Below, in pieces: positions 1-64,000 of a stretch of DNA of 64,000 nt. Both the position numbers and the translations under genes were made by a program. Source of the stretch: an uncultured delta proteobacterium (lineage in GTDB: Bacteria > Myxococcota_A > Polyangia > Polyangiales > Polyangiaceae); the NCBI GenBank assembly GCA_963696385.1, contig CAVOKF010000007.1, positions 1,184,001 to 1,248,000 on the forward strand. The letters are read 5' to 3'. The first letter of the stretch is position 1, and the number at the start of each line of letters is the position of its first letter. The notes below the pieces were generated by a model. It ran no database searches and had not been told where the DNA came from. It was given only the letters and a program-made list of their open reading frames with translations.

Positions 1-682
1 GGTCGGTTCGATGACCTGCGCTCGCCTGCACGTCGGGACTGGTGACGAACAAGTGAATGGGCTCGACGGGCATCGCCGTGTTCTCGGGAACGGCGTCGAT
101 CCCGATGGCCCCCACAGTCGACAAAAGGGCGATGGGGTGAGGTTCCGAGTCGACGATCACGACGTGTCCAGCCACGGAGGCACGATCTGCGATTTGCCCC
201 ACACCCGACACGAAAACGACCTCCCCCTCACTCGCCAGCTCAGCGGTCAGAGCGAGCGTGTGCCCGCTCGTGGAGGAAGCCGTATCGAGCGAGATCACCA
301 ATGCGTCATGAGCGGGGTCGGACCTCAGCTCGAGACCGACGTCGACGGTCGAATCGCCGAGAGACACGGGAACCGTCGCACGCACGGAATCCGTGGCGGG
401 GCGCAGATCTTCCCGCGCGAGCGCGAGCGGACGCCGTGCTCCGTCCACCAGCAGAGCGAGATCGATGTCGCGACTGACCAATCCGTCCCGACTGCGGGCC
501 GCGATCTGGGCGGCCCCGAGGTGCAACTCGAAGCTTGCAATGCCCGTCTCGAAAGTCGTCGGCGCGTGATGTCGAGAGGGCTTCGAACCACGAGGGCCCG
601 ACGCATAGCCCAAGCCGAAGGCAACGAGCCCGGCGATCACGCCCATGGCGAGCCGCTCTCCGATCGAACGCTCAGCCGGCAT
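1..682 (-). CDS. Hypothetical membrane-anchored protein, runs off the left edge
   Basis: Not in the ORF track because it has no stop in the window. ATG at 682 overlaps the tsaE 3' end; reads [29 protein letters not shown]... with an N-terminal hydrophobic segment. Confidence 0.6.
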
Positions 683-1202
683 CGACGCTCAAGACGATAC
701 CACCGGCCCGGGCGCCGCCGAGCGTCGCGACGCGCCTGCCGGCCGCTTCGGAACCCGTCGCGGCGGCCGAGTCGATCGCCAGTGAGACGACGACGGCCGG
801 ATCGGCTCCGAGCGCGACGACCGCGTCTTGGCCCCATTCGACCAGCAGGATCGCGCCCTCGTTGCGTCGCTCGCGAAGGCCCAACCGGCTCACTTCGATC
901 AGAAGGCGGGCGTCGTCGCCCATCAGCCGATAGAGGTCCACATGGACCAACGTACCGGCCGGGGAGGGGTATTCGTTGACGAGCGTGAACGTCGGGCTCG
1001 TGATGGGCTCGGCCACGCCGAGGGCCCGGGCGACCGCACGCACTAGAAATGTCTTCCCCGCACCGAGTGCACCGATGAAGAGCACCAGATCACCGGGGCC
1101 GAGGACCCGCGCAACGGCCGCTCCGAGCCGGCGCGAATCCCGGCGCGTCTTGAGCTCGAGCGTCCGCTCAAGTGGGATCGGCTTCGGATCGCGCGCCGTC
1201 AT
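672..1202 (-). CDS. tsaE: tRNA threonylcarbamoyladenosine biosynthesis ATPase TsaE
   Basis: GALGAGKT Walker [22 protein letters not shown] motifs; start chosen at ATG 1202. Confidence 0.92.
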
Positions 1203-2583
1203 CCGGGCCCCGTGCCCCGCTTTCACCGACATCGCCTTCGTCCGAAACCGCTTCGTCTTCGCCGACCGGATGGCCGGAGATCGCTCCGGGGGTCTCGCCA
1301 CCGAGCGCTCGGATGGCCTGGGGATCGCCCAAGCTCATGGCGGCGACGGGATGCTTGCGGGATTGCTGCCACATTTGCGCGTAAAAGAACGAAACGACGA
1401 GCGCGCTCAGTAGACCGATGAGCTGGCTGGTCGACAGCTGGTACGGCTCGCTCTGAGCAAATTCTGATGGTTTGAGCGCCACGTACGCGACGACGGGAGG
1501 GACGAAAGCCAACACCCGCGCGATGGCACGCGCTCGCTGGTTGGGGATCCCGAGCGAGACCCCGACGGCGAACCCGATCGCCAAGAGCGTCAAACACAGG
1601 GGAACGTACACGTGCGCATCGATGGTAGGACCGTAACTGCCTCGCTCGACGTCATCCCGAAAGAGCTCGAGAAGGAATCGGAGAAAGCCATACGCGTAGA
1701 CGAACAGGAAGAACACCTGACCGCGAAAGCGCGTGTATTTCCGTTGCCAAAGGAGGAGCACCAGAAGAAAAAGGCCGACCAAGGATTCGTAGAGCTGGGT
1801 CGGATGAACGGGAAAGCTGGTGTTCATCCGAGTAAGCTCTGCCGCGAGCGGCGACCCCCGGTAGATATCCAGGTGGCGCACGAAGGCCGGACTCCCATCG
1901 CCGTTCGCAAGGGTGCCGGGCGCCCAGTGGGGGAACGTTCCAAGCGTTTTCAGCCAATGCGGGGAACCGTCGGGCAGCCGCTTTCCGAAGTCGCAGCCGA
2001 AGAGATAACAGCCGATGCGGGTGATGAGCAGCCCCGACGCGAGGCTCGGGACGGCGTCGTCGGCCCACGCGAGCAGCCGGATGCCCTTGCCTGCGAGATA
2101 CGCCCAGCTCCCGAGCAAACCACCGAGAAAGCCCCCGTATGCGACCAGTCCCCCGTTGCGCAGCGCGATGAAGTCCCAAAACGAGTGGAAGTCATCCAAG
2201 TTGGTCACGATGTAGAGAACACGGGAGCCGGCGAGCGCGGCCAACGCCGTGACCACGTAGCAATTGGCCATCGTCTCTTTCGGCAAGCCGTCGTGGGCGG
2301 CGAGCGATAACGTCAGGTACCAGCCGACCACCAGCGAGGCGCCGAGCATGACCCCGTAGGCATAGATGGGGAGGTTGGGCGCCTCGTAGGCGACGGCATG
2401 CGTCCTCCATGCCGCGATGGCCGCCACAGCGGCGGCGACGAGCGCCGACGTCAGCGCGTTGCGATCTCGACGGATCGAGCCGAGGACGGCATATACGGCG
2501 GCAATGGCAACGGCCGCCGCGAACGCCCACCAAAGCCGCAGCGGCGTATGCGGAAGCGGGATTCGAAAGAGAATCGGATGCAT
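1168..2583 (-). CDS. lgt: Prolipoprotein diacylglyceryl transferase
   Basis: MHPILF start, [40 protein letters not shown]; multiple TM segments. Confidence 0.92.
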
Positions 2584-2690
2584 CGGGATGCCCCTCTCCC
2601 CGTTTACAAGATAACGAGAGAGTGCGCACCTCGGCGGCTCGCATTCGCTCGACGCTGCGGGCGGTTCAGTGTGGTAGATCCGTGGTCGAG

Positions 2691-3521
2691 ATGCACATCC
2701 GGCCAACTGAGGGGATCGTGGCTTGGGCGGTTGCGATTCAGGGATGCGTACCGTCGGGCAGTGCCGGACCGTCGGACGCCGGGCCATCGGGCAGCCAAGC
2801 CCTCACACGCACCCCGCAGATCGTGAAGCCGGCCGTCCCCGCTGCGGATTTGTTGAAAGTGCCGTTCGAAGACGACTTCGAACACGGCGCCGTCCCGGCT
2901 TCGTCCGGGGGCCCCGACTCGGGTTGGGACGGGGCGGCGTCCGACGGCGCCATTTCGCGCTGGCTCGAGCCTTCCGCCGACTGGGTCGCGACGGCTACAG
3001 GCATCTGGCGAATCGAGTCGGGCCACCTTTGTGGCGAACGCGCACACAACCACGGCATTTGGCTGAAACGAACGCTTCCCATCAACGCTCGGATCGAATT
3101 CGACGCGGTCAGCCAGTCGCCGGATGGCGACCTCAAGGCCGAGTTCTGGGGTGACGGGCGCTCGTTTGCGACCGGCCTTTCGTACACGAACGCGACCAGC
3201 TACCTGACGATCCTCGGAGGCTGGCACAACAAGTTTCACGTGCTTGCGCGAATCAACGAACATGCGAGCGACCGCAAGGAGATCACGGTCGACCCCCACT
3301 CCGATGACCCCCGAGAGAAGCCGGTGGTGCCGGGCCAGACCTATCACTTCAAGGTCGAGAGAAGCGACGGGCGGACCATTCATTGGTGGGTCGATGGCAA
3401 CGAAATGCTTACCCTCTCCGACTCCTCCCCGCTCGCTGGATCCGGACACGATCACTTCGGCTTCAACGATTGGGAAGTGAAGGTGTGTTTCGACAACGTC
3501 CGCGTGGTCCCCTTGCCCTGA
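2691..3521 (+). CDS. Putative lipoprotein with concanavalin-like beta-sandwich domain
   Basis: Signal-like segment ending IQGC; FEDDF, WRIESG, RIEFD and terminal VCFDNVRV patterns typical of ConA/LamG-like folds. Start uncertain. Confidence 0.6.
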   Translation: MHIRPTEGIVAWAVAIQGCVPSGSAGPSDAGPSGSQALTRTPQIVKPAVPAADLLKVPFEDDFEHGAVPASSGGPDSGWDGAASDGAISRWLEPSADWVATATGIWRIESGHLCGERAHNHGIWLKRTLPINARIEFDAVSQSPDGDLKAEFWGDGRSFATGLSYTNATSYLTILGGWHNKFHVLARINEHASDRKEITVDPHSDDPREKPVVPGQTYHFKVERSDGRTIHWWVDGNEMLTLSDSSPLAGSGHDHFGFNDWEVKVCFDNVRVVPLP

Positions 3522-3534
3522 GGAGCGCCGCGGG

Positions 3535-5166
3535 GTGGATTCGACTGAAGTCGACAGGCTGATCGGCGAGCTCGAGATCGCGCTCGACCGGCTCCGATCG
3601 CTCTACGAGCAATACTTCATGGGCATCGAACGAATCGAGCCCGGGGTGGCTCGTAAGGACGTAGACCGCCGAATTCACCTGCTCCGGAAGGAGCAAATTC
3701 GCAACACGGCTCTTCGGTTCCGATTTCAAATGGTCCTGCAGAGGTACAATACGTACCAACCCCACTGGCAGCGGATCTGCCGAGAGATCGAAAACGGGAC
3801 GTACAAGCGACAAGCGTCGCGCGCGCGTCGCCGATTGGGCTCTGACGCGCCCCGTGCGCGAATCGAGAGCTCGCGCCCGCCCGCGCCGGTTTTGCGCCCC
3901 GGCGACCCGCTACCGCCCGATCTGGCGGCCGAGTTGGCGGAGCTCGACAAGGATTTCGCGCCGGCGCCCTCGCGACTTCCGAATGGAAACGAACCGCGAC
4001 CGATCGCTGCCCCACCGCGCCCGCTCGATCCGGCGGCCGAGTTGGCGGAGCTCGACAAGGATTTCGCGCCGGCGCCCTCGCGACTTCCGAATGGAAACGA
4101 AGCGCAACGGATCGCCGCCGCACCGCGGTCCCCTCCCCAAGCTCCGATCGCCGCTCGAGCCCAGGTCGTTGCGCCCGCCAAACCGCCGCTTGGCACGGCT
4201 CGTAACGTTGGCGCACCGCAGCCGAATCCGCGCGCAACGGGTGCACCCCTGCCGGCGGCCGGCGAGCCGGCACTTCGCGCTCAGCCTCCGCCCTTCACCC
4301 GAGAAGCCGCCCCAACCAGAGCCGTTTTCTCACCCGCGGCGCCCGGCCGGCCGCCGGGATTGCCCATCCCAGTCCTCCATGCGCCCTCGCCGCCTGCCGC
4401 TCGCCCGCAAACCGCGGAAACGGGATCAGGGACCGTGAACCATGCGGCCCTCCACGCGCCAGGGTTGAGCCCCTCGAACGTGGGTGCCGGTTCAGTCATC
4501 CACGCGCCGGCGCCGACTGGGCCCCAAGCCTCGCCGGGCCTTTCGGCCCGCGCGCCCGCGCCTTCGGCCTTGTCGGCCTCGATCCCCCATCCCGTCCCAC
4601 GTGTCCCGACACCCGCCGTGGCCGCTACGGCGGTCAGCCGGGGGGCCCCCGTCCCGGCCCCCCCCCCAGCCGCCCCCACCGGCGCCGCGACCGGCGCTCC
4701 GGCACCCGCAGCGGCCCAGGCATCCTTCCCGGCCAGAGCCGCGGTTGCCCCTTCGGCGCTGTCCGGTTCTTCCGCGCTGGGACCGGTGGCGACTCGACCC
4801 GCTACCCCCGCCGCGCAGACGCCTGCGCCGCGGGCGGCCGCACAGGCCGGAACCCCGTCCTCCTCCGGGGACATCCTCCGCGCCGACGCGCGGTCCCCGA
4901 CCGCTCCGTCGCCGCCGACTCCGCCGCGGGCAGCAATCCCCCACCCGCAAGCCGACGACCTCACCGAAGATCGGGTCCGCCAGATCTATTCGCAGTACAT
5001 GGAAACGCGACGGCGACAGAACGAATCGACCGCGATGCCGTTCGACTCGGTCGCGAAGAACCTGCGCGAATCAAGCGCGCGCTTGCGCCAAAAACATGGA
5101 AAGCCCGTCGACTTCGAGGTCATGATCAAGGACGGGAAGGCGTTTCTCCGACCCGTCCTCAAGTAA
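3535..5166 (+). CDS. MXAN_5187 C-terminal domain-type protein with long Pro/Ala linker
   Basis: N-terminal LYEQYFMGIERIEP...LRFRFQ...YNTY and C-terminal VDFEVMIKDGKAFLRP, recognised myxobacterial family pattern. Confidence 0.8.
   Translation: MDSTEVDRLIGELEIALDRLRSLYEQYFMGIERIEPGVARKDVDRRIHLLRKEQIRNTALRFRFQMVLQRYNTYQPHWQRICREIENGTYKRQASRARRRLGSDAPRARIESSRPPAPVLRPGDPLPPDLAAELAELDKDFAPAPSRLPNGNEPRPIAAPPRPLDPAAELAELDKDFAPAPSRLPNGNEAQRIAAAPRSPPQAPIAARAQVVAPAKPPLGTARNVGAPQPNPRATGAPLPAAGEPALRAQPPPFTREAAPTRAVFSPAAPGRPPGLPIPVLHAPSPPAARPQTAETGSGTVNHAALHAPGLSPSNVGAGSVIHAPAPTGPQASPGLSARAPAPSALSASIPHPVPRVPTPAVAATAVSRGAPVPAPPPAAPTGAATGAPAPAAAQASFPARAAVAPSALSGSSALGPVATRPATPAAQTPAPRAAAQAGTPSSSGDILRADARSPTAPSPPTPPRAAIPHPQADDLTEDRVRQIYSQYMETRRRQNESTAMPFDSVAKNLRESSARLRQKHGKPVDFEVMIKDGKAFLRPVLK
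3924..4101 (+). repeat. In-frame duplication, 108-bp period (AAELAELDKDFAPAPSRLPNGNE x2)
   Basis: 3924-3993 is identical to 4032-4101. Confidence 0.95.
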
Positions 5167-5178
5167 GGCCCGGCCCGG

Positions 5179-5466
5179 TCAATGGTACGCACGAGGCGGC
5201 GTCGGCGGAGGTGCCGACCGGCGCGCCGCCGAAGGCGGCGGTTCGTCGATGGCTGCCCGCTGGTCGCAAAACAAAATGGCGCAATGTTTGCTATCGCTGT
5301 CCTGCATCCGGCTGCAAAGAGCGACGAGATCCTCGTCGGCATCAATCACGGTCCCCTCGCTCGGACGAGACGTCCGGGGGTCGTAGGTGCATTCATCCAG
5401 GGCGACCCAACGGCCGCGAAACTCTTCTCTCCGACATATCTGTGGCCACGTCATTCGACTGCCCAT
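5179..5466 (-). CDS. Small hypothetical protein (DUF5678-like RWVAL motif)
   Basis: EEFRGRWVAL...VIDADEDLVALC; plausible codon usage, converges on the upstream gene; TTGACC-N17-TATTCG upstream on the minus strand. Confidence 0.65.
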   Translation of the reverse strand: MGSRMTWPQICRREEFRGRWVALDECTYDPRTSRPSEGTVIDADEDLVALCSRMQDSDSKHCAILFCDQRAAIDEPPPSAARRSAPPPTPPRAYH

Positions 5467-5707
5467 GCGGTGTTCCTCGAATTCCGCCTCGACCCCCGCG
5501 AGCCAAACGGTGCTCGTTGAGCGGTGTGGCGATTCCCCACTCCCAAGGCCAACGAATAACCGGCTCGCGCGAGGCGGTCAAGAAGGGGGTGTTGCTCCAG
5601 CGCGACATGAGACTATGCGTTCAGTGACCCTCGGCCCCGGGACGCCGCTTGATGCATGGGCCCAGGCAGCGAGCGCGGCGCACGAGGCATGCTAGAGACC
5701 TCACGCT

Positions 5708-7072
5708 GTGACTACCGTGCCGTGGAGCCTCGAATCGTGGAAGACCCGGGCCGACGCGCAGGCGATTGAGTACGCCGATCCCGTGGCACTTGGCGCCGCA
5801 TGTACGCGGCTGCGCGAGCTTCCCCCACTTGTGACCTCGTGGGAAATTGAACGGTTGAAGCGGCTTCTCGCCGAAGCCCAGGCGGGCAAACGATTTCTCG
5901 TCCAGGGCGGCGACTGCGCCGAGACGCTGTCGGATTGCCGCTCCGCAAACATCGCCAACAAGCTGAAAATATTGCTTCAGATGTCGCTCGTGATGGTGCA
6001 CGAGGGCAAGCGCCCGGTCATCCGCGTCGGCCGATTTGCTGGACAATACGCCAAGCCACGAACCAAAGCCGTCGAGTCGCGCGAAGGCGTCATCCATCCG
6101 AGTTACTTCGGCGACATGGTCAACCGGGCCGACTTCACCGAGAACGGTCGCCGGCCGGACCCCGACAACATGATCGTGGCGTACAGCCACGCCGCGCTCA
6201 CCCTGAATTTCATCCGGTCGCTTTCCGCGGGCGGATTCGCGGACGTGCATCATCCGGAATATTGGGAGCTCTCGTTCTTCCGTCGAGCCGGAATGCCGGA
6301 CTCGCTTCGGGAGGAGTACGAGCGCACGACGAGCCAGCTTGCCAACGCCCTGCACTTCATGGAGGCACTCGGCGAGATCAGCGTCGAGGAGCTGACCCGC
6401 GTCGACTTTTACACGAGCCACGAGGGGTTGAACTTGCATTACGAGTCTGCCCAGACTCGGCAGGTGCCTCGACGCGAGGGATGGTATGACCTCACGACGC
6501 ACTTCCCGTGGATCGGAGAACGGACCCGCGCCTTGGACGGCGCGCATGTCGAGTTCTTCCGCGGCGTGGCCAATCCGCTCGGCGTGAAGCTCGGGCCGAC
6601 GACGACGGGCGACCAAGTGCTTCGGCTCATCGATGCACTCAACCCACACAACGAGGCGGGCAAGATCGCACTCGTCACGCGGATGGGGGCGCGCAAGGTC
6701 GGCGACGTGTTGCCCGGCCTCGTCGAAGTCGTCAAGCGCGCGGGACGCACGGTGCTGTGGGTCTGCGACCCGATGCATGGCAACACGCAGGCGACGTCAT
6801 CCGGGCTCAAAACGCGCGACTTCGATGACATCGTGCGCGAAGTCGAGTGGACCTTCGACGTCCACGAGGCCTGCGGGACGCACCTCGGCGGCGTGCACTT
6901 CGAGATGACCGGCGAGGACGTGACCGAATGCATCGGGGGTGCGGCCGGAATCACGGTCAACGACCTCGACAGAAATTACGCCACGGCCTGCGATCCGCGA
7001 CTGAACTACCGGCAGGCCCTCGAAATGGGCTTTCGGATCGCAAAGCGCCTCGGCAGCCATCCGATACCGTAG
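5708..7072 (+). CDS. Class II 3-deoxy-D-arabino-heptulosonate 7-phosphate synthase
   Basis: QGGDCAE, GRFAGQYAKPR, FYTSHEGL, WIGERTR, CDPMHGNT, CDPRLN motifs. Confidence 0.96.
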   Translation: MTTVPWSLESWKTRADAQAIEYADPVALGAACTRLRELPPLVTSWEIERLKRLLAEAQAGKRFLVQGGDCAETLSDCRSANIANKLKILLQMSLVMVHEGKRPVIRVGRFAGQYAKPRTKAVESREGVIHPSYFGDMVNRADFTENGRRPDPDNMIVAYSHAALTLNFIRSLSAGGFADVHHPEYWELSFFRRAGMPDSLREEYERTTSQLANALHFMEALGEISVEELTRVDFYTSHEGLNLHYESAQTRQVPRREGWYDLTTHFPWIGERTRALDGAHVEFFRGVANPLGVKLGPTTTGDQVLRLIDALNPHNEAGKIALVTRMGARKVGDVLPGLVEVVKRAGRTVLWVCDPMHGNTQATSSGLKTRDFDDIVREVEWTFDVHEACGTHLGGVHFEMTGEDVTECIGGAAGITVNDLDRNYATACDPRLNYRQALEMGFRIAKRLGSHPIP

Positions 7073-7142
7073 CCTTCTCGAAGAGGGTGGCGACGGGCGA
7101 CGCGTTTCGCACTCCCGGCGAGCCGGACCCCAACGCCGCGCC

Positions 7143-8147
7143 TCAACGAATGCTCAGGCGTTCGGCAATCTGCACCGCGTTGAGGGCGGCACCTTTGCGC
7201 AGGTTGTCACTGACGACAAAGAGGTTGATGGCACCGGGAACGGCCAAATCATCCCGTACGCGACCGACGTAGACGGGGTCGGTGCCCGACGCGTGCACGG
7301 GTTGCGGGTGCTTGCCCGGGCCATAGGGACCCTCGGTCAACACGACGCCCGGCGCGTCGCGAAGCAGGCGCCGCGCTTCCTCGGCCCCCATGGGCCGGTG
7401 AAACTGAACGTGAATCGCTTCGGAGTGCCCGTTGAGCACCGGTACGCGCACGGTCGTGGGAGAGACCCCGATACGCGGATCTCCCAGAATCTTGCGCGTC
7501 TCCTGGATGATCTTGGTCTCCTCCTCCGAGTAGTCGTCTTCGCCTGACTTCCAGTCGCAAAGCACGTTGAAAGCGATGATCCCGGGGAATACGCGAGGCT
7601 CAGGTGGACGGCCCTCGAGCACGGCGCGCGATTGCGCCAGCAGTTCTTCGGCGGCGGCATGCCCCTTGCCGCTGGTGGCTTGGTATGTGGAAACGACCAC
7701 GTGCCGGATGCGCGCGGCGTCGTGCAACGGTTTGAGTGCGACCACCATTTGAATGGTCGCGCAGTTCGGGTTGGCGATGATCCCCTTCGGCCGGTGTGCG
7801 GCGGCCCCCATATTCACTTCGGGCACGACGAGCGGCACCGCGGGATCCATGCGCCACGCGCTCGAGTTATCGATCACGACGGCTCCCGCTAAAGCGGCGA
7901 TGGGGCCGAATTCGCGCGATACGCTCGATCCCGCGCTGAACAGCGCCACGTCGACTCCGGCAAAAGCCTGCGGCGTGAGCTCGGCCACGGTCACTTCGCC
8001 CGATCCGAATCGAAGCGTTTGGCCGGAGCTCCGCGGACTCGCGAGCGCAACGAGACGCGTCAGCGGGAACTTACGTTCTTCCAGGATACGCAGCATCTCG
8101 CGACCGACTGCGCCGGTCGCGCCAACCACGGCGACAACGAGGGACAT
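7143..8147 (-). CDS. asd: Aspartate-semialdehyde dehydrogenase
   Basis: GATGAVG, IDNSSAWRM, ANPNCAT catalytic Cys, DNLRKGAALNAVQIAE. Confidence 0.97.
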   Translation of the reverse strand: MSLVVAVVGATGAVGREMLRILEERKFPLTRLVALASPRSSGQTLRFGSGEVTVAELTPQAFAGVDVALFSAGSSVSREFGPIAALAGAVVIDNSSAWRMDPAVPLVVPEVNMGAAAHRPKGIIANPNCATIQMVVALKPLHDAARIRHVVVSTYQATSGKGHAAAEELLAQSRAVLEGRPPEPRVFPGIIAFNVLCDWKSGEDDYSEEETKIIQETRKILGDPRIGVSPTTVRVPVLNGHSEAIHVQFHRPMGAEEARRLLRDAPGVVLTEGPYGPGKHPQPVHASGTDPVYVGRVRDDLAVPGAINLFVVSDNLRKGAALNAVQIAERLSIR

Positions 8148-8213
8148 CGTCGAGACATTGGCTCAACTTGGCCGGCCGGTCCACTCGTGAAAGCCAACTG
8201 CTACGATCGGTTT

Positions 8214-11200
8214 GTGAAGCACGCGGCACGGGGCCCACGGGTCGCGCGGGGAAACTCGCTCACCTGGTCGGCCGCGGTGCTCGGTGGGTCCGCCGCCTGC
8301 ACGATTTCACTCCCCGTGGCTTTTCGCCCGCCCTCCGATGTAGGCGATGGTGAGAACACCTCCACCTTGCGGGGAGTGCAGGGCGCCGACATCTCCGCGC
8401 CCACGGGCGGCGAGGGTGCCCGTCTGCTTCCGGTGAGTCTGCAGGAGGCGCGCGCCTGGGGGGCAGAGTCGGACGGAGGAGTTCGCGCCATCGTCTCGGG
8501 CCTGCGCATCGTCGTCGAACCGGACGGCGCCCTCACCGCCGCGTCGGACCGATTGCCCGCGTCGCCCTCCAGCGTCGCGGCCATTCCCGAGCGACTCGGT
8601 GCAGGCTTTCTCTTCGCCATCGGCACACAAGTGTGGCGCTCCGATACCTGGCTCGGTCGGGCGACCCCGATCTTCGCGTCGATTGCGTCGGGTGCGCCGA
8701 TCGGATCGATCCTCGTGGGCCTCGACCGGGCGTATCTACGGTACGCGCCGGGATCGCTCGTGGCGGTCGATCCACGCAACGGCGAATCGCTCGATCTCGG
8801 GCCACTCCCCGCCTCGCCGCACCTCGGCGCCGTCGTCGCCCTCGACGCCTGGCGAGCGCTGGTCGTCGCGGATCTACGTGGCGCGCTCGTGACGATGGAC
8901 GCGGGTGCCTCGTGGCATCCGACCACGCTGCCGATGCCGCCGACCGAGATCGTCGCCATGGACGACGCGTTCGGGGCGTGGGCGCCGGACGAACGCGGCC
9001 ACGCGCAATGGTGGCTTGTCCGCTCGGACGGTCAGAGCGAAGGGCTTCCTTCGCGGCCGCCTCACACCCATTTTCCCCTTTCGCGCCCGGTGCATCCCCA
9101 GGAGAAGTCCGACGCGAGCCCGCGACGGATGGACGATCGAAACGCGATGCGGGCCATCTTGGGCCAGCGTCCCCTTGCCGCGGCCATCGAGGATGGCTGG
9201 CCCCTGAGTGACGGGACGGCGATGGTCGCACGCGGTGGGGCTGTCGCGCGGGTTCGTCTCTCGGACGGGGCGGTGCTCGACACCGTAATGGACGCGTTTC
9301 CGCTCTCCCCGGCACGGTGCCACGGGATTTCTCTGTCGCGTCCCGGCGCCCGCAGCGCCTTCGGTTTTGTCTGCGGCGAGCCACTCGGCCGCACTCGGAT
9401 TTACGGGTGGAATTCGTCATCGGGCACCTTGGTCGAGCTTCGCCGGTTTGACGACGCCCGGCAGGTGACCGCTTGCGGCAACGGGGCTCTCGCGGTGCGA
9501 GGAGGATGCGCCGGCGTGGCCCAGGCGGGGACGCGCGCGGACCAAGCGGCGTGGTGCGTCATGGGTTCGGATCAGCGGTGGCAGGAATTGCGCACTGGCG
9601 CGCTTGACGGCGGCGACAGGGCAGAGCTCGTCGCGCTGTCCGACCAACGCATCATCGTCATCCGGTCTCCCATCGGCGGGGACTTGGCGACCGCGACATT
9701 GACCATCATTCCTGCGGGACCCGGGTCTCCGGAGACCGTTCCGGTCCGGCTGCCGCCGCTGCCCGCCCAGGTGCGAGACGTGCTGAGGTTCGGCACTTGG
9801 ATGGATGGGTTCGAGGAGCGGCGCCCCGGTGTCCTCGGGGGCTGGGTGGACGCGGGCGATGTGGTGATCGGCATCGAGATCGACGGCACCGGCACCGCAC
9901 GCGTCGGCGAGTACCTCCGCGACGCAGGCCCGCCCATCGTCTCGGGACGTTGGGCACTCGGCTGGACGGCGTCACGGCGCGGCTTCGAGTCCGTCGATGG
10001 CGGAATGACGTGGAGCAAAGCGCTCACGCTACCCGATCCCATCGCCGAGCCGGATGCCGAACGTGAGCGTGGATGCGGGCCCATCGGCTGCGTGGCCGCC
10101 GGCTGGATGCGAATCGGCTGGGGGACGCACGACGCACCTCGTCCGCCGGCGCCACCTATGTTTCTCGCCGCACGGTCGGCCCCGATCGCTCCGGCCGATC
10201 TGCGCCTCCGCTGCGAGCCTCTCGCCCCGAGGCCGCCTATCGTCGCGTCGGGCCCATCGCCGTCGGCGCTCCGAGTCACCGCCACGCACCTGGATCCCGC
10301 GCGCTCCCGCACCTCGCAGGCGGCCGGTGTCGACACCTGGGGCTCCGTTGCCGATTTTCCTTCGTTTTCCGGATTGGCCGGCCCGGCTCTCGTCGGCGGC
10401 GACCTCGGGCTCACGGTCGAAGCGTTCGTCGGGACACGCCCGCTCGGCCGGGTGTACGCCTGGGGCCCCGCCACGGGCGATTGGGACTCGTTCGGAGGGT
10501 GGCAGGTGCGTTGGGATTGGGCCTGGGGTGGGTGGCAGGACGCACGATCGTCGGCCGCTGCGCCCTCCCCTTGGCCCACGCTCGATAGCGCGCGGCGCGG
10601 GCTGGGAATCGGCTCCAACATGCCGATTGCATGGACCCTCCTGCCGGGCGACGATCCGGATCACGCACTTCTCGTATCGAAACATGGCCCGGGGTCCTCC
10701 ATCGCTCGGCTCATGGTGCTCGAGAGCCATCGAGCGCCGCTGCCCGTGCAAAGAGACGGCAGCGATTCCTTTCCCGCGGTGGAAGGGGCGTTGCGCACCG
10801 ACGGCCGGTGGTTCGTCGTAACAGCCGAGGATCCGTCGGAGGGATTGGCCGCGGCGCTCTGGACCATCGAAGGGGATCGCGCCCGTGTTTGGCTCCGAAT
10901 ACCGCGATTGGGGTTCGACGCTCGCGCCGACCTCCGACTGGCCTCCCGAACCGATGGGCGCGCGGTCGGCTTGATCGCCGAGGGTCAACCGGACCTCGCC
11001 CGAGCGCCGAGTGCGTGGGTCGTGAGCGTCGACTTGCAAACGGGTCAGATGGCCGAGCCCGAGGCCCTGGCTGCGCTGGGCGCGTCCAAGCACGAGGTCG
11101 AAGTGTGCGCGCCCGACGATCCCGGTTGGGATTTCGACGTGCCGTACCCGGGCGTCATCGAGATCGAGGTCGGCGATCAATGGCGCTCAACCCTTCAGGC

Positions 11201-11414
11201 CGCGCGGGCACGAGTGCGCTCGACGCGGGATCGTGCATGCATCGTTCGGATCGCGGCCTCGGTCGACCCCTACGCGTCGATCACGCCCGAGGCGCTGACG
11301 GGCGGGGCAAGCCCCGGTGCGCCGACCCGGCAAGCGACAGGGCCCCCGCCGGTGCAACTCAGCGTCTTTTCGGCGCGCACGCGCTTTGCTTTGAATTGTG
11401 TGGCACGGCGATAG
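8214..11414 (+). CDS. Large hypothetical lipoprotein, probably beta-propeller/BNR-like
   Basis: Long open frame; possible lipobox (SAAC) after GTG 8214; Asp-box-like TMDAGASW and SVDGGMTW. Start uncertain. Confidence 0.65.
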   Translation: MKHAARGPRVARGNSLTWSAAVLGGSAACTISLPVAFRPPSDVGDGENTSTLRGVQGADISAPTGGEGARLLPVSLQEARAWGAESDGGVRAIVSGLRIVVEPDGALTAASDRLPASPSSVAAIPERLGAGFLFAIGTQVWRSDTWLGRATPIFASIASGAPIGSILVGLDRAYLRYAPGSLVAVDPRNGESLDLGPLPASPHLGAVVALDAWRALVVADLRGALVTMDAGASWHPTTLPMPPTEIVAMDDAFGAWAPDERGHAQWWLVRSDGQSEGLPSRPPHTHFPLSRPVHPQEKSDASPRRMDDRNAMRAILGQRPLAAAIEDGWPLSDGTAMVARGGAVARVRLSDGAVLDTVMDAFPLSPARCHGISLSRPGARSAFGFVCGEPLGRTRIYGWNSSSGTLVELRRFDDARQVTACGNGALAVRGGCAGVAQAGTRADQAAWCVMGSDQRWQELRTGALDGGDRAELVALSDQRIIVIRSPIGGDLATATLTIIPAGPGSPETVPVRLPPLPAQVRDVLRFGTWMDGFEERRPGVLGGWVDAGDVVIGIEIDGTGTARVGEYLRDAGPPIVSGRWALGWTASRRGFESVDGGMTWSKALTLPDPIAEPDAERERGCGPIGCVAAGWMRIGWGTHDAPRPPAPPMFLAARSAPIAPADLRLRCEPLAPRPPIVASGPSPSALRVTATHLDPARSRTSQAAGVDTWGSVADFPSFSGLAGPALVGGDLGLTVEAFVGTRPLGRVYAWGPATGDWDSFGGWQVRWDWAWGGWQDARSSAAAPSPWPTLDSARRGLGIGSNMPIAWTLLPGDDPDHALLVSKHGPGSSIARLMVLESHRAPLPVQRDGSDSFPAVEGALRTDGRWFVVTAEDPSEGLAAALWTIEGDRARVWLRIPRLGFDARADLRLASRTDGRAVGLIAEGQPDLARAPSAWVVSVDLQTGQMAEPEALAALGASKHEVEVCAPDDPGWDFDVPYPGVIEIEVGDQWRSTLQAARARVRSTRDRACIVRIAASVDPYASITPEALTGGASPGAPTRQATGPPPVQLSVFSARTRFALNCVARR

Positions 11415-11552
11415 CTCGTCCGCTCCTCCGCCGCCCCCCCGCACCCGAGGCGACTCGTCGCCCGCACTCGCGATCGTGCACCCGAGCGGCCAGGTCTTTC
11501 AAAGTTGCACGGCCGCCAGCCGCTTTCCTCGTGTTTTCCGCGAAAAAGTCGG

Positions 11553-11568
11553 TGGCACGACCACTGCA
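11553..11568 (+). promoter_or_regulatory. Sigma54 (-24/-12) promoter
   Basis: TGGCACGACCACTGCA: GG-N10-GC, close match to consensus TGGCACG-N4-TTGCW. Confidence 0.75.
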
Positions 11569-11577
11569 CTCAACCCG

Positions 11578-11634
11578 AGTGCCCGTGTGGAGTGAGGCTG
11601 CCCCCCCGGCCCCTCTGCGCGGGCACTTTTTTTT
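11578..11634 (+). ncRNA. Candidate ~57-nt small RNA: single hairpin with C-only loop and intrinsic terminator
   Basis: 15-bp stem 11578-11592/11613-11627 (3 G-U pairs), inner stem GGCTG/CGGCC, CCCCCC loop, T8 at 11627-11634; begins at the predicted sigma54 +1. Confidence 0.65.
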
Positions 11635-11637
11635 GGT

Positions 11638-11994
11638 TCATCGAGCGGGCGACCCATCGGCCCCGATGATTTCGACGCCCGGGCCCGGATCCCACACGAC
11701 GACGTCGTCCCCTTCGACGAGGGCGGTCAATCGACGCTGATCGCCACATAGACCGCGCGGCCACAAGAGGCGCCCGGTGACCAAGTCGAACGCATAGGCG
11801 TGCATCGGACACAGGACGCAGGCTCCGCGTCGTTCGCCTTCGCTCAGACTCGCGCCCGCGTGATTGCAGGCGTCCTCGATGGCGTGGGGCGTATCGTCGA
11901 CGAGCGCGACGAGCGCGTGAAAGGGTGGATATTCGAGCCGCACCATGGCGCCGTTCGCGAGACGCGCCCGCGGCACGCGCCCGATCCATTTCAT
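11638..11994 (-). CDS. Rieske [2Fe-2S] ferredoxin
   Basis: CNHAG and CPMH motifs, FDLVTG. Confidence 0.9.
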   Translation of the reverse strand: MKWIGRVPRARLANGAMVRLEYPPFHALVALVDDTPHAIEDACNHAGASLSEGERRGACVLCPMHAYAFDLVTGRLLWPRGLCGDQRRLTALVEGDDVVVWDPGPGVEIIGADGSPAR

Positions 11995-11998
11995 GGGG

Positions 11999-12553
11999 TC
12001 ACCGCCCCACCGCGAGCGCTGCGTACACGACCGAGTCGTCGACTTGCCCCCCGGCTACGGCGAGCGTTTCGACCCGCGATCCATGGGCCCGTTCGCCCCG
12101 TGCAATCATGCAGGCGTGGCTCAACGCGATTCGGCACGCGGACCAGCGAGGCGACAAGTGCTTTTGAAGCGCGGCCACGACGCGTTCGCCGACCTGCTCC
12201 TGAAGCGACAGCCTTCGCGAGTAGGCTTCGACGAGGCGTCCGACCGTGCCCAGCCCGACCAGATGCTCGTCGGGAGCGAATGCGACGCACGCGGTGCCGG
12301 TGGCAGGCATGAGATGATGCGGGCAGGTCGTCGTGATCGGCAGATCACGGACGACGACCAGTTCAGAGCGCCCCGGGAAGACGCTGGCCGCTAGAAGGGC
12401 GTCGGTATCCACCGCATATCCCGTGAGAAGCTCGTCCGCAAACGCCGCCGCGACCCGATCGGATGTCCCGACCAGGTGAGGGTCGTGGGCCGGATCGCGT
12501 CCGAGTGCGCACAAGAATGCGTGAATCGCCCGAGCCGCCGCGTCACGGTCCAT
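11999..12553 (-). CDS. folE: GTP cyclohydrolase I
   Basis: TCPHHLMP, RRLSLQE, HACMIARG zinc-ligand motifs; start at ATG 12553. Confidence 0.88.
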   Translation of the reverse strand: MDRDAAARAIHAFLCALGRDPAHDPHLVGTSDRVAAAFADELLTGYAVDTDALLAASVFPGRSELVVVRDLPITTTCPHHLMPATGTACVAFAPDEHLVGLGTVGRLVEAYSRRLSLQEQVGERVVAALQKHLSPRWSACRIALSHACMIARGERAHGSRVETLAVAGGQVDDSVVYAALAVGR

Positions 12554-12561
12554 CGAAGGCA

Positions 12562-12610
12562 GCTTAGTACACCACCCCGGAGCAAGGGATCCGCCCGGGC
12601 GGTGGACTTG
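12562..12610 (+). repeat. Dispersed palindromic (REP/MITE-like) element, copy 1
   Basis: GCTTAGTACACCACCCCGGAGCAAGGGATCCGCCCGGGCGGTGGACTTG aligns with the reverse complement of 34917-34965. Confidence 0.75.
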
Positions 12611-12647
12611 CCCGATCCGCCACTCGCCGCCCTGGTGCGCCGACGCC

Positions 12648-13088
12648 TCAGTTGAGGTGCCGCTGGCGCACGGTCGCCTCAATCGGCCTTCGCCCCGCGA
12701 AGCCTTCGTCGAAGCCGTGGAAATGGGTCACGGCATCCTCCCCATACTTCCAGCACAACCAGACGAACCGACCGTCGACCTGTCCATAGAAATCGACGAG
12801 TCCACGTCGAGGGTCTTTGAGGACGACGCCCAGCTCCTCGACTTCACGCCATGCGGCGCGGTAGCTCTCGACCCGCTCGATCAGGTCCCGCTTCAGCTCG
12901 CGGACCGGTAACGGATCGGAGTCTTCGATCCGAACGGAGTCCGGCGCGGCGCCGATGCGCTGCGCGAGCCGTTCGAGTCCGCGCTCGATCTCGGACCGCC
13001 GATCCATTTGGGCTCCCACGAGCGCCTTGAGTCGCGGCAAAAGGGCGTTGGCCTCTTCAATCGTGAAGACGGGCGGGGAGTCGGGCAT
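12648..13088 (-). CDS. DUF2203 domain protein
   Basis: FTIEEANALLP, GLVDF, LCWKYGE, HGFDEGFAGRRPI. Confidence 0.9.
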   Translation of the reverse strand: MPDSPPVFTIEEANALLPRLKALVGAQMDRRSEIERGLERLAQRIGAAPDSVRIEDSDPLPVRELKRDLIERVESYRAAWREVEELGVVLKDPRRGLVDFYGQVDGRFVWLCWKYGEDAVTHFHGFDEGFAGRRPIEATVRQRHLN

Positions 13089-13153
13089 GACGGCGCCATG
13101 ATGGGACCTCGTGACTGGACCGTCAACGGGTGGCGCGCGGGGGCGATGCCAAA

Positions 13154-14011
13154 TCAGCCAGGAAGAAAACTTACGAAGATGCGGGTCATGAAATAGTCGG
13201 AGACCAAGATCGCGATGGATACGACCACGACGGTCCTCGTCGTGCTTTGTCCGACGCCTTCGGTCCCCCCCTGGGTCGTCAAACCGAAGTGACAACCCAC
13301 GATCGCGATGATGAATCCGAACACCGGTGTCTTGGCCAAGCCGGAGAAAAAATCGATCAAGTAGACGCTCTCGAGCGCGGTCTGCAGGAACAGTCGGGGG
13401 CGGATTCCGTACTCCACGTCGCCGACGAAGATGGCTCCGAGCGTTCCGAGGGTGTCGGCAAAAACGCTCAAAAATGGCATCACGATCATCGCCGCGAGAA
13501 TCCGGGGCAGCACGAGCTTCTTTGCAGGGTCGCCGCCCAGCGCTCGAATGGCATCGACTTGCTCGGTGACGTTCATGGCGCCGACCTCGGCCGCCATCCC
13601 ACTACCGATGCGCCCGCCGACGATCACTGCGGTCAGCGTCGGTCCGAGCTCGCGCAGAAATGCGAGCATGATGACCCGCGGGATGTAGTCGATTCCGCCG
13701 AAGCGTTGCAGCCCGTAAGCGAATTGGATGGTCATGACCATGCCGATGAAGATCGACGTCACGGCGACGATGCCGACCGATCGGACGCCGAGCGACTCGA
13801 TTTGGTACACGGTCGACCGAATCTCCAAGGGCCGGCGAAACAGGGCTCGAGCGGCCCCCCTCGTCAGCATGCCGATCTGGCCCATGCGCGACACGAAACT
13901 GATGATGCGCGACTGCCAGATTTCGATGAGCGCCGGCGGTGGCGGAGGCGGCGGGATCTTGGAAACGTGACCGGAGGCCGGGGGAATCGAAGGCGGAGCG
14001 TCGGTGGTCAC
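13154..14011 (-). CDS. mlaE: MlaE-family ABC transporter permease
   Basis: RELGPTLTA, GRIGSGMAAEVGAMNVTEQVDA, GGTEGVG. Confidence 0.93.
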   Translation of the reverse strand: MTTDAPPSIPPASGHVSKIPPPPPPPALIEIWQSRIISFVSRMGQIGMLTRGAARALFRRPLEIRSTVYQIESLGVRSVGIVAVTSIFIGMVMTIQFAYGLQRFGGIDYIPRVIMLAFLRELGPTLTAVIVGGRIGSGMAAEVGAMNVTEQVDAIRALGGDPAKKLVLPRILAAMIVMPFLSVFADTLGTLGAIFVGDVEYGIRPRLFLQTALESVYLIDFFSGLAKTPVFGFIIAIVGCHFGLTTQGGTEGVGQSTTRTVVVVSIAILVSDYFMTRIFVSFLPG

Positions 14012-14553
14012 GGATCCCCCGACGGCGGCACGTCGGCACCCTTGGCGGCGGACGACGACGCGGGCAAGGTATGCAGCCCGTTGACGAATCGTTCGAAATC
14101 CGCCTCTCCGGCCGGAAAAAACGCCGGGGGCGCGACGTAGACGACGTCGTAAACGCAGGTGTCCTTCTTCATGACGTAGATGTCGTACTGCATCGGGACG
14201 CCATCGAGTTTGGCGCGGAGCACGGTGCGCATGGCCTCGCGGCCGTCGAACGGCACGACTCTCTGACTTCCAAAGTCACGCTCGGTCGTGCCCATGATGA
14301 GGTTCTCAGTCAGTATGGAGAGCGGCGCGTCGTCGCGGCGTTCGCCACAGTGAACGTCGAAGAGGGTCGAACCGGCTCGCGCATCGTCGCGGAACGCAAG
14401 ATCGGCCCCTTCGACCGAAACGCGCGTCCACTCCCGAGGCACCGGGCCGACTCCCACACGCAGATCGCCCTTTCGAAGCACCCCATCTCGAAATGTGTCG
14501 GCGTGCGCGCAGCCGGCGAGCAGGGCCAAAACGATGGGCAGAAACCGGCGCAT
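14008..14553 (-). CDS. Hypothetical lipoprotein
   Basis: MRRFLPIVLALLAGC lipobox; overlaps the mlaE start by 4 nt. Confidence 0.75.
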   Translation of the reverse strand: MRRFLPIVLALLAGCAHADTFRDGVLRKGDLRVGVGPVPREWTRVSVEGADLAFRDDARAGSTLFDVHCGERRDDAPLSILTENLIMGTTERDFGSQRVVPFDGREAMRTVLRAKLDGVPMQYDIYVMKKDTCVYDVVYVAPPAFFPAGEADFERFVNGLHTLPASSSAAKGADVPPSGDP

Positions 14554-14621
14554 TCGCCCCGGATGGATATCACGCACGTGTCAAATCGCCCTGGTTCGGC
14601 TATGCACCGGCGCTGCCGACC

Positions 14622-16154
14622 ATGCCGCCAAGCGCCGTCCGCTTGTATAACACCATGACTCAGCGGCTCGAGCCGCTCACGCCGATCGAGCCGGGGCATG
14701 TGCGTCTGTACCTTTGCGGACCCACGACGTACGACCACGCTCACGCGGGACACGCGCGCACGTTCGTGGCCTTCGATGTCCTGGTCCGCTTTCTTCGCGC
14801 GCGCGGGTACCGGGTCACGTTCGTTCGCAACGTCACCGACGTCGACGACAAGATCCTCCAGCGGGCGCGCGAGAAGGGCGAACCCCCGCTCGAGTTCTCG
14901 CGGCGAATGGGTGAGATCAACGCCGACGAGCTGCGCTCCTGCGGGTGCTTGCAGCCCGACTTCGAGCCGCGCGTCAGCGAGAACATCGGCGTCATCATCC
15001 AGCTCATCGAAGACCTGGTGGCGAAAGGCGCCGCTTATGCCGCACCGACCGACGTGCGCCGGGACGTCTACTTCGCCGTCCGCGCGTTTCCTGGTTACGG
15101 CAAGCTGTCTCATCGCGTCATCGACGACCTGGTGTCCGGAGCGCGGGTCGAGCCCGGCGAGGCCAAGCGCGATCCGCTCGATTTCGCGCTATGGAAGGCG
15201 AGCGCTGGCGACGAATGGGGCTGGGACAGCCCGTGGGGCCGCGGACGTCCCGGCTGGCACATCGAATGCTCGGCCATGGCCGCTCAGATCCTGTCGCCTC
15301 ATTTCGACGTGCACTGCGGTGGAATGGACCTCATCTTCCCTCACCACGAAAACGAGATCGCCCAGAGCGAAGCCGCCTGGGGCGCGCCGTTTGCACGACT
15401 GTGGGTTCATTCGGGCTTCCTCAACGTCGACGCCGAGAAGATGAGCAAGTCCCTCGGAAACTTCGTGACCATCGCGCAGATCCTCGAACGCAACGACGCC
15501 GAGGCGCTGCGGTACTTCGTGCTCGGATCGCATTACCGCGGTCCGCTGAACTTCGATGTGGACAAGCGCGCCGATGGGCGCGTCGTCTTCCCCTTGCTCG
15601 ACGAGGCCGAGCGTCGAGTCGAGTATCTGTACTCGACTCGAGAGTCGCTGCGTGGGGCCGCATCGGCCGCTCAGCCGTCCGCAGTGGGAGACGATCCGCT
15701 CGCGCGCACCGTGCGCGAAGCCTCGGATCGCGTCATCGACTCGCTCGACAACGACTTGAACACGTCGGTCGCGCTCAGCGTGATCGGAGAGGTCGCGCGC
15801 ATCGGCAATGAGACCGCGCATCAGCTCGCCAAGCCGCGCAAAGGGTCCCCGCCGCGCCCGTTCCTCGAGAGCCTCGCCGCTGCTACGGTCGAGGCCCTCG
15901 ACGCGTGCTGCCGGCCGCTTGGACTGATGCAAGCGGCGCCAACGGAGTTCTTCGCCCGCACGCGGGAGCGGCGACTGAGGGTGCGCGGCCTCGATGCGGG
16001 ATGGATCGAGGCCAAGGTCGACGAACGGGCAACCGCTCGCGCCGCAAAGGACTTCGGGTGCTCCGACCGCATACGCGACGAGCTCGCTCGGGCGGGCGTG
16101 GAGCTTCAAGATGAGCTTGGCGGCGGGGGGACGACGTGGCGTGTCGTCATCTAA
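14622..16154 (+). CDS. cysS: Cysteine--tRNA ligase
   Basis: CGPTTYD, HAGH (HIGH variant), GRPGWHIECSAM, FPHHENE, KMSKS. Confidence 0.97.
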   Translation: MPPSAVRLYNTMTQRLEPLTPIEPGHVRLYLCGPTTYDHAHAGHARTFVAFDVLVRFLRARGYRVTFVRNVTDVDDKILQRAREKGEPPLEFSRRMGEINADELRSCGCLQPDFEPRVSENIGVIIQLIEDLVAKGAAYAAPTDVRRDVYFAVRAFPGYGKLSHRVIDDLVSGARVEPGEAKRDPLDFALWKASAGDEWGWDSPWGRGRPGWHIECSAMAAQILSPHFDVHCGGMDLIFPHHENEIAQSEAAWGAPFARLWVHSGFLNVDAEKMSKSLGNFVTIAQILERNDAEALRYFVLGSHYRGPLNFDVDKRADGRVVFPLLDEAERRVEYLYSTRESLRGAASAAQPSAVGDDPLARTVREASDRVIDSLDNDLNTSVALSVIGEVARIGNETAHQLAKPRKGSPPRPFLESLAAATVEALDACCRPLGLMQAAPTEFFARTRERRLRVRGLDAGWIEAKVDERATARAAKDFGCSDRIRDELARAGVELQDELGGGGTTWRVVI

Positions 16155-16206
16155 GTTTTGCAGGAGATTGGTAGTGCCGTCGGGTCCGAGGGCGATCGCG
16201 CAACCC

Positions 16207-16788
16207 ATGCGCCCATGGCTCCGCTCATCGCCGGCACTCATCCTGTGGGCCTGCCATCCCGGCGTTCCGTCCGAAAGCGGCAACGTGGCGGGGACTTGCC
16301 CCAACGCCTGGCTCGACCCACCGGCCGTAGAGCCGTCGATTGCCGTGCCGAGTGGCAACGGCCGCGTGGTCCTGCACGCGACGGCGAAGGGGTCGCAGAA
16401 CTACGCTTGCACTCCAGTCGCGGTCGACGGTGCCATGACCTATACCTGGTCCTTGCTCGGCCCTGAGGCCACGCTGAGCGATTGCCACTCCGAGGCGCTC
16501 GGCCACCACTTCGCGAGCGATGCGGGCACCCCCGAATGGCAGTGGCTCGACGGGGCAACCGTTCGGGCGCGAAAAATCGCGGCTTCGACCCCGGACAGCG
16601 GCTCCGTGCCGTGGCTCCTGTTGCGCGTCGACGGCCGCGGCGCAGGTGCGCCCTTCACAGACGCTCGCTACGTCCAACGGGTGCGCACGAGTGGGGGCCT
16701 CGCGCCGGCCGGGGGCTGCGACGCGAGCCATGCGGGAACGGTGCGGAAGGTTGCCTACTCGGCGGATTACTTCTTTTACGGGCCCTAG
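16207..16788 (+). CDS. DUF3455 domain protein, secreted or lipoprotein
   Basis: GSQNYAC, GPEATL, GHHF, VPWLLL, VQRVRTSGGLAP, YSADYFFY. Confidence 0.85.
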   Translation: MRPWLRSSPALILWACHPGVPSESGNVAGTCPNAWLDPPAVEPSIAVPSGNGRVVLHATAKGSQNYACTPVAVDGAMTYTWSLLGPEATLSDCHSEALGHHFASDAGTPEWQWLDGATVRARKIAASTPDSGSVPWLLLRVDGRGAGAPFTDARYVQRVRTSGGLAPAGGCDASHAGTVRKVAYSADYFFYGP

Positions 16789-18303
16789 TTCGTCGCCCAG
16801 GTTCCGGCACCGACGTCGAGCTTCCAGCTGACCTGGTAGGTCGGCATGGACATCAGCGTCCCGGTGAAAACCAGGGGCTGAAACACATAGGTGGTCAGAT
16901 AGTTGTGCTGGCCCGGATCGCCAGTGTTTTGGCCTTGCCAGTGATCGCCCCAGTACATGTAGACCGTTCCCTCGCTGCCTGCGATCGGCATGACCCATGT
17001 GGACTGGGTCATCCAGGTCAACTTGCCGGCGGGAGCGACATCTCCCTGGTAGGTCCAGGGACCGGTCATGGCCGGAGCCGTGGAATAGAAGTCGTCGTTG
17101 GCCTGCCACCCCGTCTTGGCGGATCCGATCCAGTAGTACGTGTTGCCGGCTCGGAACACGGTGGGGGCCTCGCTGCCGCCGGTCGTTCCGTTGACCGCGG
17201 GATATTGTTTGGCCGATAGCCAGCTGTGGCAGTCGCTGGCGAGGGTATAGACCCAGCCACTTTCGGTCACGACATAGGCATCATTGCCGTCCGTGAGGGC
17301 GCTCATGTCGCTGTGAGCGGCGATCGCCCCGCTCGCGTTCAGCAGGGACCCCTTGAACGAGTAGGTGCCGTTCACCGTCGGGGAGGTCGCGTAGACGACC
17401 TCCTTGTCGACCTCGTACGTCATGTCGGCGGAGTGCGCGTAGAGAACGAACTCCCCCGTACTCGGACACTGGATGATGTGGGGCCTCTCCCCTTTTCGAT
17501 TGGGCCCGAGCTGACCGCTCGGCTGCTGGGGCAGGATGATTCCCTCGTACTTCCAAGTCGCCAGGTCCGCGGACGAGTACATCGAGAAGCCGTTGAAGTC
17601 GTTGTTGGTCGCCGATTCCAGAAAATACTCGCCGTGCAAGTAATAGGTGTCACACACTTTGATGATGCCGCCGCCATGGGCGTCGACCAGGTTCCCGTCG
17701 GTGTCCTTGAAGGTGATGCCCGGCGGATTGGGTGGCGCGATGTCGGTCGTCGTGACGGGATCGGTGAAAACCCCAATCTCCGATCCGGGGGCGACCGTGC
17801 AGCTTCCCCCATCGCCACCGGTGCCGCCGGACGACCCGGTATCCCCCGCCGCGCCTGCTGCGTCGCCGGCGCTCCCCGCTTCGCCTGCGGCTGCCGCGTC
17901 GCCGCCGTCGCCACCGGGACCCGCGTCGATCGCGACGCTTCCCCCCGATGCGCCGCTGTCCTCTCCGGCGCCGCCTCCCGCTTCGACTCCGCCACCTCCC
18001 GCTTCGACTCCGCCGCCTCCCGCTTCGACTCCGCCGCCGCTCGACGCTCCGCTGGAGCCCCCGGCGCCACCGGCGGTGCTTGCGCTGCTGCCCGAGCCGA
18101 AGCTCCCATTCACGGAGGAGGAGGCTCCACTGGACGTCGTCGATGCCGCGGAAGTTCCGCTTGATGGGCCGGCCTGTTCCGAGCTGGCACCGCCGTCGTC
18201 CGCTGGAGCGAAGCCAGGCTGCGCGGTGTTGTTACCGCACGCAACGAACGCACCATAAGACATTGAAAATACACATAGAAGAGCGATTCTTTTGTCGGTT
18301 CAT
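16785..18303 (-). CDS. GH43 glycoside hydrolase lipoprotein (GH43_24-like exo-beta-1,3-galactanase); 1-nt indel in signal peptide
   Basis: AHGGGII, YSSADLATW, ERPHII, EAPTVF, TWMTQST; Ser/Gly linker. Removing one T from the T4 run at 18290-18293 gives MNRQRIALLCVFSMSYGAFVAC from ATG 18303. Confidence 0.85.
17969..18031. repeat. 21-bp tandem repeat x3 (GVEAGGG) in GH43 linker
   Basis: CGCCRCCTCCCGCTTCGACTC three times. Confidence 0.9.
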
Positions 18304-18497
18304 CGGTAGCTTCCCGAGGTCGATCCCATGGCGATGCCGGTGTCCGGCTCCATGATGGAACAGGGCCGGGGCTTCCGGCTCACCCAGCGGTGTGCGGGCA
18401 ACGTAGAACCGGATAGCACATTTCGCGTCGGCGGCCCTCGAAACGGGGAATGTTCCATTCTGGCTGTAGGTCGCGGGAAGCGGCGGCTCGTTTTCGA

Positions 18498-18514
18498 TTT
18501 ACGCACTATTTATG
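18498..18514 (+). promoter_or_regulatory. Putative KdpE-type box upstream of kdpE
   Basis: TTTACG-CACTA-TTTATG in an AT-rich patch; same 6-5-6 layout as the E. coli TTTATA-CTTTT-TTTACA site. Confidence 0.55.
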
Positions 18515-18585
18515 CATGGGCACACGCTATTTATTGAAATAGTACACCCGACCTTGCATGCCGAAGTCATCATCTGGCGACGACG

Positions 18586-19371
18586 ATGGAGGGCGAGGTC
18601 ACGATGAGCGAGGACACGACCGTAGGCCGCGCGAGCGAACCGCCGCCCCGAACGGCGGGGGCCCCGAGCACGCGGGCCATGATGCCCTTGATCCTGGTCG
18701 TCGAGGACGACGCTCGAATGCGCAAATACCTTCGCTCGACGCTCATCGACGAGCGCTTCCGGGTCGTGGACGCCGAAACCGGGTCGCAGGCGCTCGCCCA
18801 GGCGGGGGGTCACAATCCCGACTTCGTCGTCCTCGACTTTGGCCTTCCGGACCTGGACGCCGTGCAGGTAACGACCAAACTGCGCGAATGGTCGGCCGCG
18901 CCGATCCTGGTTCTTTCTGCGCATGACGACGAGCAAGACAAAATCGCCGCCCTCGATGCAGGCGCAAACGACTTCTTGACCAAACCGTTTGGGACGGGAG
19001 AGCTTCTTGCCCGCATCCGCGTCTGGCTGCGGCATAGCCAGCGGGCCGATGCGGATTCGCTCGAATCGGTGCTTGAGGTCGGAGACCTCCGAATCGATTT
19101 TGCGAAGCAGAGCGTGTCCGTTCGGGGCCAAGAAGTCCGGTTGACTCCGACGCAGTACAAGTTGTTCGGCGTCATGATACGAAACGCCGGCAGGGTGCTC
19201 ACGCACGAGCAGATCCTCTTTATGGTCTGGGGCTCCTCCTATGCCAAGGAGACGCAGTATCTGCGCGTATACATGGGCAAGCTCCGGCAAAAGTTCGAGG
19301 TCGATCCGGCGCGTCCAAAGTATTTCCTGACCGAGCCTGGCGTGGGGTACCGGCTGCGCGGCGAGGGTTGA
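18586..19371 (+). CDS. kdpE: KdpE-family response regulator (OmpR type)
   Basis: VVEDD, LDFGLPD, KIAALDAGANDFLTKPFG, YLRVYMGKLRQKFE, LTEPGVGYR. Start could be 18604 or 18679. Confidence 0.9.
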   Translation: MEGEVTMSEDTTVGRASEPPPRTAGAPSTRAMMPLILVVEDDARMRKYLRSTLIDERFRVVDAETGSQALAQAGGHNPDFVVLDFGLPDLDAVQVTTKLREWSAAPILVLSAHDDEQDKIAALDAGANDFLTKPFGTGELLARIRVWLRHSQRADADSLESVLEVGDLRIDFAKQSVSVRGQEVRLTPTQYKLFGVMIRNAGRVLTHEQILFMVWGSSYAKETQYLRVYMGKLRQKFEVDPARPKYFLTEPGVGYRLRGEG

Positions 19372-19473
19372 ACCGCGCGGGCGCCCGAGCGGCTCTCGAT
19401 TTTGACAGGACGGTCCAGTCGATCGCTTCACGTTCGCGATGCGCCAGCTCTGTTGGATTCGTGCGCACGGAGG

Positions 19474-19614
19474 GGCAGAACTACTGGACGGCGGACGTCG
19501 GGCATCCACAACGGATGCGCCTCGGCGAACGCCATGGCGCGGGCGGCAGAACTACTGGACGGCGGACGTCGAGCTCCGCAACGGATGCGCCTCGGCGAAC
19601 GCCATGGCGCGGGC
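19474..19614. repeat. ~70-bp tandem duplication of a gene 3' end
   Basis: GGCAGAACTACTGGACGGCGGACGTCG...CAACGGATGCGCCTCGGCGAACGCCATGGCGCGGGC twice. Confidence 0.9.
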
Positions 19615-20079
19615 GGCGAGCTTGATGTTGGAGGGAGCGTCGTTCGCCTCGAGCGTGACCGAGTAGTTGCCATTCTCGGGCTTCACTTCCACAGTCACCC
19701 AGGTGTCGGGAAGCCAGAACGGGTCCTCGGGCAACGAGGCGTGGTCGAGCTTTCCGAGAAGCGCGCGTGCGCCGTGGCACTGCAGGATTCGCGTCATCCG
19801 GTCCGCCGAAACGCCTTCGGGCGGGCGGATGACCAGTTTGGCCCCATCGACGCGCCGCTCGGCGTCATTGCCGCCGTGGGTAAGAACGTGGGAATAAAGA
19901 GGCTCGGCCTGAATGACGGAGGCACTTTGCACGATCTGGAGCTCGGCGTCGCTCGCCTTGCCGGAGTCGCACTGGACGCGTTCAACCTCGGCAGCCTGAG
20001 TGGCGGGCGGAAGAGTGGCGGCGCAACCGACCATCGCCGGTAGAGCCAGCGGCAGGAGCCCGAGAAAGACTTTGTTCAT
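19552..20079 (-). CDS. Lipoprotein of unrecognised family, paralog 1
   Basis: MNKVFLGLLPLALPAMVGC lipobox, GAGGTG RBS; shares EP, GA, R.L.CH, DP[FY].LP..W with neighbours. Confidence 0.8.
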   Translation of the reverse strand: MNKVFLGLLPLALPAMVGCAATLPPATQAAEVERVQCDSGKASDAELQIVQSASVIQAEPLYSHVLTHGGNDAERRVDGAKLVIRPPEGVSADRMTRILQCHGARALLGKLDHASLPEDPFWLPDTWVTVEVKPENGNYSVTLEANDAPSNIKLAARAMAFAEAHPLRSSTSAVQ

Positions 20080-20103
20080 GATTTGCACCTCTGCGAAGTG
20101 CCT

Positions 20104-20119
20104 TACAAGCATCATGCCA
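20104..20119 (-). promoter_or_regulatory. Possible sigma54-like promoter for paralog 1
   Basis: TGGCATGATGCTTGTA (GG-N10-GT; -12 GC is GT). Confidence 0.4.
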
Positions 20120-20452
20120 AGATCGTTTCGACAAGAACCGGGCCGAAACATATCGGAAACGAAGTCTCAGGACGGGGCATGCTGGTGCGGCAGCCCGTTT
20201 CACTGGGACCGTTTGCGACGGACCGTCTCGTGGCCTCGGGCTCGAAAGGCAAGGGCCGCCTACCCTACATCTGGCTCCACCGGCATACGCGAGAACGTCC
20301 CACGCTGGGATTTCGCCTGAGAGCGCCCGCTCGCCCAGCAAGAACTCTATGCCGTTGAGGCCGGATGCTTGATATCCGGGTTTATTCCGCAACCCCCTTG
20401 TTTCGCGGTGATGGCATGTTCATGGTGTTCGACACGATTCTCGAGGTGCACC

Positions 20453-20958
20453 TTGAAAACAGCCGTTCTCGCGGTTCTCCCGATGGCAGCGCTGACCGTG
20501 GCTTGTGCGTCCGCATTTCCCCCGCGGAACAGGCCGCCGAGGTCGAACGAACTCAGTGCGATTCCGGCGCGGTTGCGGAGGGCGTCATTCGCTCGGTCAA
20601 GGTGATCGAAGCCGAGCCTCTCTATTCGTATTCGGCGTCGAACGCAGGCGACAACGACCTGAAGATCGTTGAAGGTGCCAAGATCGTCGTCAGGCCTCCT
20701 GAGGGGGTGTCTGCGGATAAGCTATTGAGAATCTTGCAATGCCACAGTGCTCAGGTGTTGCTTGGGCAGCGGGCCAACGTGGCCACCGACCCGTTTTGGT
20801 TGCCGGGCACGTGGCTGAACATCGATGTGAAGCCGGAGCACGGCAACTATGCCGTCACACTCGAAGCGGACACGGTTCGCGACAACCTCAAGGTCGCCGC
20901 GCACGCGATGGCATTTGGCAAGGCGCAGGCTCTCGCCGGTAACTCCATCGACCAATAA
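20453..20958 (+). CDS. Lipoprotein of unrecognised family, paralog 2; frameshift in C5 run at 20519-20523
   Basis: TTG 20453 gives MKTAVLAVLPMAALTVACASAFP; homology to paralog 1 continues in another frame (AEQAAEVERTQCDSG). Confidence 0.78.
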
Positions 20959-21018
20959 GCGGGGATACGGACGGAACCTCGATCAAGTCGGCGCCTTCGG
21001 TCGCCATCGAAACGGTCT

Positions 21019-22437
21019 CTACGGCGACGCCGGCGGACTGCGAGGCGCGGGCTTGACGGCGGCTTTGACGAATTTCAACGTCATCCGATCGCTTTCGCCG
21101 ATGGCCTTGTACTTTTCTCGGTCCTTGTCGCCGAGGCGCAGCGTCGGCGGCAGCGTCGAGACGCCTTCCGGATAATCCTTGGTATCGTTCGGATTGGCGT
21201 TGATCTCGGACTTGGCTGCGAAATCGAACCCCGCAGCCTGGATCTGGGCAATGGCCCATTTCTCGGGCACATATCCCTTCTTTGCGCTCTCGACGGGATC
21301 GGCGTCCGCCACGGCGCGATGCTCCTCGATCCCCAGAACGCCGCCCGGCTTGAGCACGCGGTGAATCTCCTCGAGCCAGGACGTGAGCGTCCCGTTGTTC
21401 TGCCACCCGTGCAGGCCGCGCATGACGATTACCAGGTCGAACGTGTCGTCGCTGCCGAGCTTGGGGGCCTTTGAATCGACCACGACCGTCTCGACCTTGC
21501 TGTAGATCTCCGGCGCCGTATCGAGCAATGCCCGGAAGCGCTGCCCTTCGAAGGTGTCGCGTGCATCGGGGGGGCCGTTCGGGTCGCCGCTCGTCGCGAC
21601 GTAGCGGCCGTGCTCGTGCAGCGCCGGGGCGAGCAGCTCCGTGTACCAGCCGTCGCCGGGCCCCACGTCGAGCACCGTCATCGTCGGCTTGAAACCGAAA
21701 AAAGAGAGGGTCTCGACCGGGTGACGGTACGTGTCGCGCTCGGCATCACCCGGATTGCGGTGCGCCCCTTTTGCGACCGCGGCGATCGCCGCCTTGCCGC
21801 TTGCGTACGTTTTGCCGGCAAGGGCCTTCGCCTCCGCATGGATCTGGGGTGTCCAGCGGTCGAGCTCGGCCTTGTGCTCGGCCTCCCACTTCGCACGATC
21901 TTCCTGAAGTTCGCGATTCCGCCTGACGGCACGGTGAGGACGAGCCACGTGACGCTCGGCCCGATCGAGGACCCTTCTGGCGTCGGCGATCGAGTCGATC
22001 GTCACGCGCACCGAGAAGCCGTCGCCTTCCGAATGCGTGTCGATGTCGAGCCAGCGATCGGGCAGCACGTACGGGTCGTCGTCCCGCACTTCGATCTGCC
22101 CGAGGATCGCTCGGACCTGATGGCATTCGAGGCTGCGCGTAATCTCTTCGGGTGCCTGGCCATGGCCGGCCGCTGGGAGCAGGTACATCCGAGCGCCCAT
22201 CAAGTTCGCACGTCGGTCGTTGCCCGACGGCACGATCGCGTTGTCCGGCTCCACGCGTTCGATCACCGCAGGAGCCATCAGCGTGGCGGCGGCGGCTTCT
22301 GAAGATGCCTTGCACTTGGGCTCGACCTCATGGGCCCGGTCGATCGCCGTTCGAGTGTCCGGCAAAATGGGCCCCAAGACGCTCCCGACGCTCCCGCAAC
22401 CGGCAAGCGTCAGACAGAAGGCGATTTCTTTACCCAC
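21019..22437 (-). CDS. Fusion: lipoprotein paralog 3 plus class I SAM-dependent methyltransferase
   Basis: LAGC lipobox, RSLECH and DPYVLPDRW, then RDTYRHPVETLSFFG, VLDVGPGDGWYT, LKPGGVL, SEINANPND, IGESDRMTLKF. Start uncertain. Confidence 0.8.
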   Translation of the reverse strand: MGKEIAFCLTLAGCGSVGSVLGPILPDTRTAIDRAHEVEPKCKASSEAAAATLMAPAVIERVEPDNAIVPSGNDRRANLMGARMYLLPAAGHGQAPEEITRSLECHQVRAILGQIEVRDDDPYVLPDRWLDIDTHSEGDGFSVRVTIDSIADARRVLDRAERHVARPHRAVRRNRELQEDRAKWEAEHKAELDRWTPQIHAEAKALAGKTYASGKAAIAAVAKGAHRNPGDAERDTYRHPVETLSFFGFKPTMTVLDVGPGDGWYTELLAPALHEHGRYVATSGDPNGPPDARDTFEGQRFRALLDTAPEIYSKVETVVVDSKAPKLGSDDTFDLVIVMRGLHGWQNNGTLTSWLEEIHRVLKPGGVLGIEEHRAVADADPVESAKKGYVPEKWAIAQIQAAGFDFAAKSEINANPNDTKDYPEGVSTLPPTLRLGDKDREKYKAIGESDRMTLKFVKAAVKPAPRSPPASP

Positions 22438-22622
22438 GGGGCCCGACTCTAGCCGATGTCCACCGAGGGGCCAGCCAAGCCACCCCGGCGGCCACATCGC
22501 AAAACGGTCGTGGAGCTCCGGGGCCGTGGCACACACGTCCCCAGGCTCGCGCCGTGAAGGCCGAACTCGACACCCGAGGCGAGCCTACGGCCGGCGCGAG
22601 CGTGAAGAAGATCGAGTCTCTC

Positions 22623-23300
22623 TCACTGCCCCGAAGCGTCAGAGGGGGCTCCATCCATCGACGAGCCTTCAGCCGGAGCATCCATGGCGGAACTGTCCGA
22701 AGACGCGCCGTCGGTGGACGAGCTCTCAGGAGACGCACCGTCCGTAGACGAGCTCTCAGAAGCCCCCCCGTCGGTTGAGGAGCTCTCAGGAGACGCTCCG
22801 TCGGTTGACGCGTCCTCTGAGGAGCTGCCCGCATCCGTGCCCGCTTCCGCCATCATGGCGAGGCAAGCGATGGGGTCCGGCGCTTGGACGCACGAGCAAT
22901 CCACGCCCGGCGGGTATTGGCTCGCGGGCAGCGGTCCGTAATTGACGGGCGCCGGATAATTCTCTCCCATAATGCACGGACACAACGGCGATTGGTTCGC
23001 CGTGGTGCACGACGCGAAGATGATGGAGAGCGCGCCCCCGGCGCAGCCGGGCTGACAAAACGCGTTGCTGCTCATGCCCGACACGGGACAACAATAGGTT
23101 TCCGGACAATCGGTCACCGGTCCGCAAACGAGATCGCTGCTGGCGCAGTCGTTGTGGCTGAGGGCCATCACACAGCGATCGCCTTCGTGTCCCTCGTTGC
23201 ACCCCGCCGCGGCGAGAGCCAGCGCGGCCGCCACGGCCCAAAGCAGGCGCTCGACCCGAGCGCGGCCGACCTCACGAGTAGAAAAAGCCGACGTTTTCAT
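22623..23300 (-). CDS. Cys-rich lipoprotein with Ser/Asp-rich repeat tail
   Basis: LALAAAGC lipobox, more than 10 Cys, C-terminal SSTDGASPES repeats. Confidence 0.7.
   Translation of the reverse strand: MKTSAFSTREVGRARVERLLWAVAAALALAAAGCNEGHEGDRCVMALSHNDCASSDLVCGPVTDCPETYCCPVSGMSSNAFCQPGCAGGALSIIFASCTTANQSPLCPCIMGENYPAPVNYGPLPASQYPPGVDCSCVQAPDPIACLAMMAEAGTDAGSSSEDASTDGASPESSSTDGGASESSSTDGASPESSSTDGASSDSSAMDAPAEGSSMDGAPSDASGQ
22701..22820. repeat. 30-bp imperfect tandem repeat x4
   Basis: AGACGCnCCGTCGGTnGACGAGCTCTCAGG-like units. Confidence 0.85.
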
Positions 23301-23363
23301 GCCGCCTCTCTGGATGGACCTGGAAACACGGAAAGTGCTTTTCTTGGTATGCATGGTGTCGCC

Positions 23364-24972
23364 TCAAAATCGCACGAGGGCGGCGAAAATAATCCGGTCG
23401 TCGTTTTTGACCAGATCCGGCCTCCAGCCCGTCGGTACCGGGGTGGTGATGTAGCCGTCGGGCGACGTGACGCCGCCGTGGCCCGCAAAGTACGGCACGT
23501 TCGCCCCGCGGTGGTTCCACTCGACGCTGTAGGTGACCTGCTCGATCGGCATGTACTGGAAGCCGAAATCGTAGTCCACGCCGTCGAACTTGGCGCCGGG
23601 GTTGTAGTCGTAGGGATTGGTCGCAGGGGTGTAACTGACGCCATCCACGCTCAAGTTTTGGGGGACCCCCGACGCCTGGCCGGTCGGCGCGAGGAGCAGG
23701 TAGCGGCTCGGCATGTGCACGAAGCCACCTCCGAACGTGAACGCGAGGTGATCGCCGAACCAGGTGCGGTGGTAGGCCATCCCGCTCAAAAACTGCGATG
23801 TGCACGGGGTCTTGGTGGTGCAGTGCCCCTCGGTGCCGCTTCCGCCGAACGCGGTCACCCCGTCGCCTTGCTGCCCTCCAATGTCGAACGTCCACGATTC
23901 CGCCATCTTCGTGATGAACCCCCCGCTCGGGTTATCGTAGAGTTTAATGGTTGCGCTGTTGTCGCTGTGGAAGCGAAGCTGTCCCGGGTTGTCCTGGGTG
24001 TCCCATCCGACGTACTGGTTGGCAAGCACCGAGACCCACTCATTGGGTCGCCAGAGGATTTGGTCGCCGAACCCCGGCATCTCGTTGAACACGCCGTACG
24101 TTTGCCACCCGTTGATCGAACCACGGCTCGATCTTGAGCCTGTCGCTCGGAAAAATTTGGATGCGCACCCCGTTGAAAAACCAGGGCGTCATATCGGACG
24201 TGTACGACGCCAGGTAATTCCAGTTTTCGAAGTTGTCGTATGAAAACAGTCCCACGTACGACATGAAAATACCGGCGTCGATGTTGATGCCGTTGAGTAC
24301 GTCGAGGTGCACGCCGCCGTTCGCTTCGCTGATGTACCGGAAGGCGTCTTGCAAGTCGAACTGACCGCGAAATGTGCTGAAGTCGTTGCGGGGCACGAGC
24401 TCCGACCGAATGCCGAACTGAGTCAACAGCCGGGCGCGCGCATTTTTGTAGTGAAAGTCCCCTCCAAACCCGACGAAAGCGAGCGTGACTTCGTTGTCGC
24501 GGGACAGCGCCGTCGAGCCGACGACCGTGTCGTCGATGGGATGGTCGAGCGACGATGTATAGTTGACGTCGAGAAGGAAGGTGCCGGTAAATATGTCGCT
24601 GTCGAGGAGCGCCTTGTGCTGGCGGTTCGTGCCGTTGAGCCAGGTGAAGTCCCCATACGCGAAGGGCTCCGCGGGTTTCTCCTTGGTAGGGGCAGGCCCT
24701 TCGGCGGGCTCACTGGGAGGCGGGGGCGCATACGGCATGGCCGGCGATGGCGCGGCCGTGACGGGGGGCGCTGGCGCCGGAGCTGGCGGCGCCGTGGGGG
24801 CGGGTGCCGTGGGGGCAGGTGCCATGGCCGCAGGGGGCGCGGTGGGTGCAGCGGCCGACGGCGGCGCCTCGGGGGCAGGTGGTCGAGCGAGCGACGTGCC
24901 CTCGGACAGCACGATACAGGCGATCGTGCCGACCCATGCGCTGTGAGTGCGCAGCGAACTAAAGCGAACCAT
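23364..24972 (-). CDS. Outer-membrane beta-barrel porin (BBP2/OmpL-like); 1-nt frameshift near 24117
   Basis: Signal peptide, Pro-rich linker, IDAGIFMSYVGLFSY, TPWFFNG; IEPW continues as INGWQTYG in the next frame; C-terminal Phe. Confidence 0.82.
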
Positions 24973-25120
24973 GCATTTGACTCCTCAGTGGGGTCGCGAA
25001 TGGAACGTGAGCATCGCGACGTCGTGGGCGAGAAGAGTGGCGGGTGATGACAGAGCGCCACGCCCTCAACAAGGAACGTTTGAGGATGTGTCGCATGCGC
25101 CGGACTCTAGAGGCATACGT

Positions 25121-25137
25121 TCTAAAAATTCGCTAAA
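25121..25137 (-). promoter_or_regulatory. Putative KdpE-type box upstream of porin
   Basis: Minus strand TTTAGC-GAATT-TTTAGA in an AT-rich patch about 150 bp upstream of the porin ATG. Confidence 0.55.
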
Positions 25138-25482
25138 TAGGCTCTCTATTGTAATCAATATTCCGTGACAATCGATGTCCGGGTACGGCGCGTGAGACAT
25201 GGAGATACCGTAGCGAAACATTCATGACATGCACATTGCACGGTCGGCCAAAGCAAACGACCGAACGGGCGTGCCGAACACCGGGTGACGAATTCCGTCA
25301 AGGCGCGCTGCGCATCGGTCGACGCGCCACATGGGAGGGAGGGATGGGACGGATCGCAAACAGCGATCGTCTGCTGGCGTGACGGCTCACCTCGTGCTCG
25401 ACCCTGGGTCCGATGTCCTCTCCCGAGCTCCCCTGAGACGGGGCACGAGCCCATGCCGCTGGAGCGGATCGGTGGACATCAT

Positions 25483-25881
25483 CTACCGATGGCCGCTCGA
25501 ACACTTCCAGGAGAACCCCAATTCGAGTCGACGGATGACATAACCAGAAGAACGCCTTCTTTCCTTTGGGGTCGAACGTTCGCAACGACGCAGTTTTCCT
25601 TTGCAAGCCATGGCCGGCAGCTCGCAGTCGAGCAGCACGAGGTCGGCAGAAGGACCGCTCGCCCGTGCAAGCGCCTCGCCGCCCATTGCGGCTCCGATGA
25701 CTCGGAGGCCCTCCGAGCCGAGCACCCCACCCAGACACGGGCACATGGGGGCGTCCTCTTCAAGGACCCGCACGCGCGGCAACTGAGGCCCATCGGCCGA
25801 CTTTGACAGCGGGTCGACAGGGTGGGGGCGCCCGTCCGGAACGCACGGGCGGCTGCGGCGGTGGGTCGGGTTTGCACACAC
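25483..25881 (-). pseudogene. Degenerate receiver-domain (kdpE-like) remnant
   Basis: VRVLEEDAPMCPCLGGVLGSEGLRVIGAAMGGEALARASGPSADLVLLDCELP aligns with KdpE ILVVEDDARMRKYL...PDFVVLDFGLP, then similarity is lost. Confidence 0.6.
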
Positions 25882-26257
25882 GTGACGCTAAGCGAACCCG
25901 TCCTGCAGGAGATGTAAAAAAAGCCCGCTTTTTTGTGTATTACATATAAATGATCCGGCTTGCGTCGGAGCCCGCCTTACGACGAGAACGGAAGCAATAT
26001 CGATGAGATCGACGTGGCTCACGGGGAGCGCAGGGAGCCCTTCGTGGCCCGATGCGTCGGGCGCTGCGATCGCTCGGGGCAACCGTCTGCCACGAGACCT
26101 TGCGCGGATGCAGACCACGCTCTTGAGCCACAGCGGCCACTGGGCCTGGGTTCGGTCGCGAACGTGAGCGCCTCCTTGCTCGCCCAGCGGCTCATGGAAT
26201 ACCTTGGAGCACCTCTTAGCCCGCACAGCAGCTCACGGCGCAGCTTCGCCGCTCGAC

Positions 26258-27178
26258 ATGAACCTACCGTCTTTGAAACTGACCCGTACTCTTGCCAGGA
26301 CCCTCCTCGTCGTGCAGAGCGTTGCCGCGAGTGCGTTCGGTCAGAGCCCTCCGCAGGGGCCCGCGACAGCCCCCTCATCGGCCCCATCCGCCGCGCGCTC
26401 TCCGGCAACGGCCCCCTCATCCGCCCCGACCAGCGCGCCCTCACCCGCCACAGGCCCCTCCCCTCTCTTCACCGTGGTGCCGCCGCCCCCAATCGTGCCG
26501 CTGCGTCTGCTCGTCCCCGTGCCCGTTCCCGCCGCGAAGCCTGGACCTTCGACCCCGTCCCGCCCCGCTGCGGTACCCGCCCCCGCCCCCACCCCCACAC
26601 CCCCCGCCGGGGTCGAGATTCATTTCGACGCGAACCAAGAAGGCGTCGCTCTGGCGTGGCGCCGCGACAACCCGGCGCGAGCGCAAGACACGTACAAATA
26701 CGTCGCGGATGACTCCGGCGACCTTTGCATTGCCCCGTGCGACACACGATTGCCACAGGCCAAACTGAGGATGGCCCTCTCGCTTCGAGGCGACGATCCC
26801 GTCGAAGTCAAAGAGCCCGTGATGGTGTCCGCGGCGACGACGTTGAGGGGCACCTACCTGTCCCAAGGCAAGACGCGCGCGCTCGGCATCCTGGCCATCG
26901 TCGGCGGCATCGTATCCGGCGCCCTATTGGACGCGATCGGAGTGACCGTCGCGACAGAAAACAATCCGTGGTCCGGCTGGCTGGTCTTCGGAATCGGCAA
27001 CGCCCTTGGGATCGGCGCCGTCGTCGTGGGAACGGTCCTTGTGCTCAAGAAGGATACCGCCACGATTGAGGTCATGCCGCAGACCATCGCGCCCGTCGGG
27101 GCGACGTTGGGGTGGAGCCCCGAGCGCGTCGCGGGGCTCACGGCAGGCGAGGGGCTCGTGCTGCGGGTGCGGTTCTAA
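26258..27178 (+). CDS. Hypothetical exported/membrane protein with Pro-rich linker
   Basis: Signal peptide, Pro-rich region, LCIAPC, two TM segments, GLVLRVRF end. Confidence 0.7.
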   Translation: MNLPSLKLTRTLARTLLVVQSVAASAFGQSPPQGPATAPSSAPSAARSPATAPSSAPTSAPSPATGPSPLFTVVPPPPIVPLRLLVPVPVPAAKPGPSTPSRPAAVPAPAPTPTPPAGVEIHFDANQEGVALAWRRDNPARAQDTYKYVADDSGDLCIAPCDTRLPQAKLRMALSLRGDDPVEVKEPVMVSAATTLRGTYLSQGKTRALGILAIVGGIVSGALLDAIGVTVATENNPWSGWLVFGIGNALGIGAVVVGTVLVLKKDTATIEVMPQTIAPVGATLGWSPERVAGLTAGEGLVLRVRF

Positions 27179-27207
27179 CCGAAAGGGCCGGACCCTTCGC
27201 GGGCCGC

Positions 27208-28824
27208 CTACTCGAGCGAGTCGGCCAATTCGTTGATGTACACCTCGAGATTCGTGTAACCGGTGCATAAGGTCTCTTCGAGGGCGTCGGAAGCGTCGGT
27301 GGCGCTCAGGCCATGAGAGGTCTCCCACGCATCCGGGATCCCGTCGCTGTCCGTGTCCACGGGCGCGGTGCCCCCCGTGATGGTGCCATAGCCGCCATTG
27401 GCGAGGTTGGTCGCGGCTTGCGTCGTCCACAGGCTGCCCGTCTTGCCGAGAGACGTCACGTCGGCGATCACCGACGTGTCCACCTGGTCGCGGGGCAGCG
27501 CGCCGGCGTGCGCCACGTCGTAGGCATAGGCCTGCGCGGCGGTGGCGGTCGCGAGCGACGTCGTCGTCGGTGCCCACGGTGCGGTAAGCGCCGTCGATCC
27601 CATCGCGACGATCGTCGTTCCACTCAAGGTGCCGTCCTTGTTGTTGTCGATCTCGTTGCCGGAGCTGTACACGGACTGATTGCTCATCTGGAAGAACGCA
27701 TCGGCTGCGCTCGTGGTCGAGGGACCGGTGATGAGGTAGTTGTTGACGATGTCGTGCGTGAAATCTCCGGACGAATCGCCCGCCGTGTAGCCCGCCTGAA
27801 AGTTGTAAATCACGTTGTTGATGAACTGCGTATTGCCCTTCGCGAGCGGGTTGCGGTTGTGGGCACTCGACCAGACGTTTTCGTACCACGTGACACTGGT
27901 GCTCGTGGCGTGGGCGTTGAACTGCTGTCCGATCGGATCCGCGATGATCGACCGCTGCATCGTGACGTCCATGCCGGCGTTGATGTCGCAGTTATCCCAC
28001 TTGCCGAACTCGATGGACACATGGTCGAGGATGAGCTGCATCGAACTGTCGGCGGACAAGGAGCTCTTGCCCGTATCGGGATCGTCTGTGCCCTCACGAA
28101 AGCGCATATGCCGGACGATGATGTTCGACGAGTTGCTGAACGACACTTCGGCCGCTTGAACGGCGATCCCACCACCCGGTGCCGTTTGGCCCGCGAGGGT
28201 CAGATCCCCGGAGACACTCAGCGGAGAAGCGAGCTGGATCGCGCCTCCGACGGAGAAGACGATGACGCGGTGGCCGACGCTGACGGCATCGCGCAACGAT
28301 CCGGTCCCCGAGTCGTTCAGGTTGGTCACGTAAACCGCGGCGCTACCCCGACCGCCGGTCGCGGTGGCTCCGAAGCCGACGGCTCCGGGGAACGCCACCG
28401 CAGGACCGCTCGGACACGCCACCGACGCATCGGCGGCGAGGGTGGATCCGCCGCCGGGCGAGCCCGTCGAGGCATCGTCACCGACCGGGGTGCTGCTGGA
28501 GCCCGAGGACGAGGGCCCGGTCGAAGTCGAAGTCGAAGTCGAAGACGACGACGAAGCGTTTCCGCTCGACGCGGAGCTCGTGGCGGAGCTCGACTGCGTG
28601 CCCGTATGGGGGCCCCCCGCGCTGCTGCTGGCGGCGCTTTGAGTCGCGGGAGTCGTCGCGCTTGGGGCTGTCGCGGTCTGAGTCGCCGTGCCGGCGGAGG
28701 TTGGATTGTTCGAAGTCGCACTGTTCGAAGTCGAACCGGATCCGCTCGTTGCCGACGTCGGCCCTTGACCGCATGCGCCGACTGCGATGCCCCCGAGTGC
28801 CACGAGCGCCGCGAAACGAATCAT
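27208..28824 (-). CDS. Pectate lyase (PL1-like) lipoprotein
   Basis: AVGAC lipobox, Ser/Thr linker, AFPGAVGFGATATGGRG, VTNLNDSGTGSLR, GQTAPG, ILDHVS, RNP, DTDSDGIPDAWE. Confidence 0.88.
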   Translation of the reverse strand: MIRFAALVALGGIAVGACGQGPTSATSGSGSTSNSATSNNPTSAGTATQTATAPSATTPATQSAASSSAGGPHTGTQSSSATSSASSGNASSSSSTSTSTSTGPSSSGSSSTPVGDDASTGSPGGGSTLAADASVACPSGPAVAFPGAVGFGATATGGRGSAAVYVTNLNDSGTGSLRDAVSVGHRVIVFSVGGAIQLASPLSVSGDLTLAGQTAPGGGIAVQAAEVSFSNSSNIIVRHMRFREGTDDPDTGKSSLSADSSMQLILDHVSIEFGKWDNCDINAGMDVTMQRSIIADPIGQQFNAHATSTSVTWYENVWSSAHNRNPLAKGNTQFINNVIYNFQAGYTAGDSSGDFTHDIVNNYLITGPSTTSAADAFFQMSNQSVYSSGNEIDNNKDGTLSGTTIVAMGSTALTAPWAPTTTSLATATAAQAYAYDVAHAGALPRDQVDTSVIADVTSLGKTGSLWTTQAATNLANGGYGTITGGTAPVDTDSDGIPDAWETSHGLSATDASDALEETLCTGYTNLEVYINELADSLE

Positions 28825-28976
28825 AGAAACACCTTAAGGCCCAAAAACGGCCTTTGACAGTATGGCGGAGCGATCCGCATGCTTCAAGGCTTCACGGACG
28901 CGGCACCGCGGGGGGAATTCGACAGTGTGGCTGGTTGAAACGGCCCCCCGGACCGTCGAGACGCCGAAGGGCCCGT

Positions 28977-29098
28977 GCGCTGTCGCTCGCGAAGACGCGC
29001 TGTCGCTCGCGAAGACGCGCTGTCGCTCGCGAAGACGCGCTGTCGCTCGCGAAGACGCGCTGTCGCTCGCGAAGACGCGCTGTCGCTCGCGAAGACGC
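28977..29098. repeat. Perfect 20-bp tandem repeat x6 (GCGCTGTCGCTCGCGAAGAC)
   Basis: Six identical contiguous units with no spacers, intergenic. Confidence 0.97.
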
Positions 29099-29501
29099 AA
29101 GGGAGAGAACTTCTCGACGGGGATCGAACGCATCCAGCGCTCGCGATCGCCGGCTTTCCAACGTTGCGGACCCGACGCGGTCGCTCGATCCACCCGCGAT
29201 CGGCATCCGTGTCGAAGCGACGCCGGGCGATCGCGGATGAGCCGACCCTATCGTTGGGCGGCCTCAGGCTCGACGCGGTCCGGCACCGTTCGCGCTCGCG
29301 ACGATCGAACGCGCGGCTGGCGCCCGCGCAAACTCGCAAACGATCGGCGCGCGCGATCGGGCACCTTGCGCGTCGGCCGTTCGGGCACTATTTAGTGGCT
29401 GCACCGAACAGCGTTCACCGTGCACGACGACGCTCTCTCGATTCTGGGATTCGCGAAGTTGCAGGACGGCAACGACGCCAAGCGAAATCGAGAATAATAT
29501 C

Positions 29502-29801
29502 ATGGGCAATCGTCTCTATGTGGGCAACCTTTCGTTTCAATCGAACAGCGACTCGATTCGCACGACGTTCGCAGCGTTCGGCTCGGTCACGGACGTGCAC
29601 GTCGTGATGGATCGCGAGTCGGGTCAATCCCGTGGCTTCGCGTTCGTAACCATGGGCTCCGCGCAAGAGGCGGCAAAGGCCATCTCCCAGATGAACGGCG
29701 CGACCCTCGACGGGCGAGAGCTCCGGGTGAACGAAGCGGAAGAGCGTCCGAGCCGTGGTGGTGGTGGTGGCGGTGGTGGCGCCAAGCGGGAGCGCTGGTA
29801 A
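29502..29801 (+). CDS. RRM RNA-binding protein with Gly-rich tail
   Basis: LYVGNL (RNP2), RGFAFVTM (RNP1), LRVNEA. Confidence 0.95.
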
Positions 29802-29816
29802 TAGAGAGGCGCACCG

Positions 29817-30014
29817 ATGGCATCGAACACCACCTTTGCCAAACGCCAGAAAGAGCGCGCGCGCCAGGACAAGCAGCGCGAGAAGGACGCCAAGCGAAAG
29901 CAGCGTCGTGCAGAGGGGCCTGCCCCGCGCGCCGACGTCGAACCCGGCGTCGATCCGGACATTGCGGGAATCGTTCCGGGACCTCAGCCGGTCACCGACG
30001 ACTCAGGAACATAG
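29817..30014 (+). CDS. Small basic hypothetical protein
   Basis: GAGAGG RBS; TFAKRQKERARQDKQREK...DPDIAGIVPGPQP; directly follows the RRM gene. Confidence 0.75.
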   Translation: MASNTTFAKRQKERARQDKQREKDAKRKQRRAEGPAPRADVEPGVDPDIAGIVPGPQPVTDDSGT

Positions 30015-30048
30015 CGGATTTCTGGGCCGGTCCGGATAGGCGACCGCC

Positions 30049-30858
30049 GTGGCTGCGCCGATCTCGCTCTGCGGTTCGTTATCGCGCTTCGCGAGTGTCC
30101 TCGGGCGCTCGATGCATGAAGCGGGCTATCGTGCGCTCGAACTCCCGTTCACCTATGTGCCCTTCGAGGTGCGCGAGCTCGGCGATGCCATCGCAGGGAT
30201 GCGTGGCCTGGGCATCCGGGGCTTGGGCGTATCGCATCCGTTCAAGCAAGACGTATTGCCCCTGCTGGACGAACTCGATCCGGTGGCCGAGCGAATTGGC
30301 GCGGTCAACACGGTCGTCAACGAAGACGGCCGGCTCGTCGGACACAACACGGACTGGATGGGCGCGATTCGCGCGCTTGAGGAGGTGTCCTCGGTCGCTG
30401 GCGCCCGGGTCCTGCTTCTCGGCGCCGGGGGGGCCGGACGCGCGATCGCCTTCGGTCTGCGCGACCGAGGCGCGGATGTCACGATTGCGAATCGAGGTCC
30501 CGCTGCGGCGCAGGCTCTTGCCCAGGAGACCGGCGCTCGCGCCGCGGCATGGGACGAACGCCTTCGGGCCGCCGACTACGAGACGGTGATCAACGCCACG
30601 GCTCTCGGTCAAGCGGACATCGACCCCGCAAGTCCGATACCCGACGATGCGATCCGATCGGGGCAGGTCGTGATGGACATCGTTTACAAGCCCGTTCGGA
30701 CGCGTCTTCTGGCGGCGGCGCGCGCCCGCGGCGCCCGCGCGATCCACGGAGGGCGAATGCTATTGCACCAAGCCGCGGCGCAATTCGAAATGTACACGGG
30801 CCGGCAGGCACCTCTCGCGGCGATGGACGCGGCGCTACGCGCCGCGGTCGGCGATTGA
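30049..30858 (+). CDS. aroE: Shikimate dehydrogenase
   Basis: VSHPFK, GAVNT, GHNTD, GAGGAG, INAT, DIVYKP, MLLHQA. Confidence 0.93.
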   Translation: MAAPISLCGSLSRFASVLGRSMHEAGYRALELPFTYVPFEVRELGDAIAGMRGLGIRGLGVSHPFKQDVLPLLDELDPVAERIGAVNTVVNEDGRLVGHNTDWMGAIRALEEVSSVAGARVLLLGAGGAGRAIAFGLRDRGADVTIANRGPAAAQALAQETGARAAAWDERLRAADYETVINATALGQADIDPASPIPDDAIRSGQVVMDIVYKPVRTRLLAAARARGARAIHGGRMLLHQAAAQFEMYTGRQAPLAAMDAALRAAVGD

Positions 30859-31024
30859 CCCGGATCGGCTGACACCCCGACTCCCGGCGCGATCCGCGCG
30901 ACGAGAAGTCGCGCGGTGCAGTACCGCCGGTCCCTTCGGCTCTGCGCAAACCCCGAATTGGCTCCCGCGAATCCGCTCGTGCAACGCCCGCTACGAAGCG
31001 GGACGCGACCTCCACGCCGGCGCA

Positions 31025-31195
31025 CTACCGAGGCTCGTCCTCCGACGGACGGCCGAGCATGCCCATCACGGCGAAGACGTGGCCACGCGGGCACCGGACC
31101 CGCCCCTTTTCCGCCTCGGCAGCCGTCGTCTTCACGAGAGCGCCGCATTCGGTGCACTCGAGCTCGATGGCTTCATCGTCACGCCTTCCAATCAT
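31025..31195 (-). CDS. Small zinc-ribbon protein
   Basis: GGAGGTGGAG RBS; CTEC...CPRGH. Confidence 0.6.
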   Translation of the reverse strand: MIGRRDDEAIELECTECGALVKTTAAEAEKGRVRCPRGHVFAVMGMLGRPSEDEPR

Positions 31196-31257
31196 GGTCT
31201 CCACCTCCCGCGGATTCAACTTCGCGCCGCCGAGCGTCGGGCGCAAGATCGGAGGCC

Positions 31258-32136
31258 GTGCACCCGCTCATCTTGCCGCCGAGGATCCCCGAACTCGCAC
31301 CGCCCGGCAGAGCCCTCGTGCTCCTCGACGGACCCATGGGCACCGAGCTCGTGCGACGGGGAGTTTCGCTCCCCGCGTTGGCCTGGAGCGCGGCGGCACT
31401 CGACATGGCGCCCAACGTGGTCGCGGCGATTCACGAGGAATACGCCAAAGCGGGGGCCACCGTCCACACCGCCAACACGTTTCGCACGAAGCGCCGAGCG
31501 GTCGGACAGCGATGGGACGAACTCGCGCGTCGGGCGGTGCGGATTGCGCGTGCGAGCGTTCCGAGCGGGCAGCGCATCGCCGGCAGCATCGCTCCGCTCG
31601 AGGACTGCTACATGCCGCACCGAAGCCCCGGACGGGGTTCGCGCGCGGAACACAGAGAGCTCGCACGCGTGCTGGCCGACGAACGAGTCGACCTTCTATT
31701 GTGCGAAACGTTCGCGGCTTCGCAAGAGGCCGCCACAGCGGTCGAGGAAGCCTCGCTCACCGGCGTGGAAACGTGGGTGGCGCTCACGGCCGGACCGGAT
31801 GCGTCGCTGCTGACGCCTGCGGCGATGCGAGAAGCGGCCCGATCGTGCGTGAGTGCGGGCGCTCGTGCCGTGCTTGTCAACTGCACCCCGGCGTCACAAA
31901 CCCTACGATTCGTGGAAGCGGTCTCGGGCCTGGGCGTACCGTACGGTGCGTACGCCAACGCAGGCGACCCCGGCGAGGGCATGGGGTGGGGCGCCGAGAC
32001 GGGTACCGCTGCGGCGATCTATGCCCAATGGGCGCGCGGCTGGGTGCAGAACGGCGCGACCCTCGTCGGCGGGTGCTGCGGTACTGGACCTGCGCACGTC
32101 TCCCGGCTCGCGCGAATTTTCAACGAACGTTCCTGA
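31258..32136 (+). CDS. Homocysteine S-methyltransferase family protein
   Basis: LLDGPMGTEL, TANTF, LLCET, VNC, YAN, GGCCGTGP. Start uncertain. Confidence 0.9.
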   Translation: MHPLILPPRIPELAPPGRALVLLDGPMGTELVRRGVSLPALAWSAAALDMAPNVVAAIHEEYAKAGATVHTANTFRTKRRAVGQRWDELARRAVRIARASVPSGQRIAGSIAPLEDCYMPHRSPGRGSRAEHRELARVLADERVDLLLCETFAASQEAATAVEEASLTGVETWVALTAGPDASLLTPAAMREAARSCVSAGARAVLVNCTPASQTLRFVEAVSGLGVPYGAYANAGDPGEGMGWGAETGTAAAIYAQWARGWVQNGATLVGGCCGTGPAHVSRLARIFNERS

Positions 32137-33268
32137 CGTCCACGCGACCGTAGTCGTACGCCACCTCTCGAAAGAACCATCCGTGAGCGTCACCCCCGCG
32201 CACGCGAACGTGACGGTCCGGCCCCGCGACCAAAACGACCTCGGGGATCGATTGCCCGGTGTCGACCTGCGCGAGCGTCCGGAGCTCGTCCGCCAGAGCG
32301 CGCGCAACGCCCACGGCGCATCGTGCGTCCGGGTCTCTGCCGACGCAGCCACCCGACAGCGTGAGCTCGACGTTCGCCGCGGGGCGCCACGTCCATGCGC
32401 GAGCCACCGAGCACGGAGCCGGCGCGGGCGGCGGCCCGCACGCGACGCCGCCGAGCGCGTCGAGAGGCGGCGAGCGCAAGCGTGACGTGTTCGCCAGTCG
32501 TTCGAACGCCGGCCCGAGCTTGACGTCGAGCCGTACCTCGGCCTCATTTCGAGGCCCGGCACAGCAACGAAAGCCCGTAACGGCCGACCGCTCCCCGGGA
32601 GGCATCGGACGCCCGTACGCGCAGCGCGTGACGCGCTCCCCCGCCGAGTCGTTGCCGCCCCGCACGACCCCCAGATTGTCGTGACCGCCGCGCCCCCATC
32701 GGGAGGCGGTCCATTCCGATGCACCCGCGTGCATGTCGGCAACGCCGAACGGGCTGCGGCACGCAGGCCGCTGACCACTGGGCCTGCGCGACGCGACGTC
32801 GGCCGGGACCCCGGCCCCGCAGGGACGCGCGTCGTAGACAGCGCCGTACTCGTAGCGGTCGTTGTCCGGGCCCTTGCACGCCCGCTCCCATTCGAGTTCC
32901 GAGCAGAGTCTTTTGCCCTTTTCTTCGCACAACCGCTTGGCCTCTTCGCGCGTCACGTTCGTCGTTGGAATGGCGCCGGCCTCGTTGGGCCAGGCGAGCG
33001 CGTCGATGTAGAAGCCGGCCATCGGGACCTCGACTTCGGGCAGTTCGGCGTCCGCGATACGAGGAACGTCGTCGATCGCACTGCCAGCGCGGAGCAATCC
33101 CGAGGGGATCCAGGCCATCCCCGCCCGAGCCGCCCCGGGCGTCACGGCGCTCGGAGCGCTGACCATCGGTCCGCCGGTGCGAGTGGCGCCGTCGGTCGCG
33201 CGAGACTTGCCGCACGCGGCGACGAGCACTGCGGCCACCGCGAGTGCCGCCACGCTCGCCCGGTCCAT
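32120..33268 (-). CDS. FGE-sulfatase (SUMF1-like) domain lipoprotein
   Basis: LVAAC lipobox, KRLCSELEWERAC, SPFGVADM, EW, GFRCC. Confidence 0.85.
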   Translation of the reverse strand: MDRASVAALAVAAVLVAACGKSRATDGATRTGGPMVSAPSAVTPGAARAGMAWIPSGLLRAGSAIDDVPRIADAELPEVEVPMAGFYIDALAWPNEAGAIPTTNVTREEAKRLCEEKGKRLCSELEWERACKGPDNDRYEYGAVYDARPCGAGVPADVASRRPSGQRPACRSPFGVADMHAGASEWTASRWGRGGHDNLGVVRGGNDSAGERVTRCAYGRPMPPGERSAVTGFRCCAGPRNEAEVRLDVKLGPAFERLANTSRLRSPPLDALGGVACGPPPAPAPCSVARAWTWRPAANVELTLSGGCVGRDPDARCAVGVARALADELRTLAQVDTGQSIPEVVLVAGPDRHVRVRGGDAHGWFFREVAYDYGRVDVRNVR

Positions 33269-33269
33269 G

Positions 33270-34694
33270 TCATTCGCCTTTCTCGCTCGACCCCTCGCGA
33301 AGCCCGAGCTCCTTCATTTTGAGCTGCAGGCCCTTGCGTGAAATCTTGAGAAGCCGGGCGGCGTGGGTGACATTGCCGCTGGTCTGCTTGAGGGCACGGC
33401 TGACGAGCTCCTTCTCGAGCCGGCTCATCGCGACCTTGACGTGCTCTTTCAATCCCCCCTCGCTCGCCAAGGCGGCCTGCAACTCGACCTCGGCAAGAGG
33501 GACGTTGGCCGTTGGGGGGACACCGCGCACCTCAGGCGGTAGATTGCTCGCGCGCAACTGTTGGGTGTCGGAAAAGAGAACGGCTCTCTCGATGACATTT
33601 TCGAGCTCACGAATGTTGCCGGGCCACGGGTACTGGACCAGAAGGTCGCGCGCGTCGGCTTCGACCCCCTCGACGCGCTTGCGCAACCGTTCGTTGAATT
33701 TCGCCAAGAAGTGCTCGACCAATAGCGGGATATCGCTCGTGCGATCCCGCAGCGCCGGAAGTCGAATCGGCACGACGTTGAGCCGATAGAACAAATCCTC
33801 GCGAAAGACCCCCGAGGCGATGAGCTTCTTGAGATCTCGGTTCGTCGCGGCGACGAGTCGCACGTCGACGCGAATCGTCTTGATCCCTCCGACGCGCTCG
33901 AACTCGCTCTCCTGCAGTGCGCGAAGAAGCTTGACCTGCATCTCGATCGGAATCTCGCCGATCTCGTCGAGGAACAAAGTTCCGCCATTCGCGAGTTCGA
34001 ACCGACCCGGCTTGCTCGTCACCGCTCCGGTGAACGCGCCGCGCTCGTAGCCGAAAAGCTCGCTCTCGATGAGCTCCTTCGGAATCGCGGCGCAATTGAC
34101 TTTGATGAATGGCTTGTCCCTCCGGGCGGAATGCTCGTGAAGAGCCCGCGCAACGAGTTCCTTGCCCGTGCCGCTCTCGCCGGTGATGAGCACGGTCGTC
34201 GGCGTGTCGGCCACCCGTTCGAGGATCGCGTAGAGCTCCGCGATGCCCGGCGATCCTCCGATGATGCCGAAGCGTGCGCCACGTGAGGCGGGAGTCGGCG
34301 TCGCGTCGTGACCCCGGAGCTCGCGTGTGCGAAGGGCCTTCGTGACGATCTGGCGGATTTCGTCCTTGTCGAAAGGCTTGGTCACGAAGTCGAAGGCACC
34401 GGTCTTGAGCGCTTCGACGGCGGTGTCGATGGTTCCGTGCGCCGTGACCAAGATGACCGGCAGCTCTGGCTCCTCTTCGAGGGCCTTTTTGAGAAGAGTC
34501 ATGCCGTCGACCTTGGGCATCTTGAGATCGGTGATGACCAGGTCGATGTGGTGCTCTCGAAGCAGAGCCAGCCCTTGCTCGCCGTCTTCGGCGGTCAGCA
34601 CGTCGTATCCATCGCGAGTCAGCTGGGCGGACAGAATCTTCCGCAGGTTCGGCTCGTCGTCGACGATCAGGACCTGCTTTCGCTCAGGAATCAT
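33270..34694 (-). CDS. Sigma54-dependent response regulator (NtrC family)
   Basis: Receiver domain, [28 protein letters not shown], Fis-type HTH. Confidence 0.96.
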
Positions 34695-34847
34695 GCGCTG
34701 AAGTTACGTCAACGCGGGACGCGGATCGAACGCAACCGTCGGTGCGGCTTGTCCGCCCGGCGTACCGCGACCGCGCGACTCGCTTGGCCCGGGCTCATTC
34801 GCGTGAGACGCCGCAGGCGTACCCAGCGTAGCGGGATACCGTCCGAC

Positions 34848-34965
34848 GGGGCGCTGTACTAAGACGGCTTCCTTGGTGGGGCTTCGCCCCAAACCCCCAA
34901 TCGCCTCCCGGCGATTGAAGTACACCGCCCGGCTGATCCCTTTGTTCTGGGGCGGTGTACTAAGC
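34848..34965. repeat. Composite palindromic element (REP/MITE-like), includes copy 2 at 34917-34965
   Basis: Hairpins GGGGC-TTC-GCCCC, CAATCGCC/GGCGATTG and AGTACACCGCCC/GGGCGGTGTACT; direct repeat GGGGCG[C/G]TGTACTAAG at 34848 and 34949. Confidence 0.75.
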
Positions 34966-35928
34966 CAGCCGTTCGCCGAGATACTTTTCCAACTTCACGA
35001 TGGCATCCGTAAACCCCGCGATGCCTTCGGCAAGCTTGTCGTGAGCCATGGCGTCGCTGGCGTGCATCTTTCGGAACGCCGCTTCATCGACGACGATGCG
35101 CTCCACGGGGGTACGCCGTGCTTTCTCCGGGTCCAACTTGCGCGGAAGATCGCCGGTGCGCTCGGCCAGTTCCTGAAGCAGACTCGGCGCGATCGTCAGG
35201 AGGTCGCACCCGGCGAGCTCGGTGATCTCGCCGAGATTTCGGAAGCTCGCGCCCATCACCTGAGTCTTGTACCCGAAGTATTTGAAATAATTGTATATTC
35301 TAGTGACTGACTGCACCCCGGGATCCTGATTGGCCTCGTACGAGCTCTTGCCGGTCGACTTCTTGTACCAATCGAGAATCCGGCCCACGAACGGCGAAAT
35401 GAGCGTGACGCCGGCCTCGGCGCAGGCGATGGCCTGATGAATCCCGAAGAGGAGCGTCAAATTGCAATGAATGCCCTCGCGCTCGAGCGCCTCGGCGGCG
35501 CGTATGCCCTCCCAGGTCGACGCGATTTTGATGAGCACCCGGTCGCGCTTCGTCCCCGCCGCCTCGTATTGCGCGATGAGAGAGCGCGCCTTTTCGATCG
35601 TCTTTGGGGTGTCGAACGAGAGACGTGCATCCACTTCGGTCGACACTCGCCCATCGATGATCCCGAGGATGTGCAGCCCGAACTGGACGTTGAGGCGGTC
35701 CAAGGCGCGATCCAACATCGCACGTCGGTCGGCGCCGCTCTCTTTCTTGGCCCACGCGAGCGACTCGTCGACGAGCGGGGCGTACTCGCTCATCTGCGAC
35801 GCCGCCATCACGAGAGACGGGTTGGTCGTCGCGTCCCGCGGCCTGAACTTCCGGATGGAATTGAAGTCGCCCGTGTCGGCGACGACTACGGTCACCTTCG
35901 AGAGTTGATCGAGAAGGGACTGCGCCAT
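34960..35928 (-). CDS. tal: Transaldolase
   Basis: [50 protein letters not shown]. Confidence 0.97.
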
Positions 35929-35993
35929 GGTCGACCCAGGATAGGTGCAGCCTCGCGAAGCGCAAGCCATCCCATGCGGGGAGACGGCCATCG

Positions 35994-37544
35994 TCACGGG
36001 TCACGTTGGAGACCCCGAGCGACCCCATCGGCTGCACGCGCGTCATCGGTGCGTCCTTCGTGACGCAGGACAATCGCCAGATTGGCGAAAGCCCGGGCGT
36101 AACGAGGGTCGACCGCAAGCTCTTCGCGGATCTCGCGCTCGGCTTCAGCCCATCGCGCGCTCGCCATATAGATGACGGCCATGTTGTTGTGCACGACGTC
36201 GATCGCTCCGAGGTCGATGGCGGTCTGATACTCCGAAAGCGCGCGCTCGTCGTCGCCCCTGGCCTGGTACATCCGCCCCATACACACGTGGGCGAGCGGC
36301 GCGTGCGGCGCGAGGTCGACGGACGCACGCGCGAAGGCCGGCCCATCGCGAAACGCCGACGCGGTTCCTAGGGCCACGGCACACGACGCCAGGACCGTAA
36401 CCCCACCGAACGCCGCGACGACGCGGCGCTCGACGGAGACAGCGCGTACGATCTCGGCGACCGCGATGAGCACGCCGCACGCCGGAAGATACAGGCGATG
36501 ATGGCATACCAACGTTCCGGGGACGGCGAGTGCGGGAAGCGACCAGAGTGCGAAGGCGACGGCCCCAAAGAGGACGACCGGGCGCCGGACACCGGGGACG
36601 ACCCACGTGAGCAGCAAGACGATCGCCATCGCCACAAGGCCCAGGCCCACCGGCGCGTCGTCGACCACGCCGATGAGCGACGGACCGATGGGAAAGAGGA
36701 TTTCACCAAAGCCGGCCGGCACGAGACGGGCGTGGCGACCGAGTTCGCTCGCCATCGTGCGAAAGGGCAAGCCGCCGCCACCGCCCACACCCCACACGCT
36801 GAAGCGCGCGCCGAGGCATGCGGCCCAACCCAGAACGACGCTCAGAAGCGCGCGTGGCTGGTGCACGAGCCTCGCTCGCCGGCCCTCTATCATCGCGAGG
36901 TGCGCTCCGAAGACCAGCGGCAAGACCGCGGCGGTCTCTTTCGTCAACAGAGCAAGCCCGAAGAGGGTCACGTGACCGATGCGCGCGACCGACCGCGGGC
37001 GGCGCGCGTCGGAAAGGAAGGCGAGCCACGCCGCGAATACGAAGACGGCAAGCAGCGAATCGTTGCGGCCGGGAATCCAGGCCACAGCGCAGACGAGCCA
37101 CGGGTGGACCGCGAAGACGAGCGCGCCCAGCAACGCGACCAGACGGCCGAAGTCGAGTCGCAGAAACAGCGCGAAGCAGAGCACGCTGGCGAGGGCGTGA
37201 ACGAGCACGTTCGTCGCGTGATAGCCGAAGGGACGCGTGCCGCTCCATTGGGCGTCGATCACATACGAAACGACGACGATCGGTCGATAATAAGGGTGTT
37301 GCGGGTCGACCGCGTGCATGTAGGCGCGAGTGAATGCCCGCCAGACGCTCGACCATCGGGCCAGAAACGCTTGGTCGTCGACGATGAGGTCCCGGTCGTC
37401 GAGCTCCGTGAAGCCGAATGCCATGGAAGGCCCGTGCGCCACCAGAGCCGCCAGCGCGACGAGCGCGCCGGGGCCCCAACGCGCAGCGAAGAGCGACCGT
37501 GGAGCTGCCGGCCCAGCATGGAAAATTCGACCCAGCGTAGGCAC
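35994..37544 (-). CDS. TMTC-like GT-C membrane glycosyltransferase with C-terminal TPRs
   Basis: DD loop, [35 protein letters not shown]-like helices. Confidence 0.8.
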
Positions 37545-37573
37545 CTCTTCGACCCCGCGGCTACCATAGCGGC

Positions 37574-38080
37574 GTGAAGCACCCGATCGTCATCCGACCC
37601 GCGGAGGAACGCGATCTGCCGCGTGTCGGACAACTCGCGGGCGACCTCGTGCGGATGCACCACCAAGCCGATCCGCAGCGTTTTTTGCTCGTCCAGAACG
37701 TCGAAACGGGATACGCGCAATGGCTCTCGCGCGAGAGGAGGCGGCCTGGGGCCGTCGTGCTCGTCGCGTGCTCGGACGGCACCGTCGTCGGATACGCGTA
37801 CGGAACCCTCGAGGGACGCGACTGGAATCTCTTATTGGATGCGCACGGGGTGGTGCACGATGTCTTCGTCGCCGTCGACTCGCGCCGTACGGGCGTCGGA
37901 CGCGGGCTCCTGACGTCGATGGTGGAAGCGCTCGAGCGGCTCGGAGCGCCACGGATCATCCTGTCGACCATGGTCGGAAACGAGTCCGCGCAGCGCCTTT
38001 TCCGAGCGTCCGGATTTCGTGCCACCATGCTGGAGATGACGAGAGACTGCGCGCGATCCCGCGACGGATCCAGCGGCTGA
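37574..38080 (+). CDS. GNAT family N-acetyltransferase
   Basis: IRPA, VFV..DSRRTGVG, NESAQRLFRASGF. Confidence 0.9.
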   Translation: MKHPIVIRPAEERDLPRVGQLAGDLVRMHHQADPQRFLLVQNVETGYAQWLSRERRRPGAVVLVACSDGTVVGYAYGTLEGRDWNLLLDAHGVVHDVFVAVDSRRTGVGRGLLTSMVEALERLGAPRIILSTMVGNESAQRLFRASGFRATMLEMTRDCARSRDGSSG

Positions 38081-38168
38081 GTGGCGAGCGGGCGGGCCGT
38101 GCCTTCGCGCGGCACCGCGCGCCCGACACGTCGGTGCCTTGTAACCGCTTTGCTGCCGGTCATATTCG

Positions 38169-40283
38169 ATGCCGATGATCCGTGCGACGTCGGTCCGGCC
38201 GCGGCGGCAATACTGGAAAGCGAAAGCCCGCCGGGGCCTCGTAGCCTTGGCGTGGACTCCTTCGCTCGGCTGCGGCAACGTACCCCGAATCGTTCTCGGG
38301 CAGGCGCCTCCCTCGGCCACCGACGCGGGGTCCGACGCGCAGGCTGAGGCAGCGTCCGACGCGGGGGCCGATGCCCAGGCTGAAGCAGGGACCGACGCGG
38401 GGGCGTGCGCCACGCCAACGGGCCCCTCCGTGACGCTCGAGACGAGCGGGACCGCGTTCACGCTGTCGAACACCCTCGTGACGATGACGATCGATGCAAC
38501 GGGTCAGGTGACGGGGCTCGTGAAGAACGGCACGCCGCTCATGGCCGAAGGCCAGACGCTCTACGTCTCGTCGGAGGACGCGACCGCGGGGGACGCGAGC
38601 GGCACCACGGAACGCAAAATCAGCGCGACGACGCAGACCATCGTGGTTCGAACCCCCGAGCGAGTCGAGCTCTCGTTCATCGACACGAATGGATCGATGA
38701 ATTGGGATCTGCATTACGTCATGCAGGCGGGCCTCAGCGGGTTTTATTATTTTCTCATCGCCGATACGATGAATAAGGCACCCATTACGCTGCCTGAGCT
38801 CCGTACCGTCCAACGCTTCGACGCGACGATCGTGTCGAACGGATTCAACGCGGAGCGGTACGGGCAGCTCCCGACCAACGCGGAACAAATGGCGATGTTG
38901 ACCGCGGACGAACTTCAAGACGATACGTGGAATCTCGGCATGTTGCTGCCGGGCACACCGGCGCCTGAGGGGCCCGTTTTTACCCAATACGATTGGGCGA
39001 CGTACGTCGCAGAAGACTGGGCGGGGTCGAGCATGCTTCCGATGACGACGCCGCCCGCCGCCGGCCACGGCCTCTACGGCAACGGCTTCGGCGTATGGCT
39101 ACTGACCGCGAGCCCTGAATATTACCCCGGCGGCCCGCTGAAACAGGAGCTGATGATCGATGACGGCAACACGATACTCAACATGTATAATGGCACCCAT
39201 TTCGGGACGGACATCACGGCGCAGACACCGGCCAACTGGCAGAAATTTTATGGTCCTTCGCTCGTCTACGTGAACACCGGGACCGATGCGCAAGTCATGA
39301 CCGACGCGGCCATGCAGGCCGCGTTCGAAAGGGCGCACTGGCCGTATTGCTGGGTGAACAGCCCGCCCACGCCCCTCGACGCGGGCTCCACCGACGCCGC
39401 GGCGATCGCGAACGCTCTTTATCCGACCGAGCGAGCCGTCGTCAAAGGAACGGTGACGGTCACCCACGGGCGATCGGCCGCCCATGCCATGGTCGTCCTC
39501 GCCGACCCCACGGAGCTGTATTCGCAGACCTATGGGTACATGTACTGGGCAACGGCGGGGACGGACGGAAGCTTCTCGATTCCGAACGTGCGCCCGGGAA
39601 CGTACGCCGTGCACGTCTACGCGCAACAGGGCGACATTACGGCGGACCCCAACGGCGATGAGGTGGCGGACCCAGCGGTGACGGTCCCGCCGGGCGGCAT
39701 GGACCTGGGAACGGTCGCTTGGGACCCTGGCTATCACGCGAACCTACTGTGGTCGATTGGAACGTCCGACCGGACTTCCGGCGAGTTTCTCGTCTCGACC
39801 ACCGACGCCGGATCTCAGGTCGCCAACCAAACGCCCCGAGAGTATGGCCCATCGGCGACGGAAGGCCTGTGGGGCATCCCTCCGGCGACCCTCACCTACA
39901 CCATTGGGACCAGTTCGCCGGCCACCGATTGGTACTTCGCGCAGTCGCAGCTCGGCACGTGGAGCGTCGCCTTTGGTCTCGACGCCGCGGTCGCGGGCCA
40001 GGCCTATTTGACCATCGCGATCGCGGGCGTGTCCAACAATCCCCAGCTCACCGTGTCCGTCAACGGGAATTCCATCTACAGTCCCCCGGCGTTTGGCAAT
40101 GATCAAACGATCTACCGGAGCGCACTGACGAGCGGCCGATACCAGCTCGTGACGGTACCCTTTCCGGGTTCGTATCTTATCGTCGGCGGCCCCGCGGCGA
40201 ACACCGTGAGCTTCCAATTGGTGGCCGGGGGAACTCCAGGGCCTGGAATCATGTACGATTTCATCAAACTCGAGACCGACTAG
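38169..40283 (+). CDS. Rhamnogalacturonan lyase (PL4) lipoprotein
   Basis: SLGC lipobox, DAG-repeat linker, GGPLKQEL, KFYGP, WPY, YMYW, NVRPGTY, LWSIG..DRTSGEF, IMYDFIKLE. Confidence 0.85.
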   Translation: MPMIRATSVRPRRQYWKAKARRGLVALAWTPSLGCGNVPRIVLGQAPPSATDAGSDAQAEAASDAGADAQAEAGTDAGACATPTGPSVTLETSGTAFTLSNTLVTMTIDATGQVTGLVKNGTPLMAEGQTLYVSSEDATAGDASGTTERKISATTQTIVVRTPERVELSFIDTNGSMNWDLHYVMQAGLSGFYYFLIADTMNKAPITLPELRTVQRFDATIVSNGFNAERYGQLPTNAEQMAMLTADELQDDTWNLGMLLPGTPAPEGPVFTQYDWATYVAEDWAGSSMLPMTTPPAAGHGLYGNGFGVWLLTASPEYYPGGPLKQELMIDDGNTILNMYNGTHFGTDITAQTPANWQKFYGPSLVYVNTGTDAQVMTDAAMQAAFERAHWPYCWVNSPPTPLDAGSTDAAAIANALYPTERAVVKGTVTVTHGRSAAHAMVVLADPTELYSQTYGYMYWATAGTDGSFSIPNVRPGTYAVHVYAQQGDITADPNGDEVADPAVTVPPGGMDLGTVAWDPGYHANLLWSIGTSDRTSGEFLVSTTDAGSQVANQTPREYGPSATEGLWGIPPATLTYTIGTSSPATDWYFAQSQLGTWSVAFGLDAAVAGQAYLTIAIAGVSNNPQLTVSVNGNSIYSPPAFGNDQTIYRSALTSGRYQLVTVPFPGSYLIVGGPAANTVSFQLVAGGTPGPGIMYDFIKLETD

Positions 40284-40448
40284 GAAAAACCGGAGCCGCT
40301 GAAACAGCCTGAGTGGAAATGAACGCCGCAGGTGCACGCGCCTCACCCTGGGGGGCGGTTCGCGGACGTGGCTGGCGAGCCGGTCCCGGTCTCTCGGGTT
40401 GCCGGCGTGATCGATTTCAGCTTCCGGCGCATAGTACCGGGCGTGGTC

Positions 40449-41009
40449 ATGCGATTCGACGGAGCCTTGAGCATCCCATTCGTGGCGCCCCAGCAGCGTT
40501 CCGAGTGCGATCAGGTCCGCCTTCGCAAGGCGTTCGACCAGAACTTCGCGGGAGTCTGGCGTTTCCTGCGACGGATGGGCGTTCCCCACGATCGCGCCGA
40601 CGACGCAGCGCAGCAAGTCTTCCTGATTGCGCTCGAGGCATTGACGCGCATCTCCGAAGGAAGCGAGCGCGCGTTCATCTATGCGACGGCCGTGCGGTTG
40701 GCGCACGGCGTCCGTCGCAAAGGCGCGCGCGAGGTCGCCAGCGCGGCATTCGAGTGCGATCCGTCGCCGCTTCCGTCCCCCGACCAGCTCACGGACCAGA
40801 AGCGCTCTCGCGAGGTATTGGACGCCATCGTCACCAGCATGGATGTCGATATTCGAACGGTGTTCGTTCTCGCCGAATTCGACGGCTTCACGACCCCCGA
40901 GATCGCCGGCCTGCTGGAAATCCCTCTGGGTACCGCCGCGTCGCGGCTCAGGCGAGCGCGCGCGAAGTTCCAGGAACTGGCTCGAGCGGCCTACGGTGAC
41001 CTGCCATGA
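40449..41009 (+). CDS. ECF RNA polymerase sigma factor
   Basis: VWRFLRRMG, ADDAAQQVF, EIAGLLEIPLGTAASRLRRAR. Start uncertain. Confidence 0.9.
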   Translation: MRFDGALSIPFVAPQQRSECDQVRLRKAFDQNFAGVWRFLRRMGVPHDRADDAAQQVFLIALEALTRISEGSERAFIYATAVRLAHGVRRKGAREVASAAFECDPSPLPSPDQLTDQKRSREVLDAIVTSMDVDIRTVFVLAEFDGFTTPEIAGLLEIPLGTAASRLRRARAKFQELARAAYGDLP

Positions 41010-41734
41010 ACGAAGCCCGACGACTCCTGGAGGCGGGCAGCGAACGCGAACGCGCGTTGCTGCGGGCGGGGGCTGACGAAAGGCCCAGCGCCACGAGCGT
41101 GCGCGCTGCCGCCCACCGACTGGGGCTCGCCCCGGCGGTGGCGCTCATCTCGGTCGGCTCGGCCGTCAAAGGCCTGCGATGGTCGTCGCGCATGGGCTAC
41201 GTGCTCGCGCCGACGCTGGGGATCGTGAGCTTGGGGTTGACCGCGCTTTATAGACTGTCGGCCCCTGCCCCGGCGGTGACCTCCGGAGTCGCCGCCACGT
41301 CGGTCGTCGCCGAGTCCCCCGGGCACACGACGTCGGCAACGAATGCCGCCGACCCCGCCGCGCAGCAAGCGCTCGCGAGTCCGGCAATGAACGCCCCGCC
41401 GCCAAGCATGGACTCCCCCGGGCTCACTCCAGCCCATCCCGCACAGCCGGCCACCGTCAGGCGTTCCGGGTTGAAGGAGCAGCTCGCCCTCATCGAACGC
41501 GCCCGCTCGCTCGAGGCGTCCGGCGACGCCGCCGCCGCGCTCCGCGCCGTCGAAGACTACGAACGCCGGTTCGCCGGCGGCGTTTTGGGCGAAGAGGCGT
41601 CCTTCATTCGCCTGCAGGCGGTCTCGGCGCTCGGCGACCGGGGTCGTGCGGTAGCTCTTGCTCAGCGATTCGTCGCCGAACACCCCACGAGCGTGTACGT
41701 CGACGGAGCGAAAGCGATTCTGCGAAGCCCGTAA
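41006..41734 (+). CDS. Putative membrane anti-sigma factor with TPR-like C-terminus
   Basis: Overlaps the sigma gene by 4 nt; central TM; EQLALIERAR...YERRFAGGVLGEEA...FVAEHPTS. Confidence 0.7.
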   Translation: MNEARRLLEAGSERERALLRAGADERPSATSVRAAAHRLGLAPAVALISVGSAVKGLRWSSRMGYVLAPTLGIVSLGLTALYRLSAPAPAVTSGVAATSVVAESPGHTTSATNAADPAAQQALASPAMNAPPPSMDSPGLTPAHPAQPATVRRSGLKEQLALIERARSLEASGDAAAALRAVEDYERRFAGGVLGEEASFIRLQAVSALGDRGRAVALAQRFVAEHPTSVYVDGAKAILRSP

Positions 41735-41758
41735 GGGTGTGCCCCCCCACGTAAGGGC

Positions 41759-43048
41759 TCACTCGAGGACAAGGCCCAACCCCAACGTGGCGTGCCCGAC
41801 AATCTTGGGCACCTCGAACACACTTGCGGACCCAAGTACGAATTGGTCGCGGTCGAGAGCGACGAGCGCGCCGAGCGCGATCTCGACGAACAGGGGTCCG
41901 AAAGCCACGATCCCGGCGGTCGCCTCGACCCCCGCTGCCGCCCACGGGCAATCCGCCGAGTGCGGCAGGTAGGTGTCTGAACCGGCGGCGCGTAGGACCC
42001 CGTATTCGGCGATCGCGCAAGGCCGAAAGATCCAGCGGGACAAAAAGGGCGCGGCCAGCGGGCACGCTTCGAGGGTCCCGGCGCCCAGACCGAAGCTCGC
42101 GACGCCCTGGGAGTAAGAGAAATCTCGATCCACCGTGTACGTCAGGCCGACCCGCAGCGAAGGAGCCCACATCGACTCGCCCTGCGCGACCGCCACTCCG
42201 GCGAGCGCGGCGACCCCCTGTGTGGGACCAGGAGCCATGCCCCAGGTGCTGATCGCGGCGGCGCTTCCGTGAAACGACCAGGTGCGCCGGCCGGCGGAGC
42301 GCGTGGCGCCCAACGCCCTCGCATCGCGGGCAGGGGTGAACGGCGGCGAACCGGCCCCCGAGGAGGAGGCCGGCGGCGGCAGCGCGGGCGTCAACGGCGA
42401 CGCTTGGGGGTTGGGGATCGGGGGCGGCGACACAAGAGGCGCCGGGGGCGCGGTCGCAGCCACTGCGGGCGAAGGCGCGACCACCGCGGGCGGAGACGTG
42501 GAGACTGCGGGCGAAGGCGCGACCACCGCGGACGCAGATGCCGACGCTGCAGGCGGAGGCGCCACCACGGCGGGCGCAGATGCCGAGACGGTTGGCGGAG
42601 ACGCGGAGGGGGCCGGGGCCGCGCGGGCAGGTACCGATGGCCGTGTGCCGGCGGATGCGCCTGCCGGCTCGATCGGACCGCCGGCGACGATCGCCAACGC
42701 GGCCATCAGCCCGATCGCCTCCGTCGCTTGGCGGCAGTCGGCCGCCACGATGGTGCGCTCGGACGTTCGCCCGTTGGGCTCGATGAGAAGGATCCGGCCG
42801 ACAGCGCCCTTTGCACTCGTCTGCACTTCGCCCCTGAGAAGCCGAGCGGGCGCACCCGACGGCGGCGTGCGTAGGGAGCCCACGCGGCTCCTCACGCGGC
42901 TCTCGAAATCCGCCAAATTGGGACACCCCGGGGGAGCGACGAACTCGAGACGCACGGCGGGCGGGGCGCTCTCGGCAAGCAGGCGTTGCGACGACCCGAC
43001 GACGGCGAGCACGAGTCCACCGGTCACCAAGCGGCAACGCATGCCCAT
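41759..43048 (-). CDS. Hypothetical exported protein, Pro-rich linker and beta-strand-rich C-terminus
   Basis: Signal peptide, GCP...C domain, AVVAPSPAV repeats, alternating-pattern C-terminus. Confidence 0.65.
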   Translation of the reverse strand: MGMRCRLVTGGLVLAVVGSSQRLLAESAPPAVRLEFVAPPGCPNLADFESRVRSRVGSLRTPPSGAPARLLRGEVQTSAKGAVGRILLIEPNGRTSERTIVAADCRQATEAIGLMAALAIVAGGPIEPAGASAGTRPSVPARAAPAPSASPPTVSASAPAVVAPPPAASASASAVVAPSPAVSTSPPAVVAPSPAVAATAPPAPLVSPPPIPNPQASPLTPALPPPASSSGAGSPPFTPARDARALGATRSAGRRTWSFHGSAAAISTWGMAPGPTQGVAALAGVAVAQGESMWAPSLRVGLTYTVDRDFSYSQGVASFGLGAGTLEACPLAAPFLSRWIFRPCAIAEYGVLRAAGSDTYLPHSADCPWAAAGVEATAGIVAFGPLFVEIALGALVALDRDQFVLGSASVFEVPKIVGHATLGLGLVLE

Positions 43049-43260
43049 GGATGCTTACCCTACCTCTGCCGCGGGCAGCATCGTCGCATCCCTGGCGATC
43101 GTTCGCGTCGCCGCGCCCTGCGCAGATTGGATCGCGCAGTCCTTGCGATCGTGCGCAAAGGATGCGGCGATGGCCTGGCACCTAGACGCCTACGCGTCCG
43201 GACGAGGGCGTCTGCAACCCCTCCGAGACGCGGCGGGCGCCTCATGGCGCGGCGGGCGCT

Positions 43261-43276
43261 CGGCACGGGGCATGCC
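43261..43276 (+). promoter_or_regulatory. Possible sigma54 promoter
   Basis: CGGCACGGGGCATGCC: GG-N10-GC just upstream of ATG 43294. Confidence 0.5.
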
Positions 43277-43293
43277 TCTCTTTCTCCGGCATC

Positions 43294-43788
43294 ATGGCTG
43301 AACCACGAACACTTCGCTGCTACGAATACGTCAATCGGCCGTACGCGGCTGTGAGCGAGCTCCTTCATCGCGACCCGCTCAAGTTGCTCCAGCGAGCGAC
43401 GTCGTCGGCGGCCGCGCGGGCGAGTTCTTTGTTTGCAAACTTGCACGTGCACGTCGCTGGCATCGACATTGGCGTGGACGTGCGCGTTCTGGTGCGCCGA
43501 GTGCGCGACATGGAGACGGGACCCGGTATCGTGCCGGTCACGCGAGTCGAGCTGTCATGGGAGGCCACGCGCGCCGCAGCGCTTTTTCCGACCATGCTCG
43601 CCGAACTGTCCGCTCAGCCGCTGTCGGCGACGGAAACGCAACTCGATATCGCGGGAACGTACTGGCTGCCGCTCGGCCTTCTCGGCAACGCGATCGACTC
43701 CACGATAGGACACCGGATCGCGGAGGCCACCGTGCACCGCTTGCTCGGGGATCTCGTGGAGCAGATTCGAGACGAGCTCAAAGCCTAG
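43294..43788 (+). CDS. Hypothetical protein (possible SRPBCC-like fold)
   Basis: YEYVNRPY, LSWEA, LFP, GHRIAEA; clean ORF. Confidence 0.7.
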   Translation: MAEPRTLRCYEYVNRPYAAVSELLHRDPLKLLQRATSSAAARASSLFANLHVHVAGIDIGVDVRVLVRRVRDMETGPGIVPVTRVELSWEATRAAALFPTMLAELSAQPLSATETQLDIAGTYWLPLGLLGNAIDSTIGHRIAEATVHRLLGDLVEQIRDELKA

Positions 43789-43870
43789 CGCGTTCCTGCA
43801 CGGCGCGGCGCGATGCGGACCGCCTCCCGAATCGGGAAGCCCGACTGCGGACGTGGTACGTCCCCTTGGC

Positions 43871-45304
43871 ATGACGAGCGAAAGCGAGCCGGGCCAAGAG
43901 GGCCCGCGCCCGGTACCCCTGACCCGGTTCGAGCAGCGCTTCGGACACCCGCCGGGACTCGTCATCCTGTTCTTCGCGGAGATGTGGGAGCGATTCAGCT
44001 TCTACGGCATGCGCGGCCTGCTCAAGCTCTACATGGTCAACTACCTCTTCGTCACGGCCCGCGAAGCCCTGCAGGGGTGCACGAAGCTCGTGCCCCCGTG
44101 CGCTCTCACCCCCGGCAATCCGCACGACGTCTTCTTCTGGGACTCCATCCAGCGCATTCTTCCCCAGCGCCCCGCCGAGGCTGCCTCGCTTCTGTACGGG
44201 ACGTATACGGCGCTGGTCTATTTGACCCCTTTTTTCGGGGGCATCATCGCCGACCGATGGCTTGGCCAGCGCAAGGCCGTGGTCATCGGGGCCGTACTGA
44301 TGGCGCTCGGCCACTTCGTCATGGCGATCGAGAGTTCATTTTTCGTCGCTCTGATCCTGCTCATTCTGGGCAATGGCTCGTTCAAGCCGAACATCTCGAC
44401 CCAGGTCGGCAACCTGTATCGGCCGTCGGACCCCAGGCGCGACGGCGCATTCACCATTTTCTATATGGGCATCAACCTGGGTGCATTCATCGCAAACCTG
44501 GTCTGCGGTACGCTCGCCGCGATCTACGGATGGCACGTTGGGTTCGCGGCAGCCGGTGTGGGCATGATCCTCGGACTCTCGGTGTATCTTGCCGGACACC
44601 GGCACCTGGCCGAAGACAACCTCACCAAGGCGCGCCTGGCGCACGCGAGCCCGCCGGCAGCGCTCACCGGGGGGGAGAAGCGTCGAGTCGTGGCCCTGGT
44701 CGTCTTGTGCGCGCTCAACGTGGTGTTCTGGGCCGTTTACGAGCAGCAAGGCAACACCATGCAATCGTGGGCCGACGACCAGACTCGCTGGCCCAGGGTC
44801 TTCGGCTTCCAGATCCCATCGACCTGGTTCCAGTCGTTCAATCCCCTGGCCATCATCGTCCTCGCGCCGCTGCTCGATATCCTGTGGCGCAGGCAACGCG
44901 AACGCAACGCCGAGCCGACCACGCTCACCAAGATGGCGCTCGGATGCATCCTGCTCGGCGCGAGCTTCGTCGTGATGATCGCGGGTGCCCGGGTGGTGGG
45001 TGAGGGCCGCGGAAGCCCATTGTGGCCCCTGGGCTGCACCCTGCTCTTGACCATCGGGGAGCTCTATCTCTCACCCGTCGGGCTCTCGCTCGTGACCAAG
45101 GTGGCGCCGATTCGGATGGTTTCCATGTTGATGGGCATGTGGCTTCTGTCGAGCTTCTTCGGCAATTTCCTGAGTGGCGCGATCGGTGTCCTTTACACGC
45201 GCTGGTCCAAGGACGCGTTCTTTCTTCTCCTGACCTTGCTCGGCGTCGGCATCGGGTTGGCGATGCTCGCCGTCCGACGGCCGTTGAAGGCCGCCATGCA
45301 ATAG
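43871..45304 (+). CDS. POT-family peptide MFS transporter
   Basis: GHPPGL, EMWERFSFYGM, FKPNIST, FTIFYMGINLG, GELYLSPVG. Confidence 0.95.
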   Translation: MTSESEPGQEGPRPVPLTRFEQRFGHPPGLVILFFAEMWERFSFYGMRGLLKLYMVNYLFVTAREALQGCTKLVPPCALTPGNPHDVFFWDSIQRILPQRPAEAASLLYGTYTALVYLTPFFGGIIADRWLGQRKAVVIGAVLMALGHFVMAIESSFFVALILLILGNGSFKPNISTQVGNLYRPSDPRRDGAFTIFYMGINLGAFIANLVCGTLAAIYGWHVGFAAAGVGMILGLSVYLAGHRHLAEDNLTKARLAHASPPAALTGGEKRRVVALVVLCALNVVFWAVYEQQGNTMQSWADDQTRWPRVFGFQIPSTWFQSFNPLAIIVLAPLLDILWRRQRERNAEPTTLTKMALGCILLGASFVVMIAGARVVGEGRGSPLWPLGCTLLLTIGELYLSPVGLSLVTKVAPIRMVSMLMGMWLLSSFFGNFLSGAIGVLYTRWSKDAFFLLLTLLGVGIGLAMLAVRRPLKAAMQ

Positions 45305-45306
45305 AG

Positions 45307-45879
45307 TCAACGGGGGCCGGGAAGCTTGCCGAGCTTCCGCTGCAGACTCCGCCGATGCAGGCCAAGCAGGCGCGCGGCTTGTGTGACGTTGCCCCCGCAC
45401 TCGACCATCACGCGCTCGATGTGCTCCCATTCGACCCGCGCGAGGCTCGGAACCTTCGCCGGCTGCGGCAACTCCGACGGTCGCGGTTGCAGCTCGAAGC
45501 CCGCAATGAGCTCATCGATATCGGCAGGCTTGGTCAGATAGTGGATGGCGCCTGAGCGCACGGCCTCGAGAGCCGTCGCAATGCTGCCATAGCCCGTCAA
45601 GACGACGATGCGCGTCGTGGGATCGAGTTCGTGCAGTCGGCGCACCACCGTGAGCCCGGATGCGCCTTGCAGCCGCAGGTCGACGACGGCGTACTCGGGA
45701 GTTTCTCGCTCCGCTCTCGCAATCGCTTCTCCGGGACTCCCCGCGCCCCAGGCCGCGAAACCGCGCTCTTCGAGCGCTTGCAGGAGCCGAAGACGAAAGG
45801 ACTCTTCGTCGTCGACGACGAGGACCGTCTTGCGCTCGATGTCGGCGGCCACGAGCGTCTGCGGCGACGGCTGACTCAT
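45307..45879 (-). CDS. regA: RegA/PrrA-family response regulator
   Basis: LTGYGSIATA, SLARVEWEHIERV, NVTQAARLLGLHRRSLQRKL. Confidence 0.93.
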   Translation of the reverse strand: MSQPSPQTLVAADIERKTVLVVDDEESFRLRLLQALEERGFAAWGAGSPGEAIARAERETPEYAVVDLRLQGASGLTVVRRLHELDPTTRIVVLTGYGSIATALEAVRSGAIHYLTKPADIDELIAGFELQPRPSELPQPAKVPSLARVEWEHIERVMVECGGNVTQAARLLGLHRRSLQRKLGKLPGPR

Positions 45880-47243
45880 GAGCCACCCGCAAGCGGGTCG
45901 AGCGGCAGCGCGAGCTCGGCATCGAGACCCCCGCCGGGCCTGGGCGAATACCGAAGCTCTCCACCGAGGCGCTGCGCGAATCTCTGGGCAAGGTAGACGC
46001 CGAGTCCGAGCCCTCCGGCCTGCGCTTTCGTTGTCAGGAAGGGCTGACCCACGCGCTGCAGCACCGACGCCGACATGCCGGGGCCGCGGTCCAGCACGTG
46101 GAAGACGAGCCGGTCGCCGACCGCGACGCAAAGCTCCACGGGCGCGTCCACCTTCGCCTCCTCGTGCGCCTCGACGGCATTCCGGACGAGGTTCGTAATC
46201 ATTTGCGCCAGCGTGTCCTTCGGCAACACGACGGTCGTGGCAGACGCTTGCGCGCCGTCGAGTCGGACGACGAGAGGCACACGTCCACGCGCAGCGGCGC
46301 GGTCGACCAAGCCCAAGACCTCGCCAGGTGTCGTGAACGCAGGCATTTCGCCCACCGACTCGCCAGCGCGTGCCGAGATGTCGCCCAGGATCTTCCGGCA
46401 ACGTGCGACTTCGCGGCAAATCAGCTGCGCGTCCGCCTGGAGCGCGCCACCGGAGCGCCCCTGCACGACGCCCGACGCCAGTTCCTTGGCGGCGAGACCG
46501 ATGGTGGCGAGGGGCGTAGCCAGCTCATGAGCCGCGTGAGCCGAGAAGCTCGAGAGCGTGGCCAACCTGTCGTTTTGCAGAGCCAGGTGCTCCACCGCCG
46601 CCAGGTGTCGATCGCGATCGCGCAGGGCCTGCGACACCTTGCCGATGAAGTAGGCGACAAACGAGGCCGTGAGCGCGTACGAGACCCACATTCCAAGCAG
46701 ATGCATCCTCGCGACCGATCCATGCCCATGCTCGTGGTGGTCGTGCACCGACCCGAGAAAGAGCGACCCGAAGGCAACGACGGTGAGGCCGACGAGTCCC
46801 CACGCCGCCCGCGGCGGCAGCAGCAGCGACGCGAGTGCGACGTGAACGAGGAAAAAGACGCTGAAGGGGTTTGCGGGGCCGCCGGAGACGTAGAGCATCG
46901 CCGTCAGACCGAGCGCGTCGACGACCAGCACGATGGGAATCAGGCGCTCGGCGGCGGTCGCGGCCGACGGCAATCGGGATAGGACGAGGTTGGAAGCCGC
47001 CGTCAGCCCGACAATCGTGCCCATCACGAGCCAGGGCAACTGCACCCCCAAGACAAAACGCGCCGTGCCCAGGGCGATCACCTGTCCGGCCACCGCACCC
47101 CAACGCAGACGCACCAGCCAGGGCAGCCCCACGAACGTTTCGGCCAAGGGGGGCACCGGGTTGGCTCGCGGTGCGACCGGCCATCCGCGGCGCACGGGGC
47201 CCGCAACGCCGCTCAGCGCGGGGATCTCGGCCTGCGGCAGCAT
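45876..47243 (-). CDS. regB: RegB/PrrB-family sensor histidine kinase
   Basis: LVRLRW, GGPANPF, AAHELATPL, RCRKIL Cys, PFLTTK, GLGLG; His-rich loop HDHHEHGHG. Confidence 0.9.
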   Translation of the reverse strand: MLPQAEIPALSGVAGPVRRGWPVAPRANPVPPLAETFVGLPWLVRLRWGAVAGQVIALGTARFVLGVQLPWLVMGTIVGLTAASNLVLSRLPSAATAAERLIPIVLVVDALGLTAMLYVSGGPANPFSVFFLVHVALASLLLPPRAAWGLVGLTVVAFGSLFLGSVHDHHEHGHGSVARMHLLGMWVSYALTASFVAYFIGKVSQALRDRDRHLAAVEHLALQNDRLATLSSFSAHAAHELATPLATIGLAAKELASGVVQGRSGGALQADAQLICREVARCRKILGDISARAGESVGEMPAFTTPGEVLGLVDRAAARGRVPLVVRLDGAQASATTVVLPKDTLAQMITNLVRNAVEAHEEAKVDAPVELCVAVGDRLVFHVLDRGPGMSASVLQRVGQPFLTTKAQAGGLGLGVYLAQRFAQRLGGELRYSPRPGGGLDAELALPLDPLAGGS

Positions 47244-47450
47244 GCCGATCACTTTAGTGCAGGAAGTCACCGGGCGATGTGCGACAGAACGTCGCACCCC
47301 GGCGCGTGTCTCCGGCCCCGGGCAGCGGGCGTCCGCATCGGAGCGCCCGTGGGTCACCCTTCTGCCGTCATCCTCGCCGGTGCGGGGCCAGCGGGCTATG
47401 CGACGATTTGCCGCGCCACGCAGCGCGCACACTCGCGGCAGACTCGCGGA

Positions 47451-48023
47451 ATGCCTCTTCGCGTCTACGTTCTACCGGCGCTTCTTGCGTGCGTCTCGTG
47501 CGCCGCGTCGGATCGGCCAGCTCCGCAAACACCGAGCGCGCCGCTCGTCGCCGTCGACGGAACGTCTCGCGACGCCCGCAGCGTCGCGGCCGACGCGCGC
47601 TTGACCGTCTTCATTTTCTTTTCGTCGCATTGCCACTGCCTTTCCGCGCACGATGCAAGGATACGCGCGCTTTTCGATGCCTATGGGCCGCGCGGCGTCC
47701 AATTCGCAATGGTGGACTCGGAGGTCCTGGCGACACCCGAAGCGGACGCGGTCGAAGCGCATCGCCGCGGCTACCGGTTCCCGATCTGGCTCGATCGGCA
47801 CGCCAGGCTGGCCGACGCACTCGGCGCCGAGTACGCCACGTATGCGGTCGTGGTCGACTCGCGCGGGAGCGTGCTCTACCGAGGCGGACTCGACAGCGAC
47901 AAGCAGCATTTGCACGACGACGCCCGGTTCTACTTGCGCGACGCGCTCGACGACCTCCTGGCGGGCCGCGCACCTCGTCGTGCCGAAGGAAAAACGCTCG
48001 GCTGCGCGCTCGTCAAATCGTAG
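47451..48023 (+). CDS. Redoxin (thioredoxin-fold) lipoprotein with CxC
   Basis: FFSSHCHC, YRFPIWLD, YRGGLD, YLRDALDDLLAG, GC near the C-terminus. Confidence 0.85.
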   Translation: MPLRVYVLPALLACVSCAASDRPAPQTPSAPLVAVDGTSRDARSVAADARLTVFIFFSSHCHCLSAHDARIRALFDAYGPRGVQFAMVDSEVLATPEADAVEAHRRGYRFPIWLDRHARLADALGAEYATYAVVVDSRGSVLYRGGLDSDKQHLHDDARFYLRDALDDLLAGRAPRRAEGKTLGCALVKS

Positions 48024-48111
48024 AGACGGAGCCGGCAAGCGCCGAGGACAGCGGCCGCCGCGACGATTTGCCGCAGGCCGACCCTCGCGCGCATGTGCCA
48101 GGATGGCCCGC

Positions 48112-48561
48112 ATGCGAGTCGCGTGGACCACGGGTTGGCTCGCGCTGTCGGTCGCCTGCGGCACGGCGTCCACGCCCGAAACGTACGGCTTTACGGCACC
48201 GCCGATGCTCGCGCTCGTTTCGCGCGACTCCGCGCTACAAGTCGCCGTGCGAACTTCGCCGCAACCGCCGACGCGAGGCGAGCAAAGTGTCGAGTACACG
48301 ATCTCGGACACCACGGGCGCTCCGGCTTCGGGGCTGACCCTCGTCGTCGTACCCTGGATGCCGGCCATGGGGCACGGAACGGCCGTGACCCCGGTGGTCT
48401 CCGAGACCGCGCCCGGAACGTACCGGATCGCGGACGTCGACTTCTTCATGCCGGGGCAGTGGGTTCTCCGGACGACAATCTCGGGCCCCACCGGTTCGGA
48501 TGCAGCCGCCGACGGGGGCTCCCCGAGTGACTATGTCGAACCGTCGTTCGAAATACCCTGA
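48112..48561 (+). CDS. YtkA/FixH-like lipoprotein
   Basis: SVAC lipobox, PWMPAMGHG, PGTY, FFMPGQW. Confidence 0.82.
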   Translation: MRVAWTTGWLALSVACGTASTPETYGFTAPPMLALVSRDSALQVAVRTSPQPPTRGEQSVEYTISDTTGAPASGLTLVVVPWMPAMGHGTAVTPVVSETAPGTYRIADVDFFMPGQWVLRTTISGPTGSDAAADGGSPSDYVEPSFEIP

Positions 48562-49480
48562 GGGGATAACCGCGCTCGGCGCCGCATGCGCAATCTTGGC
48601 CGTCTCCCCTTCCGCGCGCAGTCAGGCCTGTTGTGCGGGAACGGGGGCCGTGACGCCCGGGCGGCTGGCGTTGCACGAAGACGCGCTGCTCGGACTCCAG
48701 ACGAAGGTGGGGGACGTGGTCGGCTCGTTCAACCTGGCTGGGGACTACGTCGCGCCGCCCGCGAGAGCGTCGGAGCTCGACTTCGAAGAGGACCTGTTTG
48801 GCGCGGTCCGCTTCTTGGGTCGCGGACAAGTGGCTCTTCTCGTTCCGCTCGTCGAAACCTGGCGGGCCAGTCTTGGACAGTCGGCCTTCGGCGGGGGATT
48901 CGGCGACGTGAACGTGAGCGCCCGCTACGACTTCACGATCGCGGGGGCGTCGCTCGTCGTTCCAGGGGTTGCCGCGCTGGCGGGGCTGACTCTGCCGACC
49001 GGAAAGCCTCCCGACGCCTCCGACGTCGGGCCTCTGGCGACCGGCGCCACGGGCATCGGCGCAGCCCAATTGAACGCGGGGTTGGCCATCGAGAACGCCT
49101 TCGGGCCGTGGCTCGTCAACGCCACGGCCGTGCTCGCGGTGCGCACGGCGCGCACCGTCGGCTCTGGCGAGTCCGCCGTGCACGAACGGCTGGCGCCTCA
49201 GTGGACGATCCTCGCGGCACTGGCTTATGTGTTCCCAAACGACTGGGCGGCCGCGGTCAGCGCCTCGTACGCAGGCGAGGGAAACGCCACGATCAATGGC
49301 GTCGAGGCGCCCGGAACGTCGCATGGGCTTCCGACACTCTCGCTCTCGGGGGTCGCGCCCTTGAGCGACACCTGGAGACTCCAGGGAGCCCTTTACGACA
49401 ACGTGCCGATTCCCGGCGTCGGCGTGAACCAACCTGCCGACGCCGGCTTTTCGATCACACTGATTCGGTCGTGGCTTTGA
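48533..49480 (+). CDS. Putative outer-membrane beta-barrel transporter with N-terminal CC motif
   Basis: Signal peptide then QACCAG; VPLV, GGFGDV, GLTLPTG, TGIGA motifs; aromatic C-terminus. Confidence 0.65.
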   Translation: MSNRRSKYPEGITALGAACAILAVSPSARSQACCAGTGAVTPGRLALHEDALLGLQTKVGDVVGSFNLAGDYVAPPARASELDFEEDLFGAVRFLGRGQVALLVPLVETWRASLGQSAFGGGFGDVNVSARYDFTIAGASLVVPGVAALAGLTLPTGKPPDASDVGPLATGATGIGAAQLNAGLAIENAFGPWLVNATAVLAVRTARTVGSGESAVHERLAPQWTILAALAYVFPNDWAAAVSASYAGEGNATINGVEAPGTSHGLPTLSLSGVAPLSDTWRLQGALYDNVPIPGVGVNQPADAGFSITLIRSWL

Positions 49481-49586
49481 CGGGGCGGGCCGCTCGCTCA
49501 GGATAGCCCCCGTTCGGTCCGGGCGACCCGCCGTCTTCGGCCACGCACCCCAGCGCGCTCCCCGAGTCGCGCCGCCAGGCCTGCCG

Positions 49587-50270
49587 TCAAGGCACGGTCA
49601 GGTGGAATGCCGCATGTCCGTGGGGTGAATCGGGGGCGACGTCCAAGCAATTCTCGTTGAAATGAAACCGGATCGTCCACGAGCCGGAGGCATCGAACTC
49701 AATCCGGCCGACGTACGTCCCGGGCGTCGTCTCGGTCATCTCGTAAATGTCTCCGCCAGGCGCATTGGTCGGTCCGGGGTGCGTCGTCATGTCGTCGCAG
49801 TAGCCTGCGCCGCCGTCGCCGGATTCGCTCGTGTAGTATTCGATATGGGTATGGGCACCCGTCAGCGGAGTGCTTGTCCCCAAGTACGTCGCTACGACGG
49901 TGAAGACGACGCCGGGGTCGCCTTCGCAGAGGGGCGTCGAGATCCATTCGACATGGTACTTGCAGTCATCGTCGTCGCCGTCTTGACCGTACATCGTCGC
50001 GGCGTACGCGCAGCCGCCGCCCGCGTCCCCCGTCTCGGTGCATCCGGCTGGGCTCACCATCTGAATCATCAAGCCCCCGTCGTCCTGGATGCAATGCGTA
50101 TCGGCCGGCCCCGGGGTCGCGCCGCCGGGGTCCAAGCAGGAACTGGCAGCCGTCGATGGACTGGATTTCGACGAGCAGGCGACGATGGCCATGGCCGTGA
50201 GCCAGAGCGGCACGCCCAGGACAGGTCGCCACTGTGAGATTCGACGAGCTCGCATGTTTCTTCCTTTCAT
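49587..50270 (-). CDS. Cys/His-rich lipoprotein with FixH/YtkA-like C-terminal domain
   Basis: IVAC lipobox, DDDCKYHV, ETTPGTY...GSWTIRFHF, PHGHAAF. Confidence 0.7.
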   Translation of the reverse strand: MKGRNMRARRISQWRPVLGVPLWLTAMAIVACSSKSSPSTAASSCLDPGGATPGPADTHCIQDDGGLMIQMVSPAGCTETGDAGGGCAYAATMYGQDGDDDDCKYHVEWISTPLCEGDPGVVFTVVATYLGTSTPLTGAHTHIEYYTSESGDGGAGYCDDMTTHPGPTNAPGGDIYEMTETTPGTYVGRIEFDASGSWTIRFHFNENCLDVAPDSPHGHAAFHLTVP

Positions 50271-50272
50271 CC

Positions 50273-50635
50273 TCAGTTTTCCGGGGCCTTGCACACGAGC
50301 CAACCAAGGAGCGCAGTCCGATCGACCGTAGAAAGCGGCCCCGCATCGGCGGGGGGCATCGCGCAGGCATTGACCTGAACGAGCATCGACCCTTGGCTTC
50401 GAGACACCCCCGAGTAGCTCGAGAAGTCGAACACGGACTGCTCGACGCCTCCGGTCAGGTGACACGGTCCGCACGACTGATCGACGATGGCCTGAACCTC
50501 GCCGCTCCAACTCGGTCGGGGGCTTGGGCAGGCCGCCGGAAGGTCGTGCGGGCAGACGGGTGGCGTGGATTCCGGATCCGCCCCCTGACAGCCCCCCACG
50601 CTCGACGCGACCAGAGCCACGCGCGCCAGGCGCAT
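50273..50635 (-). CDS. Small c-type cytochrome lipoprotein
   Basis: VGGC lipobox, CGPCH heme motif, distal MPP, W near the C-terminus. Confidence 0.75.
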   Translation of the reverse strand: MRLARVALVASSVGGCQGADPESTPPVCPHDLPAACPSPRPSWSGEVQAIVDQSCGPCHLTGGVEQSVFDFSSYSGVSRSQGSMLVQVNACAMPPADAGPLSTVDRTALLGWLVCKAPEN

Positions 50636-50775
50636 CACGGAGCCGGCGGTGCCGCGCTGAAACCGCACGAGCGCAGTCGTAGCGGCGACCGCCGCAAAGG
50701 GACATGCGGTGTTTTGTCGCAGAGGCCCGACACCGCACCGAGGGGGGCGCGACCTTCATGGGGTAGCCTCATCGA

Positions 50776-51714
50776 GTGGCCTTGACTGCCGACCCGACCT
50801 TGAGCCGCCTGCAATCCGCCCTCGGGAGCGTTCTCGAAGGCAAGGACGACGTGATCGATCTGGTGCTCGTCGGCGTGCTGGCCGGCGGGCACGTTCTCTT
50901 GGAGGACGTGCCCGGAGTGGGCAAGACGACACTGGCCAAAGGCATTGCCCGCGTCTTCGACGTGAAATTTGCCCGCGTTCAGTTTACGCCGGACCTTCTG
51001 CCGAGCGACATTCTGGGCACGCAAATCCTCAATCCGCGCGAGGGGACGTTCTCATTTCATGAAGGCCCCATCTTCACGAACGTGCTCCTCGCGGACGAGA
51101 TCAATCGCGCGTCGCCGCGCACGCAGTCGGCACTCTTGGAAGCGATGAACGAGAGCCAAGCGACGATCGACGGCACGACCCATCCCCTGCCCCAGCCGTT
51201 CTTCGTCATTGCGACGCAAAATCCTGCGGATTTCTCGGGCACCTATCCGCTTCCCGAAGCGCAGCTCGATCGTTTTCTCCTGCGCGTCACGATCGGCTAC
51301 CCGAGTCCCGACGCGGAGGTGCGCATGTTATTTGGGCATCAGCGCTCTCTTCCCGTCGACGCCGTAGCGCGAGGCGCGAGCCGCGAAGCGCTCTTGTCGC
51401 TCCAGAGCCGTGTGCGCGATGTCCTCGTGAAAGACAATGTCGCTCGTTACATCGTCCGGATCGTCGCGCGCACGCGCGAATCGCCCGAGCTCGAACTCGG
51501 CGTGAGCCCGCGAGGCGCTCTGTCGCTATTCCGTGCCGCGCAAGCGCGTGCGGTCCTTCTGGGGCGGAGCTACGTGAGCCCTCAGGACGTGCAGGCACTC
51601 GCGAGCTCTGTCCTCGCGCACCGCGTGCGGCTGAGCGTCCAGGCCCGTCACGCCGGAAAGAGCGAGGCCACGTTCGTGGAGGGCCTCGTGCGCTCGATCG
51701 AGGTTCCCACGTGA
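50776..51714 (+). CDS. moxR: MoxR-family AAA+ ATPase
   Basis: EDVPGVGKT, QFTPDLLPSD, ADEINRA, ATQNP, LPEAQLDRF. Confidence 0.96.
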   Translation: MALTADPTLSRLQSALGSVLEGKDDVIDLVLVGVLAGGHVLLEDVPGVGKTTLAKGIARVFDVKFARVQFTPDLLPSDILGTQILNPREGTFSFHEGPIFTNVLLADEINRASPRTQSALLEAMNESQATIDGTTHPLPQPFFVIATQNPADFSGTYPLPEAQLDRFLLRVTIGYPSPDAEVRMLFGHQRSLPVDAVARGASREALLSLQSRVRDVLVKDNVARYIVRIVARTRESPELELGVSPRGALSLFRAAQARAVLLGRSYVSPQDVQALASSVLAHRVRLSVQARHAGKSEATFVEGLVRSIEVPT

Positions 51715-53027
51715 GCCCGCGAGCGCACTTTCGGGGTTGGACCCAACTCGCGGCCGACCTGAATCGCCTGAACCATATCCTCATTCCGGCCACCCCAGAG
51801 GAGCGCGACCGCTGGCGCGCGTCGCGCCTCGCACGGGCGCTTCGATGGCTGGTCTTCGCGTTCGGACGATTCAGCGCGGACGGCCAGGTTCTTCTGGGGT
51901 TCGCCGTCGTTGCCGCCGTCCTGGCGTTGGACGTCAAGACGTCGGACGTCTACATGGCATCAGCGGCACTGACGGGCCTTCTGTTCGCGAGCTGGGCCTG
52001 CTCCTTCGGGCTTCGCTTGCAGGGCGTGAAAGTGGACGTCGTCGTGCCCCGGCGCGTGACGGTCGGCGATAGAACGGTCTTCACGCTCGCCGTGCGAAAT
52101 GGCGGAGTGCGCGACCTCGATACCCTGGTGGTCCGCGGCCCATTTTTGCCTTGGGACGGGTCGTGGATCGTGCGCCGATCCGGGTTTGCGCGACTGCCGC
52201 GCCAGACGGCTTCGAGCACCGAACTCTCGGCGCGGTTTCGCTCGCGGGGCGAACACCATCTCGACCCGTTCCGCCTCCAGGCTCTCGTGCCGTTCGGCCT
52301 CGCGCTGGGACCCGCTCTCGTGACCGAGGGGGTGCGTTTTCTGGCGGTGCCTCGGATCGCCAACGTCGTCTCTCTGTCCTTGCCTCGCGGCCGCCGCCAG
52401 CAGCCAGGCGGCCTATGGGGCGCCTCGCGCACCGGCGACTCGCGTGAGATCATCGGAGTCCGACCCTACCGGTTCGGCGATCCGACGCGCGATTTGCACG
52501 CTCGAACGTGGGCGCGGGTCGGCCAACCCGTCGTGCGCGAGTACCGTGAGGAATACTTTTCGCGCGTCGGAATCGTCCTCGACACCGACCTGGACCAAGA
52601 TCCCGACGATCATCTCGAAGCGGGCATTTCGCTGGTCGCCGGAATCGTCGCCCAACTCGGCCGAACCGAGGCCCTGGTCGACGTCATCGTCATCGGAAAT
52701 ACGGCCTACGGGCTGTCTCTCGGGCGAGGACTCGGCACCCTGGATCGGGCGCTCGAACTTCTGGCCAACGTGGTGCCCGAGGGCCCCTTCCAGCCGAACG
52801 CACTCGCCGCGCGGATCCTGCCGCGTATGGCGTCGATCTCGTGTCTCGTGTTCGTCGCTCTGCGTTGGGACTCTCCACGTCGTGATTTTGCGCAAGAGAT
52901 CCGGTCTAGGGGAACCACCTGCGCCTCATTCGTGGTGACCGCACTCGGCACGCAAGCCGACAGCCAGCCCGGGGTAACCCGCATTTCGGCAGAGGCCGTT
53001 CGCGCCGGCCGTGCGGTCGCTCTGTGA
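51711..53027 (+). CDS. DUF58 domain protein
   Basis: PFGL, GVRPYRFGD, LHARTWAR, VVREY; follows moxR with a 4-nt overlap. Confidence 0.88.
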   Translation: MSPRAHFRGWTQLAADLNRLNHILIPATPEERDRWRASRLARALRWLVFAFGRFSADGQVLLGFAVVAAVLALDVKTSDVYMASAALTGLLFASWACSFGLRLQGVKVDVVVPRRVTVGDRTVFTLAVRNGGVRDLDTLVVRGPFLPWDGSWIVRRSGFARLPRQTASSTELSARFRSRGEHHLDPFRLQALVPFGLALGPALVTEGVRFLAVPRIANVVSLSLPRGRRQQPGGLWGASRTGDSREIIGVRPYRFGDPTRDLHARTWARVGQPVVREYREEYFSRVGIVLDTDLDQDPDDHLEAGISLVAGIVAQLGRTEALVDVIVIGNTAYGLSLGRGLGTLDRALELLANVVPEGPFQPNALAARILPRMASISCLVFVALRWDSPRRDFAQEIRSRGTTCASFVVTALGTQADSQPGVTRISAEAVRAGRAVAL

Positions 53028-54905
53028 AAGAGCGCCTGCTTCGGGCGCTGCCGCCCGTCGTTGCGGCCGTCGCGCTCGCCGTAGCGTCTCGACAGCCGCT
53101 GCCGCCCGCACTCGCCGTCGTGTTCGCGCTCGGCAGCGTGGTGCTCTCGCCACGACTGCCGCTCGATCGCGCGACCCAGCGCCTGGCGATGATCGTGATG
53201 GTCTTGCTCACCATCGCGGGCCTCCGGGCATCCGGCATGCCGGTGAGCGCTCCCCACCTCGGAGCCTTTGGATACGGGTTCGCGCTCGCGCCTCTGCTGG
53301 GGGCGACTCTGCGCCTGTGGATCCGTGATGCCGAGGGGGGCCTCCGGGTCGACGTGGCGCTCGGATGGGTCTCGCTTCTCGCGACGGGCGGCGCGAAACC
53401 GGGAATCGCCTACCTGGCCTTCGTCTTGGCGTTTTTGTCTGCGGCGTTTGCGCTCCAGCGGTCCGAAGACCCCCATCGCCTGGCGTTCGCCTCGTTGTCG
53501 GCTCGCACGCGACGGGTCGCCGGGGTGCTGACCCTCCTGGCGACGGCCTCGGCCGTGGCCGCAGCCTCCGTCACGCACCTCGTCTACGAGCAAGTTCATC
53601 GGCGGCTTCGACACGCCTCGGAGACGGCTTTCGAAAACACGGTCGGTCTGTCGGACAGTGTTCGCCTCGGAACGGTGTCGGCCCTTCTGACCTCCGACAC
53701 CGTCGTCCTCCGCGTCGCGGGCCCTGAGAATCGACCGACTGCGGGGTGTCGTGCTCGACGAATACGGCGGCGGACGGTGGACCAAGGCAACGATCGAGAG
53801 TCTTGCCCAGATCGACGTTCCGCGCGTTCGACCCCGGGGTACCGACGTCATCGAAGTGCGTCTCGCGCATCCGGATCGGGACTACGCGTTTCTTCCTCTC
53901 GCAGCCGGCGACGTGGCGACGCCCGGCGGCGCAGTCCGCATCGATTCGATGGGCGCCGCGCATTCGGTCCCCGGAGAGGCGTTGCCGATCCTCTGGTTTC
54001 GGATGTCCGATGGGACCTCTTTCCGCCCCGCCGCGGCGCGGCTCGAAGACCTGCTGATGCCGCACAAGCTGCGCGCTCCACTGACGGCCATGGCGACCGA
54101 ATGGACCCGAGGAAAGGTCACACCGGAAGACTCTCTTGCGGCCATCGAGGCCCATCTTCGACGCGACTACACGTACTCCACGGCTCCGCAGCCCGAGACG
54201 TCGCTCGATCCCGTTCTCGAATTTTTGACGGTCTCTCACGAGGGTCACTGCGAATACTTCGCGAGCGCGCTCGCCCTGCTGGCGCGCTCGATCGGCATTC
54301 CGACCCGAATGGTCCTTGGCTATCGTGTCGGCGAGCGCAGCCCGGTGGGGTCTCACTACGTCGTTCGAAGGCGCAACGCGCACGCCTGGGTCGAGGCGTA
54401 TCTGCCCAGTGGCGCGTGGGCCATCGTCAATCCCACGCCCATGACCGAGCTGCCGCAGGACTTGCCCCACGACGAGCACGGCGTCACGGCCGCGTTCGAG
54501 GCGATCGCGTTCGGATGGGAGGTCCTGCAGGCGTGGCTCGCCGAGCGAAGCCTCTTCGAGCTCGGTGGTGCGGCCGTTGTCGGCGTCGTCATCTTCGCGC
54601 TGCAGCGCTGGCTGCGCACCCGCGGGCTCGTCGTCGGCGAGCGCGACGACGGCCTCGAATTCGATTCTCCGCCGGACGCCTACCTTCGGCTGGAGGCCGA
54701 GTTGGGGCGGCGCGGGCAAGGACGACGGCCAAGCGAGCCGATCGAGCGCTGGATCGCGCGACTCGACGATCCGGATCTCACCCCTGTCCTTCTGCGATAC
54801 GTGGGAGCACGCTACGGCAACGAAGACACGCAAGGGCTCGACCTCGCGCTCGGCGATGCGCTTGGACGGATCGTTCGCGGGTCGCCGCGAGGGCCTTCTG
54901 CATGA
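53024..54905 (+). CDS. TgpA-like membrane transglutaminase domain protein; 1-nt frameshift near 53728
   Basis: N-terminal TM region in one frame; LRGVVLDEY, GHCEYFASA, GIPTRMVLGY, HAWVE, NPTP in the next frame. Confidence 0.85.
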
Positions 54906-54979
54906 GCATCGAGACGCTTGCTGCGCGAACCCTTGGGCATCGACCGAGGGTGACGGGACCGCCGGCAACGCGACGGCGG

Positions 54980-55133
54980 CCGGCAGGTGGCGATCGGGCG
55001 ACGATCAGCGTGCCGTTCGAGACGCCGGCTCCTGTCCGGCCGCTCGCCGCTTCGCGCCGGCAGGTCACAATCGGGCGCCAATCAGCGTGCCGTTCGGGAC
55101 GCCGGCTCCTGTCCGGCCGCTCGCCGCTTCGCG
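54980..55133. repeat. 77-bp tandem duplication of a gene 3' end
   Basis: CCGGCAGGT...ATCAGCGTGCCGTTCGRGACGCCGGCTCCTGTCCGGCCGCTCGCCGCTTCGCG twice. Confidence 0.9.
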
Positions 55134-55477
55134 CAATGCCAGTGGTCGACCGACCCGCTCGGGTAGGTGATGACCTCATCCTCGGACTGGAATCCGGTCG
55201 CGCAAAATGCGCAGGTGCCTTTCCGGGCGGCGCGGTAGCTCACCGGGGCCTCGTCGCGTCGGGCGCGACGGCCTTCGCTGGGACTCGGCGACGTCGCTCC
55301 TCCACGGCCAGGCCGGCGCCTGGCGGCGCCATCGCTCGCGCCCGCGGAAGGGTCGAGCAGCTTGTGTTTGACGATGAGCCGACAAGCCGCCATCGCCGCG
55401 GTGCGCGCTTCTTCGCACGTCGCGCTGGTGTGGGTCGCCAGCGCGACGAGCCTTCGGGCTCTCTCGCTAGGGTCCAT
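55082..55477 (-). CDS. Small protein, DUF2786-like N-terminus and CxxC/HxxC zinc finger
   Basis: RARRLVALA...EEARTAAMAACRLIVKHKL; CAFC...HWHC. Confidence 0.6.
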   Translation of the reverse strand: MDPSERARRLVALATHTSATCEEARTAAMAACRLIVKHKLLDPSAGASDGAARRRPGRGGATSPSPSEGRRARRDEAPVSYRAARKGTCAFCATGFQSEDEVITYPSGSVDHWHCAKRRAAGQEPASRTAR

Positions 55478-55634
55478 CAATCGCCTCGGCCCATCGGGTA
55501 GCTCTTAGCGGCGCAGGCCGAGTTTTGCATTCACACGGGCAAGTTCCCGTGCGCGTGCCGCGCATTTCGCCCTTCGAGTGAGCCGTTCCTGCGGGTGAGG
55601 GCGTCTGCGTCCATGCCCAGGGAGGCCTTGGATC

Positions 55635-57017
55635 GTGTCGGATCGCCAACCATCGTGCGACGCCTCAGCCCGGCGAGCTCTTTGGGCACGGGTCACGCTC
55701 GTCGCCGGAACGCTCGCCGTAGCATGCAGCAGCAATTCGTCCGCAACCGGGGGTAGCGCGGGGTCGTCGGCGTCCGCCTCCGGTCCCGGTCCCGCCGCCA
55801 CGGCCAGCAGCGGTGCCAGCACCGCCCCGGGGTCGCTCGCTGGTTCGAGCAGCTCGGCCGCTAGCTCCGTCTCGCCGTCTGGAGGCTTGGAAAGCGGCTC
55901 CAGCGGCTCGGGCGCTGCTTCCAGCAGCAGCTCGATCGCCCTCTCGAGCGGCAGCTCGAGCGCTTCTTCGAGCAACAGCGCAGGCGCCTCCTCCAGCGGC
56001 AACTCGAGCGCCTCGTCGAACAGCAGCTCGGGCGCCTCCTCGAGCAGCAACGCGAGCGCTTCCTCGAGCAGCGGCTCGAGCGGCAGCTCGGGCGCCTCCT
56101 CGAGCAGCAGCGCGGGGCCGGACGCCGGATCGTCATGCGGATTCGATCCGGTGACACCGAATGCCACTCCGCAGACACGTAACGTGCTGTGCTACCTGCA
56201 TAGCATTTACGGTAACGGGATCCTCTCGGGTCAAGAGGAAGACAACAACGACAACGGAATGAACACCGTTTACGCGGCCACCGGAAAGTACCCGGCCATT
56301 CGGTCCTTCGACGTGAACAACAGCGAAGCTCCGACCCAATGCGTCGCACAGTGGAACGACGGCGGCCTTTGCATGTTCGGCTACCACATGGGTATCAACG
56401 GCGGAACCTACAGCACCCCGACGGACATCGCGAGCGTACTCACGGCGGGCACGGCCGACAACACGAGCTTCAACCAGGATTTGGATCGGATCGCGCAGTA
56501 TGTACAGCCTCTGCAGACCGCCGGTGGAGTCGCGCTCTTGCGGCTATTCCACGAAGCCGGTGACGGCTGCGCCTGGTTCTGGTGGTCCATGGGGACCTCC
56601 GAGCAGTGGCAAGAGCTCTTCAAGTACGCATTCAATTATTTGACGGCGACCAAGGGTCTCAATAACGTTTTATGGTTTTCACCCCTTTGCAGCAATCCGA
56701 GCTCTGCGTACAATCCCGGTTCGCAATACATCGATTTCGGTGGGGCGGACGACTACGTCGCGGCGGGGGACACGGAACCGCTCACGAGTCTGTTCAATCA
56801 AACCGAAACCGCGTTCCCGAACATGATGGTTGCGCTGCACGAGTGCGGCACGATTCCGGATCCCACGCTCCTCAAGTCGAGCAGCACAAAATGGCTGTTC
56901 TTCAACGTCTGGGCGAGCCCCTACTTCGACGCCCCGTACAATACGACCGCGCATCTGCAGGAGGTCTATTCAAACCCTTACGTGATTACGCGGGACAAGC
57001 TTCCTAGCTTCAAATGA
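55635..57017 (+). CDS. GH26 beta-mannanase lipoprotein
   Basis: AVAC lipobox, Ser-rich linker, ILSGQ, GKYPAI, RLFHE, WFWW, ALHECG. Confidence 0.88.
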   Translation: MSDRQPSCDASARRALWARVTLVAGTLAVACSSNSSATGGSAGSSASASGPGPAATASSGASTAPGSLAGSSSSAASSVSPSGGLESGSSGSGAASSSSSIALSSGSSSASSSNSAGASSSGNSSASSNSSSGASSSSNASASSSSGSSGSSGASSSSSAGPDAGSSCGFDPVTPNATPQTRNVLCYLHSIYGNGILSGQEEDNNDNGMNTVYAATGKYPAIRSFDVNNSEAPTQCVAQWNDGGLCMFGYHMGINGGTYSTPTDIASVLTAGTADNTSFNQDLDRIAQYVQPLQTAGGVALLRLFHEAGDGCAWFWWSMGTSEQWQELFKYAFNYLTATKGLNNVLWFSPLCSNPSSAYNPGSQYIDFGGADDYVAAGDTEPLTSLFNQTETAFPNMMVALHECGTIPDPTLLKSSSTKWLFFNVWASPYFDAPYNTTAHLQEVYSNPYVITRDKLPSFK

Positions 57018-57108
57018 GCGGCGCGTTGCCCCCTGAGACCGGCGGCGGCGGTTGCGGCGAGGGCGCGTCCATGCCGTCGTGGCCGGTCGTGGTAGAGTGC
57101 GCGCCCGA

Positions 57109-58515
57109 ATGGACCTGCTGCTGGCCCACGGCTACTTCCTCGCGGAGGATCTTCACGAGCGCGGCGTGATGAAGCCGTACCCTACGCTCGGTCTACTCTA
57201 CATCTCGGCGTACCTGAAGGCGCAAGGGCACGGCGTCGGCGTCTTCGATGCCACGTTTCAGACGCTGGCGGATTTCGACGAGCGCGTTCGCGCCGAGCGG
57301 CCGCGGGCCGTGGGCCTCTACACGAACCTGATGACGAAGTTCAACGTCCTCAAGATGATCGCCGCGTGCCGCGCCGCGGGCGCGAAGGTCGTTCTCGGCG
57401 GGCCCGAGCCTGCGATGTACGCGGAAGAATACCTCGGGCACGGCGCGGACGTCATCGTGGTCGGCGAGGGCGAGCACACGATGGCGGAGCTCGTGTCGAA
57501 GGACTTCGCCGAGTTGGCGTCGATTGCGGGGATCATCTTCCGCCGCGACGACGGAACGGTGGTGCGCAATCCAGCCCGCCCGTACATCAGCGACCTCGAT
57601 ACGCTGCCCTTTCCGGACCGCGAAGCGATCGACCTGGATCGGTACGTCCACGTGTGGCGGACCCACCACGGGATGGGGTCCGTCTCGCTCATTTGCGCGC
57701 GCGGGTGCCCGTTTCACTGTCAGTGGTGCAGCCACGCGGTATACGGAAACAGTCACCGCCGCCGCTCCCCAGCCAACGTCGTTGCGGAGCTCGAGATGCT
57801 GATGGCGCGCTACAAGCCGGATCAGATCTGGTACGCGGACGACGTGTTCACCATCCACCGCAAGTGGTTTTTCCAGTATGCGGCGCTCTTGACCGACCGC
57901 GGCCTCAAGATTCCATTCGAGTGCATTTCGCGCTCGGACTGCCTCAATGAGGAGGTGGTCCAGAAGCTCGCCGACATCGGCTGCTATCGGCTCTGGCTCG
58001 GTTCGGAGTCGGGCAGCCAACGCGTGCTCGACGCGATGCGCCGAGGCGTCAAAGTCGAGGACGTGCAAGCGAAGGCCAAGCTCCTTCAGCGCCACGGCAT
58101 CCAGGTCGGCATGTTCATCATGCTCGGTTACGATGGCGAGACCCTGCCGGACATCGAAGCGACCACCGAGCACCTCAAAGTCGCCAATCCCGACGTCTTT
58201 CTGACGACGGTCGCTTACCCGATCAAAGGGACCGGGTACTACAAGGCCGTCGAGCGACGGGTGTTGGCCCGCTCCGATTGGAATGGGACTACCGATCGCG
58301 ATCTTTCGGTCCAGGGGCGCTACTCGCCTCGCTTCTACTCGTTTGCGACCCGATGGATGGTCAACGCCGTGGCGCTGCACCGTGAATGGCAAGGGCCGCG
58401 CCGGCCCGTACCCCTCGCAAAAACGTTGGCTCATACGGTCATCGGCCGGGCCGGCATGCTCGTCACGCAGCACGAGCGCGAAGGCGCGGGCGCGGGCGCG
58501 CAAGCCCTTCGATGA
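57109..58515 (+). CDS. Cobalamin-binding radical SAM protein
   Basis: PTLGLLYI, LGGP, VVGEGE, RGCPFHCQWC, GSESGS. Confidence 0.93.
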   Translation: MDLLLAHGYFLAEDLHERGVMKPYPTLGLLYISAYLKAQGHGVGVFDATFQTLADFDERVRAERPRAVGLYTNLMTKFNVLKMIAACRAAGAKVVLGGPEPAMYAEEYLGHGADVIVVGEGEHTMAELVSKDFAELASIAGIIFRRDDGTVVRNPARPYISDLDTLPFPDREAIDLDRYVHVWRTHHGMGSVSLICARGCPFHCQWCSHAVYGNSHRRRSPANVVAELEMLMARYKPDQIWYADDVFTIHRKWFFQYAALLTDRGLKIPFECISRSDCLNEEVVQKLADIGCYRLWLGSESGSQRVLDAMRRGVKVEDVQAKAKLLQRHGIQVGMFIMLGYDGETLPDIEATTEHLKVANPDVFLTTVAYPIKGTGYYKAVERRVLARSDWNGTTDRDLSVQGRYSPRFYSFATRWMVNAVALHREWQGPRRPVPLAKTLAHTVIGRAGMLVTQHEREGAGAGAQALR

Positions 58516-58621
58516 GCGCCGCACGCGGAGCGGGTTCTCCGATCATCGCGTCATAAATCGGATCTCATCTCATTCACCAGCTACCGCAGGACCATCCGCA
58601 GCTCGGACGGTCTCTTTAGTT

Positions 58622-58651
58622 TAGCACTACTGCTGTCCAGCAGTAGTGTTA
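58622..58651. terminator. Inverted repeat between convergent genes
   Basis: TAGCACTACTGCTG-TC-CAGCAGTAGTGTTA; no clear U-tract. Confidence 0.5.
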
Positions 58652-60208
58652 GTTCCGCTCCCACACTTCATCCCCATCGGAAAACGTGTGGGCCAGATGG
58701 TATCGACCGTGAATGTAGGCATTGAGCAACGTTGCCGCTCTTGCCCCCGGATCTCGCGGATTGGCTCCGTCCAGCTCCGTCGACCACAGCGTATATTTGA
58801 CTCGCCTGGTTTCCAGTTCGGATATTGCGCGTTCGGCGAACTCCGGCCGCGTCTGCGCCGTCATGCCGACGACATCCATATACGTCGGACTGCGAAGATC
58901 CAACAACACATAGTAACTCGGCCAGGTTGCGGCAAAGAAATAGTCGCTTGGAACGGTGTTTTGCGCGATCCATGCCAGCTTTTCCACGTGTAACGCGTCG
59001 CTGAGGGCGCTGCCCGCAGGTAGATCGATGCGGGTGCCGTAGTGACGGTGCATCGATCGGACATGACTCATCGCGCGGGAACCGAGGGCAAGCCAGCAAA
59101 TCCAGATGAGGCTGGTGCGCAGCCGCCGCGTTCGATCGAGCGTCCATGCCAAAAGGACAGTGCCAGGCATCGCGACCGCAAACAGTCGGAGCCAATTCGG
59201 GCTCCATAAAACCTCCGCGAGCAACGAAATACCGACAAGACAGAATAACGTAACCGCATTCCACTCCGCGCAGGGCGGATCGTGTCGATGTCGCCATGAA
59301 TAGTACAGCGCGAAGCTGTATACCGTCGGCAGAAGCGCGTAGACGAGAAGGTAAGACGCAAGCGACGGCAGTTGGTGCCAGGCGGGCGTCTCGGGGGCGA
59401 GGCTGAGAGACGACCACAGGCCGTTGTGTTCCGCCATGTGCCGCCATACATAGATGACCTGCGAACCAAAGAGTGGCCCAATCCCGACGGTGAAAAGAAA
59501 ATACGCGTTGGCGGAAAAGAGCGCCAGTAAGACTCCTCCCAGTAGAAATAGGTATTTGTCCGCGACCTGGCGGCGCCGCAGTCGTTCGCGGCGGGCCAGG
59601 TATGCAATGTAGAGGGCGAAGCCAAGCAGAGCAGCAGCACCGTGACTTTGCGTGAAAAACGAAGCCAGACCGAGCATGGCGCCGGCGCTCGCGAGTCGTG
59701 GTCTCGTCAATCGTGGTGAAAGAATGATGACAGCGCTCACGATGCCGAGCACGCTAAACCAGTGATGGGTAGGGTTCAGAGCTCTTCCGTACACGAAGAT
59801 CACGAGAAAGGCCGCTGCGATCGCCGCAAAAGCGCGCTCGGCCACGCGGCTGGCCGCGAGGTAGCAGACCACGCCGAGGGCCAAGCCAATTGCGATAACG
59901 ACCACATTGGTAACCCAAATGCGCGGCCCGAAGAGTGCGAATGCTGCGAGATAGACGAGGTCGGTTCCCGGCGGTGTGAACTGAAAGAAATCGCGGTAGG
60001 GAAGTTCGCCCTCAAGCATTCGCTTTGCGTAGGCCCAAAAGTAGACTTGATCGCCGCCCAGCAAGATCGGGGTGCCTGCAGAGACGAACGAGCACAAGCC
60101 GAGGTATCCCGTGAGCGCAATTGCAAGCGCAGAAAGGGAAAATGGACGGGGCGCCTGCCGGATGACCGTATGTGGCGGCGTCGCGGACGGAGGCGGCACT
60201 GGATTCAC
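58649..60208 (-). CDS. GT-C (ArnT/PMT-like) membrane glycosyltransferase
   Basis: GELPYRDFFQFTPPG, many TM segments; visibly lower GC than flanking genes. Confidence 0.75.
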   Translation of the reverse strand: MNPVPPPSATPPHTVIRQAPRPFSLSALAIALTGYLGLCSFVSAGTPILLGGDQVYFWAYAKRMLEGELPYRDFFQFTPPGTDLVYLAAFALFGPRIWVTNVVVIAIGLALGVVCYLAASRVAERAFAAIAAAFLVIFVYGRALNPTHHWFSVLGIVSAVIILSPRLTRPRLASAGAMLGLASFFTQSHGAAALLGFALYIAYLARRERLRRRQVADKYLFLLGGVLLALFSANAYFLFTVGIGPLFGSQVIYVWRHMAEHNGLWSSLSLAPETPAWHQLPSLASYLLVYALLPTVYSFALYYSWRHRHDPPCAEWNAVTLFCLVGISLLAEVLWSPNWLRLFAVAMPGTVLLAWTLDRTRRLRTSLIWICWLALGSRAMSHVRSMHRHYGTRIDLPAGSALSDALHVEKLAWIAQNTVPSDYFFAATWPSYYVLLDLRSPTYMDVVGMTAQTRPEFAERAISELETRRVKYTLWSTELDGANPRDPGARAATLLNAYIHGRYHLAHTFSDGDEVWERN

Positions 60209-60296
60209 GGCATCTGGCTCAACGAAAAACCCTACGCCATATTCTCGTGGAAATCGCGCCCGATCCGGGCGTGCTGGGCGAACGGGTGGAACGTAG

Positions 60297-61190
60297 TATG
60301 CGCGTTCCGTCTTAGCGCAAACCTATCCCGACTGGGAGCTGATCGTAGCAGACGATGGCTCCGACGTTGAGACACTGAGGTTTCTGAGGGGACTTCATGA
60401 CGAGCGAATCATCGTCCTCTGGCTGTCGCATTCCGGGAATCCGGGCGCGGTTCGGAACAAAGCCATTCATCGGGCTTGGGGTCTATATCTGGCGTTCATC
60501 GATTCGGACGATGTGTGGGTGGATCGAAAATTGGAAGTTCAACTCGGACTCATGCAGTCGCGCGCGGACCGACGATGGAGCTACACGGGGATCGGCGCAG
60601 TCGATCCGGACGGAAAGTTGGCGTCGGCTCCGCGCAGCCAGTGGGCGCGCCTTGGGGACGGATCCATTATCGAAGCTTTGCTGCGATTTGATATGGGCAT
60701 TGCGACGCCCAGCGTGATGGTCGAGCGCGACCTCGTTCACGAGGTGGGCGCGTTCGACGAGCAACAACGGTATGGCGAGGATTACCAGTTGTGGTTTCGC
60801 CTGGCCTTGCGTAGCGAGGTGAGCGTCTCGCCGGAGCCGCTCGTGTACGTCCGCAACGGCCATGTCGATAGGTACACCCGCGATCGCGCGGCGGAGTACG
60901 AGGCGCGGATTAGACTTTTCGGCACCATGGGAGAGATTATCCCTCGTGGACGGCTGCTAAGCACTTTGTCGGAGGAGACGCGCAGAGACCGTGCTTGAGC
61001 TTGCCGGGGCGGTACTTCGATAGAGGGGCGCACGGGGCGGTCTCGCGATTGCTGTTCAAGACGTCACGCTTCGCGTGGCTGTATCCTTGGTGGTGCTGGG
61101 GTGCCCTCAAGGCCACCCTTTAGATTCATCGTTCCGTCACGCGCACTGCTCGGCTACCGACGTCGCCGGAGAGAGCGCAGAGGACCCGTA
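60297..61190 (+). pseudogene. GT2 glycosyltransferase remnant (5' truncated, 3' frameshifted)
   Basis: SVLAQTYPDWELIVADDGS, RN, AFIDSDD, GEDY; in-frame TAG at 60294 with no start codon after it before the conserved motifs; apparent continuation beyond 60998 switches frames. Confidence 0.75.
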
Positions 61191-61285
61191 CAAGATGCCG
61201 CGGGCCATTGGAGATGGGAATCGCGCCCGGACGCAGCGTGGCCGGGCGCCGTTGCAGGCGCCCTGGAAGCGGGGTACGCGATGCC

Positions 61286-62389
61286 ATGGCTCGAGCACCG
61301 GGTGAACGACTGGCCGAGCGTGCGATCCGTCGCGTCGTAGCCGCTTTCGACGGGTCGAGGCTGGCCAGCAACGCCTTGGTCCAGCTCAATGTGCGAACTC
61401 ACCGCACCTGGGCACTGCCGATCTTGCTCTATGCGCCCACTTCGCGCTGCAACTCGCGATGCGTCTCCTGCGACTATTGGAAAACGGATGGATCGACCGA
61501 TCTGGGTCGGGACGAGGTCGCCGCCCTATGCCGCGAGCTGACCGGGCTTCGCACAAGGCTCGTGGTCTTCACGGGAGGCGAGCCGCTCGTGCGCGAGGAC
61601 GTTTTCGAGCTCGCGGACTTGTTTCGTGCGCAGGGCGTGGCGTTACACCTTTTGACCAGCGGGCTTGCCCTCGAGCGCCATGCCGAGGCGGTCGTGGAGC
61701 GCTTTGCGGCCGTCACGATCTCACTCGACGGGCATACGCGCGATTTGTACCGCCGCATCCGCGGAGTCGAAGGTCTCGAGGCCGTCGAGCGCGGCGTGCG
61801 CCGCTTGAAACGGCTACGGCCCACCCTACCCGTCCGGGCGCGTTCGACGCTGCATCAGCGAAACTTCCGGGCCCTGCCGGATCTTATCGACAAGGCGGCT
61901 TCCATGGGCCTCGACCAGATCTCGTTTCTCGCCGCCGATGTCGCTTCCGATGCGTTCGGCCGGGGCCTCTTGCCCGCGGCGCCGAACCCCCACGGGCTCC
62001 TGCTCAATCGCGACGAGGTGGACGAGTTCGAGAAAGTGATCGAGAAGGCGCTGCTCAGTCACGCGCAAGCGTTTCGACAAGGGCGGGTGGCGGAGCGCGG
62101 GGACCGGCTCCGCAGGCTCGCTCGCTATTACCGTGCCCAACAAGAGCGGGGCCCGTTTCCCCAGGTTCACTGCAACGCGCCGTGGGCCAGTGCAGTCGTG
62201 GAGGCCGATGGAGCGGTGCGGCCGTGTTTTTTCCAACCACGGGTGGGAAGCCTGCGAAAAAATAGCCTACGCGCAATTCTCAACGACGAAATGGTGCGTT
62301 TCCGTCGTAAGCTGGATGTCTCTCGGGATGCTACGTGCGAGCGATGTGTGTGCTCGCTGCGGGTCGGGATGAGGTCGCGGTTATGGTGA
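61286..62389 (+). CDS. Radical SAM protein with SPASM/twitch domain
   Basis: CNSRCVSC, FTGGEP, ISLDG, C...VRPC...CERCVC. Confidence 0.92.
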   Translation: MARAPGERLAERAIRRVVAAFDGSRLASNALVQLNVRTHRTWALPILLYAPTSRCNSRCVSCDYWKTDGSTDLGRDEVAALCRELTGLRTRLVVFTGGEPLVREDVFELADLFRAQGVALHLLTSGLALERHAEAVVERFAAVTISLDGHTRDLYRRIRGVEGLEAVERGVRRLKRLRPTLPVRARSTLHQRNFRALPDLIDKAASMGLDQISFLAADVASDAFGRGLLPAAPNPHGLLLNRDEVDEFEKVIEKALLSHAQAFRQGRVAERGDRLRRLARYYRAQQERGPFPQVHCNAPWASAVVEADGAVRPCFFQPRVGSLRKNSLRAILNDEMVRFRRKLDVSRDATCERCVCSLRVGMRSRLW

Positions 62390-62399
62390 ACCTCATCCA

Positions 62400-63942
62400 A
62401 TGAAGCACGTTCCGTGGCTTCCGTGGCTCCTCACCACGCTCGCCGTCGCGATGTTGCTCGCGCGTTGGCTTCGGGTTCGACGGTACCGCGGGCTGTTTCG
62501 AATTCCGGTGCGACGGGACGATTCCTTGCTCTGCCGAGGTAACGACGGAACGCTCTCGGTCTCGGCGAACCACGACGGCTTCGAAATGCCGGCCGGTGTG
62601 GTGGCTCGCGGGCAGACTGCGTTTTTGGCGTTGCAGGTTTCGACCACGCCCGTGGGTGGTTACGTGGACCCCTTCATCGAGGTCTGGCAGGGCAGTCGGA
62701 GGTACCGGCAGTATTTCGAGCGAGGCGCGACCGGTTGGCGTCACTTGAACCTGTCGCCACTCTTCCAGAACGGGATCGAAGCCGGGTTCGGACGCGTCCA
62801 CCTTCGGGGCGGCTCGATCCGCTGGAAGAGGGAGGCCACCTTAAGAATCTTCGAATCCACCTCCAGTCGGGAACGCCGTGATTTTGGTCTTGGCGCCCCA
62901 TCCAGACGACGCCGAGATTGCGGCTTTCGGGCTCTATGCGGGCCGGCGCTCCTGGGTCGCCACGATCACCGCGGGCGAGTGCGGAATGGGGGACCTCTCG
63001 GCGGTGGCGCCTGGCCAGTCGAACGCGGCGCGCTGGAAGGCGCTCTTGCGCGTGTGGGACAGTTTGACCATCCCACAGCTGGGCGACGTGCCGCCAGACC
63101 GATGTCTCAATCTCGTCTACCCGGATGGCCAGCTGCAATCTCTCTTGCGCCGTGCCCCCCCTTCCGCCACGCTGGCGTGTGAGAAAAGTCTCTCTCGCAC
63201 TGCGCTCCGCGCGCGCAACCAGGCATCCGCGTTTCGAGCTGCAGGTCCCGCGTGCTCGTGGGAAGGCCTGGTCGAAGACCTTCGACGGTTGCTCGAGATG
63301 GCCAAGCCCGACATCGTCGTGTGCCCCCATCCGATCGTCGACGCCCACCACGACCACGTCTTCACCACGGTGGCGCTCGAACAGGCGATTCGCCGAACGA
63401 CACTGCATAGCACGCTCTTTTTTCTTTACGTCGTTCATCGAATCGATGCGCCCCTGCACCCCGTGGGGCCCAACACGAGCTGGGTGTCGTTTCCACCGTG
63501 GACCGAGCACGAATGGCTGGCCGATTCCATCTACTCGCATCCGCTCGCGCCCGAGGTGCAACGCGCGAAGTACTTCGCCGTCGAGGCGATGCACGATTTA
63601 CGAACGTTCTCGGTCGCCGAGCCCAAGGGACTGGGACGGGTTCTTCGGGCCGTAATCCGAGAGCTCTTGGCGTGGGGTGCTGGCACCGGGCTTCCCGCGA
63701 CCAGTTACTTGCGTCGGGCACCGCGCCCCAATGAGATCTACGGCGTCGTGTCCGCGAGCTCGCTTTCGGAGTTGGTCCAGCGAGCCCTCGACCGGCCCCC
63801 GCGGATCGACACTGAGATCGCGGCGGAGGCCCCATGGCTCCATTGGCTCGCGAGCCGCGCTCGGCGCATTGTACACCGCGGTCGGCCCGCAAAGCACCTC
63901 GCTCCGGAGAAGGCGCAATCGAGTCGCGTCGCAGAGCTATGA
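62400..63942 (+). CDS. Membrane-anchored PIG-L family deacetylase; 1-nt frameshift near 62856
   Basis: N-terminal TM and extra domain in one frame; LAPHPDD, YPDG, HHDH in the next frame. Confidence 0.82.
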
Positions 63943-64000
63943 CGCTAAGCCCGACACGTGACGCTGATTCTCGGTATCCCATCCCGCGAGTCGATGGTCG

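Follow-up and report, generated by a model that had tools for sequence, protein, structure and literature searches.

A predicted poly-C-loop small RNA family in Polyangiaceae, preceded by a sigma-54-type promoter in the genus studied

A stretch of 64,000 nucleotides from a Polyangiaceae genome (hereafter the window) contains, in a gap between two convergent genes, what is very probably a real and independently transcribed RNA gene. The family to which this RNA belongs is a well-supported, computational prediction; comparison among relatives delineates the gene, the strand on which it is read, its structure, a promoter of its own and conserved boxes upstream. In the window's genus the gene is likely to be driven by sigma-54. 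Whether its cytosine loop base-pairs with G-rich mRNA sites seems to us evenly balanced. As a whole, the explanation we favour, an independent sigma-54-driven C-loop sRNA of about 56 nt that pairs with mRNAs, stands somewhat better than an even chance. A preliminary description of this DNA had already proposed a minimal regulatory sRNA of ~57 nt, and the comparison lends support to it by promoters in 30 of 30 loci, by covariation and by strand-specific G-U pairs. Features of the locus are collected in Table 1.

Table 1. Features of the RNA locus and of its neighbourhood (positions in the window)
Feature	Position	Strand	Basis
Upstream gene, uncharacterised protein with Asp-box/BNR-like motifs	8019..11414	+	ORF and translation
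Conserved box 1 TCGCGATCGTGCAC, core TCGTGCA, candidate second regulator site	11468..11481	+	core at least 90% conserved in 30 loci
Conserved box 2 TTTCAAAGTTGCAC, TTTCA-N4-TGAAA-type palindrome, candidate enhancer/regulator site, centre ~-75	11497..11510	+	conservation
Sigma-54-type promoter TGGCACGACCACTGCA, TGGCAC-N5-CTGCA	11553..11568	+	motif; GG-N10-GC kept in 30/30 loci
Predicted small RNA, ~56 nt	11579..11634	+	promoter geometry; covariance model R1, 87.3 bits
Conserved stem, 5' arm GCCCGUGUGGAGUGAGGCUG, with bulged U11593 and A11595	11581..11600	+	alignment, covariation
CCCCCC loop, presumed seed	11601..11606	+	C run in all 90 distinct family sequences
Conserved stem, 3' arm CGGCCCCUCUGCGCGGGC	11607..11624	+	alignment, covariation
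U8 (T8) tract, with the hairpin an intrinsic-terminator-type 3' end	11627..11634	+	sequence
Rieske [2Fe-2S] ferredoxin gene, convergent	11638..11994	-	Pfam PF00355, E 2.3e-10

The gap, previously put at ~220 bp, measures 223 nt from the stop codon of the + strand ORF to that of the - strand Rieske ORF, and since both flanking ORFs end at it, the genes are indeed convergent. The product of the upstream ORF is probably a lipoprotein whose true start lies, again probably, near 8214. Pfam gave only a sub-threshold BNR match for this product and the ESM Atlas BNR/sortilin-like leads scoring at most 0.85, while NCBIfam and PDB sequence searches returned no match.

On the + strand, positions 11579-11634 fold into 14 pairs, a 1-nt bulge, a single pair, another 1-nt bulge and 5 pairs under a 6-nt loop. 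The hairpin as such covers 11579-11626 with 20 pairs, and the C run comprises seven residues (11601-11607), the last of which closes the loop. The CCCCCC loop and the T8 tract of the preliminary description are both present, and its stem topped by an inner stem also holds; the count of 15 bp plus 5 bp has to be replaced by 14+1+5 pairs. Folding energy is -35.1 kcal/mol (z -5.45) and none of 200 shuffled sequences folds as well; the slightly longer segment 11570-11640 reaches -38 kcal/mol (z -4.9). The opposite strand of the RNA gene attains -22.8 kcal/mol (z -1.5), a value equalled by 15 of 200 shuffles. The bulges are probably the reason why a simple terminator scanner did not report the hairpin. 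All 30 aligned loci have a T-rich tail, which is interrupted in several of them, and the 3' end of the RNA is predicted to lie within the U tract.

Conservation of this element is high. The RNA was matched in 23 of 24 genomes of the same genus, and its exact 31-nt core occurs in 29 species records, in a single copy each. In an alignment of 30 loci, all non-identical and drawn from the window's genus and a sister genus, the hairpin of ~50 nt is 93% identical per column and 13 of its 18 pairs are invariant; the spacer and the flanks are unalignable. A covariance-model search of relatives, suggested in the preliminary description, recovered the RNA in 79 of 151 Polyangiaceae genomes, representing 51 of 89 genera (model R1). 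The resulting family set comprises 92 loci, 90 distinct sequences and 18 modelled pairs. Among the distinct sequences 99.8% of the cells pair and 14 of the 18 pairs have changed on both sides, counts that overstate independence, since the loci are related and were aligned by fitting them to the model. The covariation values were matched in 0 of 500 shuffles, and control alignments slid out of register pair at 38-61%. Moreover, only the + strand accommodates four G-U pairs and many switches from U-G to C-G. Covariation and strand-specific G-U pairs together indicate that the structure is selected at the RNA level. Three elements alone are fixed throughout the family, namely the C run, the apex GGCUG/CGGCC and GGAG/CUCU; in each of the 90 distinct sequences the C run amounts to 7-11 residues if the closing C is counted, and 6-10 C lie in the loop.

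Outside the Polyangiaceae, R1 yielded no convincing match. Nine weak matches in other families (at most 29 bits) are ordinary terminators, save one short GGCUGUCCCCCCGGCC hairpin in another family of the class. The Rfam scan, likewise proposed earlier, matched no family to the locus: Rfam 15 gave only chance-level hits at E up to 10 (for example suhB/mmgR, 13.8 bits, E 9), and five related loci gave none at E up to 1. By these searches the RNA family is uncatalogued and new, and it belongs to the Polyangiaceae.

In sigma-54 promoters, 10 nt separate GG (-24/-25) from GC (-12/-13) within the consensus TGGCAC-N5-TTGCA. The motif at our locus is near-consensus, as had been claimed, with 10 nt between its GG (11554-11555) and its GC (11566-11567). 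Setting C11567 at -12 places GG at -25/-24, GC at -13/-12 and the predicted +1 at 11579, where the hairpin starts; the coincidence of +1 (11578-11579) with the first base of the stem, noticed before, is therefore upheld. We infer that the 5' end of the RNA lies at 11579, give or take 2 nt. Such motifs are rare in this genome, TGGCAC-N5-NTGCA occurring at eight sites on both strands of 6.94 Mb. Behind one of the other seven stands an ORF that we take to encode a type IV pilin N-terminus, and type IV pilin is a classic sigma-54 target. A profile search of the genome shows that rpoN is encoded (one Sigma54_DBD match, 215 bits), and 52 matches to Sigma54_activat, some 44 of them above 130 bits, point to about 44 enhancer-binding proteins. 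No gene for such a protein adjoins the RNA locus, nor does any Sigma54_activat gene lie within ~20 kb. A second TGGCAC at 11401-11406 overlaps the stop of the upstream gene and is not kept even in the closest relative, hence it is a chance occurrence.

In all 30 loci of the genus and its sister genus, TGGC(A/G)(C/T)-N5-CTGC stands at a constant distance from the hairpin, and the N5 spacer and the flanks vary. It had been asked whether relatives might keep the hairpin and lose GG-N10-GC; these 30 loci retain both. Over the whole set of 92 loci, regular expressions assigned 46 to a sigma-54-type promoter only, 31 to a sigma-70-like promoter only and three to both, leaving 12 unclassified. Inspected by eye, six of the 12 carry GG-N10-GC, four carry a -35/-10 pair and two carry neither. 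Family totals are accordingly ~52 sigma-54-type, ~35 sigma-70-like and three with both, the classes being read from sequence. Distant genera that lack the GG possess a sigma-70-like -35/-10 pair in the same place, directed at the same start point, and the geometry of both classes aims at positions 1-4 of the R1 model. A fixed-distance promoter of either class thus precedes at least 80 of 92 loci by regular expression and ~90 of 92 by eye. Since loss of the GG is accompanied by a sigma-70-like pair, the hairpin keeps a promoter of its own throughout. Judging by these motifs, the loci outside the sigma-54 class have switched to a sigma-70-like promoter.

The presence of a promoter of either class bears on what the hairpin is. 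It could be nothing but the intrinsic terminator of the Asp-box gene, the sigma-54-like motif being incidental and no separate RNA being made. Hairpin and U tract have the anatomy of a terminator, and 20 of 20 genus loci, as well as 26 of 31 loci from other genera, have a homologue of the Asp-box gene directly 5' of the RNA and in the same orientation. RNA-library contigs, furthermore, cross promoter and hairpin unbroken. However, conservation of ~50 nt at nearly 100%, loop included, is abnormal for a terminator, the more so as the gene product itself is only 25-45% identical. The hairpin also lies ~165 nt past the stop codon with conserved boxes in between, its fixed-distance promoter would have no place in such a reading, and a sibling hairpin with the same type of promoter and boxes (see below) resides in an unrelated context. 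We therefore regard a mere terminator as very improbable: a covarying hairpin with its own promoter of either class argues for an independent gene. An additional role as terminator of the upstream gene may nevertheless exist, because the RNA is almost always found behind that same gene.

As to transcripts, 18 RNA-library entries contain a small share of the sequence words of the locus. Four metatranscriptome contig sets have one contig each over the hairpin, which goes on for 75-129 nt on the upstream side, or into the Rieske gene, and for 19-77 nt downstream of the hairpin; being assembled contigs, they are silent on a 56-nt species, and their source may be DNA, read-through or antisense transcription. 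The U tract is followed, 4 nt further on, by the Rieske stop codon, and one contig extends from the Rieske gene across the RNA gene as far as ~11544, close to a weak terminator-like site of the - strand. This arrangement could suggest that the RNA acts in cis, as an antisense element, on the 3' end of the mRNA from the convergent Rieske gene. A single contig end is not evidence, however. Among genus loci, 17 of 20 have the Rieske gene next to the RNA; in other genera this applies to just 2 of 31, and yet the RNA itself is conserved throughout. A cis-antisense element is scarcely credible to us.

Upstream of the promoter, box 2 is the only match to TTTCAA-N2-TTGCAC in the genome. The interval from -160 to -40 contains a palindrome scoring at least 8/10 against TTTCA-N4-TGAAA in 64 of the 92 family loci, compared with 0 of 184 control regions. 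The palindrome centres cluster near -75, -86, -97 and -108, i.e. with a phasing of ~11 bp. Box 1, centred 29 bp 5' of box 2, scores only 5/10 against the palindrome, so that its candidacy as a regulator site depends on its conservation; a similar sequence, TT(T/G)CGATCCTG(A/C)A, forms the second box of the sibling RNA. The palindrome is found also 5' of sigma-70-like promoters (20 of 34), which is unexpected for the site of an enhancer-binding protein. A box-like TTGCAAACTTGCAC at window position 43433 falls within apparent coding sequence with neither promoter nor hairpin behind it, and for this reason we consider it a chance match.

The sibling locus (G000:C3:701598-701658, - strand) was found by the hairpin model alone. 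It carries the promoter TGGCAT-N5-TCGCA and two TTTCA-N4-TGAAA-type palindromes 32 bp apart, is conserved in 30 of 31 genus genomes and adjoins a transposase and a DUF192 gene. As the palindrome of box 2 is single in the genome and recurs in related form at the sibling, it should point straight to the cognate regulator.

A C-rich loop behind a sigma-54 promoter brings to mind Pxr, the only functionally studied myxobacterial sRNA that our literature search retrieved. According to two reports (PMC5568312, PMC5684412), Pxr is apparently transcribed by sigma-54 with an upstream enhancer region, the C-rich loop of its SL1 is essential, and its first hairpin exposes at least six C, one C-to-A change abolishing function. 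The former report (PMC5568312) further describes an RNA of ~108 nt with three stem-loops, encoded behind the NtrC-like regulator gene pxrR (nla19). Pxr is processed into long and short forms, and the literature assigns its origin to the Cystobacterineae and regards it as limited to one suborder. In a more recent preprint, Pxr is reported to touch mRNAs near the SD in a host without Hfq (10.1101/2025.09.11.675593). Our RNA shares with Pxr of Myxococcus and other Cystobacterineae a sigma-54-type promoter and a C-rich hairpin loop, and its upstream boxes are a candidate counterpart of the enhancer region; unlike Pxr, it is one hairpin of ~56 nt from the Polyangiaceae, with no regulator gene adjacent.

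One may ask whether it is nevertheless a highly diverged Pxr orthologue reduced to the SL1 module, a view compatible with our preferred explanation. Besides the promoter and the presumed enhancer region, both RNAs have a purine-rich 5' arm, a loop of at least six C and a CCCCU-type 3' arm, judged for Pxr by the SL1 oligonucleotides and descriptions in print (PMC5568312, PMC5684412), and both occur in Myxococcota without Hfq. Yet a search at E up to 10 with the Pxr model RF01812 (gathering score 80 bits) does not hit the locus, and the 16.7 bits that it reaches elsewhere are its maximum in the genome; this agrees with the preliminary description, in which no homology to Pxr was claimed. Three stem-loops behind pxrR also compare poorly with one hairpin behind an Asp-box gene, and R1 has no convincing match outside the family, in a sample that apparently contains no pxr carriers (RF01812 in 0 of 151 phylum genomes). 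Orthology with Pxr hence seems to us rather improbable. Patterns taken from the probe and primer published for Pxr matched in none of 401 phylum genomes and in none of five large genomes; in one family, 5 of 28 genomes gave chance matches with three mismatches only.

Other regulators resemble our RNA in single traits. Vibrio has several sibling Qrr RNAs, which work with LuxO and need Hfq; each of them combines a sigma-54 promoter with palindromic activator sites (type TTGCA-N3-TGCAA). RepG of Helicobacter uses the C/U-rich loop of its terminator hairpin as a seed and pairs with a G repeat. The RNA described here is unrelated to Qrr and RepG in sequence, and its upstream palindrome has a 4-nt centre. 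With 6C RNA of Actinobacteria (B11 in mycobacteria) it shares a high-GC host and a C-rich loop; 6C, however, has several C-rich loops and comes from another phylum, and its Rfam family does not match the locus at E up to 10. 6C RNA is not known to be sigma-54-dependent. The resemblance to GlmY/GlmZ of Enterobacteriaceae concerns promoter architecture only, namely a mixture of sigma-54 and sigma-70-like promoters aimed at one start, whereas the RNAs themselves, the phylum and the mode of action through mimicry and RapZ bear no relation to our case. GlmY and GlmZ have sigma-54 promoters with conserved upstream activation sites; in some species a sigma-70 promoter overlaps and uses the same start nucleotide, and others have sigma-70 promoters only (PMC3045617). 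For 6C, it is reported that its C-rich hairpin loops bind mRNAs and that G-C pairing suffices without Hfq or ProQ (PMC6486639).

The locus defines an uncatalogued and very strongly conserved sRNA family, predicted in about half of the sampled Polyangiaceae genera and Pxr-like in design. It would provide a minimal 56-nt, one-loop system for studying target recognition by C-loop RNAs in the absence of Hfq, a clean natural case of an sRNA gene that changes its promoter class and retains start point and upstream site, and a test of the supposed recent origin of Pxr. A far-reaching and doubtful idea is that the poly-C-loop hairpin is an ancient core of Pxr-type regulators, kept in minimal form in Polyangiaceae as two or three siblings under one dedicated regulator acting via phased TTTCA-N4-TGAAA sites, with in-place rewiring from sigma-54 to sigma-70, and that Pxr is its elaborated descendant. 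If so, the siblings would form a Qrr-like integrator circuit and Pxr would be no recent invention of the Cystobacterineae.

In the mechanism we favour, sigma-54 RNA polymerase would transcribe the RNA from TGGCAC-N5-CTGCA, probably after activation by an enhancer-binding protein bound to one or both of the phased palindromic boxes (~-75 and ~-104). Transcription would stop at the RNA's own hairpin and U tract, giving a single, very stable hairpin whose loop should expose six to seven cytosines. We infer that this loop most likely pairs, chaperone-free, with G runs in or near the ribosome-binding sites of a few mRNAs, and after strand invasion the C/U-rich 3' arm may join the pairing. The expected outcome is that target mRNAs are less translated or less stable. 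The sibling RNA, having the same design of promoter, boxes and loop, would act alongside. Hfq was not found in the genome at 96% completeness.

Both stem arms are more nearly invariant than a loop-only seed requires, which counts against loop pairing. Alternatively, a protein might recognise the invariant stem and poly-C loop and be bound or titrated by the sigma-54-driven RNA, with no mRNA pairing involved. The 13 of 18 pairs fixed within the genus exceed the needs of structure or of a 6-nt seed, a hairpin of this stability leaves only the loop accessible, and G runs are scarce at translation-initiation regions, a run of at least six G being present within 22 nt upstream of only 6 of 1871 ORF starts with a well-defined start codon. 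Across the family, however, the stem varies freely by compensatory change, no candidate binding protein is linked to the locus, and the C-loop RNAs already known, 6C and Pxr, target mRNAs. Protein binding in place of pairing appears unlikely on this balance.

Under mRNA pairing, the explanation we prefer, candidate targets can be sought among these G runs. The usual SD in this genome is GGAG/GAGG, not a G run. By Pfam, the six genes with a G run encode a DinG-like helicase, NusG and four unknowns, without a common theme, and a looser search for G runs at SD distance gave 182 candidates.

The window holds every feature that the preliminary description had read there, a sigma-54 motif, a hairpin with a CCCCCC loop and a T8 tract between convergent genes. 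The intergenic gap measures 223 nt. It is bounded on one side by a plus-strand ORF (8019-11414) and on the other by that of a Rieske ferredoxin (11638-11994), which is convergent and has a GTP cyclohydrolase I gene behind it. With C11567 taken as -12, promoter geometry places +1 at 11579. From this nucleotide on, the plus strand folds to a hairpin of 20 pairs below the CCCCCC loop, split by two bulges into blocks of 14, 1 and 5. The predicted energy is -35.1 kcal/mol (z -5.45), a stability equalled by none of 200 shuffles; the complementary strand reaches only -22.8 kcal/mol (z -1.5).

Features of the small RNA locus and of related loci in the same genome (G000); plain coordinates are window positions
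Feature	Position	Strand	Remark
Conserved box TCGTGCA	11474-11480		30-locus alignment
Conserved box cTTtCAA-NN-TTGcAC	11496-11510		30-locus alignment
Palindrome TTTCAAAGTTGCAC	11497-11510		sole TTTCAA-N2-TTGCAC in the genome
Sigma-54-type promoter TGGCACGACCACTGCA	11553-11568	+	GG to GC spacing 10 nt
C7 run	11601-11607	+	
T8 after hairpin	11627-11634	+	
Sibling small-RNA gene	G000:C3:701598-701822 (L052 1501-1725, L151)	-	R1 hit on hairpin alone
Third hairpin	G000:C6:56108-56165 (L051 1501-1558)	+	R1 47 bits; -31.2 kcal/mol, z -2.7

The window is C7:1184001-1248000 of an 8-contig assembly. The titles of records with the element read Polyangiaceae, Myxococcales, delta proteobacterium or Myxococcota MAGs, with one 3-kb contig in a 'Chloroflexi' bin. 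The early guess, a Polyangiaceae-type genome, is correct. With a 321-nt query, matches were obtained in 23 of 24 genomes of the genus (a tally which, like that of 30/31 below, takes in the unpublished genome G010, source of locus L175), nearly always just at query positions 173-258, i.e. promoter and hairpin. Publication of G010 requires the consent of its depositors, and none of the claims made here depends on this genome. An exact 31-nt core occurs as a single copy in each of 29 species records. After removal of duplicates, 30 loci from this genus and a sister genus were aligned. The hairpin and the start of its tail show 93% identity per column, and what varies is the first base, one bulge that is A or C, and a small number of positions in the stem. 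Pairing survives in each of the 11 stem cells that differ, ten of them through one-sided changes and one through a double change from G-C to A-U. The motif TGGC(A/G)(C/T)-N5-CTGC is present in 30/30 loci, free variation is seen within the N5 spacer and over the 11-12 nt from -12 to the hairpin, and, apart from the two upstream boxes, the rest of the interval between the flanking genes is unalignable.

In the family at large, R1, a covariance model built from this hairpin, gave matches, most of them with E < 1e-10, in 79 of the 151 genomes and 51 of the 89 genera. When the phylum was sampled, this family alone (7/11 of its genomes) gave strong hits, and the five listed non-hit genomes of at least 10.8 Mb gave no match. 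In the R1 alignment of 92 loci (90 distinct sequences), pairing holds in 99.8% of 1620 cells, and changes on both sides are seen at 14 of 18 pairs (80 cells), counts that come from kindred sequences in an alignment fitted to R1. None of 500 shuffles reached any of the pairing or covariation measures, and pairing drops to 38-61% when the register is slid. The G-U pairs, which are frequent, and the alternation of U-G with C-G are compatible with the plus strand only. A run of 7-11 C is present in 90/90 sequences, 6-10 of them within the loop. In another family of the class, locus L088 (G322:C81:166840-166882) carries a short hairpin, GCCGCAGCAGGCUGUCCCCCCGGCCGCUGCGGC followed by U9, that shares the apex motif and lacks a sigma-54 motif upstream; this represents either distant kinship or convergence.

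Promoters of the 92 loci were classified by regular expressions, with positions counted from model position 1 (window 11579). Sigma-54 motifs alone (GG at -25/-24, GC at -13/-12) were found at 46 loci, a sigma-70-like pair alone (TTGCAA-N17-TAC(C/T)T(C/G), preceded by TGC as in an extended -10) at 31, both at 3 and neither at 12. Inspected by eye, six of the unclassified loci retain GG-N10-GC with one deviating letter, four have a -35/-10 pair and the last two lack both; with a looser classifier the classes number 49 sigma-54, 34 sigma-70-like, 5 both and 4 neither. The sigma-70-like class coincides with the lower stem GUCCGCG...CGCGGAC. CTGC(A/T) stands at the same place in both classes, and both are directed at the same start. 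Apparently, promoter class was switched in place, start site and upstream palindrome being retained. The sigma-70-like promoter replaces the sigma-54 one in many genera (family loci L064-L136, e.g. L071, L074, L084, L106), and at three loci, L068, L074 and L118, the two are superimposed. In this the family resembles GlmY/GlmZ (PMC3045617), where sigma-54 promoters preceded by GlrR sites have sigma-70 promoters overlapping them or in their place, and these start at the same nucleotide.

These comparisons bear on a reading raised at the outset, that relatives might keep the hairpin and lose GG-N10-GC, leaving only a terminator of the upstream gene. Since a promoter of either class is aimed at the same start, a promoter belonging to the hairpin itself is kept throughout. 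The reading as a terminator only does not survive this check.

A palindrome of the type TTTCA-N4-TGAAA (at least 8 of 10 positions matching, between -160 and -40) was found at 64 of 92 loci: 40/49 in the sigma-54 class, 20/34 in the sigma-70-like class, 3/5 with both and 1/4 with neither. None occurred in 184 control regions (downstream flanks and shuffled upstream regions). In the sigma-54 class its centres lie near -75, -86, -97 and -108, a spacing that keeps the site on the same helix face. The palindrome looks like a candidate activator site. An enhancer-binding protein by itself does not explain why it is retained upstream of sigma-70-like promoters. Next to the RNA there is no regulator gene; the neighbours are asd, DAHP synthase, folE, DUF2203, mlaE, cysS and similar genes. 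The genome has one copy of rpoN and about 44 strong enhancer-binding-protein hits; the Sigma54_activat gene nearest to the RNA is about 22 kb off (window ~33765-34265, minus strand, 251 bits).

The motif TGGCAC-N5-NTGCA has 8 occurrences in this 6.94-Mb genome of 65.8% G+C. One of the other seven, TGGCACGAGCACTGCA at G000:C8:96760 (+), is one base off the promoter of the RNA, and about 50 nt past it starts an ORF with early residues GFTLVEMMIVVVIIG. We take this start to resemble a type IV pilin leader and pilins to be linked to sigma-54, so that the site gives the motif an internal positive control.

The upstream ORF (1131 codons) is large and fast-evolving; it has motifs like those of Asp-box proteins, and its N-terminal region is lipobox-like. 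In Pfam a BNR hit below threshold is all that came up, NCBIfam and PDB yielded no match, and ESM Atlas leads point to BNR/sortilin-like clusters (at most 0.85), so that no family assignment reaches a threshold. At 20/20 genus loci and 26 of 31 loci from other genera, the RNA is immediately preceded by a homologue in the same orientation, with protein identities of only 25-45%. Rieske and folE are neighbours at 17/20 genus loci and rarely outside the genus. Because of its linkage to the upstream gene, the RNA may also end that gene's transcript, or be a partner in the same process.

R1 has two further hits in the genome, at C3:701598-701658(-) with 33 bits and on C6 (see table). The C3 sibling has TGGCAT-N5-TCGCA at the right distance and, spaced by 32 bp, the palindromes TTTCAATTGTGAAA and TTTCGTTTCTGAAC. 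The hairpin of this gene, GGCACCGCGUAGGCCGGCUCU-C8-GGGCCCCUAUGCGGUGCC, precedes a U tail and has a fold energy of -36.6 kcal/mol (z -6.7). It is conserved in 30/31 genus genomes with promoter and boxes kept. A degenerate box has 5 matches genome-wide, two of them at the window RNA and C3 sibling genes, from which, however, it is not independent, the pattern having been composed after both were seen. In this genome a DDE transposase lies upstream of the C3 sibling, and a DUF192 lipoprotein gene, for which it could double as leader, starts about 40 nt past its terminator on the same strand. The C6 hairpin has the same GGCUGCCCCCCCGGCC apex over a different, compensated lower stem; no sigma-54 motif or U tract was found at this copy. 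On contig 24 of a further genome of the genus (G019), C6-like copies have in common a different conserved upstream sequence.

By comparison of sequences, then, the locus is a plus-strand RNA gene that has a promoter of its own, a hairpin under selection with an invariant C loop, a U tail, and a conserved, phased upstream site alike in kind at the sibling gene. On this basis the small RNA gene is very probably real; it is very well conserved, and probably sigma-54-driven in the genus of the window; sigma-54 dependence in vivo, the 5' end of the RNA and the identity of the regulator we infer. Rfam 15 gave no family match at the locus or at five related loci. Pxr (RF01812) gave no hit at the locus, its best genome hit (16.7 bits) lying elsewhere. 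According to PMC5568312, Pxr has three stem-loops in about 108 nt, is located after pxrR and is placed in origin within Cystobacterineae; this paper and PMC5684412 indicate apparent sigma-54 transcription and a required SL1 loop, published SL1 oligonucleotides having at least 6 C there. A search of largely non-subscription literature gave no paper on such an RNA in Polyangiaceae. The RNA is a new family of an already known kind of small RNA.

The C loop would pair with G-rich sites in mRNAs. Such an anti-G-run mechanism is plausible by analogy: a preprint (10.1101/2025.09.11.675593) has Pxr contacting several mRNAs near the SD in Hfq-less M. xanthus, and 6C RNA binds targets via C-rich loops without chaperones (PMC6486639). 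No Hfq was found in this genome. A target search was uninformative, a run of at least six G lying upstream of 6 of 1871 well-defined starts. So were the expression data, in which assembled contigs of RNA libraries continue past the hairpin at both ends.

On the minus strand, the sigma-54 motif doubles as a small inverted repeat, GTGGTCGTGCCAC followed by CGACTTTTTC (11542-11564), which a simple terminator scanner marks as terminator-like. One RNA-library contig running from the Rieske gene stops near 11544. The repeat may be a weak terminator of the convergent gene, or a chance occurrence.
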